NCBI GenBank assembly: GCA_963849325.1
Contig: CAWKHF010000010.1
Span: forward strand, 64,001-128,000
Reading direction: 5' to 3'
DNA from: an uncultured Planctomycetota bacterium
Lineage (GTDB): Bacteria > Planctomycetota > Planctomycetia > Gemmatales > Gemmataceae
Length of the DNA: 64,000 nt
Shown: positions 1-64,000 of the stretch, in pieces
Position numbering within the stretch: the stretch's first letter is position 1
How the letters are laid out: the number at the start of each line of letters is the position of its first letter
Notes under the pieces: generated by a model
Told to the model about the DNA's origin: nothing
The model's database searches: none
The model's input: the letters and a program-made list of their open reading frames with translations, nothing else
Program-made: the position numbers and the translations under genes

Positions 1-32
1 TTCCTTCGAGGGGCACAGACAGATGAGGCTGG

Positions 33-1221
33 TTATCGAAGGGGCTGTCCGTCCACGAACACCTGGCAAACCTCCATCTCCTCGTTCAGCACGAGTAAAT
101 CCGCCCGTTTGCCGGCGGCGATGCTGCCGAGTTCGTGGTTCCAACCGGCGATCCGCGCCGGCGTCAGGCTGGCCATGCGAATCACTTCAACCAGCGGCGC
201 TCCCGTCAGATGCCGGAACGTCCGCACGCCATGATCCATGCCCATCACGCCGGACGCCAGCGCCTGGCCGTCCGGCATCACGCCGACGCCGTCGCGGCGC
301 AGGATCGGCTCGCCGCCGTCGGATGGGCCGAACAGATATTCGCCATCCGGCATGTCCAGGGCGCGATTGCAGTCCGTCACCAGGGCCAGGCGATCCGGCC
401 CCTTGATCTTGTAGGCCAAAAGCAGCAGCTCGCGCGTCAGGTGTTTGCCGTCGGCGATGACTTCGGTCGTTAGTGCGTCGAAGAAAAGCGTTGCTTCCAT
501 GAGTCCGCCGCGCATGGGATACGTCTGCGTTGGCCGCAGGCGGGCGCGGTCGGACATGGCGCAAAACAGGTGATCGACGTGCCGGACGCCCCAGCCGACC
601 GCCGCCTCCACCTGATCGAAGGTCGCATGGGAATGGCCGGCATTACAGCGGATGCCCCGCGCGGCAGGCGCGGACGAACGCCTCGGCGCCGGGCAATTCC
701 GGAGCGACGGTCGCCGTGGCGATGCAGTCGGCGTAATCGAGGAACGGCAGATAATCGGCCGGTTCCGGCGGACGCACGGCCGCGCCGGGGTGACAGCCGC
801 GCGCCTCCGGAGCGAAATAAGGTCCGTAGAAATGAGCGCCGAGGATGGCGGCGCCGCCGGTGCCCTCCGTCTTCAGTTGCCGGCACACGTCGAGAAAGGT
901 CCGGTGCTGCTCGTGCCGAGCCACGGTCGTCGTCGGCAGCAAACTCGTGGTACCGTGACGAGCGTGCGCGCGACAGACCGTGCGGAAGGCGTCGTCCGTG
1001 CCGTCCATGAAGTCGGCGCCGGCGCCACCGTGGACGTGCAGATCCACAAAGCCGGGAGATAGGTAGCCGCCTTGCAGATCGATGACCTCCGCACCCGAGG
1101 GGGCCGGCACGGAGGCGGCGTCAACCGCAGTGATGCGCGAATCCTCCACGGTCACTGAACCGCCTACAAGCAGATGGTCGGCGAGAAGGATAGTGCCGGC
1201 CGTGAAGTGCCGAATGGACAT
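33..1221 (-). CDS. nagA: N-acetylglucosamine-6-phosphate deacetylase (frameshifted near 640-655)
   Basis: Motifs PGFVDLHVHG, HGTTSLLPT, HVDHLFCAM, IADGKH, ASLTPARIAG and GKRADL are spread over ORFs 643..1221 and 33..611. Confidence 0.88.
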
Positions 1222-1261
1222 GCGCGGTGATCGCTACAGGAACTCCTTGACTACGCCCCAA

Positions 1262-1693
1262 TCAAATTCCATATCGCCTAACGGATCGATGGGGCAAATC
1301 ATCCACCTCTTTCCGATCGAGCAGCCAGGCTTTCACCAACGCGAACGCCTGTTCCATGTTGTCAAAAGCGCCCGCCTCGGTCCAAGCTCCATGGAAAGCA
1401 CTGGCAGACTCCTTCAGTTTACTTGGCAACACGGAGATGGCCCCCTGCATGTTGTAATGCAGAGTTCCCAGCGGTTCCTGGGCAGGGCCCGTCCCAGGTA
1501 AGGAATCCTTTCGCCACACATCGATCCATCTGCGGTCCTTTTGAAACGTGAAATCCCTTCGGAACGGCTCCAGATCGATTCCTTGCTGTTGGGCAAAGGA
1601 AACGAGTTCTTGTGCGGTTGCTCGAAAACTGTCCAGAGGGTCCATTCGTCGTGCCCTTTCCGCTCGCTCAGAAAACACGGTGCTGCTACTCAA
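1262..1693 (-). CDS. Hypothetical protein, candidate immunity/antitoxin partner of the upstream kinase-like ORF
   Basis: 143-aa ORF, visibly lower GC than flanks; TTG start overlaps the upstream stop by 8 bp. Confidence 0.55.
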   Translation of the reverse strand: MSSSTVFSERAERARRMDPLDSFRATAQELVSFAQQQGIDLEPFRRDFTFQKDRRWIDVWRKDSLPGTGPAQEPLGTLHYNMQGAISVLPSKLKESASAFHGAWTEAGAFDNMEQAFALVKAWLLDRKEVDDLPHRSVRRYGI

Positions 1694-2111
1694 GTAATAT
1701 CCATCGGAGCGTAGGATTGTCTACCGTAGTGCCCCACATCAAATTACCTCCAGCATCGGGGATTTGGGGAAGGAAGTCTTGAAGCACCTTGGCTTTTTCG
1801 GCCAAATCTTCCGGCACATCCGTAGGCAGCACTTTCTCTTTGACAAGGAAGCCCTGTCGGAGATCAGCAGGGGTCTGAGCCTTGACCACGTTATCCGGAC
1901 GAATGGCCCGTGCTTTTGCCAGATTGGCGAACTCGTTTCCCGCTTGGAGCGGAGATGTGCCGCCTGGGTGGAACTCCTTCACCACCCAACCGGGCTGATC
2001 GAGGTTTTCGTAGACGACGCCCTCCGCACCCCGTCCCAGTTCTCTCCCCATCCGAGGTTTTCCCGTTTGGGGATCGGGAATAGGGCCCATGCCCGACGGA
2101 TTCGGCGCCAA
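1686..2111 (-). CDS. Minimal protein-kinase-like protein (possible orphan toxin domain)
   Basis: LGRGAEGVVY Gly-loop, VVKEF Lys, NEFANL helix-C Glu, DAGGNLM catalytic-loop-like segment; only 141 aa. Confidence 0.6.
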   Translation of the reverse strand: MAPNPSGMGPIPDPQTGKPRMGRELGRGAEGVVYENLDQPGWVVKEFHPGGTSPLQAGNEFANLAKARAIRPDNVVKAQTPADLRQGFLVKEKVLPTDVPEDLAEKAKVLQDFLPQIPDAGGNLMWGTTVDNPTLRWILLE

Positions 2112-2160
2112 GACCTACGTCTCCGCGGAAAAGATCGCTAAGCCGCAAGCGGCGCTGGAA

Positions 2161-4675
2161 TCAATGCCGGAACAGAAACTCCTTGGCATTGAGCAGAGCC
2201 CAGTGAATGTCCTCCCACGCCTTGCGCTTGTCCGCCGCCCGCGCCACGTGCTCCAGCGCGACCTTGACATCGTTGGACGTTGGCGGACGCGATAGCGTGG
2301 ATAAGTACAGTTCGTTGAGGATCTCCCGTTCCGACGTTTTGGCGCTCAGCAATCGCCCGATGCGATTGTTGGGGTTGCGCAGCTTCTCGTTGACCGTTGG
2401 GCCGTTGATGAGCTGCAGCGCCTGGGCGAGATTGCTGTCGCTCTCGCGCTCGCACTCACACGCCAGCTCGCGAGCCGGCTGGCCGAACGTCTTGAGGAAC
2501 GGGTGATTGGCGTCGCCGTCGGGCAGTTGCACCGCATGAGTACCCAGCGGCAGGCCGGTGAACTTCTCCGGCACCTCCGTCACGACGCACAGGGCGTCGA
2601 GCAACTGCTCCGCCGTCAAGAGCTTCGTTACGGCGTGCGAGAAATACTTGCTGTCGTCCTTGTTGAACTCATTGCCCTGGGCGCTGAGCTGATACGTCCG
2701 CGAGTTCATGATGACGCGGATCAGGTGCTTGACGTCGAACTTGCTGGCGACGAAATCCTTTGCCAGTGCGTCGAGCAGCTCGTCGTTGGCCGACGGGTTC
2801 GAGTCGCGGAAATCGTCCACCGGATCGACGACGCCCTTGCCGTTAAGGTGATACCAGATCCGGTTCGCGACCGACTTGGCGAAGAAAGGGTTGTCGCCGC
2901 TGGCGAGCCAGTCGGCAAGGACTTGCCGGCGGTCCTTGCCGGGCGGAATGACCGGCACGGCCCCGCCCATGAACTTCGGCTTCATCACCTGGCCGGTACG
3001 AGGCTGCGTCACCTCGCCGGAGCGGCTGTCGTAGACGATCTCGGCGCCCGACTGCTGCGGTGTCGGTGCCCGGCTCCCGCGCGTCCTTCTTCTGGCGGAC
3101 GCGAGCGAAGAACGCGGCCGTGCTGTAGTAGTCGTCCTGCGTCCAGCGCTCGAAGGGGTGATTGTGGCACTTGGCGCACTGCATGCGGATGCCGAAGAAC
3201 AGTTGCACCGTCGTCTCGGCGAGGTTCTGCGGGTTCGCGGGCAATGCGGTAGTAGTTGGCCGGCGGATTGGCGAAGGTGCTGCCGCTGGCCGTCAACAAC
3301 TCGCGCACCACCGCGTCGAAGCCGGTGTTCTTGACGAGATGGTCGCGCAGCCAGTGCTGGAAGACGTGCGTCCCCTTGACCTGGATCGCCTTACGGCTGC
3401 TGCGGAACACATCGGACCATTTCAGCGTCCAGAAGTCCGCGTATTCCGGCCGTTCGAGAAGAGTGTCGATCAGCCTGTGCTCGCTTGTTCGAGGCGTTGT
3501 CGGCGAGGAACGCGCGTACTTCCTTCGGCGACGGCAGCAGGCCGCACAGATCGAGGTAGACGCGGCGAATGAACTCCTGGTCGGTGCACACGTCGGAGGG
3601 CGGGATACTGAGCATCTTCAGCTTGGCGAAGACGAGCTTATCGACGTAGTTGTTCTCCGGCGGGTTGGGCCAGACGAAGCCCGGACGCGGTTCGAGATAG
3701 GTCAGCCGGACGGTTTGCAGTTCCATGAGGATAGCGGCACAGGATGGCGACCTCGCCGGCCTGTTTGAACTCGACGAGGCCGGTACTGTTGACGTCGGCG
3801 ACGGCGGAATCGCTGCTGCTGAAGACGGTCAGGCGCGTAACGTCGCGGACGCTGCCGTCGGCGAAGTGCCCCATCACGGTCAACTGCTGCCACCGCGCCG
3901 GCGCCGACCTGGACGCGCGAACCGGGCAGGACTTCGATGCTCTGGAGTACCGGCAGCGTCGGCCGGGTCGTCGCGCAGCCCCTCGGCCAGCCAGTCGTGC
4001 ATGGCGCGTCCGGGAACGCTGCCGGGAAGGTAGCGCTGCGCCGCCCTCGTGCGGCACCCGGCCGAGGGCCTTCTGCAAGATCAGGCTGGCGTCCGGCTCC
4101 TGGCGATCCGTGCGACGGCCGAGCACGTCGCGGGTCAGCTGGATGTAATCGGCGGCCGGGTCGAAACCCCGCAGGCTGAGCTTGAAGCCGTTCTTGCCGG
4201 AAGGCGTTCCATGACAGGCGCCGGCGTTGCAACCGCCGACGTTGAGAGCGGCGATGACCTCGTTGCGGAAGCTCGTCGCGTGCGGCTTGTCGAGAGCCTG
4301 GACCGTCACCGGCACACGCACGTTCTGGCCGCCGGCCTTCACGACGAGGGCCGTGCTGCCATTCTTTTTCGGCGTTACGAAGCCGGTCTCATCGACCGTG
4401 GCGATGGCCGGCGCCTCGCTCGCCAGTTCGCATACGCCGGTCAGGTCGCGGAGGGTTCCGCCGGCGTAACGGCCGGTGACGACGAGCTGCTGATGGGCAT
4501 GTCCGCCGGTGAGTACGATGGACTGCGGCTGGACCTGCAGCGCGGTGGGCTGGCCGATGACGGCAGCCTTGCCGGCGGCGTCGGCGGGCGTGCCGGCCGA
4601 TGCGGGCAGGACGGACAAACAGGCGAAGAAACCGGCGAGGAACGGGCGGAGGAAACGCGGCAACGAACCGTTCAT
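2161..4675 (-). CDS. DUF1549/DUF1553 (PSCyt2/PSD1) protein with Ig-like domains, multiply frameshifted
   Basis: Signal peptide, GCNAGACHG, FIRRVYLDLCG, CAKCHNHPFERW, NPFFAKSVANRIW, CECER and KEFLFRH across several ORFs. Confidence 0.85.
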
Positions 4676-4871
4676 GGGATGTCGCCCTCTTGCGGATTCG
4701 AGTACTTCCAGTCGGTAGGGTGAACCGGCGGGCCTGGCGGTGAGCTTCTTGGTTCAGTCTACTCACTCGAACCCGGCAAAGCGACTCTATTTTGCCGGAA
4801 TTCAACGATCGTCGCTTCTCGTCGCCTGGTTTGGCCAGAGAAGTCTTGAATGTTCCCTTTCGCACGATGCC

Positions 4872-4960
4872 ATTTTGAACCACGGATAACACGGATGGCA
4901 CGGATAAAGACAACCAGAATGTTTCTCTTGTTTTTGTCCGTGTTATCCGTGGTTCAAAGT
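4872..4960. repeat. Intergenic hairpin built from 9-mer tandem repeats (CACGGATAA-like)
   Basis: TTTGAACCACGGATAACACGGA ... TCCGTGTTATCCGTGGTTCAAA. Confidence 0.8.
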
Positions 4961-5126
4961 GCATTTTGTTCGTGGCTCTTATCCCTCCTGGCCTTCTACC
5001 GCGCCTGGTTGAAGGCGGCGTTCAGTAATGGCTCCCACGAGGACGGCAAGGATCGTCAATCCTTCATCCTGTCGGACCTCCCTACGGTGCTTCGCTACCA
5101 ACTCAAGAGAGCGACACGGCCCCTCC

Positions 5127-6857
5127 TCACAGGGCACTTGCCTGATGGAGCCTGTCCGCAAAGCGGTCGATCAGTGTCTCACGCACGAGCTTGTCCACTT
5201 GGCCGAGCTGCGCGATGGCCAGGAAGCCGTAGTGGATCGTTTTTATGCCGTTGTTCCACAACCCCGGTCGGATTTGCGTCCGCGTCACGACTTGCACGGT
5301 ACGGAAAATCAAATCCCCGCTGTCCGCGACCAGCCAGGAACCGCTACGTCTCATGCCGGAGACTTCGAGAGGCGAGTAGCTCTCGCGCGTCGGGCCAAAC
5401 AGGCTCTCCTTGTAGACCAGCGCGCGGCGATTGGTGAGCACGTAGCAGGTACGCCGGGCCAACTTCCAACGCACCAGCGTCACCGCCGACACGCCCACGG
5501 ACACGAAGAACAGGCCAATCGGAAGCAGGGGGTTGCCCCGTTTCGGCGTCGCCGGGGGAACTACCATCCGCTTGCCTGGCTGGAAGCGCGGCGGCGCGAC
5601 CTTGGGCGGCGGCATCAGCGTGACGGCCAGCCAGAGCAACGCGATCAGAACCCCGACACCGCCCACCGCCAGGTAGCCGCTGCCGCGGACGAGGACCAGC
5701 TTGGGAAGCGGCTGGCCGATCCAGACCGGCATCTCCTTCGGCTCCAATCCCGCCAGTGCCTTGTCCTGGAGGTCCGCCGGGATCGAGCCGTCTGCCCGGC
5801 AGGAGATCGGAGCGTCGGCACCGGCATCGGCCTGACGCGGAGCCATCGGGACGGCGGCCGCGCAGCGGGGACAATGGACCAACTTCCCGGGCAGCGCGGG
5901 CGGCGCCTCGATGGTCGCGCCACAAACACAGACTACCGAGGCCGCCTGGGCCGGCCGCTGTCGATCGTCGCGGTTGGACGCGGCGGGTTGCGGCGTGTCC
6001 AGCGCTTGCTCGAGCGGCAGCAGCAACCTCGTGCGGATGAGGTCTTCCACTTCGCGCACCTGGTCGAGGCACATGAATCCGCGCGGGACTCGCTGGGGCG
6101 AGTTGGACAGGCCGCCGATCGAGTTTTGCTGGAGGAAGGAGCCGGTATTCAGATTGAGGGTATTTCCGGGGAGAACGAATTCGTATCCCAAGATCAAATC
6201 GCCCGCGCCGGGGACGGTGGCATGGCCCCGGCGCTCCAGGCCGAGTAGCTGCTGCGGGAGGTAGCTGCGGGCCACAGGCGCCCGTTGCCACACCGACGGC
6301 TCGACGAGCAGCGCGCGGCGGTTGGTGACGACATAGCAATATCGGCAGGATTTCGCCGGGTTGACCAGCAAGGGGAGCAGGAAAACCAGTCCGATCACCC
6401 CCAGGGCGCCGGCGAATACGTAGCCAAACAGCTGTCCGCCACCCTGTTTCGCCGGCTGCCCGCCTGCCGACGAGACCAGCATGAACCCGACGAGGATGAC
6501 GGAGAGGAGGATCAATCCCCCGCCCATCACCGGCAGCATCGGATTGCGCGGATGGACCTGAGGATTGCGCGACGGCCGACCCAGCCAGAGCATTTTTTCA
6601 TCGCCGGTCAGCTCCTTCTCGACAGCCAGGCGGAAGGAGTCCGGGATCTCCAACTCCGCGAACGTTTGCGCGGTCGGCGGCCGCAGGTTCGAGGGCGCAA
6701 CGGCGTCTACGGGGGGGACGCGGACGACGGCGCTGTTCGGTTCGCCCTGGCCGGGCAGCTGTTCGCGGCTCGCGGAGCACGACAGGTTAGCTCCTTCCGT
6801 GGAGCCACCTGCTTCGGTCGGACGACCACCCACGGACGAGAGGGTGTTTGCATTCAT
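5127..6857 (-). CDS. Membrane protein with two TM-hairpin/bacterial PH-like repeats and a central Zn ribbon
   Basis: Two repeats of E..(L/V)W.G.P...TM-TM...YV(V/L)TNRRAL...GDLI; linker CVCG...CPRC. Confidence 0.7.
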   Translation of the reverse strand: MNANTLSSVGGRPTEAGGSTEGANLSCSASREQLPGQGEPNSAVVRVPPVDAVAPSNLRPPTAQTFAELEIPDSFRLAVEKELTGDEKMLWLGRPSRNPQVHPRNPMLPVMGGGLILLSVILVGFMLVSSAGGQPAKQGGGQLFGYVFAGALGVIGLVFLLPLLVNPAKSCRYCYVVTNRRALLVEPSVWQRAPVARSYLPQQLLGLERRGHATVPGAGDLILGYEFVLPGNTLNLNTGSFLQQNSIGGLSNSPQRVPRGFMCLDQVREVEDLIRTRLLLPLEQALDTPQPAASNRDDRQRPAQAASVVCVCGATIEAPPALPGKLVHCPRCAAAVPMAPRQADAGADAPISCRADGSIPADLQDKALAGLEPKEMPVWIGQPLPKLVLVRGSGYLAVGGVGVLIALLWLAVTLMPPPKVAPPRFQPGKRMVVPPATPKRGNPLLPIGLFFVSVGVSAVTLVRWKLARRTCYVLTNRRALVYKESLFGPTRESYSPLEVSGMRRSGSWLVADSGDLIFRTVQVVTRTQIRPGLWNNGIKTIHYGFLAIAQLGQVDKLVRETLIDRFADRLHQASAL

Positions 6858-7077
6858 GGCGACTCCCCATTATCCCAAAGTACCGGTTCACGGAGCCGCG
6901 AAAGTATAGGCCGTGAATAAGAAGATCGCAAACATTGCGAAAAGGGGAGGCGCTGGAGAAACATCCGAACGGGACGCCACGGATTTCGGCGGAACCACAA
7001 CCGATGGAATAAGGGTAAGCTCCATCGAGCTTTGCAACGCATTGACCTATTTTCATGTCAATGCGTTGCAGCTTAAC

Positions 7078-8363
7078 CTAATGCGTTGCAGGCGGCGCAA
7101 AGCGAAGAATCGCCCGCTCGCCGTCGTGCCGCTCCTCTGGCTCCTCATCCTTCCAGAATCCGGGCACGATGCCAAGGGTTTCCTGCTCCATAATCAGGCA
7201 ACTCAGGTTGTGGCAGATGATCTTGCACAGCACCTCGTTCACCATCGCTATCTCGTTCTTGCTGGCCACGCTCGTCGCCGAACTTCCGCTTGATTGCCGA
7301 GAAGGTCGATTCGACGTTAGAGCGCTTGTGGTAGTGGGTCATGTACTCTTCCTGCCGCATCTGGAAGTAGTGATAGGCTTTCTCGAAAGCGCCACCGATC
7401 GCGCCTGTGCTGTTGGACTTGAAGGCGATGAACGCCTGAGCGCCGCACTTCAGCTACTTCCTCAAAGTTCTCCACGGAGAGGTAAGCCTTGTCCGCAGAG
7501 ACTTCGCCGATCTCGAAATGAGTCTTCGTCTCCTTCACGAGCGGAACGAATTGCGGGCAGTCGTGTGCATCCTTGTCCAGAATGCGGACGGCGGTAACGA
7601 CGTTCGTTTTCACGCCAGAGGCAATGTGCGTCTTCACCCAAATGCCGCGCGTCGCGGGTGATGCCGTACTTCTGATCGTACCATCGTTCATAAACGCAAG
7701 TGCTGAATCCGCTACTGTCGATGGCGAAGTCTCGCTCAACAGAGCGGAGCGGTCGGGCGCTGTAGCCGATGAGTTCCTTGAGGATCGGCGTGTAGTACGG
7801 GTCTGTCAAAAAGGCCGTCGCCTTTATGCCGGGTATCGGTCTGCTGATGAATCCCTTTTCGTAAGCCTCAAGCAAGTCCGTGGAGAAACGCCGGGCGCTG
7901 TAACCGCAGTACACCTTGTAGGCCATCGTGAAAATCGCATCAGAGACCGCGTGCGGCTTCTGGCCGGTCGTGCTTGCCGGGCGTCCCGCTCCGGCACAAG
8001 GCGGCAGAGGTCGTGCAAAAGGACGCGCAGACGACACTTCTCCGTAGCCTGCGCCATGTTGTACGCTGGCCAGTCCTGCTTGTAAGTCTTCCGCTCCGTC
8101 AGCGTAATCGTCTTCGTCTCAATCACGGTTCCGTCCGGCAGCACGTCCCGCTTGTGGACGATTGAAGCGGCGTAGTAGTGCTTGCAGGTGTTGCCGCCGT
8201 CCGTGTGGTCCAAGCAGGTGCAGGTCTTCGCTTCCAGGTTGACGCGGTACGTCGCGTTACCGCTTTTGTTCGATTGACTCGGAACGAGCCAAGTGCCATC
8301 GTTCAGACGGTTCAGGCGACAGGTCGCCGCGATGATGAGGCCGCGTTCTTCTCTGGCGTCCAT
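7078..8363 (-). CDS. DDE transposase (IS4/IS5-like, DDE_Tnp_1) with N-terminal SWIM zinc finger; about 4 frameshifts
   Basis: SWIM motif CTC..(8)..CKH; FAIDSSG, VSADKAY and YHKRSNVESTFSAIK (Y-2-R-3-E-6-K); ICHNL. Confidence 0.85.
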
Positions 8364-8368
8364 ATCAG

Positions 8369-8456
8369 TTGCCCCTTGACTACCAATCTATACTAATAGT
8401 ATAGATTGGTAGTTATTGACAATCAAGGGCAAGAGGATATATTTTTAGTATATCCT
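8369..8456. promoter_or_regulatory. Divergent promoter/operator region with perfect palindromes
   Basis: ACTACCAATCTATACTA-A-TAGTATAGATTGGTAGT (8379-8413); AGGATATA-N7-TATATCCT (8434-8456); TTGACA at 8416; AT-rich. Confidence 0.65.
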
Positions 8457-8472
8457 TTAAGGGAGTTGACTA

Positions 8473-8645
8473 ATGGACGAGAAAAAAATCGGCATGGTGC
8501 AACTACTCGGTTGTCGCTGCCGCTGTGGTCACGAGTGGTTGCCGCGCAAAGCAGAGAAGCCGCGCGTCTGTCCGAAGTGCAAGAGCAGAACTGGGATCGA
8601 CCTCGCAAGTTCGTGGGCAAGGCCAAAAAGAACGGGCAGAAATAG
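8473..8645 (+). CDS. Small Zn-ribbon protein (likely DNA-binding), one frameshift
   Basis: CRCGHEWLPR...PRVCPKCKS then, in a shifted frame, NWDRPRK; GGGAG RBS upstream. Confidence 0.7.
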
Positions 8646-8833
8646 GACGCGGATTCGGTCTGGCTCATGAACGCTTGACACGTCGATATGTCTTTTGGTT
8701 CATCCGTCGCTGAATCGTCGAGCATAGCAGCTAAGTAGCGAGTGCTACAGCGACGAATAGCACAGAACAATACTCGACGATTCTTGTTGAATATAACCTA
8801 TTAAAAACCATGAACTAATGACAGGACTCGACG

Positions 8834-10399
8834 ATGCCACAGTTAGAATTCGACTGGAATCCTGAGCCGCAAAGCCGGCTAGAACTGCTCACCGTCGAGG
8901 ACATCTTTGAACAAGCTGACCAGCAATTGCTTGAGGCTCTCAGAGAAGACCGGAGGTTAGAAAGGAAGCCTCCAGGCTACTCAGGTGAACCCCTAGGCGA
9001 GTACCTCTCCATGTGGGCCAACACCGCGCCCGATGGAGGGTTGATCTGCTTGGGAATGGAGGATGATGGTACACTGACGGGGTGCCATTCTCTCAGCCAG
9101 ATTCAACTGAATAGATTAGAGGCACTGCAAGACCTGTGCCCAGATGCCCGATGCGAGACGAAGCGCATTGGCATTAGCACGCCAGACGGAACCGCGAGTT
9201 ATGTGGTGCTTGTCCGCGTGCGTTACCAAAAAGAGCGAGTTGCCAAGACACCGCAGGGCAAAGCATTTATCCGGCGCGCTGATCGCAAACACAAACTTTC
9301 GGCAGAAGAAGTCAGGGAGCTTTCGGTTGATAAAGGCGAAGTGCAATTCGAGCAAGAGCCGTGCAAGCAGATCGTATATCCGCAAGATTACGACCATGAT
9401 GCGATTCGATCATTTGCGGCTAGTCTCCGGGAACGCCTAGAATTAGTCACTCAGATTTCTGACGAAGAGGTTCTTGCTGTAAGGCACTTGGGGACTGTTG
9501 GCACGGACGGTAAATTCCTCCCTAACATTGCTTGCGCTTTACTCTTCGCAAATGAGCCGGACAAGGTGGTTCCTGGATGTAAAATTAGGTTTCTGCGGTT
9601 CGACGGAGAAACGGAAGGTACGGGTGATAGGTTCAATGCAGTCAAAGATATTTGGATCGAAGGTCTGAGTGTCCCACGATTGATCCACAAGGCCGAACAG
9701 ATTCTTGACGCACATATCAGGACGTTTGCACCGCTTGAAAAGGACAAGAAGTTTCGTGCCTCTCCAGAGTATCCAAAGGCTGCATGGTATGAGGCCATAG
9801 TGAACGCTTGCGTTCACAGGTCGTATGGGAATGGGCTGCGGAATATGACCATTTATGTGAAGATGTTCGACGACAGACTGGTAATAGAAAGTCCTGGTCC
9901 TTTCTTGCCCTTCGTGACTCCCAAGAATATCTACGGAACATCTAACCCGCGCAATCCGAAGTTGATGGGAGCTATGTACTTCATGAATTTCGTAAAAATG
10001 GCCGCAGAGGGAACAAGACGAATGCGAGATACGATGAAAGCAGCAAACCTTCCCGAACCTGAGTTCGCGCAGAAAGAGGAAATAAGTTATTCGCGGGTTC
10101 GCGTTACCTTGCGAAACAATATCCGCCAGCGGCGAGTGTGGGTTGACCTTGATGCGGTAGCGATAGTCGGAGCTGCCCTTGCAAGTAGTTTGGACGAAAA
10201 GGAGAAACGAATCATCAACTACACTGCTGAACACGGAAAAATTAATGTAACGGACGCAGCTCGAATTGCCGAAGTCGGCTGGGCAACAGCCAAGCGGATT
10301 CTTGAACGATTGGTGAAGCGAAGTATCCTTGAACATCACCACAGCGCGAATATCGAGCGCGATAGCAAGGCATTCTACAAGCTACCAGCGGTCAAGTAA
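8834..10399 (+). CDS. Schlafen/AlbA_2 domain + HATPase_c_4 (RecG-C-like) + C-terminal wHTH protein
   Basis: EDRRLERK; SMWANTAPDGGLICLGMEDDG; EAIVNACVHRSY; DRLVIESPG; PRNPKL; C-terminal INVTDAARIAEVGWATAKRILERLV. Confidence 0.85.
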   Translation: MPQLEFDWNPEPQSRLELLTVEDIFEQADQQLLEALREDRRLERKPPGYSGEPLGEYLSMWANTAPDGGLICLGMEDDGTLTGCHSLSQIQLNRLEALQDLCPDARCETKRIGISTPDGTASYVVLVRVRYQKERVAKTPQGKAFIRRADRKHKLSAEEVRELSVDKGEVQFEQEPCKQIVYPQDYDHDAIRSFAASLRERLELVTQISDEEVLAVRHLGTVGTDGKFLPNIACALLFANEPDKVVPGCKIRFLRFDGETEGTGDRFNAVKDIWIEGLSVPRLIHKAEQILDAHIRTFAPLEKDKKFRASPEYPKAAWYEAIVNACVHRSYGNGLRNMTIYVKMFDDRLVIESPGPFLPFVTPKNIYGTSNPRNPKLMGAMYFMNFVKMAAEGTRRMRDTMKAANLPEPEFAQKEEISYSRVRVTLRNNIRQRRVWVDLDAVAIVGAALASSLDEKEKRIINYTAEHGKINVTDAARIAEVGWATAKRILERLVKRSILEHHHSANIERDSKAFYKLPAVK

Positions 10400-10495
10400 T
10401 AGAAATCAACCTTGAATGCGTTGCAGCCAGCCTCAAAACATTGCAGCTCGCCAATGCGTTGCAAAGCTGCCCCATCGGTCAGGCGCAGCGTTTTG

Positions 10496-11551
10496 TCAGA
10501 TGGGCTTGGGGATCTTGGCCTGTTCCAGGTTGAGCAAATATTGCTTACGCCGTAGACCGCCGCCATAGCCGCCGAGAGCGCCGCTCTTGTTGACGACGCG
10601 GTGACACGGGATCAGGATGCCGATTCGGTTGAACCCGTTCGCGCGGCCGACCGCCCGCACCGCCTTCGGATCGCCGATGGCCGCCGCCAACTCGTGATAC
10701 GAACGGGTCTCGCCGTAAGGGATAAGTAACAACTGCTCCCAGACTCGCCGCTGGAAGGGCGTGCCGGGGAACACCAGCGGGACCGAAAACTCGCGGAGGG
10801 TGCCGGCGAAGTAGCTGTCGAGTTCCACCCGCAGCCGTTCGAGGTGCGGGTGGGCGCCGGGCAACACCGGCACCCGGAACAACCGCCGCACCGTCTCGAA
10901 CTGAGCCTCCAGCATCCGCCGATCCGTAAACTCCAGCAAACAGACTCCGCCGTCGGTGGCACCGGCCACGAGTGGGCCGAGCGGACTCTGCAACCAGGAG
11001 AGGAACACGCAGTCGTGGCCATGGCAGTCGCCCGGCGTGCAACCGACCGACTGCCCGAACGCCTCGCGGAAGCCGCTGAGAGATTCGTAGCCACTGGAAT
11101 AGGCGGCGCCGTCCAACGTCCCTCCGTTTCGGATGTCGGTGAAGGCGACCGAAAGCCGTCGGGCACGGGTGTAAGCCTGGAACGTCATGCCGTAGTGTTT
11201 GAGGAAGTGACGGCGGACGGTCGCCGGATCGATGCCGAGAGCCTGAAGGTTGCCATCGGTGATTCGCGCGGAAGGCTCGGCCTCGACCCGCGCCAGGAGC
11301 GCCGTCGCCCATTCCGGCTGGTTCGCCAGGGCCATCGGCCGACAGCGCTTGCACGGTCGGTAGCCGGCAAAGAGCGCTGTGGCGGCTGACGGGAAGTATT
11401 CGACGTTCTTGGGCAATGGACTCCGTGCGGGGCACGTCGGGCGGCAGAAGATTCCGGTCGTGCGGACCGCAACGAAGAAGATGCCATCGTAGGCGGGATC
11501 TCGGCGGAGATACGCCCTTTCCATTTCGACGACGGGTGGAAGTGTGTTCAT
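10496..11551 (-). CDS. ada: Bifunctional Ada regulator / O6-methylguanine-DNA methyltransferase
   Basis: GIFCRPTC and GYRPCKRC (Ada Zn site), AraC HTH, IPCHRV active site. Confidence 0.93.
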   Translation of the reverse strand: MNTLPPVVEMERAYLRRDPAYDGIFFVAVRTTGIFCRPTCPARSPLPKNVEYFPSAATALFAGYRPCKRCRPMALANQPEWATALLARVEAEPSARITDGNLQALGIDPATVRRHFLKHYGMTFQAYTRARRLSVAFTDIRNGGTLDGAAYSSGYESLSGFREAFGQSVGCTPGDCHGHDCVFLSWLQSPLGPLVAGATDGGVCLLEFTDRRMLEAQFETVRRLFRVPVLPGAHPHLERLRVELDSYFAGTLREFSVPLVFPGTPFQRRVWEQLLLIPYGETRSYHELAAAIGDPKAVRAVGRANGFNRIGILIPCHRVVNKSGALGGYGGGLRRKQYLLNLEQAKIPKPI

Positions 11552-11781
11552 GCCGTAGATGTATCACGTCAACCGACCGTATCGCTACCGGTTTTCAGGC
11601 GCGGTCATCGGAAACTTCATCCCCCGCGGATTCCTCTACCGCCGAACCCTTTCTTCGAGCGCGGCGGCGGACCCTAACACCGCTTCCGGCGTCTTCGACT
11701 GTGACTTTCGACGCCTCGATGACTGCAGTGTGGACACCAAAGTTACCGGCTTACTCTTCTCGTGCCAAGAGGCGACTGCGG

Positions 11782-12171
11782 TTAAAAGCGAATCCCTTCC
11801 GCGGTGAAGAACGAAGTTGCCAGCCAATTCAGGCCATGCCAACCGGCGGACAACAACCATACAACGCCTACAACCACGCCGAACACTCCGAGCCGGCCAC
11901 GCTTTCCTGCCCAACACAACGCCACGTAAGCCAAACCCTCCATCGCTATCGCTGTGCCAATGTACGGCCGGAAATGGCGGGCGACGTACTTGTCGATAGC
12001 CAGCCGCTCCGGGATGTCGAGGTCGGTGCCCCACTGGGATAAATCCAGTTCACTGACCCGCTGCTCGCCAGCGGCCACCACCGCCCAAGCAGCCAGGACG
12101 AAGCCAAGCGCCAGCAGGGGCAGTATCCAGTTCCGCTTGAAGAGCCAACTCGTAGCAGATGCGGTTGCCAT
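11782..12171 (-). CDS. Small membrane protein (about 3 TM segments)
   Basis: AGGAGG RBS and ATG at 12171; hydrophobic helices; merged into ORF 11782..13266 by read-through. Confidence 0.55.
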   Translation of the reverse strand: MATASATSWLFKRNWILPLLALGFVLAAWAVVAAGEQRVSELDLSQWGTDLDIPERLAIDKYVARHFRPYIGTAIAMEGLAYVALCWAGKRGRLGVFGVVVGVVWLLSAGWHGLNWLATSFFTAEGIRF

Positions 12172-12239
12172 CCGTGGCCTCCTTCTCCGAACCCTTTCTT
12201 CGAGCGTGCTGGCGCACCCGAACGCCGCTATCTCAAGCT

Positions 12240-13176
12240 CATGGTGATCCTCCGCTAAGCGACATCTTCCTGGTTGCCGGTTTCCCACGGTCGAAGCGTT
12301 GGGCAGGGACGAGAATGGAAACGGCCGACGTTTGCCGAGGCACAACTGGACGGGCCGCACCACTTCCACGGCGGGCCGGAAGGTCAGCCGGCAAAGGAGG
12401 GCGGTCTCGGCGTCCAGCTCGCGGGCGGCCTCCTGCCAGTCGGGCAGCCAGCAGACCAGTTCGTACTGGCCGGGTGGCACCTGTGCCAGCGCGAAATGGC
12501 CGTCGGCATCGCTCCAGGTGTAATAGGGATGATCGTCCACGAAGAGCCGGCCGCGCATCCAGAAATACCCGCAGCCGCTCGCCAGCTCAACGATGCCGGG
12601 GCGGTCGAAGTGCTGCGTGCGTGGTTGATCGGGGTCGGGGAAGGTGCGCGTGAAGAAGGCGGCGCCCCGGACCTGGAGAGCGTGGAAAATATTCTGGCGC
12701 GAGACCAACGTGACCGGTTCGCCGCGATGGACGAAGCCGCACGGGCGCTCCGCATCGCCCTGGTAGACGTGGACCTGGTAGTCGCGCAGCTCGACGCGGA
12801 CGGGCGGATGGTCCCAGGGTCGCCCCCCGTATGGATCGATGCCGCGCAGGAACACGACCGCGCCGGCCACGGCTTTCGTCCGCGGATCGATGCGCGGCGC
12901 GTTGGGGTTGGGCCAATCGCGGCGGGGGCCGCCGCTGTGTTCCACGCCCGGGCTGACCGGGGCGCGATAGGGCGGCACCACGGGGAGCGCTCCATCCCAG
13001 GTCACGCGGCCCTCGATCGATCCGGCCGACGCGGGGTCGAAATCGCGGCCAGTCTCCGGGACGGGATCGGCCGGTGTCTCGGGAAGGGGGGTGCTATCCT
13101 CGCAGCCGGACGCGATAGCCGCGCCAAGCAAAACCAGACAGCCGATGAGCCGCAGCGAGGAGAATCCGTACACCAT
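12240..13176 (-). CDS. Lipoprotein with carboxypeptidase-regulatory-like/cupredoxin-like beta-sandwich domains (3' end uncertain)
   Basis: Lipobox IASGC; GSIEGRVTW; HPYYTWSDADGHFALAQVPPGQYELVCW. Confidence 0.7.
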
Positions 13177-13330
13177 TACCCCATCCCGCGAAAAGGAGTG
13201 GACCCGCCGAAGAGGCGCAGTCCGGGCGCGGCCTGGGGTGTACACCAGATTGATGCGGCCGGACAAGAGAGAATTCCAGGGCAGGCGGCGCAGTCAGACC
13301 ACGCTGGACCGAAAATAGGGAGAATGGAGC

Positions 13331-14005
13331 ATGCGCGAAAAGGCCATCGTATCGTGGAGCGGCGGCAAGGACAGCGCCCTGGCGCTCTACGAGGCCGCCG
13401 AAGAATACAACATCGTCGCACTGCTCACCACCGTGACCAGCGAGTACGATCGCATCAGCATGCATGGCGTGCGGACGTGTCTGCTCGAACAGCAGGCGGA
13501 GGCGCTGGGCTATCCGCTGGAGCAGGTCGGCATTCCGCCGCGCTGCGGCAACGACGAGTACGAGGCTCGGATGCGCGCGGCGCTGGCGCGGCATCGTTCG
13601 GCCGGCGTCTCGCGCGTCATCTGCGGCGACATCTTCCTGCAAGACGTGCGACGCTACCGCGAGGAGCGCTTGCTGGGCGAGGGACTCACGGGCGTCTTCC
13701 CGCTGTGGCAGCGCGACAGCGGCGAGTTGGCCCGTCGCTTCATCGGCCTGGGTTTCCGCGCCGTGTTGTGTTGCGTCGATACGCAGGCCATCAACGCGCG
13801 TTTCGCCGGGCGCGTCTACGACGAGAGTTTGCTGGCCGAGCTACCGCCAACGGCCGATGTCTGCGGCGAGAACGGCGAGTTCCATACCTTCGTCTTCGCC
13901 GGCCCGAACTTTGCCCGGCCGGTGCCGTACACGCTCGGCGAGTACGTTCTCCGCGAGGGGCGCTTCGGTTATCGGGACTTGTTGCCGGTCGAAATCCGAG
14001 CCTGA
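13331..14005 (+). CDS. Dph6/MJ0570-type ATP pyrophosphatase (diphthamide synthase family)
   Basis: SWSGGKDS PP-loop, GDIFL, CGENGEFHTFV. Confidence 0.9.
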   Translation: MREKAIVSWSGGKDSALALYEAAEEYNIVALLTTVTSEYDRISMHGVRTCLLEQQAEALGYPLEQVGIPPRCGNDEYEARMRAALARHRSAGVSRVICGDIFLQDVRRYREERLLGEGLTGVFPLWQRDSGELARRFIGLGFRAVLCCVDTQAINARFAGRVYDESLLAELPPTADVCGENGEFHTFVFAGPNFARPVPYTLGEYVLREGRFGYRDLLPVEIRA

Positions 14006-14049
14006 AGCGTAAGCGAAGAAATCCCTTCGCTTACGCTTCAGGCTCGGAT
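13994..14049. repeat. REP-like palindrome, possible terminator
   Basis: Perfect 25-bp arms ATCCGAGCCTGAAGCGTAAGCGAAG with a 6-nt loop. Confidence 0.8.
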
Positions 14050-14252
14050 CATTTCGTGAACCCGGCGAGCGTCCACTGCGTAAAATGAAATAGAAGAGGT
14101 CTCACGGCCTTCGCCCCCTGACACGTCTTGACGGCGGGCAAGCCTCGGAACGGCCCTCTTCCATACGGAACCCTCAACCTCCGGTCCTTCGTGCCCCGCT
14201 CAGTCCGCGCGCCGGCCTGACCGTGGGCCGTCACCTGAAAGGATCCACATCG

Positions 14253-15809
14253 ATGGGACGAAAGAGTATCGTCAGCGTCTGTCTCTCGGCCGGCGTCCTG
14301 GCCGGCACCATCCTCGGCGGCTCATTCCTCAAGGGACAGGTCCAGCCGTCCCCCGCCGCTCCGCCCGAAGTGACGTCTTTCCGCGACGTGGTTCAGAAAG
14401 TCCTGCCCGCCGTCGTCAGCATCGAACGGCGTTTCAAGCCCGTCGCCCACACCAGGGCATCCGATTCCGCCGCTCAACCGGAACAAATGCGGAAGTTTTT
14501 CAAGGAATTCTCCCTGCCCGGCTCTACCGACCGGCAGCTTCCCGACGACCTGCGTAAATTCTTCGAGCAATTCCAGAATCAGCCGTTCGACATGCCCGAG
14601 ACGCCGCGACGCCAGCATGGCTTCGGCTCCGGCTTCCTTATCGACCCCAGCGGCGTGATTGTCACCAACCATCATGTCGTGGACGGCGCCGACGAGGTGG
14701 TGGTCGAGCTGCGCGACGGCCGCAAGTTCGTCTCGCACGACATCAAGAGCGATCCGAAAACCGACCTGGCCATCGTCCGCATCCACAGTAAGGAGCCGCT
14801 GCCCTCGCTGTCGTTCGGCGACAGCGGCCAGATGGAGATTGGCGATCGCGTGCTGGCCGTCGGCGCGCCGTTCGGCCTGGCGGGCACGGTCACGTCCGGC
14901 ATCGTCAGCGCCAAGGGCCGCAACATTCACCTGAACATGTACGAGGATTTCTTGCAGACCGATGCAGCCATTAATCCCGGCAACAGCGGCGGCCCGCTGG
15001 TCAACGTGCGCGGCGAAGTGATTGGCGTCAACTCGGCGATCAAGAGCCGCAGCGGCGGCTTCCAGGGCGTCGGATTGGCCATCGCTTCCAACCTGACCCG
15101 CACGATCACGCGGCAGCTGCTTCAGGATGGTGTGGTGCATCGCGGTTATCTCGGCGTGCAGATCAAAGACCTCGATGCCGCGGTAGCCGCTCGCCTCGGT
15201 CTGGACAAGCACAAGGGCGTGCTGGTGGCGAAGGTGTTCGATGCTTCGCCGGCCGCCAAGGCCGGCCTGAAGGACGGCAACGTCGTCACGGCGCTGGCCG
15301 GCAAGCCGGTCGAGAATGGCCGTGATTTACAAACCGTCGTCGCTGCTCTCCCGCTGAACAAGCCGGTGAGCGTGACCATCGTGCGCGATGGCGCATCCAG
15401 GGAACTGCACGTGACGGTTGCGGAACAGCCGTCCGAGTTCGGGGTGGCCAAGGAGACGCCGCGGCAGGGGCCGAAAACAGAGAAGAAGACGGAGGAGCTG
15501 GACAAGCTCGGCATCGAGGTCGCGGACCTGACGCCGGAGATGGCGAAGCAGCTCGGCCACAAGGAGGGGACCACTGGCGTCGTCATCATGAGGGTGCAGC
15601 CGGACAGCCTGGCCGCGGAGGCGGGACTGCGTCGCGGCATGTTGCTGGTCAAGGTGGACCGTAAGGCCGTCAAGGACGCCGCGGCCGTGCGCGAGGTCGT
15701 CGCCAAGGCGGCGCTCGACAAGGGCGTTCTGCTGCAAGTGCGGACCTCCGAGGGCGCCACGGATTTCGTGCTGGTCAAGGTGCCGACGGCGACCGCCGAG
15801 AAGAAATAA
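14253..15809 (+). CDS. degP: Periplasmic serine protease Do/HtrA with two PDZ domains
   Basis: GSGFLI, TNHHVV, DLAIV, DAAINPGNSGGPL, two PDZ domains. Confidence 0.92.
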   Translation: MGRKSIVSVCLSAGVLAGTILGGSFLKGQVQPSPAAPPEVTSFRDVVQKVLPAVVSIERRFKPVAHTRASDSAAQPEQMRKFFKEFSLPGSTDRQLPDDLRKFFEQFQNQPFDMPETPRRQHGFGSGFLIDPSGVIVTNHHVVDGADEVVVELRDGRKFVSHDIKSDPKTDLAIVRIHSKEPLPSLSFGDSGQMEIGDRVLAVGAPFGLAGTVTSGIVSAKGRNIHLNMYEDFLQTDAAINPGNSGGPLVNVRGEVIGVNSAIKSRSGGFQGVGLAIASNLTRTITRQLLQDGVVHRGYLGVQIKDLDAAVAARLGLDKHKGVLVAKVFDASPAAKAGLKDGNVVTALAGKPVENGRDLQTVVAALPLNKPVSVTIVRDGASRELHVTVAEQPSEFGVAKETPRQGPKTEKKTEELDKLGIEVADLTPEMAKQLGHKEGTTGVVIMRVQPDSLAAEAGLRRGMLLVKVDRKAVKDAAAVREVVAKAALDKGVLLQVRTSEGATDFVLVKVPTATAEKK

Positions 15810-15840
15810 AAAAAGCGAACGGACAGGAAACCGTCGGATT

Positions 15841-15892
15841 CCGCAGCGTCAGCGAGGGAAGGTCAACCCTGGCTGACGCTGCGGGCTCTTTT
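15841..15892. terminator. REP-like hairpin / terminator after degP
   Basis: CCGCAGCGTCAGCGAGGG...CCCTGGCTGACGCTGCGG followed by CTCTTTT. Confidence 0.55.
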
Positions 15893-16024
15893 CGGTGTAT
15901 GATGATGGGAACGGCCCAGTCGGCGAGCGAAAGCCGCCATGCTTGGCCGTTGTCTCCAGGAGGGTTCGCCTCCGAGACGAGAATCAGAGGACGGCCTCGT
16001 CCCCCTCATCGCAAGGAGGCTCCC

Positions 16025-16960
16025 ATGCCCTCGGAACGCGCCGCCCAGTACACGGCCCTGAGCGACGACATCCAGGCGTTTCGCCATTACATCCAGTCCG
16101 AGCGCGGCCTGGCCGCGAACACCCTGCTGGCCTACGGCCGTGACCTCGACCGCTACGCGCAATGGGTCGCCGGCGATGGTTTGGCGTCCTACCTGTCGCC
16201 CAGCTTGCGCGACCTGAGCCACTACCTCGAATTCCTGCGCGGCGAACGTCTGGCGCCGCCGAGCGTCGCCCGTCACCTCGTCGCCCTGAAAATGTTCTAC
16301 CGCTTCCTCCGCCTGGAGGAGCGCACCACGGAGAGCACGGTTGAGCTGCTCAGTTCGCCGGCCCTGTGGGAACGCATCCCGCACGTGCTCAGTCCCGACA
16401 GCGTGACGAAACTGCTGGCGGCGCCGCAGCCGCTGGACCGCTATTTCTTGCGCGACCGGGCCATTCTGGAGACGCTTTACGCCACCGGCAGCCGGGCGTC
16501 GGAGGTGGTCGGGCTGAAGATGGAGGATCTGTACCTGGATTCGGCCTTCTGCAAGTGCTTCGGCAAAGGCAGCAAGCAGCGCATCGTACCGCTGGGTCGT
16601 CCGGCGATTGCCGCGCTGCGGAGTTATCTGGAAGAACTGCGGCCGCGTCTGGTGCGGACGGCGCAGGAGGCACCGTGGGTGTTCGTCAGTCGCGGCGGAC
16701 GAGTACTGACGCGCGAAATGCTGTGGATACTGGTCAAGAAGTACGTCCAGCGTGCCGGCATCAACGGCAAGGTCAGTCCGCACACGCTGCGGCACAGTTT
16801 CGCCACGCACCTGCTGGCCGGCGGCGCCGACCTTCGCACCGTACAGGAGCTACTCGGCCATGCCAACATCCGCACCACCCAGCAGTACACGCACGTCGAT
16901 CGAGAGCGCCTTCGTGCCATCCACCGCCAGTTTCATCCGCGCGGCAACTCCGAGTTCTGA
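16025..16960 (+). CDS. xerD: Site-specific tyrosine recombinase XerD
   Basis: LYATGSRASE, GKGSKQR, SPHTLRHSFATHLL, LLGHANIRTTQQYTHV, FHPR C-terminus. Confidence 0.92.
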   Translation: MPSERAAQYTALSDDIQAFRHYIQSERGLAANTLLAYGRDLDRYAQWVAGDGLASYLSPSLRDLSHYLEFLRGERLAPPSVARHLVALKMFYRFLRLEERTTESTVELLSSPALWERIPHVLSPDSVTKLLAAPQPLDRYFLRDRAILETLYATGSRASEVVGLKMEDLYLDSAFCKCFGKGSKQRIVPLGRPAIAALRSYLEELRPRLVRTAQEAPWVFVSRGGRVLTREMLWILVKKYVQRAGINGKVSPHTLRHSFATHLLAGGADLRTVQELLGHANIRTTQQYTHVDRERLRAIHRQFHPRGNSEF

Positions 16961-17009
16961 GTTCTGAGTGAAAAACGAGGGTTCTTTTTCACTCAGAACT
17001 CGGAACTTG
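16950..17009. repeat. Heptamer-repeat hairpin (GAGTTCT) between convergent genes
   Basis: GAGTTCTGAGTTCTGAGTGAAAAA...TTTTTCACTCAGAACTCGGAACT. Confidence 0.7.
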
Positions 17010-17142
17010 ATTTTTTCAGGGGGCGAGCTTGATGACCTCCGGCGGGATAGGATGCGGCACCGCCTCGGCCGGCATCTTGGCCAGGACTTTGCGAACGGGC
17101 TTCGTCGGCCAGGGCACGGACCAACAATAGGCATACTTCTCT

Positions 17143-18204
17143 TCATCGTGCCGGCGGCGGATTCTTGATGCCGCGGTCCTCCATCACCTTGTTCAGTTGC
17201 TTGATGATGGAGTCGATCGATCGCAGCTTGTCGTCCAGCAGTTTGCCGCCGCTGAGGCTCGTCCGCGCGATGGTCATCGTGCCGGTGTTTTTCAAATCGA
17301 CCTTCTTGCCGTTGGCGAATTGGAGGGCGTTCATGTAGTTCTTCGCCAGGTTGAAGGCGTTCTGGTCGCCGTCGCCGAAGACGAAGGCGGTGGGGATCTT
17401 GCTTTCGCGGGCCACGTCCACCAGGGCCGAACGGACGGCCTGGCTGACGGAGCGGCCGGCCAACGAGGGACTGATGGACAGCCAGATGGCTCCGGCGAAG
17501 TCCTTGCTCTCCGGCTCGTCCAGGTTCAGAAAGCGGGGATTGGACAACTGTCCCAATCCCACGGGCAGGCGGTCGGAATCCTTGTCCTTCTGCCGGCGGC
17601 ATTCGGCGGCCATCCACATGGCGCCCAGGGCGGCGCCGTCGCCGGCGCCGATGACGAACAGGTTGGAGGTATTGACGTCGCCGTTATCGTTGCGCACGTC
17701 CAGGTAGGCCCGGGCCGAGGCGATGTCGTTGATCAGCATGTTGTAATAAATGTTGGGGAAGTTTTTCTGATTGATCGCCGCCGCCGGCTGCTTGGCGCCG
17801 CCGTGAAATTCTTTGAGGATGTGGTTGGACCGGAAAGACCAGAACTTGATACCGACCGAGGTGCTGCCGCCGAAGCCGCGGAAGTCAAACTGCAGGACGG
17901 CGTAGCCTTCCTTTTGCAGACGAGCGGCCAGGTTGTCCCAGCCGTCCTTGTGACTGCCGCCGCCGCCGCGATGCGTGAAATCGTGGAGCAGGAGCACCGT
18001 CGCTTCCTTGTCTTTCTTCCCCGCCGCGGGCACGCTGGGATAGAACGTGCCGGATAGCTCCATGTTGTCGAACGTCGGCATCGTGACGCGGCTGGACTCG
18101 ACTTTCTCTTTCTCGTCCGCGGCCCAGCCACGGCCCGTCCCGGCCAGCATGGCCAGGGAGAGACCCACCCCCAGGGCGAGACGTGAACGCAACAAGGTCC
18201 GCAT
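17143..18204 (-). CDS. Secreted alpha/beta-hydrolase-fold protein lacking the catalytic Ser
   Basis: Signal peptide, VLLLHD, FDFRGFG; nucleophile elbow reads GAGDG. Confidence 0.75.
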   Translation of the reverse strand: MRTLLRSRLALGVGLSLAMLAGTGRGWAADEKEKVESSRVTMPTFDNMELSGTFYPSVPAAGKKDKEATVLLLHDFTHRGGGGSHKDGWDNLAARLQKEGYAVLQFDFRGFGGSTSVGIKFWSFRSNHILKEFHGGAKQPAAAINQKNFPNIYYNMLINDIASARAYLDVRNDNGDVNTSNLFVIGAGDGAALGAMWMAAECRRQKDKDSDRLPVGLGQLSNPRFLNLDEPESKDFAGAIWLSISPSLAGRSVSQAVRSALVDVARESKIPTAFVFGDGDQNAFNLAKNYMNALQFANGKKVDLKNTGTMTIARTSLSGGKLLDDKLRSIDSIIKQLNKVMEDRGIKNPPPAR

Positions 18205-18309
18205 GTCGATCCCCTCTTAAATGACGTGCTCCCCACCGATATACTTGTGATCTTAAAGCCTGCTCGCGCCGGTCAAGCAACAGCGGGTCGCCTCGGAGGG
18301 AGGATCGGC

Positions 18310-19089
18310 TCATCGCGGCGCACGGACGAGGAGCGGCAGCAGGTAGCCGCGCACGAACCCATCCTGCAACGTGCCATAGTGGGAGCCGCGATTGCCGCTC
18401 CATGCGACGCACGGCTCCCACGGGTGATGGCGCAGCTTGGCGTAGAGAAACTCGTCGCCGGGACAGGTCAGAAGCGGAGTGAAGCCCACCCGCCCGGCCG
18501 CGGCGGACCAGCGGTTATCGGCCGTGCCGATGATACTCGTGCCGAGGCCCAAGGCCCCCACGTCGCGCCGACTGGCGAACACGTCGATGCCCTGCCGGCT
18601 CGCGCAGGGCGGGCCGCAGATCGTAATGCCTCGACACCGCCGGGGCCAGCAAGACGATGCGTTCGATTGATCCAGGCGGCAACGTCTCGGCGGCGGCGAG
18701 GACGACGGCCGAGCCGCTGCTGTGTCCGACCAGGTAGATGGCGTGTTCCGGACAGCCCGGATACGAAGCGGCGATCCGCGCCGCGAGTCGGCGGCCCTGT
18801 TCGACGTGGTTGCAATGGTCCACGTGATCGGTCAGTAGGCGGCGGTAGCCATGCGACCAGACGAACGTTTCGATGCGCAGCGGTACGGCCTGCTCATGGA
18901 TCGCTTGGCACAGGGCGATCGAGGTGGTGCGATAGTCGCCGGAGCCGTCGGCGACGAAGACGACGTCGGACTCCGGCGCCAGGCTGCCGCACACCACCGG
19001 CCGCGGCCGAGGGCCGGCGCATCCGGCCGCGAGAGCGAGGACGCCCAGCACAAGCAGTCGTGGCAGGCAGGACGTCGGCACGATAGCAT
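18310..19089 (-). CDS. Alpha/beta hydrolase lipoprotein (frameshifted)
   Basis: LAAGC lipobox, VGHSSG, VLLAPAVS, GSHYG. Confidence 0.7.
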
Positions 19090-19265
19090 CCTCGCCAGGG
19101 AGGCGATGGGAAAGGCAACGCTCTATTGTAAGTGGCCCGCGCACGGCGAGAAGAGTCAGGTGGGCAAGGGGGACGGGCGAAACGGCGCGACGTGGCCGCA
19201 TGTCCGGCAGAGGCGGCAAGGTTTGCGGAGACTCGCCGAACGGGCCAAACGCTTTCGCCGGCGGT

Positions 19266-20064
19266 TCAACTGCTGGCGCTGCGATACGACTGCAAGGCGC
19301 GACGGAAAAAACGCCGACTCACCATCAGCATCCCCATCGCCGCGAAGATCGTCCAGGCGATGAAGCGCGGGTCGAGCGCCTTGATCATCGTATCGGCCGG
19401 GACGTTGACCACCACGAGAACGGGAATGATGAAGGTAAAGAACCAACCGAACGGCCGCGCCCACGGGCCGTCGTAGATGGCCCGGGGGTAGCGCATCAGG
19501 GTCGTGAACAGCCACCACATTTCCATCAGGCTCTGGTTGCGCACGAACCACACCGCCGTACACGTCAGCATCAACAGGAAGCTGTACGCCAGGGCACAGC
19601 CGCAAATCAGCAACACCAGGAACAAGGTGAGACGAAGGGGGTCGAAAGTCCAGTGCGTGACGACCAGCGCGGCGATCATGATGCCGATTCCCTGCACGAT
19701 GTTCGGCAGGGTGGACCAATCCACCCAGCGGCAACTGATGAGGAACTGTTCGTCAATTGGCTTAAGCAGGTACAGATCGAGATTGCCCGAGCGCACCAAC
19801 TCCGCGAACTCGATACAGTTGGACAGGAAGAACGTCTCGACGATGCCGGCCAGCGTGTAGTGACAGCCGATGAAGAAGAAGTATTCCGCGGCCCCAACCG
19901 GCGATGCTCGACGTGTTCTCGAACAACTTCCAGTAGAAAACCAGAAGAATGCCCAGCCAGAGCACCTCGACGAACAGCTTGACGAGGAAGTTGGCGCGGA
20001 AGGCCATTTCGGTCGCCAGGCCGAAGCGCGTGAAGGCGGCGAACAGGCGGAAGTAGCGCGACAT
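19266..20064 (-). CDS. ABC-2 family permease (DUF990 type), frameshifted
   Basis: FRANFL, VRSGNLDLYLLKPID, RYPRAIY, YRSASS C-terminus. Confidence 0.85.
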
Positions 20065-20069
20065 GCCCT

Positions 20070-20888
20070 CTAGCCTCCATAAGCGCTGTAACGGCGTAAC
20101 CCGCGTGCGAGCAGTCCGCGCGACAGGGCGATGAGGACTACGGCCCAGGCCAGCTCCAGCAGTAAACCCTCGACCAGGGCCGGGCCTTGCACTTCGCGGA
20201 GGAAGACGACGGCGGGGAAGTACGCCAGGTACTGGAAGGGCAGGAATTTGAGCACGGTGTCCCAGGGTGGGCCGAGCAGATCGAGCGGGAACATCTGGCC
20301 GGAGACGAAGTAATTCATCGTGTTGACCACCCACAATAGCAACGTCACTTCGAGGAACCAGAAGCCGGCCATGCCCATCGACGCCTCGAAAAAGAAGCCA
20401 ATGACGAAGGCCAGCAGCAGCGCGGCCACGTAGGCCAGCAGGGTCAGCGCATCGGGCCAAAGGCCGACGAAGTAGCCGGAACAGAGGAGGAACAGGCCGG
20501 CGTAAGGCCCGGCCGAGGTCGTAATGTAGGCGACCTTGTGAGCGGCCCGGTACGACAGCAGATAGCCGATCATGTCCAGCGGTTGGAGGAGGTATTTCTT
20601 CAGCGTGCCCTCGCGGATGTCGCGGGCAATCGCCGCCGACAGGCCGGGCATGCTGGAGAACATGCGGCTAATGTGGATGAGCAGCAAGTAGGCGATCATT
20701 TTGTGCTCGCTGAAGCCGGCGATGCGCCGCTGCGGAGTACCGGCATAGACCGCCTTCCACAACAGGATGGTCGTGATGACCGGGAAGAAGCGAAGGACGG
20801 TGCCCAGCAGGAAATCGCCGCGATAGGCCATGCGCTCGATGAGCGAGACGCGAAAAATGTTGACGTACTTACGAACGGCCAGCCCCAC
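20070..20888 (-). CDS. ABC-2 family permease (DUF990 type)
   Basis: YRGDF, IREGTLKKYLLQP, SGQMFPLD, YSAYGG C-terminus. Confidence 0.87.
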   Translation of the reverse strand: MGLAVRKYVNIFRVSLIERMAYRGDFLLGTVLRFFPVITTILLWKAVYAGTPQRRIAGFSEHKMIAYLLLIHISRMFSSMPGLSAAIARDIREGTLKKYLLQPLDMIGYLLSYRAAHKVAYITTSAGPYAGLFLLCSGYFVGLWPDALTLLAYVAALLLAFVIGFFFEASMGMAGFWFLEVTLLLWVVNTMNYFVSGQMFPLDLLGPPWDTVLKFLPFQYLAYFPAVVFLREVQGPALVEGLLLELAWAVVLIALSRGLLARGLRRYSAYGG

Positions 20889-21204
20889 ACGTGGTCCCTC
20901 CCTCTTTCCTCCCGCTACCTCCGCTACTTGCAGCCTGTCCAGCACGCTTTTCTCTCCTCCCCGAGGATTCTTGTTCGAGGCAGCGCCTCTCTTGCAGACC
21001 ATTCCGTCTTGTTAACCGTACCTGTCCCAACCGCCTCTTCGCGGTAATCGTCAGGATCGACAAACGCCACCCGAATCGAGGAGGAATCGCTCGTTGTCGA
21101 GCGGCGTTTTTCGGAGAGGGGCGCCGGCCCTGCAAGTTCATCGGACACGAAGGTGGCGCCCAGGGCGGTCGCCTCCGTTCCGTGACCCGAGAAGGAGGTT
21201 TGCT

Positions 21205-21444
21205 ATGCGTCTCCGCTTTGCCGCCTTACTGCTTGGCCTGGCTACCCTCGCCCCTTTGGGCTGCAAATGCTGCCGTCCTTGCGACAGCGTGCCCCCGCCG
21301 CCGCCGCCCTGTCCCCTCCAGGCGAGTCCACCACCCCTGGCTTCGCCCATCGGGATGCTGCCGACGACCGACCCCGACCGTCCGCAGGCTGAACCGCCTT
21401 TGAATTCGGCCAGGCCGACGAGCCTGACGTCGTGGACCCGATAA
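21205..21444 (+). CDS. Small Cys/Pro-rich lipoprotein
   Basis: AAGGAGG RBS; MRLRFAALLLGLATLAPLGC lipobox; CKCCRPC and poly-Pro. Confidence 0.6.
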   Translation: MRLRFAALLLGLATLAPLGCKCCRPCDSVPPPPPPCPLQASPPPLASPIGMLPTTDPDRPQAEPPLNSARPTSLTSWTR

Positions 21445-21510
21445 CGTCCGGCCGGAACAATGAGCCGATGGTCGCGGAAGGTTGCGCCGGCCGTGTCCAT
21501 CGGCCTCTCA

Positions 21511-22875
21511 TCATTGCTTGTGCAGGTCGAGGCACTTCCGTTGGCGCTCGTCGCGGAGAAACAGCCGGCCCTCGGCCAGCACCGGCATGGTCCAGCAGCG
21601 TTTGCGAAACGGTCGCGCCGACGCCTCTTCCTGATACTCCTGGGGAGTCGCCCGAACGAGGAGAAGGCGGCCGTTCTCGCCGAGCACGACCAGATGATCG
21701 TCCGCGCGGAGCAGCGACCCCTTGTTGACGCCGGCATGCGACCACGCCACCTGGCCGGTGCGGAGGTTCAGGCAAATCAAGCGCGAATCGTCGATGCCGT
21801 ACAGGTATTCGCCGCGACGGACGGGGCTGGCGAAATGGCTGTTCATCTGTTGTCCCTGGTAGACCTGCTTCGCCTCGAAGCCGCCGGCGCCGGTCGCCGC
21901 GATTTTCAGCAGGGCACAGCCCTTGCCGTAGCCCGAAGAGATGAAGACGTAGTCGAGGATTTGGCCGTCCTTGCGCGCCTGGAAGACGACGGGAGTGGCG
22001 GCATTAACGTCATAGCTCGTCGCCCACGGGAAGCGCCAGCACAGCCGGCCGTCCCGCGCCGCCACGCCGACCACGCTCTCGCCCAGGAAGAAGACGATTT
22101 GCCGCGTACCGCCGATGGTGACGGCCAGCGGCGAACTGTAGCCGGCCGGCTCGTCGAGCGCCTTCCAGGCCAGTTCGCCGCTGAGTTTGTCGAAAGCGGC
22201 GATCGAGTTGCCGCCACTGCCTCCGGGACTGGTGAACACCCGCTCGCCGTCGATCAGCGGCGAAAAGGCGATGCCCCACTTGGGTGCGGTGGCGTGAAAT
22301 TCGGCGAGCAGATCGTGCTTCCAGTGCGGCACGCCGCTGGTCGCGTCCAGGCAAAGGAACGTGCCGCCGCTGCCCACGGTATAGAGCCGATCGCCGTCGA
22401 GCGCCGGTGTGGAGCGCGGTCCCGGATAGTCGGCCGCCGTGTAGGGACAGTCGTAGGCGTGCCGCCACACCTCCTTGCCGTCCTCGACGCGCCAGCACGC
22501 CACGACTTCTTGCGTCCCCTCTTGGAACAGCGAGTAGAGCCGGCCGTCCTTGACGGCGAAGGAGGAATAACCGAGGCCGATGCGATTCTGCCACCGAAGC
22601 GGCGGTCCCTCTTCGGGCCAATCCGTCAGCAGGTCGGCGGAGTGGACAACGCCGTCGCGGTGTGGCCCGCGCCACTGCGGCCAACCCGCCGACGCGGGCG
22701 CCGACTCCTCCTCAATGAAGACGGCGCCCGCCAGTTCGGCGCTCAGATCGGCATTGACGTCCATGCGGATCGCGTAAGTGCGGTAAGCCTGGTACGCCGT
22801 CTGCACCACGAACAGGCCGAACAGAACGGCGCTGGCCCCCAGGACCACGGAACCGTTGCCGCGCCGGCCCTCCAT
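21511..22875 (-). CDS. PQQ-binding-like beta-propeller protein
   Basis: WPQWRGPHRDG, GYSS, PRSTP, repeated G..W motifs, WTMPVLAEGRLFLRD. Confidence 0.9.
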   Translation of the reverse strand: MEGRRGNGSVVLGASAVLFGLFVVQTAYQAYRTYAIRMDVNADLSAELAGAVFIEEESAPASAGWPQWRGPHRDGVVHSADLLTDWPEEGPPLRWQNRIGLGYSSFAVKDGRLYSLFQEGTQEVVACWRVEDGKEVWRHAYDCPYTAADYPGPRSTPALDGDRLYTVGSGGTFLCLDATSGVPHWKHDLLAEFHATAPKWGIAFSPLIDGERVFTSPGGSGGNSIAAFDKLSGELAWKALDEPAGYSSPLAVTIGGTRQIVFFLGESVVGVAARDGRLCWRFPWATSYDVNAATPVVFQARKDGQILDYVFISSGYGKGCALLKIAATGAGGFEAKQVYQGQQMNSHFASPVRRGEYLYGIDDSRLICLNLRTGQVAWSHAGVNKGSLLRADDHLVVLGENGRLLLVRATPQEYQEEASARPFRKRCWTMPVLAEGRLFLRDERQRKCLDLHKQ

Positions 22876-22982
22876 GTGAACACTCCTTCTCCCTGGTAGT
22901 CAACTAAGTATCGATCTGGGTTCGGGCGATAGCCGCGAGAAGAGCCTGTAACGTAATGGGGTATTTTTACGGCAATAAGAAG

Positions 22983-23054
22983 AGCCGACGGTGAGATTTG
23001 AACTCACGACCCATGCTTTACGAAAGCATTGCTCTACCACTGAGCTACGTCGGC
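22983..23054 (-). tRNA. tRNA-Thr(CGT)
   Basis: Reverse strand reads GCCGACGTAGCTCAGTGGTAGAGCAATGCTTTCGTAAAGCATGGGTCGTGAGTTCAAATCTCACCGTCGGCT; cloverleaf with CGT anticodon; CCA not encoded. Confidence 0.95.
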
Positions 23055-23197
23055 ATTAGTTTGTAGTCTTCATATCCTATTGAAACCACCATGAAGTGCA
23101 ACAGCAATTAGACACACCCGCGTAGGGCGAAATGAACCGGTGTTGGCCAATCCGAAGGCTCCCCAAGGCCGCCACTCGCTTGGCCCTCATTCCTTCG

Positions 23198-24439
23198 TTA
23201 CGGCGTTTCCCGGATTTCCGCGATGAATTGCTCGTGGACGTGTTCGCAAGCGGCCCGGATGACTCGATCGCTGAAACCCTTGTTGCTCAGCGCCTTGCGC
23301 ACCTCCTCCTCGATGCGGTCGGCGCCACGGTCGGCCAGGACGCTGAGGACAGCGACCGTCTCCTTGCCTTGGACGTTGTTGGCGCGGACCTGCAAGTCCC
23401 TGTGTCTTCGCACCAGTTTTTCATAGCGGGCCATCAGCCAACTTCTCTGGCCCTCCCATTCGAGGCTGCCTCCCCGCTCGGTCAACAACTGGTGCAGCGC
23501 GGCGACGAAACGCTCGCGGCCGGCATCGTCGGCCGGCGCCGGCGTCTGGCTTTTCGGAGAAGGCGCGGACGTATTCTCGGTGTCCGGCAAGTTCGGGGCC
23601 GGCAGCGCGGCCAGGTGGCGATGCAGGGCCAGCGTGGACCACAGGTTGACGGCGAGCAGTCCGGTGAGCAGCAGCAGCAGAAAGACCAGGGCGACTGGCC
23701 AACCGCGCGAGACGTGAGCCGGTCGGATCGCCGGGGTTTCGGTCGATGGGCGATCGAGCTTGAGGGCGACGCCGGCCAGATGCGGCGTCCAGGCGATGAG
23801 CGGGCCACGCTGGGCGTAGGTGGATAGCGGGAAATCGGGGCCGACCAGCGGCAGCCACTGCCAGGACGTGCCGGCGCCCTGTTCGAGCAGACGCAGTCGA
23901 TGGTCCGGGTCGGCCGGCGTGCTGGCGGCGAACAGCAGCGCCCCTTCCTGCCAGAGGCGGATTGGCAGCACGGGGAGCGGGTCGGCGTGCGGCGGCGGGA
24001 GTTCGACGCCGGCTACGACCTCCGCCAACGAAAAGCGTCCGCCCAACGGGTGCAGGTCGTCGGCGCCGGCCCGGCGCTGCCGCAGCCAGTGGTAAACCGC
24101 CAGGGCGGAGTCCACGTCCAGGTCGGCCGGGGCCACGACGCCGACCAGTTCGAGGCCGCCGCGCCTCTGACTGGGTGTGTGGTCGGCCAGGCCGTAACGC
24201 GCTACCGCGATGAGACGCCGGCCATCGGCCAAGAGCACGGAGCAGAACAGGTCGGTTGGCGGCCAGTGGTCGGAGTACGGTGCCGCCTGAAGTCGGCGGG
24301 CCAACGCTTCCACCTCGGCGCACCACGGCTCGGCGCGGGGCGGCGCCAGCAGGCGGTAGCCCAGGCTGCGCAGCGATACGCCTTCGAGGTCTTCGCCATA
24401 AGCGAAGCCGGACAGATCGTCCGGTGCAGGGTCGGACAT
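23198..24439 (-). CDS. Hypothetical single-pass membrane protein
   Basis: Long ORF with host-like codon use and one TM segment (WPVALVFLLLLLTGLLAVNLW). Confidence 0.7.
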   Translation of the reverse strand: MSDPAPDDLSGFAYGEDLEGVSLRSLGYRLLAPPRAEPWCAEVEALARRLQAAPYSDHWPPTDLFCSVLLADGRRLIAVARYGLADHTPSQRRGGLELVGVVAPADLDVDSALAVYHWLRQRRAGADDLHPLGGRFSLAEVVAGVELPPPHADPLPVLPIRLWQEGALLFAASTPADPDHRLRLLEQGAGTSWQWLPLVGPDFPLSTYAQRGPLIAWTPHLAGVALKLDRPSTETPAIRPAHVSRGWPVALVFLLLLLTGLLAVNLWSTLALHRHLAALPAPNLPDTENTSAPSPKSQTPAPADDAGRERFVAALHQLLTERGGSLEWEGQRSWLMARYEKLVRRHRDLQVRANNVQGKETVAVLSVLADRGADRIEEEVRKALSNKGFSDRVIRAACEHVHEQFIAEIRETP

Positions 24440-24489
24440 GGTGCCGTCCTCTCTCGCTGGGGTTTCGTGGTGCGCGAGGACCACCGCGC

Positions 24490-26232
24490 TTACTCCGCCA
24501 GTTCATTGGTCACGAGCAGGATTTCGCGGCCGTTGTAGAGATCGCGGTGCCGGGCGACCAATCGATACGACGGCGGCGCGAATGCCCGGAGCTGGTCCCA
24601 GCCCTCCTGGGAGACGAACAGGTACACCGGCAGGGGCGTGCGCAGAAGTTCGCAGGCATAGAGGAGGTTCTGCGGGCAGGACACCTCACGCTGGCAATAA
24701 AAGACCAGGCTGGGCTGAAAATAGTCGAACGCCCCCACTCGCAGCTCGCGGCGGTTGTGGTCCTCGGGCAGAGACTGGACCAGCGCTCGCGGCGCCTTGA
24801 AACGGTCCACGGCGTCGGCGCCCCAAAGGGCGATCCCGGCGGTGAAGACGAGGCCCGTCGCCGTCACGCAGCCGATCAGGCCGCCGCGCCGGCCGCGACG
24901 CAGGCACCATCCGGCGGCGACAGCCCCTGCCAGGAACACACCCCCCAGCCAAGCTCCTCTCTCTAACCCCGGAAAAGAGCGGCCATGCAGAGACGATACG
25001 GGGACCGTACCGCCCGCGATCAGCAGGCCCATGCTCACGCCGACGCCGATCAGCGCCAGGCAGGTCAGGCTCGTCGGCATCACCCAGGCCGGCAGCGTGA
25101 CCCGGCCGCGCCGCCAGTCGTCGAGGAAGGACGCCATCAGCAGGGCCACGGCTGGATACGCCGGCAGGATGTAATTGGGCAGCTTCGTCCGCACCACGGT
25201 GAAGAAGACAAACCAGACCGCCAGCCAGCACAGCAGGAACTGCGCCGCGGCCCGCGAATCCCCAGTGGGACAGGGGTCTCGCCTGTCTCCAGCCTGGACA
25301 GGCGTGACGCCTGTCCCACCGCGCAGCCGTTTCCAGAAGTGCCAGCCGGTCGAGCCGAGGAACACCGACCACGGCGTCAGCCCGGCGAAAAGGACGAGGA
25401 CGTAATAGTAGAACGGCCCACGGTGGTTCTCCATCGCGTGGAGGCCGCGCTCGACGTTGTGCTTCCAGAAGAAGCCGTCGAGCCATTCGCCCTTCGTCTC
25501 CACCCCGACCCAGACGTACCAGGGCGCCGCGACGAGAAGGAACAGGGCGGAAGCTCCCAACACGCGCAGGTCTCCCAGCCGCCGCAGTTCGCGGCGTCCC
25601 AGCAGGAACAGTATCGCCGTCGCCAGCGGCAAGAGGAGTGCGACCGGCCCCTTGGCCAACATGCCCAGGCCGGAGGCGACGCCGGACCCCAGCAGCCACC
25701 AGCCGTCCTCGCGCCGGTAGTGGTTCCAGAAGCACCACAGCGTTAGCACGGTACACAGGTTGAGGAAGGCGTCGGGGTTGGCGAAATGGGCGGCGGCGCC
25801 GAACGCGACCGCGCCGACCAGCACCAGTCCCGCCAGCAGGGCCGTGGACTGGTCGAACAGACGTCGGCCCAGCTCGTAGGTAACGAGGACGGCCAGCAGG
25901 GCGGCCAGCGCCGACGGCAGGCGGGCGGCGAACTCGGTGACGCCGCAAACGTGGTAGGCCGACGCTTGCAGCCAGTACAGCAAGACCGGCTTGTCCACGC
26001 GCAGTTTGTAGTTGAACGTCGGCACGATGAAGTTGCCGGACTCGTACATCTCTCGAGCGCACTGGGCGTTGTTGCCCTCATCGATGTCCCACAGGCTGGG
26101 ACCGCCGAGGTTGGGCAGGCACAGTGCGGCCCACACCAGGGCCAGCAGGGTGTAGTGCCCCCCTCGACCTCGAATGACAAGCTGACAAGCTGACAAGATG
26201 ACAACCCTCTGCCAGGGTGAGAAGTTCTCCAC
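24490..26232 (-). CDS. ArnT/PMT-like GT-C glycosyltransferase (start uncertain)
   Basis: LWDIDEG, DKPVLLYW, ARLPSA, KGPVA, KLPNYILPAYP; many TM segments. Confidence 0.88.
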   Translation of the reverse strand: MENFSPWQRVVILSACQLVIRGRGGHYTLLALVWAALCLPNLGGPSLWDIDEGNNAQCAREMYESGNFIVPTFNYKLRVDKPVLLYWLQASAYHVCGVTEFAARLPSALAALLAVLVTYELGRRLFDQSTALLAGLVLVGAVAFGAAAHFANPDAFLNLCTVLTLWCFWNHYRREDGWWLLGSGVASGLGMLAKGPVALLLPLATAILFLLGRRELRRLGDLRVLGASALFLLVAAPWYVWVGVETKGEWLDGFFWKHNVERGLHAMENHRGPFYYYVLVLFAGLTPWSVFLGSTGWHFWKRLRGGTGVTPVQAGDRRDPCPTGDSRAAAQFLLCWLAVWFVFFTVVRTKLPNYILPAYPAVALLMASFLDDWRRGRVTLPAWVMPTSLTCLALIGVGVSMGLLIAGGTVPVSSLHGRSFPGLERGAWLGGVFLAGAVAAGWCLRRGRRGGLIGCVTATGLVFTAGIALWGADAVDRFKAPRALVQSLPEDHNRRELRVGAFDYFQPSLVFYCQREVSCPQNLLYACELLRTPLPVYLFVSQEGWDQLRAFAPPSYRLVARHRDLYNGREILLVTNELAE

Positions 26233-26413
26233 CCCAGGCGATAACGCGCCAACCGCGTAATTGTCAAGCTCTTCGTCACCTTGTCCGCATGGCGCGGAGG
26301 CGCGGCTCCTCTTGCTTTTTCCGATTCCATGTGGGCATTATCCGCGGCGCCCTATCGGCTGTCGAACCGGAATCCCGGCGGCAGTCCTCTCCGGCCGAGG
26401 GAGGTCCACAGCG

Positions 26414-27061
26414 ATGTCGAAAGGAGTCGAGCAGAAGACGGTCCTGTACCTGATCCGTCACGGCGCGACCGAGGCCAACCTGGCTCGTCCGGCCCGCTTG
26501 CAGGGGCGGCGCCACAATCCGCCGCTGGCCCGCCTCGGCGTGCGCCAGGCCGAGGCGACGCGCGACTTCCTCGCCATCCGCCCCATCGATCACTGTTATT
26601 CCAGTCCGCTGTTGCGGGCCGTGCAGACCGCCGCCATCGTCGCCGCGCCGCACGGTCTGTCGCCGCAGCCGCTCGACGCATTGACCGAGTGCGACGTCGG
26701 CCGCTGGGAGGGGCTGGACTGGCAGACCATCCACGCCCTCGACGCCGACGGTTTCCAGCGCTTCCACGCCAACCCGGCGGAGTTCGGCTACCCCGGCGGC
26801 GAATCGTTCCGCGACGTGTACCAGCGCGTGACGCCGGTCCTCGACGAACTGCTGAGCGTGCATGACGGCCAGTCGGTCCTCGTCGTCGCCCATCACATCG
26901 TCAACCGCACGTATCTTGCCGGGCTTCTCGGCCTGACTCCCGACCAGGCGCGGCAGGTGACGCTGGACAACTGCGGCATCTCGGTCATCGTCCGCGACGG
27001 CGCCCAAACGATGGTCAACACGCTCAACGCCGCCTTCCATCTCCAGGGTGTCGCCGCCTGA
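26414..27061 (+). CDS. Histidine phosphatase (phosphoglycerate mutase-like)
   Basis: LIRHGAT, SSPLLRAVQTA, GESF, VVAH. Confidence 0.9.
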   Translation: MSKGVEQKTVLYLIRHGATEANLARPARLQGRRHNPPLARLGVRQAEATRDFLAIRPIDHCYSSPLLRAVQTAAIVAAPHGLSPQPLDALTECDVGRWEGLDWQTIHALDADGFQRFHANPAEFGYPGGESFRDVYQRVTPVLDELLSVHDGQSVLVVAHHIVNRTYLAGLLGLTPDQARQVTLDNCGISVIVRDGAQTMVNTLNAAFHLQGVAA

Positions 27062-27069
27062 CGGTGAAG

Positions 27070-29400
27070 GGTTCACCTCTGCGGTACGATCTCCAGTTTC
27101 GTCTCGGCGACGCCGGACCCGCCGCGTCGTCCAGCGTCGCCCGCAGCACCACCGGCATGTTGAACGGTCCCAGCGCGGCGGAGGCGAAACGCAAGGTGAA
27201 CGTCCGCCCGCGACTTGCTCGGCCGGGATGACGACCGGCTCGGCGTGGAGGCCGCGCACGTGTTCGGGCCGGATCAGTTCGAGCTTGACCGGGCCGGCCA
27301 GACCCTTGCCGCGACGTGACCCGCACGTGTCACCGTCGTCTGCCCGCCAGGCACGGCGGCGACCGATTGCCGGTCGATCTCGATGCCGAGCCGGCCGGTC
27401 TCCACCACGGCGATGACCTGATCGTTCTGTCCCTCCGAGCTGTAGCCGACGGTGTACTCGGCTCCCGCCTTCGCGGACGACGCCGACGGCCATGATGCAG
27501 GCGCGCGAGGTGCGGCCGGTCTCCATCCACGGCGGCAGACGCACGGCGTACTCGAACTCACTCGACGTCCGGCGGGACCGTGAGGGTCGGCCCCGTGACG
27601 CCTTGCAGGTGACGCATCTGGTGATCGGCCAGGCTCACTTCCAGAGGGCCGGTGAAGCCGTTGCGCTCGATCTTGTAGCGGCGGCGGAACACGCTGCCGC
27701 GCGGCGCCAGGCGCAGATCGTAGGCGCCGACGATCTTGAACGGCGGCTTCAGGGCCACCGCCAGCAGCACGGAATCGATCGGTCGTCTCGCCCTGCGCCA
27801 CCGGCAGTGTCGCCGTCCGAGTCACCGTCTGTCCGTCGACCGACGCGCTGCCGTGGATGGTCAAATGGGCCGTGCCGATGGCGGCGAACGCCGTGGTCGT
27901 CAGCGTGATGTCCGCCGCGTTCTGTCCGGCCGCGATGATGGCGTTCGAGGCCGTGACGCCCGCCGGCAGTCCGGCGACGCGAAGCGCGATCGGCCCGGCG
28001 AAGCCGCCCTGTCTCTCGGCGACGACGTGCAGCCGCGCCTGCCCGCCGCGCGGCAGCGTCACGACGTCCGCCGACGCCCCGCGTTGCCGGCCGTTGCCCG
28101 CCAGATGCAGTTGAAAACCCGGCACGGCCGGCCCCAGACGCAGGCGGTAGGCATACTCCGGCCCGCCGCGCGTTCGGAAGCGATCGGCGACGCGGACGAG
28201 ATACGTCCCATCGGCCGGCGGCGTGAACGTCAGCATCGGGATCGAGCGTGCCCGTCGCCGCCTCGGCGCGAGCCAGCTCCTTGCCGGCGGCATCGCTCAC
28301 CGTCAGCACGCCTTGCAGCGGCGAACCGAGTTGACGCGCCCGCAACTCCAGCGTCACCGCTTCTCCCTTGCGTGCCGGGAAGCTCCAGGTATCCACATCG
28401 CCCGGCCGGTCGATGCGGCCGTTCACCACGCACGGCAACTTCACCGGTTTCGCCTGCGCCGCCTCGTCGTTCGGCTCGGCCTCCTGATGCTCGGGCGAGA
28501 TCATCGAGATCGAGCAACGACCGGGTTCGTCTCCTTGCCTGCAGAGGAGGAAACGATGCCGATAGTCGCCGGGCGCATCGGCGGGCAGGTCCAGTTCCAC
28601 GCCCTCGGCCGGTACGCCCTGCCCATGCAAGGGAAAAGTGCACCTTGCTGCCGCGCCGGCCGCCGAGGGGATAGACGCGATCGACGAACGGATCGGCGGT
28701 CAGCGTCAGGCGATAGACGTAGGCCGGGCCGCCCTGGAAGTTCGACGTCGTGGATGCGGACCTGATAGTCGCCGTCTTCCGGGGCGGTGAAGCGCAGACG
28801 CGAATCGGCGCCGTCGGCGTCGTCATTCTCGGCGATCTTGCGGCCGTGCGGGTCGAACACTTCCAGGTGCGAATCGAGCGGCGAGCCGAGGCGGGCGGCG
28901 TGGACCTCGGCGGTGATACGTCTGGCCCTTGCGCGCGGCGAACGTCCAGACGTCCACGTCCTCGCGCGGGAAGATGCGGCCGTTGATCGTCACCGGCAGC
29001 GTCACGTCCACCGGGATCGGATCGCCGTCGATCTCGTCCTCGACGATTTCGGGCAGATCGCCGACGACGAACGCAGTCCGCCAGCGGCGCCCTCGGCGGT
29101 CCACAGCCGGCCGCGGCGCACGCCCGAGCGGGGCATCGGCGGCGATGCGAACTTCGCCGGCCATGTCGCGCGGATAATCTTCCGCCTGCTGCGAATCCGG
29201 CAGCGGCAGCAGCGGCCCCTCGAACCACACGCGTTGGCGTGCTCCGCAGTTGCTTGCTCGCCTCGACGCCCGGCCCGAGCAGCTCGAAGGAGCAGTTCTT
29301 GTACAGGTACAGGCCGCCGACGCGCACCTTCACCGTCGTGCCGCGCTGGCCGCCCGCCGGGAAGATGTACGACGCCACCGGCGGGTTCGGCGAAGAGAGA
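27070..29400 (-). CDS. PPC (pre-peptidase C-terminal) domain protein, heavily frameshifted
   Basis: [49 protein letters not shown]. Confidence 0.75.
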
Positions 29401-29541
29401 TTCACCACAGAGGACACAGAGAACACAGAGAAAGACAGAAGAACGATTCAAACCGGACGAGCGATAGATCGACGATAGAGAGCATACCGCTTTCTCGCTT
29501 CTCTTTTGTCTTCTCTGTGTTCTCTGTGTCTCTGTGGTTAA
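29400..29541. repeat. Nonamer-repeat hairpin (CACAGAGAA-like)
   Basis: ACCACAGAGGACACAGAGAACACAGAGAA ... TTCTCTGTGTTCTCTGTGTCTCTGTGGT. Confidence 0.8.
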
Positions 29542-29548
29542 CTCTTCT

Positions 29549-30890
29549 TCACAGCAGATCATCGATGACGCGGCCGTTGTTGACGATGGCGACCGGCCGG
29601 CCTTCGGGCGTGAGGAACTCGTCCTTGGGGTCGATGCCCAGCAGGTGGCAGATCGTCGCCGACAGGTCTTCGGGGCCGTGCGGGTCGGCGGCGGGCGTTC
29701 GGCGCGGGCGTCGGTCTTGCCGACGACGCGGCCGCCCTTGATGCCGCCGCCGCCCAGCGCCACGGTGAACGCCGGCCCCCAGTGGTCGCGGCCGGCGTTC
29801 TTGTTGATGCGCGGCGTCCGGCCGAACTCGCCGGTGACGACCACCAGCGTCGTGTCGAGCAGGCCGCGGTCGGCCAGGTCGCGCGAAGCAGCGTCGAGAG
29901 GCCGGCGTCGAGCCAGGGCAGCAGTTGCCGCTTCAGCGTGGCGAAGTTGTCGTCGTGCGTGTCCCAGTTGCTGTGGTCGATGGTCACGCAGCGCACGCCG
30001 GCCTCGACGAGCCGCCGGGCCATCAGGCACGACTGGCCGAGCGTGTTGCGGCCGTACTCGTCGCGCAGCTTGTCGGGCTCGGCGTGGATGTCGAACGCCT
30101 TCTTGGCCTGCCGGCGAGGTCATCAGGTCGAACGCCTTCTGCTGGAAGACGCTGACGGTCTGGGCGCGTGGATTGGCCTGCAGCCTCGGCCGACTTGCTG
30201 GAAGCGGTCGATCTGGGCGAGCAGTTCCTTGCGCGCGTCGAGCCGGTCGGCGTCGAGCGCCGGCGGCGGCACGACGTCGGGCACGGCGAAGTCGGGGGCG
30301 TTGGGGTCGGCGTCGATGACGAACGGGGCGGCGGCGGCGCCGAGGTAGGCCGAGCCGGTGCTGGGGTGCATCTTGGGCAGGCAGACGTAGGGCGGCACCG
30401 AGCCGCGCGGCCCGAGCTTGCGGGCGATGATCGCGCCGTGGGCCGGCCGCTGGTTGTTCGGGCTCAGGCCGGGATTGAAGCCGGCCTGCGGGAAGTAGCC
30501 GGTCAGCATGTAGTGGTCGGCCGGCCCGTGGTCGGAGTTGTGATGGCGGAACGAGCGGATCAGCGAGAGCTTGTCCATCTGCCGGGCGAGCGCGGCAGGT
30601 GCTCGCCGATCTGGATGCCGGGCACGTTGGTGGCGATCGGCTTGAACTCGCCGCGGAACTCGGCCGGGGCGTCGGGCTTGAGGTCCAGCGTGTCGATGGT
30701 GCTCAGGCCGCCGTGCAGGAAGAGGAAGATCAGCGAGACGTCGCGCGGCGACCGCGCCTCTTCGGCGGCGCGGGCCTGGCGGGCCGAGGAGCTCCGGCAG
30801 CGTCAGGCCCAGGCCGAAGAGGCCGGCCGTCCCCAGACGCAGGAAGTCGCGGCGGCGATGCCGTCGCAGAAAGCTTCGGTGATGCGTCAC
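29549..30890 (-). CDS. DUF1501 protein (Tat-like RRDFL), frameshifted
   Basis: [40 protein letters not shown]. Confidence 0.88.
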
Positions 30891-30935
30891 GATGCAGCCC
30901 CCTTTGCGATCGCCTCTCGCCATCGTTGCTCGTTC

Positions 30936-33403
30936 TCAGTGATTGAAGAGGAACTCCAGCGAGTTCAGCAGGCTCCAGGCCAGGTCTTCCGCCGCCTGCC
31001 GGCGGTTCGTCCGGTGCTCCCGCAGGTACGCCAGCGCCGCCTGCCGTTCCCTCTCCCGCGGCAGCCGGCTGAAGAAGGTCAGGTACAGCTCCTCGACCAG
31101 CGGCTCGTCCGCCGGCTGGCGCTTGACCAGCTGGGCCACGTAGCCGCCCTCGTGGCTGAGCTTGGCGTGGATCTCCGGCGCGTTGAGCAGGTGCAGCACC
31201 TGGGCGACGCTCGGCTCGTGGTTGCGCTCGCACTCGCAGGCGCTGACGCGCTCCGGCCGGCCGAACAGCCTTGAGGAAGTAGTGCGGCACCTTGCTGTCC
31301 CACAGCTGGATCGCCCGCGTGCCCGGCGGCACGCCGGCGAAGTGCTCCGGCACGCCGGTCGTCTGGCACACCATGTCGAGCAGCACCTCGGCGTCGATGC
31401 GCTTGAAGCGCGCCCGCGAGTAGTTCTGCTCGTCGCGCTCGTTGGTCGCGTTCGGCTGCGACGACAGCTGATAGACGCGCGAGGCGGTGATGACGCGGAT
31501 CAGGGCGTGCAGATCGTACTTGTTCTCGACGAGATGGTCGGCCAGGGCGTCGAGCAGTTCGGGATTGCTCGGCGGGTTGGTGGCGCGCACGTCATCGACC
31601 GGCTCGACCAGGCCGCGGCCGAGGAAGTGGGCCCAGACGCGGTTGGCGAGGTTGCGGGCGAACCACGGGTTGTTCGGACGCGTCAGCCAGTCGGCCAGCT
31701 GCGCTCGGCGGTCGCCCGGTCTCGACCGTCGCCGGGCGTCTTCTCGCCCAGCGGATGGGCGGGGATGTCCGCGCCGGTGCGCGGGTTTCGCGCCTGCGCC
31801 AGCCCCCTCGCACGGACAGCGCTTCGCACGCCGCCGGCGTTCTTGACGCCGACGCCGGTGAAGAACGCCGTCATGCCGTAGTAGTCGTCCTGGCTCCAGC
31901 GGTCGAACGGGTGGTGATGGCACTCGGCGCAGGCGATGCGGACGCCGAGGAAGACCTGGGCCAGCGTGCTGGCCGCCTCGCCCGGCTTGGCGACGACCTT
32001 GTAGAAGTTGGCCGGCCCGACCTCGGCGAGCGGCCCTTCCGCCGTCACGCAGCGCGCGGGCGAACTCGTCGAGCGGTCGTTGGCGGCGAGGCTGTCGCGG
32101 ATCCAGCGGTAATAGGCGTAGGCCCGCTTCGTGCCCCAGCGCCGCGCGATCGACGCGCAGCAGGTCCGCCCATTGCAGCGCCCAGAAGTCGGCGAACTCC
32201 GGCCGCCGCAGCAATTCCTCGACCAGCCGGGCGCGGCGGTCGGGCCGCTCGTCGGCCAGGAAGCGCCGCGCCTCGGCGGCCGTCGGCAGCGTGCCGATCA
32301 CGTCGAGATAGACGCGGCGCAGATACTCGGCGTCGTCGGCCAGTTCCGAGGGCAGGATGTTCAGCTTGCGCAGCTTGCGAAACACCAGGCGATCGATGAA
32401 GTTGTTCTCGGGCACGGCCGGATAGTGCTCGATGCGTTCGGCGCGCGGCACGAGGACGCGGAAGGTATCCACGGCGTTCATGAAGCTGGCCATGACGGCC
32501 GCCTCGCCGGGCGTCTCGCCGGCCATGACCAGGCCGCTCGGCTGCACCGTGGCCAGGCCGTCGTTGTTCGACTGAAACTTGGCGTGGGCGGTCACGTCGA
32601 CCTCGCGGCCGTCGGTGTAGCGGGCGACGACGCGCAGCTGCTGCCGGCCGCGCAGGGCGAGGACGCGCTCGCGCGGCTCGACGCGGATCGACGCCACGAC
32701 TCGGATCGTCGCGCGTCGCCGAACGGCAGGCCGGCGGCGATCCAGGCGCGGACGGTCTCGTAGTCGCCGGAGCCGGCCGCGATGCGGGCGCCGCCGCCGT
32801 GCGGCATCTGCCCGGTCATCTTGCGCAGCAGCAGGCTCTGCTCCGGCGCGGCCGGGAAGACGCGCCGGCCGCGCGCCTCCTTGGTCAGGGCGGCGTAGTC
32901 GGCGGGCGGATCGAAGCCGAAGACCGACAGCTTGAACCCGTTCTGCCCTTCCGCCTTGCCGTGACAGCCGGACGAGTTGCAGCCGAAGCGGCTCAGGATC
33001 GGCACGATGTCGTTCTCGAAGTTGAAACGCCGCGGCTCTGCGCTGCCTTCCACGGTGACGGCGACGTTCAGCGTGCGTCCTTCCGCCTGCACCCGCACGG
33101 CCGTTGTCCCGTCTCCTACTGCCGTGGAGGACACCGGCCGGAGTGACGCGGACGATACGGGGATCGAGCGACTCGAACCGCGCGGCGTGCGTGCGATCGA
33201 CGAGCCGGCCGTTGGCGGTTCGGCCCGGTTATCAGCAGGGAATAGCGGGCCGTGGGGCCGTGCAGGCGGAGGGTAGGGGGATCGGCCGTCACCTCAACGA
33301 AGTCCTCCGCCGCCGCGCCGAAGGTCGGCGCCAGAACGAGCAGACAGAGGGCGGTCAGAGGACGGCCGAGGAATGTCATAACGAAGGGTGCCTCCCAAGA
33401 CAT
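30936..33403 (-). CDS. DUF1549/DUF1553 protein with Ig-like domain, frameshifted
   Basis: GCNSSGCHG, YLRRVYLDVIG, CAECHHHPFDRW, NPWFARNLANRVW, EFLFNH. Confidence 0.85.
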
Positions 33404-33573
33404 CGAGGCGCATTGGGGTAGGAGCCTAGGCGGGCTGGCAACATCGGCGCGGACGGTGAGCCTAACTCTCTGTTATCAGATTGGAAGAGAGGGGGCAAGA
33501 AAGAATAACGCGGATGCGCAGTGAAAGGGGGAGGACGCTCTTGTCATCACGATTGCAGGAGGGGCACGAGCAC

Positions 33574-34272
33574 TCAGGACTGCGTCAGTTGGGCCGAGCG
33601 TGCCCGAGCCGCCTGAGCGATCAACTCGGCGCACACGTCCTCGCCCAGCAGACTCGAATTGAGCACCACGTCATACTGATGCACGTCGCCGGGATCGCGG
33701 TGGAAGTTGTTGGCGACGAACTCGCGGCGGCGCTCGTCGCGCAGGCGGACGCGCTCGGTCGCCTCCTCGACGGTCAGGCGCAGCCACTGGCCCATGTAGG
33801 CGATGCGCTCGTGCAGCGGAGCCACGATGCGGACGTTCAGCGTCGTCTCGCGCGGCAGGATGCAGCCGGCGCCGCGGCCGATCAGCACCGCTTGCCCCTG
33901 CGCCCCCAGCGCCAGCACCACGCGGGCCAGGTTGACGATGGACGGATGCTCGCTGAGGCTGCCTTCGCGGAGCAACTGCTGCAAGCGTGCCTCGGCCCAG
34001 TCGGCGGGCGCCGCCGGCGGGACGTCGAGAACGCCCTGGCTGACGATCGCTTCCTGGGCCATGTATTCGAGCAGTTCCTGATCGTAGACCTGCCAGCCGA
34101 GCTTGCGGCCGACGCGGCGGGCGATGGTGCCGCCGCGCGCACCGGCCTCGCGGCTGAAGGCGATGGTCAGAGCGGACGGTCCCGAGCGCGGCGGCGGCGG
34201 CGCGCCGCGGTCGCCCTGGAAGCCGTGACGCGGCGATTCACGCGGCTCGTCGGCGGAGGAAGGCTGGTGCAT
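33574..34272 (-). CDS. Cytidylate-kinase-like family protein
   Basis: IAFSREAGARG, VLIGRGAG, YDVVLNS. Confidence 0.85.
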   Translation of the reverse strand: MHQPSSADEPRESPRHGFQGDRGAPPPPRSGPSALTIAFSREAGARGGTIARRVGRKLGWQVYDQELLEYMAQEAIVSQGVLDVPPAAPADWAEARLQQLLREGSLSEHPSIVNLARVVLALGAQGQAVLIGRGAGCILPRETTLNVRIVAPLHERIAYMGQWLRLTVEEATERVRLRDERRREFVANNFHRDPGDVHQYDVVLNSSLLGEDVCAELIAQAARARSAQLTQS

Positions 34273-34313
34273 GACGTCACCTCGATTCACGCCAGGCCGC
34301 AAGCGGCCCAACG

Positions 34314-35307
34314 TCAGACGATTTCCTGATACTGCGACCGCGAGAACACGACCATGCCCAGGCCGAGCAGCGCGACCGTCAGTCCGAGCAGCACGACCAG
34401 GGCCGTCGATGCCGTCCACCGGCAGGAAGATGTCGGGCCGCTCCGGCTGGACGCCGTAGTCGCTGGGCCGCCTCGAACATCATACAGCGCGTGTAGAAGC
34501 CGATGCTGATGCGTTTCAGATAGCCCGGCATGTTGCCGAAGATCACTTCCAGGAAGAACGCGTAGACGATGGCGACCACGGCCGGCCGGCGGAAGAAGGC
34601 GCCCATGAGGTAGAACAGGGCCGAGAACGCCAGCGTCGCCCACAGCACGGCCGGCCAGTACAGCCGGAAGGCCATCGCTCCCGGCTGGCCGGCCGCCAGG
34701 CACAGCAGGCCGAAGCCGCCGAGGTTCAGGCCGAGGCTCCACGGCAGCAGGGCGACGAACTTGGCCAGGTAGATCGCCGGCCGCGGCAGCGGCCGGGTCA
34801 GCAGCCAGATCAGGCTGTTGCTCTCGCGCTCGCCGCCCAGGGCCTCGGTGGCGAAGCTCAGGCTCCACAGCGGCAGCAGGAAGGTCAGGAAGATCGAGAA
34901 CACGATCCAGCGCGAAAAGACCAGGAAGCCCGACTGATCGACGATGCCGCGCACGGCCGCCGCCAGGCTCGCCGAGCACGGCCTGGCCACCCGCCGACGG
35001 ATCGAGCGCGCCCAGTGAGCACTTGAATCTCGTCGGCCCATTGCAGGAAGGTCGGCCCACGGCGGTACGGCCAGCGCCAGTGTCTCATGCTCCAGGTGCC
35101 CGCCGCCGTCAGGATCGCCACCAGCAGCACCGCGAACACCAGCAGCCCCAGGGCGATCCACACCATCTGCCGCGCTCGCGCCTGCCGCTGCCAGCTCAGC
35201 CAGACGAGGTAGCACCAGGCCCTGGCGGATGACAAGGTGACAAGGTGACTTGAACCTACGCTCTGCGAAGGCGTCATCTCCCCCACTGCTTTTTGCCGGG
35301 TTTCCAT
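34314..35307 (-). CDS. ABC transporter permease, frameshifted
   Basis: ERESNSLIWLLTRPLPRPAIYLAKF; TM helices. Confidence 0.8.
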
Positions 35308-35314
35308 ACTTCTT

Positions 35315-36392
35315 TCACCTTGTCCTCTTCACGCGGAGCGGCCGCGCAGCAGGTAGCCGAGCACCGCCTGGGCGGAGTCGTCGAGCGTTTCCAGGCGGCT
35401 GATTTCGTACCACTCTTCGAGGACCAGGCGCGTCAACTCCTGGAAGAATTGCTGCGGGATTGCGGGCGCGCACCAGCACCGGACTGACGCCGTCGTCCGG
35501 GCGGCTGTCCAGCAACTCGACGCCGACCACGTCGCGCAGCTTCAACAGCGCCGCGGCCAGACGACGCTGCTCGGCCCCGTCGGCCGAGTCACCTTCGCGG
35601 TCGCGCGGCGAACCTTCTTGACATCGATGCGGACCAGTAGCGGATGATTGTCGAGGCGGTCGCGGATCTGGGCCACCGAGCCGACGGCGGCGATGCGGCC
35701 GTGGGCCATGATGGCGACGTGGTCGGTCAGCTTCTCCAGCTCTTCCAGTTCGTGGCTGGAGACGAGCAGGCACTTGCCCTGCTCGGCCAGGTCGCGGAAC
35801 AGACGGATGAACTCCCAGCGGCCGACCGGGTCGATGCCGCTGAGCGGTTCGTCGAGCACGAGCAGCTCGGGATCGTGCAGCAGCGCCTGGGCCAGCTTGA
35901 CGCGCTGCCGCATGCCCTTGGAGTAGCCGCGCACGCGGCGCTCGGCGCGGTCCGGCCATGCCGACGCGCTCCAGGGCGGCCTCGGTGCGTCGCCGTGCCT
36001 CGCGGCGCGGATAGCCGCACAGCCGGGCCATCGCCTCGACGAACTGCCGGCCGGACATCTCCTCGTAGAAGGCGTCCACCTCGGGGCAGTAGCCGACGTG
36101 CCGCTTGGCGGCCGTGCTCCAGGCGTCGTGGCCCAGCACCTCGACGCGGCCGAGGTCGGGCCGCAGCTGCCCGGTGATGAGGCGCATCAGCGTACTCTTG
36201 CCGGCGCCGTTGGAGCCGACCAGGCCGGTGATGCCGGAGCGCAGCTCCAGCGTCACCTGATTGACGCCGATGACCGGGCCGTACCACTTGGAGACGCGCT
36301 GGCACAGCAGCCGAGGGACTTCGGAAGAAGTGTCGAGGGGCGAGGGGCGAGGGGCAAGGGAAGACGCTTCTTCTTCCTGCGCCACTCGCCAT
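35315..36392 (-). CDS. ABC transporter ATP-binding protein, frameshifted
   Basis: GSNGAGKST, YSKGMRQR, LVLDEP, SSH. Confidence 0.85.
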
Positions 36393-36405
36393 TCGACACT
36401 CGCCC

Positions 36406-37363
36406 CTACTTCACGATCTCCACGGCCCGGATCCGCAGAATCAAGTAGGTCAGGCATAGCAGGCTCACTCCTCCCAGGACCAGGGCCGCCTCGTACCAGG
36501 GCGGCTGATGCGAGGGTCGAATCGTCCGCGGCGTCCATCCCCAGGCAGGCGCTGCCGATCAGATAGGTGCTGTTCCACAGGTCGATCAGCCGCCAGCGCG
36601 GGCTGAAACGCAGACCGTCCACCAGGGCCGACGACAGCAGCCGGCAGAAGAAGAACAGCGTCGTCCACGTCATGATGAGCGGCACCGTCCGCCGCAGCCA
36701 GGTCGCCGTCGCCAGCAGCAGCAGCGTCAGGGTGACGGTCAACACCAGGCCGTAGCCGAGGATGCCCAGCAGCAGGTCGAAACGCTCGTAGAAGTAATCC
36801 CACGATTCGAGCATGCCGCACTGCACGAACAGGATGACGGCCGGCAGCGTCGTCATCAGGTTGATGAACACGGCCACGGCCAGCCCCTTGCCGAGCAGGT
36901 AGTGCCAGCGCGACAGCGGCTTGGACAGGTAAAACGGCAGGCTGCCGAAGCGCAGGTCGTTGCCGATGAGGATCGAGCCGGCCAGGGCCAGGACGATCAT
37001 GACGATGTAGCCCTGGTAGGCGAAGAAGTTGCGGTACGTCTCGGCGCCGCCGTCGAGCTTGAGGAAGACGCGGAAGAGCTGGATGAGATGGCGCGGGTTC
37101 ATGCGGCCCAGGCCGCCGACCTGCACGTCGGACTCGCCGACCTGCGTCTGCGCCCACGCCAGGAGGTACTGGCCGAAGAAGAACAGCAGGAAGATGAGCA
37201 GGCCGAGGACGTAGATGACCCAGAACAGCCAGCGGCGGAAGATGCTGACCAGCGCCACGCGCGCGATCGGCCAGACGCTGGCGGCCGGACGGCGGAAGTC
37301 GCCGCGCCAGGGACGATAGTGCAGCAACTCAGGCGACGCAGCCTGATTCGGACTATCGCCCAT
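36406..37363 (-). CDS. ABC transporter permease
   Basis: HYRPWRG, DLRFGSLPFYLSKPLSRWHYLLGK; TM helices. Confidence 0.8.
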
Positions 37364-37384
37364 GACACGCCCTTCCTCAAAGAA

Positions 37385-37513
37385 GTAAAACCACGAATCA
37401 CACGAATAACACGAATAAAAGACAACACAATCAGGAAAAGATGTTTGCCTATCTCCCTTTGACTTCGCTCCGTTTGTTTTTATTCGTGTAATTCGTGTGA
37501 TTCGTGGTTTTTA
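37385..37513. repeat. Nonamer-repeat hairpin (CACGAATAA-like)
   Basis: AAAACCACGAATCACACGAATAACACGAATAAAA ... TTTTATTCGTGTAATTCGTGTGATTCGTGGTTTT. Confidence 0.85.
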
Positions 37514-38458
37514 TCCTTCATCCTTCAAAACGCGATGGAACAGTTCTTCGAGATCCTCGTCGTCCGGCTGCAGGCCGCGCAGCAGGACGTGGTGATTGTC
37601 GGCCAGGGTGAAGAAGGCCCGCGTCACCCAGCCCGGCGGCACGGCCACGCGCAACTCGCCCCGTCCATTGTCGTGAAGGATCTGCACGCCTTCAAGGCGT
37701 AACTCTTCGCGGAAGGTCGCGGCATCGCCCTGAATTTGCAGGCGGTAACGATCTTGACGGCGGCGGCACAGCTCGACGACGCCGCCTTGAAGGAGCAGCC
37801 GGCCCTGGTGCAGAATCAGCACCGTATCGCAGACGCGCTCGACGTCGCCCAGCAGGTGCGTGGACAGCAGGATCGACTTGCCGTGCTCGCGGCCCAGCGT
37901 CAGCAGCAGACGCAGCATGGCATCGCGGCCGGCGGGGTCGAGGCCGCTGGTCGGCTCGTCGAGCAGCAGCACCGGCGGATCGTGGACCAGCGCCTGCGCC
38001 AGCTTGAGACGCTGCTTCATGCCGGTGGAGTATTCCTCCAGCCGGCGATAGCGGGCGTCTTCCAGTTCGAGATAGGTGAGCACTTCGTGAGCGCGGCGCT
38101 GGGCCTCGCGGCGCGGCATGCCGTACAGTTCGCCGGCCAGGGCGACGTATTCGGCCCCGCGCAGGCCGGGGACGAGGGCGTCGGCCTCCGGCATGTAGCC
38201 GATGGCCCGCCGCAGCGAGGCGCCGTCCTGTCCGATGACGTGGCCCAGGACGCGGCCGCCGCCGGAGGAAGGCGGCAGCAGGCCGAGCAGGATCTTGAGC
38301 AGCGTCGATTTGCCGGCCCCGTTGGGTCCGAGCAGACCGACCCGGCCGGGAGCCAGCCGGAAGCTCACGTCGTCGAGCGCCCGGAAGGTGCCGTACCAGC
38401 GGGACAGGTTGCACAGGTCGATCATCGCCTCGTTTGCGTCCGCCGTGATCGGCCCCAT
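37511..38458 (-). CDS. ABC transporter ATP-binding protein
   Basis: GPNGAGKST, YSTGMKQR, LLDEPT, STH. Confidence 0.9.
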   Translation of the reverse strand: MGPITADANEAMIDLCNLSRWYGTFRALDDVSFRLAPGRVGLLGPNGAGKSTLLKILLGLLPPSSGGGRVLGHVIGQDGASLRRAIGYMPEADALVPGLRGAEYVALAGELYGMPRREAQRRAHEVLTYLELEDARYRRLEEYSTGMKQRLKLAQALVHDPPVLLLDEPTSGLDPAGRDAMLRLLLTLGREHGKSILLSTHLLGDVERVCDTVLILHQGRLLLQGGVVELCRRRQDRYRLQIQGDAATFREELRLEGVQILHDNGRGELRVAVPPGWVTRAFFTLADNHHVLLRGLQPDDEDLEELFHRVLKDEG

Positions 38459-38722
38459 GACGTCTCCCCGCATTCCGCCCGGGTTTCCGGCGCCTCCGCG
38501 CCCCCGAGTCTGGTTATTGTAGCAAAGAGGGCAAGACACGCTCCCTCTCACCACCGTCTGAGAGAGGTGCCCCGCTCGATTTTGGCTACGAAAGGAGCAA
38601 GCGGCCCCTCGATTCGTATTGCTCGGCACTCTTATTTCCGATAAGGAGTTGTCTCGCGGCTGCGGCGTTCGCGCAGCCGTTCGTCTCGCCCACTCGGTTC
38701 CCGCGCCCGAAAGGAAGGAACC

Positions 38723-39490
38723 ATGCCCGCGGACCTGTTTTTGAGTCTTATCCTTCCGGCCTACAACGAGGTCCGGAGCATCCGTAAGACCCTGACGCTG
38801 GTTCAGAACTACCTGGACCGGCAGCCGTTCGCGTACGAGATCATCGTGGCGGCCGACGGGGACGATGGCACGCGCGAGGCCATCGCCGAGTGGTCGCGGC
38901 GCGATCCGCGTGTGAGTGTCCTGGGTAGCGTCGAACGGCATGGGAAGGGACGCGGCATCCGTCAGGGAGTGGCACGAGCGAGCGGCCAAATCATTGGCTT
39001 TTGCGATGCCGACTACAAGACCCCAATCGAGGAGCTGGATAAACTTCTGCCCTGGTTCCGCGAGGGTTACGATATCGTTATCGGATCGCGCTGCATGGCG
39101 GATTCGCGTATCGAGGTGCCACAACCGCTGTATCGGCAGCTCGGCTCGCGCGCCTTCTCTCTCTCCATGCACCTTCTATTGGGTTTGTGGCACATTCACG
39201 ACACACAATGCGGCTTCAAGTTTTTCCGGTCGCCGATCGCCCACGATCTGTTTGGCCGTCAGCGCATCGACGGCTACATGTTCGATGTGGAAATCTTGCA
39301 TTTGGCGGAGCGGAGCGGCTACCACATCAAGGAGGTCGGCGTCCGCTGGCGCGACGATGGCGACAGTCGCCTTCAGCTCGTCGCCGGGAACTGGCGCAAC
39401 ATGCTGGACATACTCCGCATCCGTTTCGGCCGCCCACCGCGCTCCGCCGTGCCATTGGCCGAGAAGGCGAGCGAGCGTCAAGCGGCGTGA
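38723..39490 (+). CDS. GT2 polyprenyl-phosphate glycosyltransferase (DPG-synthase-like)
   Basis: ILPAYNE, GKGRGIRQG, CDAD, DTQCGFKFF, FDVEIL. Confidence 0.9.
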   Translation: MPADLFLSLILPAYNEVRSIRKTLTLVQNYLDRQPFAYEIIVAADGDDGTREAIAEWSRRDPRVSVLGSVERHGKGRGIRQGVARASGQIIGFCDADYKTPIEELDKLLPWFREGYDIVIGSRCMADSRIEVPQPLYRQLGSRAFSLSMHLLLGLWHIHDTQCGFKFFRSPIAHDLFGRQRIDGYMFDVEILHLAERSGYHIKEVGVRWRDDGDSRLQLVAGNWRNMLDILRIRFGRPPRSAVPLAEKASERQAA

Positions 39491-39570
39491 ACGATGCATC
39501 TTCGGCGCCTGGCTTGCCTGAGCAGTTCCAAGGTGCGTATTTTGACACCCTTTTTCTAAGGGAAAGAGGA

Positions 39571-40314
39571 ATGGCAGAGACTACCCTTACCAACCCTTAT
39601 CAATACGCGGACTTGCTTGTCCGCTCGCGCGACCAATATGCCAATACCAAGTACGAGATCCTCCAGGAGTACCTTGGCGATCAGAGGGAACTCTCCATCC
39701 TTAACGCCGGCTGTGGCTCCGGCGAGCTGTCGCTGCAGCTCGCGGCCGCCGGCCATCGCGTTCTGGGCATCGACCCCGCGCCCGAGTACATTGACCTGGC
39801 GCACACCAACGCCGAACACGCCGGCTTGACCAATTGCTCGTTCCTCGTCTCGTCTATCGAAGATCTCTCGACCAACGAGACGTTCGATTGTGTCGCGGCC
39901 ACCGATGTGCTCGAACACATTGCCGATGACAGTGTGGCCTTCGAGAAACTGGTTGCGTTGGTTAAACCGGATGGTTTTCTTCTTATCACGGTCCCAGCCG
40001 GTCCGTGGCTCTTTGGGTATCACGATGAAGAGTTAGGGCATTATCGCCGATATTCGTGGTCCGCTCTTCGCCGTCTGGTGTCTTCCTCTTGCCGTATTGA
40101 CGCGCTCCGCTATTTCGGTATGAGTCTGATTCCCGTCTGTTACCTGTACAGCAAGTGGCTGCGCAAACCGTACCCGGTTGGAGCGTCGGGCGACACGGAG
40201 GGCAACCCGATCGTGGCCCGAGCGTTGCGTTTGCTGTTGCGTCTGGATCGACTTCTGCCCATGCCCTTCGGAACGAGCTTGATCCTCAAGGCGGTCCCGC
40301 GGCGAGCCGCCTGA
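39571..40314 (+). CDS. Class I SAM-dependent methyltransferase
   Basis: ILNAGCGSG, DVLEHI, ITVPA, HYRRY. Confidence 0.88.
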   Translation: MAETTLTNPYQYADLLVRSRDQYANTKYEILQEYLGDQRELSILNAGCGSGELSLQLAAAGHRVLGIDPAPEYIDLAHTNAEHAGLTNCSFLVSSIEDLSTNETFDCVAATDVLEHIADDSVAFEKLVALVKPDGFLLITVPAGPWLFGYHDEELGHYRRYSWSALRRLVSSSCRIDALRYFGMSLIPVCYLYSKWLRKPYPVGASGDTEGNPIVARALRLLLRLDRLLPMPFGTSLILKAVPRRAA

Positions 40315-40355
40315 CTTCGCTTGGCGCCTCGGTTCACGGAGAGGGAGATCCGTCC

Positions 40356-41321
40356 ATGAAAATGTTTGTCACCGGCGGCGCCGGGTTCATCGGCAGCAAT
40401 CTCGCCGACCGTCTGCTGGCGGACGGCCACGCCGTGACGGTTTACGATAATTTTTCGACCGGGCAGCGGGCCTTCCTCGCCTCGGCAACTTTGTCTCCTC
40501 GCTTCGCTCTGGTGGAGGGCGACTTGCTTTGTCTGCCCGATTTGAAACGGGCGATGGACGGACACGATTTCGTATTTCATCTGGCGGCCAACGCCAACGT
40601 CCGCTTCGGCACGCACCATCCGAGCAAGGACCTGGAGCAAAATACGCTCGCCACCTTCCACGTCCTGGAAGCGATGCGTGACAACGGTATCCGCCGCCTG
40701 GCCTTTTCCTCCACCGGCTCGATTTATGGCGAGCCGCAAGTCTTCCCAACTCCCGAGGACGCCCCCTTCCCGATCCAGACCAGTCTTTACGGGGCCTCCA
40801 AGCTGGCCGGCGAGGGGCTGATCGCCGCCTACAGTACGGGCTTCGACTTCCAGGTCTACATCTTTCGTTTTGTTTCCATCCTGGGCGAGCGTTACACACA
40901 CGGACACGTCTTCGATTTCTATCGCAAATTGCGGGACAATCCGCATCAGATCGAAGTGCTCGGCAACGGTCAGCAGCGGAAGTCTTATCTATATGTCCAG
41001 GACTGCATCGACGCCATGCTCCGGGTGATCGAGAAGGCGGATGCACCAATCAACATCTATAACCTGGGTACGGAGGAGTATTGCAAGGTCGATGACTCGC
41101 TCGGCTGGATCTGCGCTCATCTGGACCTGAACCCGCGTCGCTGTTATAGCGGAGGCGAGCGCGGCTGGATTGGAGACAACCCTTTCATCTTCCTCGATAC
41201 GGCCAAAGTCCGCTCGCTCGGTTGGCGGCCGAAACTGACCATCCGCGAGGCGGTGCTGCGCACTCTGCACTACCTGCAAGCCAACTCGTGGGTGCTTGAG
41301 CCGAGCCGCGACGCGGCCTGA
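40356..41321 (+). CDS. NAD-dependent epimerase/dehydratase
   Basis: TGGAGFIG, HLAA, YGASK. Confidence 0.9.
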   Translation: MKMFVTGGAGFIGSNLADRLLADGHAVTVYDNFSTGQRAFLASATLSPRFALVEGDLLCLPDLKRAMDGHDFVFHLAANANVRFGTHHPSKDLEQNTLATFHVLEAMRDNGIRRLAFSSTGSIYGEPQVFPTPEDAPFPIQTSLYGASKLAGEGLIAAYSTGFDFQVYIFRFVSILGERYTHGHVFDFYRKLRDNPHQIEVLGNGQQRKSYLYVQDCIDAMLRVIEKADAPINIYNLGTEEYCKVDDSLGWICAHLDLNPRRCYSGGERGWIGDNPFIFLDTAKVRSLGWRPKLTIREAVLRTLHYLQANSWVLEPSRDAA

Positions 41322-41377
41322 TTCTCCATCACCGAGGAGTCGGCCCCTCGCGTTCTCGACACGGGAGAATTGACGCG

Positions 41378-42247
41378 ATGCCTTTGACGAACCGTTCGGC
41401 CATCATCACGGGGGCCAATCAAGGTCTCGGTCAAGTGATCGCCCGACATTTCGTGACAGCGGGAGCCAGCGTCCTGCTTTTGGCGCGGGGCCGGGACCGC
41501 TTGCGCGAAGTGGAAGCCGAGTTGCGAGGACGGACCCGACCCGGTCAGATCGTTGCCGGTTGGCCGTGTGACGTCTCGCGCCCCGAACAATGCCTGGCCG
41601 CAGTCTCCCACGCGGAAAAGATCCTGCCTAACCTGGCCGTCCTCGTCAACAACGCCGGCGTCCTTGGCCCGACTGGGCCTGTCGAGGACGTGGATTGGGA
41701 CGACTGGGTACAGACCCTCCAGATCAATCTCTTCGGCACGGTGTTCCTGTGCCGGGCGGTGCTGCCGCTGTTGCGAGCGAAAGGTTTCGGCAAAATCATC
41801 AACCTTTCCGGCGGCGGCGCCACGGCGCCGATGCCGCGGATGAGCGCCTACGCCGCTTCCAAGGCGGCCATCGTCCGTTTCACCGAAACGCTGGCCGAAG
41901 AGACGCGCGACTGTCACATCGATGTCAACGCCATCGCGCCCGGCGCCTTGAACACCCGGTTACTCGATCAAGTCCTGGAGGCTGGGCCGGAACGGGTCGG
42001 GCAAGGTTACTACGAACGTGCCCGCAAGCAGCGCGACGAGGGCGGCGCCTCGCCGGAGAAAGCGGCGGCCCTGGCCGTTTTTCTGGCCTCGGCGGCCAGC
42101 GACGGCATCACCGGCCGGCTCCTCAGCGCCGTCTGGGACAACTGGGCCGATTTGCCCGCGCGCCAGCAGGAATTGGCGCGGAGCGACATCTACACGCTGC
42201 GGCGGATTATCCCCGAAGATCGAGGACAAAAATGGCACTGCGCGTAG
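41378..42247 (+). CDS. SDR family oxidoreductase
   Basis: TGANQGLG, NNAG, YAASK. Confidence 0.9.
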   Translation: MPLTNRSAIITGANQGLGQVIARHFVTAGASVLLLARGRDRLREVEAELRGRTRPGQIVAGWPCDVSRPEQCLAAVSHAEKILPNLAVLVNNAGVLGPTGPVEDVDWDDWVQTLQINLFGTVFLCRAVLPLLRAKGFGKIINLSGGGATAPMPRMSAYAASKAAIVRFTETLAEETRDCHIDVNAIAPGALNTRLLDQVLEAGPERVGQGYYERARKQRDEGGASPEKAAALAVFLASAASDGITGRLLSAVWDNWADLPARQQELARSDIYTLRRIIPEDRGQKWHCA

Positions 42248-43251
42248 CGATCATCGGTTGCGGACTCATCGGCCAGAAGCGGGCCAAGGCCCTCGGCTCG
42301 GACGTCAAGCTGACGGCGGTGGCCGACACCAACCACCAGCGGGCGCAGCAGTTGGCCGCCCAGTATTCCGGCTGCGAGGTCGAGCCGGACTGGCAATCCT
42401 GCGTGGCGCGGCGAGACGTGGAGGTCGTCATTGTCTCGACCGTCAATGCCGCCCTCGCTCCGGTCACGCTGGCCGCGGTTCAGCAGGGCAAGCACGTCCT
42501 CGTCGAAAAGCCGGCGGGACGCCGCGCCGACGAGCTGCAACCCGCCGTAAAGGCGGCCCGCGAAACCGGCGTTTTCGTCAAGGTCGGCTTCAATCACCGC
42601 TTTCATCCGGCCTTTCAGAAGGCCCGAAGTCTATGTGATGCCGGCGAGCTGGGGTCTCTTCTCTACGTTCGCGCCCGCTATGGCCACGGTGGACGCATCG
42701 GCTATGACCGCGAGTGGCGCACCGATCCCGCTGTCTCCGGCGGCGGTGAGCTGCTCGACCAGGGTGTCCACCTTATCGACCTGTCGCGCTGGTTTCTCGG
42801 CGATTTCGACGATGTTCAGGGACACATCGACACCTATTTCTGGAAGATGCCGGTCGAGGACAATGGCTTCCTGGCCCTGCGGACGGCGGAAGGACAGATG
42901 GCATGGCTGCACGCCAGCTGTACGGAATGGAAGAACCTTTTTTCGTTCGAGATCTTCGGCCGCGACGGCAAATTGCAGATTGATGGCCTGGGCGGGAGCT
43001 ATGGCACCGAGCGTCTGTCCTTCTACCGGATGCTGCCGCAGATGGGGCCGCCGGAGACGACCATCTGGGAGTATCCCGGCGAAGACCAGTCCTGGCGCGA
43101 CGAGTTCCGCCATTTCCGCGACTGCATTGCCACCGGCCGGCAGCCGCTTGGCACGCTCGACGATGCCGTCGCGGCCCTGACCATTATCGAGCGTGTGTAC
43201 GGCCAAGCCGAAAGACAGCGACAAATGGCCCCGCTGGCGGACGCCGGCTGA
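42232..43251 (+). CDS. Gfo/Idh/MocA oxidoreductase
   Basis: IIGCGLIG, VEKP, GFNHRF, GGGELLDQGVH. Confidence 0.9.
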   Translation: MALRVAIIGCGLIGQKRAKALGSDVKLTAVADTNHQRAQQLAAQYSGCEVEPDWQSCVARRDVEVVIVSTVNAALAPVTLAAVQQGKHVLVEKPAGRRADELQPAVKAARETGVFVKVGFNHRFHPAFQKARSLCDAGELGSLLYVRARYGHGGRIGYDREWRTDPAVSGGGELLDQGVHLIDLSRWFLGDFDDVQGHIDTYFWKMPVEDNGFLALRTAEGQMAWLHASCTEWKNLFSFEIFGRDGKLQIDGLGGSYGTERLSFYRMLPQMGPPETTIWEYPGEDQSWRDEFRHFRDCIATGRQPLGTLDDAVAALTIIERVYGQAERQRQMAPLADAG

Positions 43252-43313
43252 TTGGTCCCTCATGGGGGGCACTTGCCGGTTGTCAACTACGGTGCGGAGT
43301 TGAGGAAAGCAAT

Positions 43314-44294
43314 ATGATTATCACGCGAAGCCCGCTGCGTATTTCCCTGGGCGGCGGAGGCACCGATTTACCCTCCTACTATGAGAAGCACACGGGTTTC
43401 CTGCTCGCGGCCGCGATCGATAAATACGTGTGTATCACGTTGCATCATACGTTCGCGCCGGAACTTATTATCAAGTATTCCAAACTCGAACGAGTCAACA
43501 GTGTCGAGGAAATCAACCATCCGATCGTCCGCGAGTCGCTGCGCCTGGTGGGGATCGACGGCGCCGGTCTGGAAATCACCAGCATGGCGGACATCCCGGC
43601 CGGCACCGGACTGGGTTCGTCGGGCAGTTTCACGACAGCGCTGCTCAAGGCCCTGCACGCACACAAGAAAAACCTGGTCCATCCGCGCGACTTGGCCGAG
43701 CAAGCCTGCCACATCGAAATCGAACGCCTCAAGGAACCAATCGGCAAGCAGGACCAATACATTGCCGCCTATGGCGGGCTGACGTGCTTCCAGTTCCTGC
43801 CCAACGGACAGGTCGAGGCGTGGCCCCTGCGCATCAGCTCCGAGACGCTGTACAACCTCGAAGACAACTTGCTCCTATTTTTCACCGGCTACAGCCGCTC
43901 GGCGTCGAGCATTCTCAAGGAGCAGGACGACAAGAGCAAAAAGCGCGACCAGGGCATGGTGGACAATTTGCACTTCGTCAAGGAACTGGGCTACCAGAGC
44001 AAGGAAGCGCTGGAGAACGGAGATTTGGTCCGCTTCGCCGAACTGATGAACGTGCATTGGGAGCACAAGAAGCAGCGCAGCGGCGGCATGAGTAATCCGG
44101 AGATCGATCAATGGTACGAGTTGGCCCGCGCCAACGGGGCGCTGGGCGGCAAGCTCATCGGCGCCGGCGGCGGCGGTTTTCTGATGTTCTACGCCGAGGA
44201 TAAGACGCGCCTGCGCCGCGCCATGGCGGAGACACGCTTGCGTGAGGTGCGTTTCCGCTTTGATTTCGAGGGGACCAAGTGCGTCGCCGCCTAA
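43314..44294 (+). CDS. hddA: GHMP kinase, D-glycero-alpha-D-manno-heptose-7-phosphate kinase-like
   Basis: PLRISLGGGGTD, PAGTGLGSSG, GKQDQY, GAGGGG. Confidence 0.85.
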   Translation: MIITRSPLRISLGGGGTDLPSYYEKHTGFLLAAAIDKYVCITLHHTFAPELIIKYSKLERVNSVEEINHPIVRESLRLVGIDGAGLEITSMADIPAGTGLGSSGSFTTALLKALHAHKKNLVHPRDLAEQACHIEIERLKEPIGKQDQYIAAYGGLTCFQFLPNGQVEAWPLRISSETLYNLEDNLLLFFTGYSRSASSILKEQDDKSKKRDQGMVDNLHFVKELGYQSKEALENGDLVRFAELMNVHWEHKKQRSGGMSNPEIDQWYELARANGALGGKLIGAGGGGFLMFYAEDKTRLRRAMAETRLREVRFRFDFEGTKCVAA

Positions 44295-44297
44295 CGC

Positions 44298-44582
44298 CGG
44301 AAATCCGAAATCCGAAACTCGAAATCCGAAAGAAATCCAAAATATCAAATCCAAAATTCAAAACGAGGCGTGGGATGTTTTGAATTACGATATTCGAGTT
44401 TGAGTTTTCGTAACCGTTCACCCGACCTCCGGAAGTGCCATTATTGTCCAGGCATCGTAGCCATTTGTGGACAAAAGAGGCCAAAAATTCACTCTGCCTC
44501 AGCTGTCATGCACCGTCAAGTGTGTCGAATTCCGAGGTCGGGTGAACGGTTACGAGTTTTCTTTCGGATTTCGGATTTCAGG
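44298..44582. repeat. Heptamer-repeat hairpin (GAAATCC) interrupted by a MITE
   Basis: GAAATCCGAAATCCGAAA ... TTTCGGATTTCGGATTTC. Confidence 0.75.
44410..44553. mobile_element. 144-bp MITE with IS66-type ends
   Basis: 20-bp perfect TIR GTAACCGTTCACCCGACCTC; 8-bp direct repeat GAGTTTTC at 44402-44409 and 44554-44561. Confidence 0.85.
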
Positions 44583-44590
44583 AGGCTCTA

Positions 44591-45303
44591 GTGGACATTG
44601 CGACGGTGCCGGCGGCGTTGCTTGCCGGCGGGTTGGCGACGCGGCTGCGGCCGATCACCGCGACGATTCCCAAGGCGATGGTCGAGGTCGCCGGCCGGCC
44701 GTTCATCGATCACCAGCTCGCCCTGCTGCGCCGCAACGGCATCCGCCGCGTCGTCCTTTGCCTGGGTTACCTCGGCGAGCAGATCGAGCAGTACCTCGGC
44801 GACGGCGGCGCGCTGGGCATGGAGCTGCGCTACGCCCACGACGGTGATCGACTGCTGGGGACCGGCGGCGCCCTCCGCCGCGCGCTGCCGCTGCTGGGGC
44901 CGGTGTTCTGGGTACTCTACGGCGACTCGTACATGGACATCGACTATCGAGCGGTACTGGCGCATTTTCGCGTCAGCGGGCGCGCGGCCTGATGACGGTG
45001 ATTCAAAATGAGAATCGCTGGGACAAGAGTAATGTCGTCTTCCGCGATGGCCGACTGTTGTGTTATAGCAAACGCGCGCCGACCCCCGAGATGAAGCACA
45101 TCGATTACGGCGCGACCTTGCTTCGCGGAGAAGTGCTGGCCTCCCTGCCGGCCGACCAACCGTCCGACCTGGCCGACCTTCTCAGCGACATGGCGGCTCG
45201 CGGCGAGTTGGCCGGGCATGAGGTGACGCAGCGCTTTTACGAAATCGGCTCGCCTCAAGGTCTGGAGGAGACGCACAGGTATCTCCAAGCTCGCAGCGCG
45301 TAA
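44591..45303 (+). CDS. hddC: Sugar-1-phosphate nucleotidyltransferase (HddC-like), frameshifted near 44985
   Basis: LAGGLATRL, PKAM, LGTGGAL, YGDSY, FYEIGSP. Confidence 0.8.
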
Positions 45304-45441
45304 CGGCAGGGATGCTTGACACCGGGTGGAGGCGCCCGGTACGGAACGGAAGGCACGCGGCACGGAACAGCCGAGACAGGCAGAGGGACCGGCTCCCGTC
45401 TACCTGCACGCGCGCCGTGCGCGACAGAGAGGCTTGGTCGC

Positions 45442-46050
45442 ATGTCTCATACGAACGATTACATCCACGACGCCACGCAAGTCCTCGCCCAACTCGACAC
45501 CCAGGTCATCGACCGCATGGTGGGCATGCTCGTCAAGCTGCGCGAACGCGGCGGACGATTGTTCGTCCTCGGCGTCGGCGGTTCGGCCGCCAACGCCTCG
45601 CACATGGTCAACGATTTCCGCAAGATCGCCCAGATCGAGACGTACGCGCCGACGGACAATGTGTCGGAGTTGACGGCGCGGACCAACGACGAGGGCTGGG
45701 AGTCGGTGTTTGTGCAATGGCTGGCCGGCAGCAAGTTGTGCGACCGCGACATGATCTTCATCCTCTCCGTCGGCGGCGGCGACCTGGAGCGCAACATCAG
45801 CCCCAATCTCGTCCGCGCCCTGGAATACGCCCAGGAAATCGGCGCGACCATCTGCGGCATTGTCGGCCGTAACGGCGGTTACACGGCCCGCGTCGCCGAC
45901 GCCTGCGTCATCGTGCCGACGGTCAACACGACGACGGTGACGCCGCACGCCGAGGCGTTCCAAGCCGTCATCTGGCACTTGATGGTCTCGCATCCGGCCC
46001 TACGCGCCGTCGAAATGAAGTGGGAATCCTCCGGCCGTCGAGCGGCGTGA
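45442..46050 (+). CDS. gmhA: SIS-domain phosphoheptose isomerase-like protein
   Basis: GVGGSAANASH, TARTND, SPNLVRALEYA, PHAE. Confidence 0.8.
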   Translation: MSHTNDYIHDATQVLAQLDTQVIDRMVGMLVKLRERGGRLFVLGVGGSAANASHMVNDFRKIAQIETYAPTDNVSELTARTNDEGWESVFVQWLAGSKLCDRDMIFILSVGGGDLERNISPNLVRALEYAQEIGATICGIVGRNGGYTARVADACVIVPTVNTTTVTPHAEAFQAVIWHLMVSHPALRAVEMKWESSGRRAA

Positions 46051-46070
46051 GGTCGAGGCGAACAGTAGTC

Positions 46071-46640
46071 ATGGTGGATTCACGGCAAGCGGCGGTCTTT
46101 CTCGACCGCGATGGTGTGCTCAATCAGGTGTTCGTCCGCGAGGGGGTGACGCATCCGCCGGCCCACGTCGGCGAGTTCACACTCCTGCCGGGCGTGCCGG
46201 AGGCCGTGTGCCGCCTGCACGCGGCGGGGTTGCCGCTCGTGGTGGTCACCAATCAGCCGGACGTGGCTCGTGGGACGCAGACGCGCGAAGGAGTCGAGGC
46301 CATCCACAAGCGGCTGCGGGCTGAGTTGCCCCTGCTCGACGTGCTGGCCTGCTACCACGACAACGAAGACGACTGTGCGTGTCGCAAACCGCGGCCAGGC
46401 ATGTTGCTGGAGGCGGCGCGGCGCTGGCGACTCGACCTGGGCCGTAGTTTCCTCGTCGGCGATCGCTGGAGCGACGTCGCCGCCGGCGGAGCCGCCGGCT
46501 GCCGAACCGTCCTGGTCGAGACGCCCTACAGCGGGCGAGGGCGGTGCCAACCCGATCATTGTGTCCGCGACCTCGCCGAGGCGGCGGAATGGATTCTTAC
46601 CGTTATGAGAGGGGGAAAAGAGCATGAAGCTGTTTGTTGA
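46071..46640 (+). CDS. gmhB: Heptose-1,7-bisphosphate phosphatase (HAD IIIA)
   Basis: FLDRDGV, TNQ, CACRKPRPGM, GDRWSD. Confidence 0.88.
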   Translation: MVDSRQAAVFLDRDGVLNQVFVREGVTHPPAHVGEFTLLPGVPEAVCRLHAAGLPLVVVTNQPDVARGTQTREGVEAIHKRLRAELPLLDVLACYHDNEDDCACRKPRPGMLLEAARRWRLDLGRSFLVGDRWSDVAAGGAAGCRTVLVETPYSGRGRCQPDHCVRDLAEAAEWILTVMRGGKEHEAVC

Positions 46641-47325
46641 CACGGCCAACCTGGAGGAGTTGGAGCAGTGCCTGAAGCGCGGCTTTCCCAGCGGCGTCAC
46701 CACCAACCCGTCGATCCTGTCCAAGGAGCAACGCCGCGACTTCCGCGAGCACATCAACGACATGATCGCCCTGCTGAAAAAGTATAACTGCGACATCCCG
46801 CTCAGCGTCGAGGTGTTCACGGCGAACCCCGAGGAGATGCTGCCGCAGGCCGAGGAGTTTCTCGGCCATTTCGGCCATTATCCGAACCTGAACATCAAGG
46901 TGCCGGTCGGCTGGAACGAGCTGGCGGTGATTGCCGAGCTGCGACGGCGCGGCATCCGCGTCAACTGCACCTGCTGCATGTCGTACAACCAGGCGATCAT
47001 GGCCGCCCGCGCCGGGGCCAACTACGTCAGCCTGTTCTGGGGCCGCATCCGCGACATCGGCTACGATGCCGGCTCGGTCGTGCGTCAGGTACACAACACG
47101 CTGCGCGAGTGGCACAGCGATTCGGAGATCATCGTCGGCAGTATCCGCCACATCGCCGACATCAACGAGGCGATGCAGGCCGGCGCCGACATCCTGACCG
47201 TGCCGCCCAAGTTCTTCCCGCAGATGTGCGGCCATCCCAAGACGGATGAGGCGGTCAAGCAGTTCGTGACCGAGTTCCAGAAGTGGCAGGGCGAGGCGCC
47301 GCGGCCGCTGGCGAAGAGCGCCTGA
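46624..47325 (+). CDS. Transaldolase (TalC/FSA family)
   Basis: FVDTA, TTNPS, SVEV, NIKVP (Schiff-base Lys), YVSLFWGR. Confidence 0.88.
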   Translation: MKLFVDTANLEELEQCLKRGFPSGVTTNPSILSKEQRRDFREHINDMIALLKKYNCDIPLSVEVFTANPEEMLPQAEEFLGHFGHYPNLNIKVPVGWNELAVIAELRRRGIRVNCTCCMSYNQAIMAARAGANYVSLFWGRIRDIGYDAGSVVRQVHNTLREWHSDSEIIVGSIRHIADINEAMQAGADILTVPPKFFPQMCGHPKTDEAVKQFVTEFQKWQGEAPRPLAKSA

Positions 47326-47335
47326 GCGTCTCCAT

Positions 47336-47399
47336 GTTTAGCCGCGACGCGCAGCGGAGCGCGGGGATGGCCGCGCTCCGCTGCGCGTCGCGGCTAAAC
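47336..47399. repeat. REP-like palindrome, copy 1
   Basis: 29-bp perfect arms GTTTAGCCGCGACGCGCAGCGGAGCGCGG. Confidence 0.85.
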
Positions 47400-47440
47400 G
47401 AAGTTATTTCGATCCACCCCGGAACGAGAACGAGAACTTC

Positions 47441-48654
47441 ATGCGTGTGCTGGTGAACGGTCTGGCCGCGGCCGGGCCCAAGACGGGCATCGGCCACTAC
47501 ACGGCTCAATTGCTGCGCTGCCTGAGCGAGCAGGCGGAGCCGGAGGAGGTCCACTCCTTCCCCAGTCGCTGGCTGTGCCAGGCTCGCTCCTTGTGGCGCA
47601 GGTCCGCTCGCGCCTGGATCGCGGCAACAGCACCGCTCCGCTCCCCCAGACCAGGCACTCTTCGAGAAAACTCGGATGGCGCGGCCGGGCCATGCGCTCG
47701 CTGCGGTCCTCGGGACAATGGCTGCTGGCGCGGAATTTCCGCGCCGCTTACCAGCGCGGCGGATACGACCTCTACCACGAACCGAACTTCATCCCGCTGC
47801 CCAGCGATCTGCCCACCGTGGCCACGCTGCACGACCTCTCGGTACTGCTGCACCCCGAATGGCACCCCGCGGATCGTGTCGCTTATTTCGAGCGACGTTT
47901 TCGCCGCGGTCTCAAGCAGTGCGTTCACTTTCTGGCCATCTCCGAATCGGCCCGGCAAGAACTGATCCGTACCCTGAACCTGCGACCCGACCAGGTGACG
48001 CGCACCTACATGGGCATCCGTCCCGGTCTGGCCCCGATGCCGCAACCTCACGTCCAGCAGTCGTTGAGGCGGCTGGGACTGCCGCCCCGTTATCTGCTGT
48101 ACGTCGGCACGATCGAGCCGCGCAAGAATCTCCTGACCCTGCTGCGGGCTTACTGCGGACTGGACGAGCGGGTCCGTCGGGACTATCCGCTTGTGCTGGT
48201 GGGCGGCTGGGGCTGGAACTCCGCCGACGTGGCCGGTTTTCTCGATGCCAAGGGGAAGGCGTCGGGAGTGATGCACCTGGGCTACGTCGCGGATGGTCAT
48301 CTGCCGGCGTTGTACAACGGGGCTCGGGCGTTGGTATTTCCGTCGCTGTACGAGGGGTTCGGTCTGCCGCCGGCGGAAATGCTGGCCTGCGGCGGGGCCG
48401 TGCTGGCCTCCACCGCCGACGCCGTCGCCGAGACCGTCGGCCGACAGGCCCATCTCGTCCAACCGCTCGACATCGACGGTTGGCGTCAGGCCATGCTCCG
48501 TGTCGTCACCGACGACGATTGGTGGCTTCAGCTGCGCCGGGGCGCCGCCGAGGCGGCTCGTCCCTTCACCTGGGAACAGTGCGCCGCCGATACCCTCGCC
48601 GTCTACCGACGACTCGGCGGGGAGAAACAGATCACCGAGCCGCTTGCGGCTTGA
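47441..48654 (+). CDS. GT4 glycosyltransferase (MtfB-like), frameshift near 47600
   Basis: TGIGHYT, TLHDLS, GTIEPRKN, YEGFGLPPAE. Confidence 0.88.
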
Positions 48655-48769
48655 CGACCGGGGAGCTGTGGGGACAGCGGCCCGGAGGATGGCGGCGACA
48701 TACACGTCCTACGGAACACGGATCGATCATTTCCTTCAACGCTTCGTGAGCAGAGGGGAGGGGGATCCC

Positions 48770-49971
48770 ATGCGCGTTGTTGTCAATTACCTGCCCGCGC
48801 TGGAGACACGGACGGGCATCGGTCACTACACGGCGGAGTTGGTTCGCTGTCTGCGCCGGCAATCGGGCGAAGACGCGATCGACACCTTTCCCGGGCGCGT
48901 GGGCACAAGCTGCACGGCGCCTGGATGGGCGTCCGCCGCCAGCAACTCGCTTTCCCGGCCGGGCCGGTCACGAGTACGATCCCGCCGCGTCCGACGCTGC
49001 GCCGGCGTCTGTTCGGCTGTGTGCGCGCGTGCGGCCGGCTGGCCCGCGAGGTCGCCTTCCGGCAATTGTGCCGCTGGAAGGGGTATGACCTGTACCACGA
49101 ACCCAACTACATTCCCCTGCCCTGCGATTGCCCGACCGTGGTGACGCTGCACGACCTGTCCACCTTGCTGCACCCCGAATGGCACCCGGCCGAGCGCGTC
49201 GTCCAGTTCGAGCAGCGATTCCGCCGCAGCCTCGGCCAGTGCGTCCATTTTTTCACGGTCTCCGACTTCATCCGACGCCAGGTGATCGAGACGCTGGGTC
49301 TCTCGGCGCAGCAGGTGACGCGGACCTACAACGGCATTCGGCCAGCCTTTGTCCCGCTGCCGTCCCCCATCGTGGCCGAGGGGCTGCGGCGTCTGGATTT
49401 GCCGCCGCGTTACCTGCTCTTCGTCGGCACCATCGAGCCGCGCAAGAACCTTCTGACCCTGCTGCACGCCTATTGCAGTTTGCCCGAGGGCGTGCGAAAC
49501 GATTGGCCGCTCCTCCTGGTCGGCACCTGGGGCTGGAACGCCGGCGCCGTCGCCGACTTCCTGGAGAGCGGAGCACGGCAGCGCGGCGTGCTGTACCGGA
49601 ACTACGTTCCCGAGGACGATTTGCCGGCGTTGTACAACGGGGCTCGGGCGTTGGTGTTTCCGTCGCTGTACGAGGGGTTCGGTCTGCCGCCGGCGGAAAT
49701 GCTGGCCTGCGGCGGGGCCGTGCTGGCCTCCACCGCCGACGCCGTCGCCGAGACCGTCGGCCGTCAGGCCCATCTCGTCCAACCGCTCGATGCTGACGGC
49801 TGGCGTCAGGCCATGCTGCGTGTCGTCACGGATGAGGACTGGTGGCTTCAGCTGCGCCGCGGTGCTGTCGAGGCGGCTCGTCCCTTCACCTGGGAACAGT
49901 GCGCCGCCGATACCCTCGACGTCTACCGACGACTCGGCGGGAAAGAAGAATGTCTGGATCGGGCGGCGTGA
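48770..49971 (+). CDS. GT4 glycosyltransferase paralog, frameshift near 48900
   Basis: Same motifs as the upstream paralog. Confidence 0.88.
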
Positions 49972-49995
49972 TATACAAGTCCGGTAAAGATGTAT

Positions 49996-50060
49996 GTTTA
50001 GCCGCGACGCGCAGCGGAGCGCGGGTCTGTCCCGCGCTCCGCTGCGCGTCGCGGCTAAAC
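49996..50060. repeat. REP-like palindrome, copy 2
   Basis: Arms identical to 47336-47399 with a different loop. Confidence 0.85.
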
Positions 50061-50073
50061 AGAGAGGATTCAC

Positions 50074-50451
50074 CTACGATGATATTTGCGGGGGTTGCTG
50101 CTGAAACAAGTTGTGATAGAGGCTGACCGGATCGAACCCGTTGGCCGTCAGCCCGGCCGCGAACAGCTGATTGAAGGTATTGATTGTCGTCGTCTGCTGG
50201 TCCGGGGTGGCCTGTTGCCACCAGGCATTCATGGTTGCGGGGAGCTGGCTGATGATGGTCTCCATCTGGGCGTTGAGAGGTGTCAAGACGCCTTGCAACG
50301 GTGCCGGCAGTTGGGCTTCCCAGATGGCCACCTGAACCATGCTGGTCTGGAGGCTGGATTGCAAGACGGCTACGTCGGCGTTGAAAATCGGCGTCAGGCC
50401 CGCGGCACTCGGCGCGATCCGTTCCTCCAACGACTCCAGCTCCAGTTTCAT
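50074..50451 (-). CDS. Small protein with planctomycete LEPR-XLL-like N-terminal motif
   Basis: AAGGAG RBS; MKLELESLEERIAPS. Confidence 0.65.
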   Translation of the reverse strand: MKLELESLEERIAPSAAGLTPIFNADVAVLQSSLQTSMVQVAIWEAQLPAPLQGVLTPLNAQMETIISQLPATMNAWWQQATPDQQTTTINTFNQLFAAGLTANGFDPVSLYHNLFQQQPPQISS

Positions 50452-50555
50452 ACTCCTTCTCTCCGTAAATAAATCGGCCCGCTGTGAGTCAAGGTGTCCT
50501 TGATTCACCGCGGGCCGGTGCGCTTGGCGATCGATCAGCGCAAGCGTCCGTTGAC

Positions 50556-51140
50556 TTACTCACTCCAGTAGGATGGGGCGGCCATGATCTGCGGCCGGGC
50601 CTGCATCGCCGCGGGAAGAACGACGCTCGGGACCGGGTAGCTGACCGACCGATAGGAGGCATTCTGGATCGGACGGTAGTTCGCCACCTGCGACGTCGCG
50701 CCGGCCGGCATTTGGCTGGGCAGGGGGGAAGGACTCATGATCGGGTTGGTGGGCGGCTGGGCGGCGTCACTCACGGGTGCGCCCTCGGTCGGCGGCAGCG
50801 AGCCGAGGCATCCGCCATCGCAGCCACCGGGCGGACAGCCCATGACGCCCATGTAATTCAGACCGCCGCCGCCTCCGGGGCACATGCCGCCGGCGCATGG
50901 ACCGCCGCCGCCGCCGCCGAAATTCGGGCCGCAACCGCTTCCGAACGGGCAGCAGCCGTCACAAAAGACCGTGCCGCAGCACACGGGACTGAAAGCGTTG
51001 TACTGGCGCACGCAGAACTTGGCGCCGCAGCCGCAACAGCCGCAGTGGGGGAACAGTCCGAAGGCGCCGGCGAACGACTCGGCCGCCGCGAATCCGGACA
51101 CGGCCAGGGCGAGCAGGGCGGAAGGAAGGAGTTTCTTCAT
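50556..51140 (-). CDS. Secreted Cys/Gly/Pro-rich protein
   Basis: Signal peptide, CGCCGCG, CVRQYNAFSPVCCG, APSYW C-terminus. Confidence 0.7.
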   Translation of the reverse strand: MKKLLPSALLALAVSGFAAAESFAGAFGLFPHCGCCGCGAKFCVRQYNAFSPVCCGTVFCDGCCPFGSGCGPNFGGGGGGPCAGGMCPGGGGGLNYMGVMGCPPGGCDGGCLGSLPPTEGAPVSDAAQPPTNPIMSPSPLPSQMPAGATSQVANYRPIQNASYRSVSYPVPSVVLPAAMQARPQIMAAPSYWSE

Positions 51141-51381
51141 GGTGGTGGGGATCTCGTGAGATTTCCACGGGAGGGGCCGGCCAACATCCTGATGGTCGGC
51201 ACCCGCCCTGATTCCGCCCAACTATACCCGCGCCGGCGACTCGGGAGCGGACAGGCAAGGCATTTTTGCCTCATCTCGACGGGGCATCACGCGGCAGGAT
51301 GAATAAAGGAGATGAGACCCACACAACGGCTCGGGTCGATCCGAAAACAGGGGTCCGGCCGGAGAAAACGCGCGGAAAAAC

Positions 51382-52410
51382 TCAAGTCGGCGGGGTCGGC
51401 GTCCAGGTGGGAGTCGCGTCGAGATTGAGGGGAGCCCAGTCCTGACGATGCCATTTTTCGACGGCGACGGCGGCCATCGCCGCGTTATCGGTACACAGGG
51501 ACAAGGGGGGAATGAACAGCTCGGCCCCTTCGTCCTTCGTCATCGTCTCCAGCGCCGTGCGCAAACCGCGATTGGCGGCGACACCTCCGCCGACGGCCAA
51601 TCGCCGCAGTCCGGTGCGGCGTAGCGCCTGCCGCGACTTGGCGACCAGGACATCGACGACGGCCTTCTGAAAGCTGGCCGCGAGATCGGCGCGCTGGGGA
51701 CCGGGCGGCGGCGGAGCCGGACGCGGCTGACTCTGCCCGGCCAGGGCGTAGAGTACGGCCGTCTTCAGGCCGCTGAAGCTGAAATCGAGCCGGTCCTCGT
51801 GCCAGAAGGAACGCGGCAGCGCGATGGCATTCGGATCGCCCTGCGCCGCCTCGCGCTCGACAGCGGGACCACCGGGAAAGCCGAGACCGAGCAGGCTGGC
51901 CACCTTGTCGAACGCCTCCCCGGCCGCGTCGTCCAGCGTGCCGCCGAGCATCTCGAAATGGAGGGCGGAGCGACAGTGGAACAGGATCGTGTGTCCGCCG
52001 CTGACGACGAGGCCGACGCACGGGAAGATGTCGCGGCCCGCCGCCAGGCGAGCGGCGTAAATGTGACTTTCGATGTGATTGACGCCGACCAGCGGCACCT
52101 CCAGCGCCACCGACAGCATCTTGGCCGCGCTGACGCCGACCAGCAGTGCGCCGACCAGTCCCGGCGTGTTGTGGACGGCGATGCAGCCGATGTCTTCCAG
52201 TCGCACTCCCGCCTGCTTCAGCGCCTCGTCGATGACGGGGAGCAGGCGTTGCAGGTGCGCGCGGGCGGCGACCTCCGGGACGACGCCGCCGAAGCGCGCG
52301 TGCAGATCGGTCTGCGAGGCGATGACGCTGGAGCGAATCACCGGCTCGTCGGTGAAGACGGCGGCCGCCGTTTCGTCGCAGGAGGTTTCGATCGCGAGGA
52401 AATACGTCAC
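51382..52410 (-). CDS. tsaD: tRNA N6-adenosine threonylcarbamoyltransferase
   Basis: [44 protein letters not shown]. Confidence 0.95.
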
Positions 52411-53282
52411 GACGCGCTTACACCTTCACCGTCGTCCGCTCCTTGACGGCCGCACCGTTGGTCTCGCTCCGTGTCACCGGCTCTTGCCAGCGGGCGCATT
52501 GCCGGAAGAAGGACAAGCGGGTTGTCATGGACCACCTTGCGGATGACCTCCTCGGCGTGGCCGCGGCGGCGCATCGCCAGGATGAACTCGGGCACCGCCA
52601 GCGGGTCCGACTTGCCCCAGTCGCCGGCCGAGTTGACCATGATGCGCTCGGTGCCGACCATCTCGATGATGTCCACCGCCCGTTCCGGCGTACACTTCGT
52701 CGTCGGATACAGCGTCATGCCGCACCAGAAGCCGCCGTCCAGCGCCAGCCGAACCGTGTGTTCCTCGACGTGATCGACGCACACCCGCGCCGGATCGACG
52801 CGGCGGTCGCCCTTGAGCATGTCGAGAATCATGCGCGTGCCCTTGTACTTGTCCTCCAGGTGCGGCGTGTGGATGAGGATCAATTCGTTGGTCTTCATCG
52901 CCAGATCGACGTGTTCCTGGAAGATGATGGCCTCGTTGCGCGTGTTCTTGTTCAGGCCGATCTCGCCGATGCCGAGCACGTTGGGCCGCTGGAGATATTC
53001 GGGGATCAGGGCGATGACCTCGCGCGACAGGGAGACGTTCTCGGCCTCCTTGGCGTTGATGCACAGCCAGCTGTAATGGCGGATGCCGAACTGCGCGGCG
53101 CGCTTCGGCTCGACCTCGACGAGGTGATGGAAGTAATCGCGGAAGCCCTCGGCCGAGCCGCGATCGAAGCCGGCCCAGAACGCCGGCTCCGACACGGCCA
53201 CGCAGCCGCACTGGGCCATGCGGTGGTAATCGTCCGTGACCCGCGAGATCATGTGGATGTGGGGGTCGATGTACGCCGGCAT
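52407..53282 (-). CDS. TatD-family metal-dependent hydrolase (EboB-like); 3' end probably frameshifted
   Basis: IDPHIH, GEIGL, HTPH, DH, NSAGDWG. Confidence 0.88.
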
Positions 53283-53525
53283 CGATTTAACTCCTTATGG
53301 AGAAACCACTTATGTTACGACCGTGGACCAATTGCGGGACCAATTTGCCGCCACTATAGTCCATATCATATCAGGTTCGCCCCCGACCTGCACCAAGCCA
53401 GCCCTCGCTCTACCGCTTGCGCTTCGCCCGCTTCTCTGCCATTCTTCTTCCTGACTCCGGCACAGCGAGTACGTCCGGCACCTGGCCTACAGCCTCTTTG
53501 AGGACGGGGTCTTTCGGTCTGGGAA

Positions 53526-53763
53526 TGAGAAAAAGCGACAAGAATCGAAATCCCCGCAAGCGGCGGCCGAAGAGAATCAAGAAGAAGAATCTGTTCGGCG
53601 TTGTCTCCTTTTGCGGGAGGGTCGATCGGTGGGCGAGTTCGTGCTGGCTGTGCTGTCGGGAATTGTCGCCTCGGTGATCGTCGAGGTCGTCAAGCTCCTC
53701 CTCCAAAATCATAAAGGGGGGGTCTTAATGTTTCCCGGTATGGCAAATACTCTCCCGGCCTGA
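53526..53763 (+). CDS. Putative small basic membrane protein (needs one frameshift)
   Basis: MRKSDKNRNPRKRRPKRIKKK then, in another frame, EFVLAVLSGIVASVIVEVVKLLL. Confidence 0.35.
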
Positions 53764-53985
53764 CCAGAGGCCTGCCCACCCGACTGCTCGTTCACCTATC
53801 TGATGACCTTCCTCGTCGGGATGACCCGCGTCTCGCCCCTCTTTCGCTGATAGAGCTTACACGGTGCAGGCCCCACCTTCTGCAAAGCCTCCCCCTCCAG
53901 GTCGGCGTTCCTGTTCTTGTTCGGGAAGCGGCCCTTGCCGCCCACAAAGGACGACGGCCAGGCGCGATAGCTACCCAGGCGCATG

Positions 53986-54011
53986 AAAAAACCCAGCCCT
54001 CGGGCTGGGTT
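53986..54011 (-). terminator. Intrinsic terminator downstream of the HEPN operon
   Basis: AACCCAGCCC-GA-GGGCTGGGTT followed by a U-tract on the minus strand. Confidence 0.65.
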
Positions 54012-54032
54012 CCCCCCATGCGACTGGAAGTG

Positions 54033-54431
54033 TCAGGTCACCGGCACGGGTATCGGTGAAGGGTAGATATACACCTCCTCCACCGGAAGGCCGCCGAACA
54101 CCTTGCCGTGGAAGCGGGTGGCAACCCGTCCAGGGTAGCGCCGGTGGATGTCCAATGCCGCCTTCGCCAGCGGGTCATCCGCCCCGATCAGTTTCACCTG
54201 GAAGGGGTCGAAGAGAGGGTCGCGCAACAACCCCGCCATCCGGAGAACCTCCCCATACGCCACGTCGAAGTTGTCGTCAGTTATTTTCTCCGACGCGACG
54301 TACAGGCTCCACTCCCCATCGTCACTTTCTTTGAGCCAGAACGCAGCCTGGACGGGCATGTACTTCTGGAATTCGCCGAGGAATCTGACCCCCACGTCGA
54401 TCTGATCGATTACCAGCGGACCCTGATCCAT
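54033..54431 (-). CDS. HEPN partner protein (possible degenerate minimal nucleotidyltransferase fold)
   Basis: 132 aa, AAFWL...WSLYVAS; overlaps the 3' end of the HEPN gene. Confidence 0.65.
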   Translation of the reverse strand: MDQGPLVIDQIDVGVRFLGEFQKYMPVQAAFWLKESDDGEWSLYVASEKITDDNFDVAYGEVLRMAGLLRDPLFDPFQVKLIGADDPLAKAALDIHRRYPGRVATRFHGKVFGGLPVEEVYIYPSPIPVPVT

Positions 54432-54832
54432 TGCATCACTCCATTCGCATTATCCGCGATCGCGTCGTAGAGTTTCTTGGCTTTCTGGTGCGATGTCGTA
54501 TTGTAACGGGCCTTCTCGCTCCAATCCTTCACGACCAACCAGTTCTTCCCCAAGGCTGCGTTCGCGACCGCGTCGGCCGCCCGCGCACCCTCCAAGTCAG
54601 CCATCTTCACCAGATCCAGGGTACTATGCGTCCAGCATTTCTCCGAGAACTTCTTGTCTCCGAAAATGACCTCCGGTGCGGCAGCAACGCGCACCAAGAC
54701 GCACGCTTTGAGGCCGCATTCGACGGCATACCCGGCGAGGTAGTAGGCTGCCGACCATCGGTGGTCATCGAGTAAGCGTTTCGCGTCCACCAGCCAACGC
54801 TCGGCCAGCTGCTGCCACTCAAGCCGGGTCAC
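54410..54832 (-). CDS. HEPN domain protein
   Basis: DAKRLL...AAYYLAGYAVECGLKA...THSTLDL...WSEKARY. Confidence 0.82.
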   Translation of the reverse strand: MTRLEWQQLAERWLVDAKRLLDDHRWSAAYYLAGYAVECGLKACVLVRVAAAPEVIFGDKKFSEKCWTHSTLDLVKMADLEGARAADAVANAALGKNWLVVKDWSEKARYNTTSHQKAKKLYDAIADNANGVMQWIRVRW

Positions 54833-55201
54833 CTTTACGCTCCCAGTGCCAAATCGTCGTGCTCAGCCCAGTTCATGATAGCAGAGCTGGACACCGCTGC
54901 CTACAAGAGCTGACCCCACGCCGCCGGCGCAGCTCGGGCTCCGAGCGACTCAGTCGCCACACTAGCCGGGTTCGCTGGACCAATTCGGGACCAATCTCAT
55001 GGAAACAGTGGAAAAAATGGCCTTATGAAACGCACTGGGAAATCGTGGAACGCCTTAACTCAAGCGTTGCAAGGAGTTTAGGTGATTTCTCAATGACATA
55101 ATCTGTTCGGGTCGATATAATGCATCCTCGTCACCACCTCTCGTGTTGAAATGCTCTACGTCATATCATTTCCTGATTCTCGCGAGTGGTGCGGGAAAAC
55201 G

Positions 55202-55789
55202 TCAAAGGAGCACCCCTTTAACTTTCTTCCGCCTGCACCAATCTTGCCTCGTGGCGAAGTCTTGAGCCGTAATCTCCCGGTCGATGATCCACACGTCCTC
55301 ACTTCCTGGAAATCGTTGGATCAAGCGCTGTCGGGCGGCCTCCGCCTCCTCCCCCGTGGCAAAGCGCAACTGGGGTCTGTCCCAGTGGAAAAGCAGCGAT
55401 CCTCCCTCATCCAGCATCACTTGCTTCACCTGATCGGGGGTCACGGGGTCGTCTTTGCGCAAGGCGGCGATTATTTGGTAGGGCAACAGCCCTGCGGCAT
55501 GGGCCTCCGGGACCGTGAGCCCGCTGGCGAGCACGATACGATCGCGCGATTCCGGCCCCTCGGCCATCTCGTAGGCACGCAGAATCGTGGCGGAGCGCTC
55601 CTGTAAAGGAGCATCTTGCCACTTATCCCAGATTACGGTGACGCGGGCCTTACCCGTCCGAAACGCATGTTCATAAATCACTGGCTGCCCGAATTCATGA
55701 TTGCCTTTCAACTCAGCGGCTAGTTCCTCGGCGAGTTCCTTCTTTACGCTCCCCGTGCGTAATTCAGGACCGATTCGTTGGCGGGGCAT
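55202..55789 (-). CDS. Hypothetical protein with a BolA/KH-II-like N-terminal half
   Basis: VTVIWDKWQDAPLQERSATILRAY...LASGLTVPEA resembles the BolA pattern; lower GC. Confidence 0.55.
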   Translation of the reverse strand: MPRQRIGPELRTGSVKKELAEELAAELKGNHEFGQPVIYEHAFRTGKARVTVIWDKWQDAPLQERSATILRAYEMAEGPESRDRIVLASGLTVPEAHAAGLLPYQIIAALRKDDPVTPDQVKQVMLDEGGSLLFHWDRPQLRFATGEEAEAARQRLIQRFPGSEDVWIIDREITAQDFATRQDWCRRKKVKGVLL

Positions 55790-55862
55790 GACTTGACCCT
55801 CACAAGGTGTCTGAGTTGGCCAGCAGCCATTGAAGTGTAATTGGCCATCCCATCGTTTCCAA

Positions 55863-55997
55863 GCGGTTGCGGTCGTTGCCAGCTTGGCTCGAAGTCGAGT
55901 GAGAAAATCCACTGAATGCGTTCGGCGCAGGCTGTCGGTCTCCTCGTGCAGCACTTCGAGCACTGACAAATGCGCTCCAGCGCGCGGGTTGCCGTCC
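55863..55997 (-). pseudogene. Divergent partial copy of the 3' end of the 57687..57962 gene
   Basis: Aligns with ~57691-57825: LERI..LEVLH.E...AERIQ.IFSLD..P.W.RPQP. Confidence 0.8.
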
Positions 55998-56042
55998 TGG
56001 ACGGCGACGCTTGGACTGCGGCCCTTACCTCGCTGGTCCTTA

Positions 56043-57659
56043 TTATTTCTTGACCGGAGGATACGGAAGGACGTTCGTCCGTTTCGCCCATGCCTCCCAA
56101 GCCGCAGCCAGCTTCTTCACCTGGTCGGGGTGGCGAGCGGCCAGGTTCGTTAACTCCACCCGGTCGGCCTCCATGTCGTACAACTCCCAGGGTCCGTCGT
56201 GGGTCGCCACCGCCTTCCATCGACCGGCACGGAGTGCCTTGTTCCCCTCGTGCTCCCAGGCCAGAAAGTCGCGCTCGACCGGACGATCCGAGAACGCCGG
56301 CATCAGGCTTTTCCCCTCGGCCGGCGTGATGGCGGTTTCGCCGACTCGTTCGGGATACTTCGCGCCGGCCACGTCCACCAGGGTGGCCATGACGTCGATC
56401 ACGTGCCCGACCTGATTGCGGAGTTCGCCCCCTCCCTTGATCCTCTTCGGCCAGTGGGCGATCAGCGGAGTGCTGATGCCGCCTTCGTGGACCCAGTGCT
56501 TGTACAGCCGGAACGGCGTGTTGCAGGCGTTCGCCCAGCCGGAGCCGTAGCTGTGATAGGTGTCCGGCCCGCCCATCCGGTCGAGGTCGGCCCCCCTGTG
56601 CAGGACGTTCTTCGGCCCGGAACCGCCGTCGAAGCCGAAGGGGTCCCACTCGGCGCACGCTCCGTTATCCGACAGGAACAGGATCAGGGTGTTGTCGAGT
56701 TGGCCATTCGCGCGGAGGTCGGCGACGACGCGGCCGACGTTTCGATCCATGCGATCCACCATCGCCGCGTAGACGGCCATGCGGCGCGCGAGGTCGGCCC
56801 GGCGGTCGGCGTCGAGGGCGTCCCAGGCCGGATTGGCGCCGCTTCGGAAGAAGTCGCGCCGCGTTTCGTAGCCGGAGCGCGGCGTCAGCGGCCAGCGGGG
56901 ATCGATCAGCCCGGCCTTCTGTTGGCGGGCGTAACGCTCCGCCCGGACCTTGTCCCATCCCCGGGCGTACACGTCCTTGTAGCGCGCGATGTCCTCTTTC
57001 GGGGCGTGTAGAGGAAAATGGGCGGCGTTGAACGCCAGGTACAGGAAGAACGGCTTGTCGCCGGGCTTTCGCGCCTCGGCCAGGAAGTCGAGGGCGTAGT
57101 CGCCGAAGGCGTCGGTCGAGTAGAACTTGCCGGCCGGATACTTCCGCTGCGGCCGGCCGGCGGGCAGCCGCGTGTAGAAGGGCTTTTCCCGGAAGCAGGA
57201 GTTGAAGCCGCCGATCATGCCGTAGAACTCGTCGAAGCCGCGGTCGATCGGTCCCGGCTTGCCGGTCAGGTGCCATTTGCCGACCATGTACGTGCGGTAG
57301 CCGGCAGCCTTGAGCACCTCGGCCAGGGTGACGCAGTTGGGCTGGAGCCGGCCGCGATAGCCCGGCCGTCCCTGGTCGCCGGTCATGTTGCCGACGCCGG
57401 CCTGGTGCGGGTAGAGGCCGGTCAGCAAGGAGGCGCGCGTCGGGCAGCAGCGGGCGCAGTTGTAGAACTGGGTGAAGCGCAGACCGCCCTTCGCCAGGCC
57501 GTCCAGGTTCGGCGTCCGAATCTCGCCGCCGTAACAGCCGAGGTCCGACCATCCCACGTCATCGGCCAGGAGAAGCAGAATGTTCGGCCGAGCGTCGGCC
57601 GCCAGTAAGGCCAGCGGAGTGAGCAACGCCACAACGATAGCCACGACCACGATCCGCAT
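56043..57659 (-). CDS. Arylsulfatase (formylglycine-dependent)
   Basis: Signal peptide, RPNILLLLADD, CCPTRASLLTG, GKWHL, SDNG. Confidence 0.92.
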   Translation of the reverse strand: MRIVVVAIVVALLTPLALLAADARPNILLLLADDVGWSDLGCYGGEIRTPNLDGLAKGGLRFTQFYNCARCCPTRASLLTGLYPHQAGVGNMTGDQGRPGYRGRLQPNCVTLAEVLKAAGYRTYMVGKWHLTGKPGPIDRGFDEFYGMIGGFNSCFREKPFYTRLPAGRPQRKYPAGKFYSTDAFGDYALDFLAEARKPGDKPFFLYLAFNAAHFPLHAPKEDIARYKDVYARGWDKVRAERYARQQKAGLIDPRWPLTPRSGYETRRDFFRSGANPAWDALDADRRADLARRMAVYAAMVDRMDRNVGRVVADLRANGQLDNTLILFLSDNGACAEWDPFGFDGGSGPKNVLHRGADLDRMGGPDTYHSYGSGWANACNTPFRLYKHWVHEGGISTPLIAHWPKRIKGGGELRNQVGHVIDVMATLVDVAGAKYPERVGETAITPAEGKSLMPAFSDRPVERDFLAWEHEGNKALRAGRWKAVATHDGPWELYDMEADRVELTNLAARHPDQVKKLAAAWEAWAKRTNVLPYPPVKK

Positions 57660-57686
57660 GGAAACCTCCGAGAAAGGAAGTGGCGT

Positions 57687-57962
57687 TCATCGCGGCTGAG
57701 GACGTTCCCAGTTCGGATCGTAGTCGAGCGAGAAAATCTGCTGGATGCGTTCGGCGCGGCCCTCGCTCTCATCGTGCAGCACTTCGAGCGCCTGCCGGAT
57801 GCGCTCGAGGCGCGCGTCGCCGTCCACTTCGGCGCTGCCGGTGCCGCGGCTGATGCGGTCGAGGATGGCGGCGAGATCGAGTAGCTTGCTGCGCGCTTCG
57901 AGGAAATACGCATCCAGCGCGGCGCGGGACGGCAGAGGGGCAACGGAGCGGTTATCGGTCAT
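57687..57962 (-). CDS. Conserved hypothetical protein
   Basis: MTDNRS...LDAYFLEARSKLLDLAAILDRI; start overlaps the larE stop. Confidence 0.75.
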   Translation of the reverse strand: MTDNRSVAPLPSRAALDAYFLEARSKLLDLAAILDRISRGTGSAEVDGDARLERIRQALEVLHDESEGRAERIQQIFSLDYDPNWERPQPR

Positions 57963-58864
57963 GGCGTTGGCCTGGCAAAGAGGCGCTGATAGTCGAGGCC
58001 CACCAGCTGATTGAGGTTGCCCGAGCGAAATCCTTCCAGGTCGAGCGTCACGAAACGAAAGCCGAGTTCCTTGAGCCGCCGCACCAGTTCCTGACGCACG
58101 ACGGGTTCGAGAAGGCGGGGCAGCTCCGCGAGCGGCACTTCGACGCGGGCCAGCTCGCCCTCGTGCAGACGGACGCGGCACTCCCGATACCCGAGGCTGT
58201 GGAGATATTCTTCCGCCGCCTCGATGCGGGCCGTGCGCTCGCGCGTCACCTCGACGCCGGGAGCGAGACGGCTCGACAGGCACGGCGACGCCGGCTTGTC
58301 CCACGTCGGCAGACCCCAGGCCAGGGCCAGGCCACGCACATCGGCCTTGGTGAAGCCAGCTTCCTGCAAGGGGTGGCGGACGCGATGCTCGGACGCCGCC
58401 TTCAGTCCGGGGCGGTAGTCGCCCTCGTCGTCGAGGTTGGCGCCGCTGCAAATGACGGCTGCTCCCAGCTCGGGCAGAAGCCCCTCGATGCGCGAATACA
58501 GCTCGCTCTTGCAGAAGTAGCAGCGGCTGCCGTCATTGCGGACGTAATTGGCATCGGCGAACTCGTCGGTCGCTACCACCTGATGACGAATGCCGATGCG
58601 CTCGGCTAACCGGCGGGCGTCGTCGATCTCGACCCGCGGCACGCTGGGACTGTCGGCCGTGACGGCGACGGCGCGGTCGCCCAGCGCCAGCCGCGCCGCC
58701 TGCGCCACGACGGTACTGTCGATGCCGCCGCTGAAGGCCACCACAGTCGGACCCATGCCACGCAGCACCTCCAGCAGCCGGTCGCGCTTGGCGGTCAACT
58801 CGGACGGCAGGCTCGCGGCGGTGGCGGGTATCATGTCTGTCCTCGGTTCGACGGATCGCTCCAT
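57959..58864 (-). CDS. larE: ATP-dependent sacrificial sulfur transferase LarE
   Basis: AFSGGIDS, RCYFCK, DYRPG, PASPCLSSR, GFRSGNLN. Confidence 0.9.
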   Translation of the reverse strand: MERSVEPRTDMIPATAASLPSELTAKRDRLLEVLRGMGPTVVAFSGGIDSTVVAQAARLALGDRAVAVTADSPSVPRVEIDDARRLAERIGIRHQVVATDEFADANYVRNDGSRCYFCKSELYSRIEGLLPELGAAVICSGANLDDEGDYRPGLKAASEHRVRHPLQEAGFTKADVRGLALAWGLPTWDKPASPCLSSRLAPGVEVTRERTARIEAAEEYLHSLGYRECRVRLHEGELARVEVPLAELPRLLEPVVRQELVRRLKELGFRFVTLDLEGFRSGNLNQLVGLDYQRLFARPTP

Positions 58865-59017
58865 GTTTCCATGATAAGCCATGACGCCGAGACGCTCAAG
58901 CGCCCTCGCGTTGCGGAAGCGCCCCGGTCTCTTTAAGATGTTGAACAAAGAGGCGAGAGACCGATGGCGCATTGCGGACGCCTGCAATCGCCATTCGTTC
59001 AGCGAGGTAGGAAAGCC

Positions 59018-60752
<1,735 letters not shown>

Positions 60753-60767
60753 TTTCGGAGGTAGGCG

Positions 60768-60994
60768 ATGACGGCCGAACGGCTACGGGCCATGCGCGAG
60801 GCGAATCCGTTCCGCCCCTTTACGATTCATCTGGCCGATGGGCGGACCTTGGCCGTCCCCCATCGGGACTTCGTATCCCAATCCCCGGTGGGCGGACCAT
60901 TATCGTCTATCGCTCCGAGGAAGCGTTCAGCGTGGTGGACCTGTATTTGGTGACGGAGTTAGAGGTCCAGGCACCGACCGACTCCGGCGGTTGA
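60768..60994 (+). CDS. Small planctomycete-type hypothetical protein (frameshift near 60890)
   Basis: GGAGG RBS; PFRPFTIHLADGRTLAVPHRD. Confidence 0.65.
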
Positions 60995-61045
60995 CCGGGA
61001 GCGGCCATCGTGTAGCTCTCTTGCTCGGTGAAGGGAGGGAACGGC

Positions 61046-62138
61046 ATGGCACGGAACGGGACCGACGTGCGCGAGGCGGCTTCGGTCGCCCTGGCGTTCC
61101 TCCTCTGTCTGAGCGCCTGCGGTGGCGCCTCGGCTGGGGGCGGGCCGCGGCAATACCTTCGCAAGCCGGACGACTGGTTTGCCAGTGACGAGGCCCGGCG
61201 CGTCGCCGCTTCCATCCTGTCGTACCAGTCCGACCTCGGCGGCTGGCCCAAGAACACCGACACCACCGCCGCCCCGTTCCGCGGCGACCGCCAACAGCTG
61301 AAGCCCACCTTCGACAACGGCGCCACGACCGACGAACTACGTTTCCTGGCCCGCGCCTACCAGGCCGCCAAGGACGAGCACTACCGCAAAGCCGTCGAGA
61401 AGGGGATCGATTACGTCCTGCAGGCGCAGTATCCCACGGGCGGCTGGCCGCAGTTTCATCCGCCGCCGCCGCGGACTTACCACCGCCACATCACCTTCAA
61501 CGACGACGCCATGGTCCGGCTGATGGAACTGCTGCGCGAGATCCGCGACGCGGACGTCTTCGCCTTCGTGGGTGACGAGCGCCGGCGGGCCGCGCGGCGG
61601 GCCTTCGCGCGCGGCATCGACTGCATCCTCAAGTGCCAGATGCGCGTGGACGGCAAGCTCACGGCCTGGTGCGCTCAGCACGACGAGAAGGATTATCGGC
61701 CCCGGCCGGGCCGCAGCTTCGAGCTGGTTAGCCTCAGCGGGGCCGAGTCGGTGGGCATCGTGGGCCTGTTGATGAGCCTCGACGAGCCGAGTGCCGAGGT
61801 CGTGCGGCGCGGTGGAGGGAGCGGCGGCCTGGTTCGAGTCCGTCAAATTGCCTGGCATTCGGGTGGTCGTGCGGAAGGACGAGAAATCCCCGACGGGCAA
61901 GAACAAGGTGGTTGTCAAGGACTCGTCGGCCGCGCCGATGTGGGCGCGGTTCTATGAGATCGGCACGAATCGGCCGCTCTTTGCCGACCGCGACGGCGTG
62001 GCCCGTCACGACCTGGCGGCCATCGGCTACGAACGGCGCAACGGCTATGCCTGGCTGGGCTACTGGCCGCGGAAGCTGCTGGAGCACGATTGTCCGGCCT
62101 GGAAGAAGCGGCTCCCAGAAGGGCAACCACGTCGATGA
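61046..62138 (+). CDS. pelA: Pectate lyase, PL10/PelA type (frameshift near 61805)
   Basis: GGWPKN, TFDNGAT, GGWPQF, ITFNDDAM, WCAQHD, WARFY, ERRNGYAW. Confidence 0.88.
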
Positions 62139-63171
62139 GCGGCACAAGGGGGAAGCACGGAGCGGCGACGGCACGGGACCGGCCTATCAGTACCGGCCGG
62201 TCGAGGTCGCCCTGCCTCCGCACGGCGTTTTCGTCCTGGAGAGCCATCATGCTCCGGGCTTCCGCATGGCCGACCAGTGTCACGACTTCCTGGAGATCTT
62301 CTACGTGCTGGAAGGGACCGGGGTGTTCCACCTCGGCGGCCGGGGCCTCGTCTGCCGCCGCGGCGACATCGTCGTCGTGCCGGTGGGGCACCTCCACCGC
62401 ATCGATGACCACCGCTCCGCACCACTGGCCCTGTACGGCGTCTGTGTCGGCCCGTCGGCCTGGCGTCACGAACCGGCCTTGCTCGACCACCTACCCGCCG
62501 GACGGCTGCCGGTCAGCAAGTTACTGGCGGAGCAGGTGCGGGCCGACCTGCGGCGGCTGCGCTTCGAGCAGACGTTGGCCCGGCCGGGCAGCCGTACCCT
62601 GGTTCTGGGGCTGGCGCTGCAATTACTCGCCCTGCTGGCGCGGAGCAACTCGGCCCCGGACCCTCTCCCCTCGGCCGGCAGCTCATCTTCCGGCCATCGT
62701 CAAGCCGTGGCCCGCTACCTGGAGGAACTGCCTCACCGCTTCTTCGAGGCGACCGACCTCGATCACACCGCCGCCGAACTGGGGATGAGCCGACGGCGTT
62801 TCACCTGCCTGTTCCGCCAGGCCACCGGCACGTCCTGGTCCGCCTACCTGAGCCGACTGCGGATCGACTATGCCTGCCAGCTGCTCCGCGAGACCTCGCG
62901 CGGCGTGCTGGCCATCGCCTTCGAGAGCGGCTACGAAGATCTGTCGAGCTTCTATCGCGCCTTCAAGCGCCACAAGGGCTTGCCGCCGCAGACCTGGCGC
63001 GAGCACAGACCAACCGCTGAACGCCTCCTCATCTCGATTGCCCGATTTGCCAATCGACTTTGCCCGACCTGCCAAGACAGGCTACCGTCGTCGCTGTACG
63101 CTCAGCGGAAATACAGCAAAGGAACGGCGCGACCGAAAAACCGCGACGGCTTCCAGGCCGATGCCTGTTAA
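62135..63171 (+). CDS. AraC family regulator with cupin domain (boundaries uncertain)
   Basis: HDFLEIFYVLEG cupin; LRIDYACQLL...IAFESGYEDLSSFYRAFK. Confidence 0.85.
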
Positions 63172-63216
63172 GAGGAAGATACTCGCATCCTCGGAACGTG
63201 GCTGAAATACCCGGTG

Positions 63217-63268
63217 AGCGGGGTTGCGTAAGCGCCCGAGCGCGCTCGAAGGCTTACGCAACCCCGCT
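63217..63268. repeat. REP-like palindrome
   Basis: AGCGGGGTTGCGTAAGC ... GCTTACGCAACCCCGCT. Confidence 0.7.
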
Positions 63269-63316
63269 TCCTCAACCCGTTGTCCTTGTCTGTCCATTTC
63301 TCCGGAGGTCGCTCTC

Positions 63317-64000
63317 ATGACTCGTCTCTGTCGAGTTCCGCGAGGCCGCCGTCCTGGCTTCACCCTGATTGAATTGCTGGTGGTCATCGCCATCATCGCC
63401 ATTCTGATCGGTTTGCTGCTGCCGGCCGTGCAGAAAGTGCGCGAGGCCGCCGCACGCAGCCAATGCGCCAACAACCTCAAGCAGTTCGGCCTGGCGGCAC
63501 AGAACGGCAACGATACCTACGGAAAGCTGCCCCCCGCTTTCGGTTGGTTCCCCTCCACCGCCAACACGCCGCAGAACAACACCAGCTACGGCTCCGTCTT
63601 CGTCCATCTGCTGCCGTTTGTGGAGCAGCAGAACCTGTATAACGCCTCGCTCACCAACTATACCGGCGTGAAAGCGTACATGCCCTGCCTGGTGACGGCG
63701 GTGAATACCACGCCGGTCAAGGCGTTCCAGTGTCCCTCGGACCCCAGTCAATCTGGAGGGCTCCCCACGGGCATGGCCCAGGCGGCGGTTTGCTACGCCG
63801 CCAACTTCTTTGCCTTCGGGGCCGCCGCGAATACCTATCCGGTAGCGAGTTGGAACTGGTTCGGCACCAACAGCATCCCGGCCAGCTTCCCCGACGGTAC
63901 GAGCAACACCGTCCTGTTTACCGAGAAATACGCGCACTGCGAGTATCCTCCCGGTAGCGGGACCGGCGGCGGCAGTATGTGGGCGCATACGGGCTACAAC
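63317..64000 (+). CDS. DUF1559 protein with prepilin-type N-terminus (runs off the window)
   Basis: [49 protein letters not shown]. Confidence 0.92.

Follow-up and report, generated by a model that had tools for sequence, protein, structure and literature searches.

Small insertion sequences (ISs) are usually treated as carrying only their transposase. Elements of the IS903 group are about 1.05 kb long and hold one gene for a protein of about 300 aa; the target duplication of IS903 is 9 bp and its ends are not known to have subterminal sites, and the target duplication of Tn7 is 5 bp. The transporter IS (tIS) of IS1595/IS66 combine a single transposase, inverted ends and target duplication with passengers that lie inside and move as a unit, and a statement of 2021 confined passenger-carrying IS forms to two families other than the one described here. 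Tn7-like elements with defence cargo (Benler et al. 2021, PMC8649781) have differentiated ends, several transposase-binding sites and variable, defence-rich cargo.

The locus described here, positions 7028-10468 of the window (the whole 64-kb stretch of DNA that was analysed), is very probably an immobilised passenger-carrying IS ('transporter IS') whose lineage is unclassified and has its relatives in the IS5 family, IS903 group. With this group the family of the locus shares a DDE_Tnp_1 core with the DDE triad and YREK, IS5_2 as the best NCBIfam model, a GGCTTTG tip as in ISPam1 and a 9-bp target duplication, in which the family also differs from Tn7-like elements with their 5 bp. Unlike the IS903 group, the family of the window element has about 200 extra N-terminal residues bearing a SWIM-type zinc module, two extra phased sites per end whose orientation differs between the ends, a transposase of about 425 aa and, with passengers, a length of 2.5-7.1 kb. 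It has the layout of the tIS, but its transposase comes from a different family. The differentiated ends, the several binding sites (predicted here) and the variable cargo recall the Tn7-like elements; unlike these, the family has one small transposase, no TnsABC(D/E) and no attachment-site targeting.

Boundaries, end sites and genes of the window element

The features of the locus are listed in window coordinates.

7019-7027, unstranded: target-site duplication, left copy, GCTCCATCG; 8/9 identical to the right copy
7028-7044, plus strand: terminal inverted repeat (TIR), transposase end, AGCTTTGCAACGCATTG; 17/17 match to 10452-10468
7033-7090, unstranded: three 11-bp AATGCGTTGCA sites, transposase end, at 7033-7043 (in the TIR, minus), 7060-7070 and 7080-7090 (both plus)
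7078-8363, minus strand: transposase pseudogene; CxCx9CxH (SWIM-type) N-terminal module and DDE_Tnp_1 core with YREK; four frame switches
8379-8413, unstranded: perfect 17+17 bp palindrome that overlaps the transposase promoter at its -10; candidate operator
8416-8445, plus strand: sigma-70-like promoter on the Zn-ribbon/cargo side, TTGACA-16-TATATT (11/12), a consensus match only
8473-8670, plus strand: Zn-ribbon microprotein gene, transcribed divergently from the transposase; its frame breaks directly behind the second CxxC
8834-10399, plus strand: intact passenger gene, 521 aa; SLFN_AlbA_2, HATPase_c_4 and a probable C-terminal wHTH
10415-10463, unstranded: 11-bp sites, cargo end, at 10453-10463 (in the TIR), about 10436-10446 (degenerate copy) and 10415-10425
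10452-10468, minus strand: TIR, cargo end, exact reverse complement of AGCTTTGCAACGCATTG
10469-10477, unstranded: target-site duplication, right copy, GCCCCATCG; 8/9 identical to the left copy

The element measures 3,441 bp and its own tip reads AGCTTTG. As the initial annotation had claimed, it is bounded by perfect 17-bp TIRs, and these are the sole pair in the 64-kb window: a search with AGCTTTGCAACGCATTG allowing up to 3 mismatches returned only the two TIR copies, and at least 2 matches were obtained in 0 of 100 shuffles. The same annotation had correctly described a CCATCG repeat (7022-7027 and 10472-10477) with three extra nucleotides, GCC, separating the right TIR from the right repeat; this repeat is better read as a 9-bp duplication, GCTCCATCG versus GCCCCATCG. 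The transposase family duplicates 9 bp of its target. The three genes reported between the ends were found as well, namely the SWIM-type/DDE transposase, the divergent Zn ribbon and the AlbA_2-HATPase_c_4 gene, the first two of them frameshifted. The GC content drops from 0.64-0.71 in the flanks to 0.55-0.60 over the transposase gene and 0.475-0.52 over the cargo, and this contrast between element and flanks is counted as a sign of foreign origin. The right-hand neighbour is an Ada/MGMT-like gene (10496-11551) with orthologues in 22 of the 31 genomes searched (the window's own counted). The neighbourhood of its closest orthologue (72% identity) differs from that of the window, and at the four orthologous loci that were fetched the left-hand gene, the AlbA_2 gene and the transposase were all absent within 8-10 kb, and no empty site was found.

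Each end carries three phased 11-bp sites. Counted from the tip, the inner sites of the cargo end lie at positions 24 and 44 in direct orientation, whereas the transposase end has its inner sites at positions 33 and 53 in inverted orientation, positions that are kept in relatives. Over 6.2 kb of end sequence there were 63 site matches, or 10.1 per kb, compared to 0.17 per kb in interiors, with the direct 24/44 and the inverted 33/53 positions conserved. The segments 7033-7046 and 7057-7070 can also pair as a 14-bp hairpin.

The transposase promoter was located on the minus strand (TTGATT at 8426, TATACT at 8398), and the palindrome at 8379-8413 may act as its operator; a related palindrome was found in another locus (L046). 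The Zn-ribbon ORF has kept all four Cys, and its conserved tail (NWDRPRKF...) lies in another frame, ending at 8645. Of 65 loci, 18 have an intact homologue, which lies 100-200 bp ahead of the transposase start. Other loci have RHH-like genes in place of the Zn ribbon, and both sister copies in the source genome are without it, so that the initial annotation went too far in regarding the Zn ribbon as a fixed module.

Transposase family and its classification

The transposase family, to which 477 of 608 scored candidates belong at E<=1e-3, consists of proteins of about 420-430 aa, and the phyla named for the SWIM-DDE lineage are Planctomycetota, Acidobacteriota, Myxococcota, Binatia and Proteobacteria, together with some archaeal bins. 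In 24 aligned homologues, the CxC..CxH residues (C48, C50, C60, H62), D216, D291, E351 and YREK are all invariant. In the window, the CxCx9CxH signature lies in the ORF at 7824-8363, Pfam DDE_Tnp_1 was matched on two pieces, and D216, D291, E351 and YHKRSNVESTFSAIK were all found among the pieces. The piece 7145-7360 contains YHKRSNVESTFSAIK, which reads Y-x2-R-x3-E-x6-K and is the exact YREK signature noted earlier. The N-terminal SWIM zinc finger also stands as an invariant signature, with a Pfam SWIM (PF04434) score in the window of 18.4 bits against a gathering cut-off of 19.6. When four full-length homologues were scored with this model, three gave 16.8-18.6 bits and one (P0007) had no match; one congeneric homologue scored 25.5, and some database homologues carry a precomputed PF04434 match.

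The transposase had been filed under IS4. The best NCBIfam model is IS5_2 (NF033579), which scored 97-108 bits on four full-length homologues, four of four below the cut-off of 140. IS4 membership was rejected, since IS4_1 reached only 16-28 bits against a cut-off of 115, far under the IS5_2 match, and the IS1182 and ISNCY models were set aside as both score below IS5_2. Among annotated elements, ISPam1 and ISPko1 from Paracoccus come closest, with about 25% identity over about 290 residues. Where PMC3281130 treats these two elements, it assigns them to the IS903 group, and its main text gives no duplication length for that group. The end of ISPam1, an element of about 1.05 kb, is AGGCTTTGTTGC and that of the window family is GGCTTTGC, the tip GGCTTTG being common to both; the ISPam1 copy examined had no clean 9-bp duplication (5/9 by eye), and the tip alone was confirmed. 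By these comparisons, the nearest classified relatives of the transposase are the IS903 group of the IS5 family, not IS4. Membership is not clean, however, because the model score falls below its cut-off, the identity is low, and the N-terminal extension and the subterminal sites are additional.

A plasmid collection yielded 158 records with a match to the transposase, each at less than 60% identity and none covering 80% of it, so that this collection holds no close plasmid relatives. A sequence search of solved structures returned one meaningless match (E 0.84). The AlphaFold model of the transposase has a pLDDT of 69, with residues 264-322 poorly modelled, and Foldseek found nothing in the PDB at E<=1e-3; the top sub-threshold matches, the transposases of ISCth4 (4.7e-3), the P element and Tn5 (0.14-0.8), would fit a DDE transposase fold but are too weak to use. 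A literature search found no description of the family or its layout, in agreement with the initial annotation, which had called the layout little-described; the family is widespread and apparently undescribed.

Whole-unit transposition and exchangeable cargo in relatives

Related elements were bounded by a search anchored on the GGCTTTGC tip, which replaced a generic TIR search that gave many chance pairs; elements with diverged tips are therefore missed. In 21 of 80 related loci, GGCTTTGC ends and an 8-9-bp duplication delimited elements of 2,466-7,146 bp, the duplications being 9/9 in 11 loci, 8/9 in 2, and an 8-bp repeat offset by one in 8. The remaining 59 loci were unbounded owing to contig ends, diverged tips or decay, and in L040 and L041 the tips probably lie about 10 bp further out. 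Two more bounded elements (3,982 and 5,634 bp, both 9/9) were found on metagenome contigs. A congeneric genome holds two 3,812-bp copies that are 100% identical, with an intact transposase and a GmrSD nuclease, and two further copies of about 4.4 kb that are 99.9% identical and lie at different sites; three of these four copies have a perfect 9-bp duplication and the fourth is without one. These data demonstrate that relatives transpose as whole units, and the occurrence of such 3.8-kb and 4.4-kb units at different sites of one genome bears out the proposal of a single-transposase unit with passengers. The initial annotation had also asked whether homologues end near the transposase start (~8450); they do not, as 21 of 21 bounded relatives continue for 1.05 kb or more beyond the start of that gene. 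One minimal form without cargo is known, 1,589 bp long on a 1,621-bp contig (L039).

The two sister copies in the source genome are 81-84% identical to the window element and align to 7022-8373 and 10419-10475 only, with homology stopping at the transposase start. The cargo of one consists of an MmeI-like methylase, a PIN gene and a PDC-M06-like gene, and that of the other is Bro-N/PDC-S13. Across related elements, the cargo includes restriction-modification, AbiL, PIN, PD-Lambda-2-like and other genes, and 10 of 22 elements gave a PADLOC match at E<=1e-5. The cargo thus differs between elements and is often defence-like, which upholds the suggestion of a variable cargo slot.

An active member encodes one transposase of about 425 aa, whose N-terminal 200 or so residues contain the CxCx9CxH zinc module and precede the DDE/YREK core. 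This protein would be expected to bind the three phased 11-bp sites of each end, the terminal one and two inner ones 20 bp apart, and inserts the whole unit via a 9-bp staggered target cut. The exchangeable slot reaches from the transposase start to the last ~60 bp of the far end and often opens with a small divergent DNA-binding gene, either Zn ribbon or RHH-like, whose product may repress the transposase promoter via the palindrome over its -10. In the window copy, the transposase and the Zn ribbon are broken, and the intact AlbA_2-HATPase_c_4 passenger persists as a resident gene.

Passenger, alternative readings and implications

The 521-aa passenger scored above the Pfam cut-offs for SLFN_AlbA_2 (32.0 bits, cut-off 25.3) and HATPase_c_4 (64.2, cut-off 26), with only sub-threshold matches for the C-terminal HTH. 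The family is very large (1,298 matches, named 'RecG' or 'DNA-binding' by their sources), and a profile scan found transposase fragments near only 1 of 80 AlbA_2 loci; a single-sequence scan of genome contigs for the AlbA_2 protein gave 90 pattern matches, 0 of them confirmed. Since AlbA_2 homologues are almost never found in such elements, the window passenger is a sporadic capture. An anti-phage or anti-mobile-element defence role for this gene is conceivable, and we lean against it. Residues 54-437 align to positions 57-445 of the 1,121-position PADLOC profile pAgo (E 4.6e-48), weak matches to pAgo-associated SIR2 profiles were also obtained, and the cargo of sister and related elements is defence-rich; however, the family occurs mostly outside these elements, the slot is without a partner gene, and the pAgo match is limited to the N-terminal third of the profile with PIWI/MID unmatched, so that the passenger is not an Argonaute. 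Among the window ORFs, no other gene lies in the slot that could be an Argonaute partner. The earlier suggestion of defensive cargo therefore holds for the relatives, and for the AlbA_2 gene of the window it is a possibility; this gene persists as a resident gene, possibly one of nucleic-acid sensing or defence.

That there is no unit at all, and that a simple IS of about 1.4 kb lies beside host genes, the far inverted repeat being coincidental or a lone stray end, strikes us as extremely improbable. The window holds no second end-like sequence at up to 3 mismatches, the 9-bp duplication flanks the outer ends, and the far end bears the family's own direct-copy site pattern; the GC content of the entire 3.4 kb is far below that of the flanks, the sister copies share exactly both ends and differ between them, and whole units are duplicated in the congeneric genome. 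Such a reading could draw on the minimal form of the family and on the 79 of 80 AlbA_2-homologue loci without a transposase nearby. We also consider it improbable, though less so, that the element is still active, its frameshifts having been introduced when a repeat was assembled or polished, or its transposase being made by programmed frameshifting. The frame switches of the transposase fall near residues 120, 240, 305 and 363 (family numbering), and with these four frameshifts and the one in the Zn ribbon the window copy is no longer able to move itself. The source genome consists of 14 contigs with a marker completeness of only 84.7%, and such assemblies can have indel errors; in addition, the two ~4.4-kb congeneric copies have different perfect duplications, and in the copy whose ORFs were listed (L233) the transposase is split into 261 + 170 aa, so that elements with a split gene are still mobilised or the gene was misread. 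Against this, the four switches of the window copy fall within 1.3 kb, each of the two sister copies has different ones, homologues are as a rule full-length and single-frame, and the target duplication has one mismatch, as expected for an old insertion. The decay is real and not a general assembly fault, since the genome holds 175 open frames of at least 1,000 aa and no damage is seen in two distant paralogues, in the 1.56-kb passenger or in either flanking gene, the adjoining 1.7-kb, 1.56-kb and 1.05-kb genes being without frame switches. The window copy of this passenger-carrying IS is thus an immobile fossil.

With slightly less than even confidence, we propose that the SWIM-DDE elements are a distinct ancient lineage, sister to the IS903 group, which may have become an all-purpose vehicle of defence and toxin-antitoxin genes, with differentiated three-site ends, an interchangeable divergent regulator (Zn ribbon or RHH) that gates the transposase promoter, and a cargo slot on either side of the transposase gene. 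If so, they would count as a separate, new IS family or group and would rank among the smallest natural single-protein systems moving several kb of cargo. In soil bacteria, a single IS903-like transposase of 425 aa has time and again moved cargo of 1-6 kb, comprising restriction-modification, abortive-infection, toxin-antitoxin and unknown genes, a compact route for the spread of defence genes within and between genomes. The ends and the three-site pattern delimit the cargo exactly and offer a marker for new defence candidates, and the phased asymmetric end sites and small regulators provide testable entry points to the question of how the two ends are distinguished. What makes the window copy itself of interest is that it shows a passenger, once captured, staying on as a resident gene.

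Boundaries and contents of the element

The element occupies positions 7028-10468 (3,441 bp), and its ends are perfect 17-bp inverted copies of AGCTTTGCAACGCATTG, which at up to 3 mismatches has just two matches in the 64-kb window; two matches were obtained in none of 100 shuffles. The CCATCG direct repeat with three extra nucleotides described in the initial annotation was found as stated. Read over 9 bases, the duplication length of the transposase family, the target duplication is GCTCCATCG (7019-7027) versus GCCCCATCG (10469-10477), with 8 of 9 positions matching. The features of the element are as follows.

7033-7043, 7060-7070 and 7080-7090: 11-bp sites of the transposase end
7078-8363, minus strand: transposase gene, readable only through four frame switches
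8379-8413: perfect 35-bp palindrome, from the window sequence
Plus strand: sigma-70-like promoter TTGACA-16-TATATT, by sequence match
Minus strand: sigma-70-like promoter TTGATT-17-TATACT, by sequence match
8473-8670, divergent from the transposase gene: Zn-ribbon ORF, 65 codons
8834-10399: intact passenger gene, 521 codons, with Pfam SLFN_AlbA_2 and HATPase_c_4 both above cut-offs
10415-10425, near 10436-10446 (degenerate) and 10453-10463: 11-bp sites of the cargo end

The cargo has a GC content of 0.475-0.52, compared with 0.55-0.60 for the transposase gene and 0.64-0.71 for the flanks. The insertion follows the stop of an Ada/MGMT-like gene by 18 bp and is ~160 bp upstream of a 576-codon gene. 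The right-hand neighbour (10496-11551, minus strand) encodes 351 aa and, judged by eye, looks like a fusion of an Ada/AraC-type regulator with a methylguanine methyltransferase. Its orthologues were present in 22 of the 31 related genomes searched, including the window's own, and no empty site was found in the four orthologue loci inspected. A general assembly fault is an unlikely source of the frameshifts, because the window's genome contains 175 open frames of at least 1,000 aa, because the two neighbouring genes, the passenger and a pair of distant paralogues remain intact, and because three related copies, the one in the window and two on contig C6 of the same genome, are broken at different places.

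An IS903-like transposase with multiple sites at each end

A search with the N-terminal piece of the transposase scored 608 candidates, of which 477 passed E ≤ 1e-3, mostly proteins of 415-430 aa; the few named at their source (Zavarzinella, Gemmataceae, Thermoanaerobaculia) are all called transposase. In an alignment of 24 of these homologues, CxCx9CxH (C48, C50, C60, H62), D216, D291, E351 and YHKRSNVESTFSAIKRKFG, which contains Y-x2-R-x3-E-x6-K, are invariant, and all of these motifs are still present in the pieces of the window transposase. Pfam DDE_Tnp_1 matched homologues at 59-73 bits, while SWIM scored 16.8-18.6 bits in 3 of 4 (the full-length homologue P0007 gave no match), slightly below the cut-off of 19.6, and 25.5, above it, in a homologue from the congeneric genome G002. 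The IS4 superfamily assignment of the initial annotation proved too loose, because among the NCBIfam models IS5_2 fits best (97-108 bits, where the cut-off is 140), with IS4, IS1182 and ISNCY far lower. The plasmid collection yielded 158 matching records, none reaching 60% identity, and the matches listed are IS5-family transposases at ~25% identity over residues 72-388, including ISPam1 and ISPko1, which PMC3281130 assigns to the IS903 group. The end of ISPam1, an element of ~1.05 kb, is AGGCTTTGTTGCGCTA, compared with GGCTTTGC for the tip of the window transposase family. IS903 generates 9-bp target duplications.

The 11-mer at tip positions 6-16 was searched for further copies in 24 elements. 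Most elements have direct copies at positions 24 and 44 of the cargo end (35 and 55 in two, 57 in one), with at least one copy in 17 of 24; at the transposase end the copies are inverted, at 33 and 53, with at least one in 21 of 24 (both by hand count). The ends, 6.2 kb in total, contain 63 matches (10.1 per kb), versus 0.17 per kb in interiors. The cores vary between elements but agree within each, and therefore co-vary. Each end thus has three phased sites in an arrangement of its own, which points to a multi-site transpososome that can tell the ends apart, in which the N-terminal zinc region of the transposase would bind the 11-bp candidate sites.

Whole units and their exchangeable cargo

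A profile for the transposase family of the window element (A1) found members in 9 of 41 related genomes, the window's own counted: 8 of 24 from the same taxonomic family and none of 15 from the sister family, with 13 matches in the window's genome and 20 in G002. G002 contains two 3,812-bp stretches on different contigs that are 100% identical and two ~4.4-kb stretches that are 99.9% identical, all four beginning and ending in GGCTTTGC tips, with perfect 9-bp duplications at three (TCCGGCACG, TCTTCGAGG, GTGAGGGGT) and none at one. In the 3.8-kb unit an intact 420-aa transposase accompanies a GmrSD/HEC-06 nuclease, and LRAT-like and trypsin-like genes are present in the 4.4-kb unit. These near-identical whole units at separate sites are direct evidence for joint transposition of the transposase with its passengers, bearing out the unit proposed in the initial annotation.

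The ~4.4-kb copies (L233 5759-10173 and L234 6155-10566) have perfect duplications that differ from each other. The L233 transposase reads as two ORFs (261 and 170 aa); possible explanations are that the element is mobilised in trans, that frameshifting is programmed or that the assembly is in error. The GmrSD-carrying copy at L229 8474-12285 lacks a flanking duplication, unlike its identical twin, which suggests that copies recombined or that adjoining sequence was deleted.

A profile scan with one genome per species gave 80 related loci, and bounding was anchored on the GGCTTTGC tip. Of the 80, 21 have matching ends and a flanking repeat (11 at 9/9, 2 at 8/9 and 8 with an 8-bp repeat at a one-base offset); they are 2,466-7,146 bp long, of which 1,048-5,862 bp precede the transposase gene on its upstream side. 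The other 59 were not boundable owing to contig ends, diverged tips or decay. L040 and L041 represent a single element present at two sites, with tips probably ~10 bp further out. One minimal form of 1,589 bp lies within a 1,621-bp contig, and 40 metagenome loci yielded two more bounded elements (3,982 and 5,634 bp), each with a 9/9 duplication. In the smallest bounded elements (L040 and L065, ~2.47 kb), a 156-169-aa ORF (L040 6984-7493, L065 7089-7559), helical by eye and with no Pfam family, lies beside a small regulator and may be an accessory protein, not cargo.

A Pfam family was assigned at E ≤ 0.001 to 24 of the 103 ORFs from 20 related elements plus both C6 copies; these families include PIN, DUF6941, ClpP-like SDH protease, XRE-Peptidase_M78, AAA_21 with RloB, an MqsA-like protein, AAA_14-DUF4143, an N6_N4 methylase fused to an Mrr-like nuclease, and HSDR_N_2-N6_Mtase. 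When the 50 longer ORFs were submitted to PADLOC, 15 matched at E ≤ 1e-5, in 10 of the 22 elements; these matches include PD-Lambda-2_B, AbiLi/AbiLii, PDC-S01, type II/III methylases, capP/RmrA-like and mad2/mad5-like proteins.

The two C6 copies (6,075 and 3,715 bp; 81-84% DNA identity), both with transposases broken at places other than in the window copy, align solely to window 7022-8373 (end and transposase gene) and 10419-10475 (far end), and neither has the Zn-ribbon or AlbA_2 gene, which places the exchangeable slot of the window element at ~8374-10418, Zn-ribbon gene included. The variable cargo slot proposed earlier is upheld by these differing interiors: one copy carries a PDC-M06A/B-like gene, an XRE-like gene, an MmeI-like N6 methylase in pieces and a broken PIN gene, and the other a 283-aa gene of unknown type and a Bro-N/PDC-S13-like gene.

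The two diverged copies lie head to tail with different cargo (C6:440984-450800; locus L011 2485-12301), and the 9-mer CCGCCATGC occurs before, between and after them; either the second inserted exactly into the duplicated target of the first, or this is an old tandem dimer with a later cargo swap. In the 6-kb copy, the stop of the transposase gene is separated from the transposase-end sites by the PDC-M06A/B-like gene (L011 2637-3482, 281 aa, matching PDC-M06A over residues 1-75 and PDC-M06B over 115-263 as one fusion). A second cargo position therefore exists on the downstream side of the transposase gene, where five relatives likewise have 295-451 bp. Elsewhere in this genome, a 97-bp mini-element (C7:194471-194567, L012) with two family-type tips (GGCTTTGCCACGCATT...), no gene inside and no clean duplication looks like a deletion derivative or MITE. 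Two further members lie at approximately C6:~233445-235958 and C4:~211200-213200; one is a 2,514-bp element with an intact distant paralogue transposase and the tip GGCTTTGTTGCC, similar to that of ISPam1, and the other, of 2,000 bp, has a perfect 9-bp duplication, CGTTGAGAC.

Companion and passenger genes

Among 65 loci with a full transposase N-terminus and at least 500 bp upstream, 18 have an intact divergent ORF with the strict Zn-ribbon pattern (C..C.HxW ... CxxCxSxxW) 100-200 bp upstream of the transposase gene, and the 1.1 Mb of locus DNA has the pattern at no other position; a single row scored elsewhere is the same ORF of L051, a locus with two transposase copies. Since the transposases of holders are down to just 40-50% identical to the query, the Zn-ribbon gene is an old, recurrent companion. 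It is not the fixed module part claimed previously, being absent from both C6 copies and replaced elsewhere by an RHH-like small gene (at least 11 other loci, by eye; 3 of 3 tested gave Pfam NikA-like matches below cut-off). The window ORF keeps its four cysteines, with the conserved NWDRPRKF tail out of frame. The two promoters stand back to back between the Zn-ribbon and transposase genes, and the palindrome overlies the transposase -10; L046 has a related palindrome, and several other loci have imperfect ones by eye. The small divergent protein would repress the transposase.

The passenger belongs to a very large protein family (1,298 matches at E ≤ 1e-3 among 8,000 scored; best identity 74%), whose source names are RecG or DNA-binding and of which a few members have precomputed wHTH families. 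Transposase-family fragments lie near a passenger homologue in just 1 of 80 homologous loci (855 kb). At that locus, L164, transposase fragments on the same strand (5221-5436 and 9893-10156) stand on either side of the AlbA_2 gene (6001-7533), the C-terminal piece upstream of it and the N-terminal piece downstream, as if the gene were flanked by remnants. PADLOC aligned passenger residues 54-437 with positions 57-445 of the 1,121-position profile named pAgo; this match covers the shared N-terminal module only, and an Argonaute identity was rejected. A defence role for the passenger is possible.

The literature text reached by a full-text search held no description of such cargo elements, in keeping with the little-described status claimed at the outset. 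We file the window element as a transporter IS, an IS with passenger genes, based on an IS903-like transposase.
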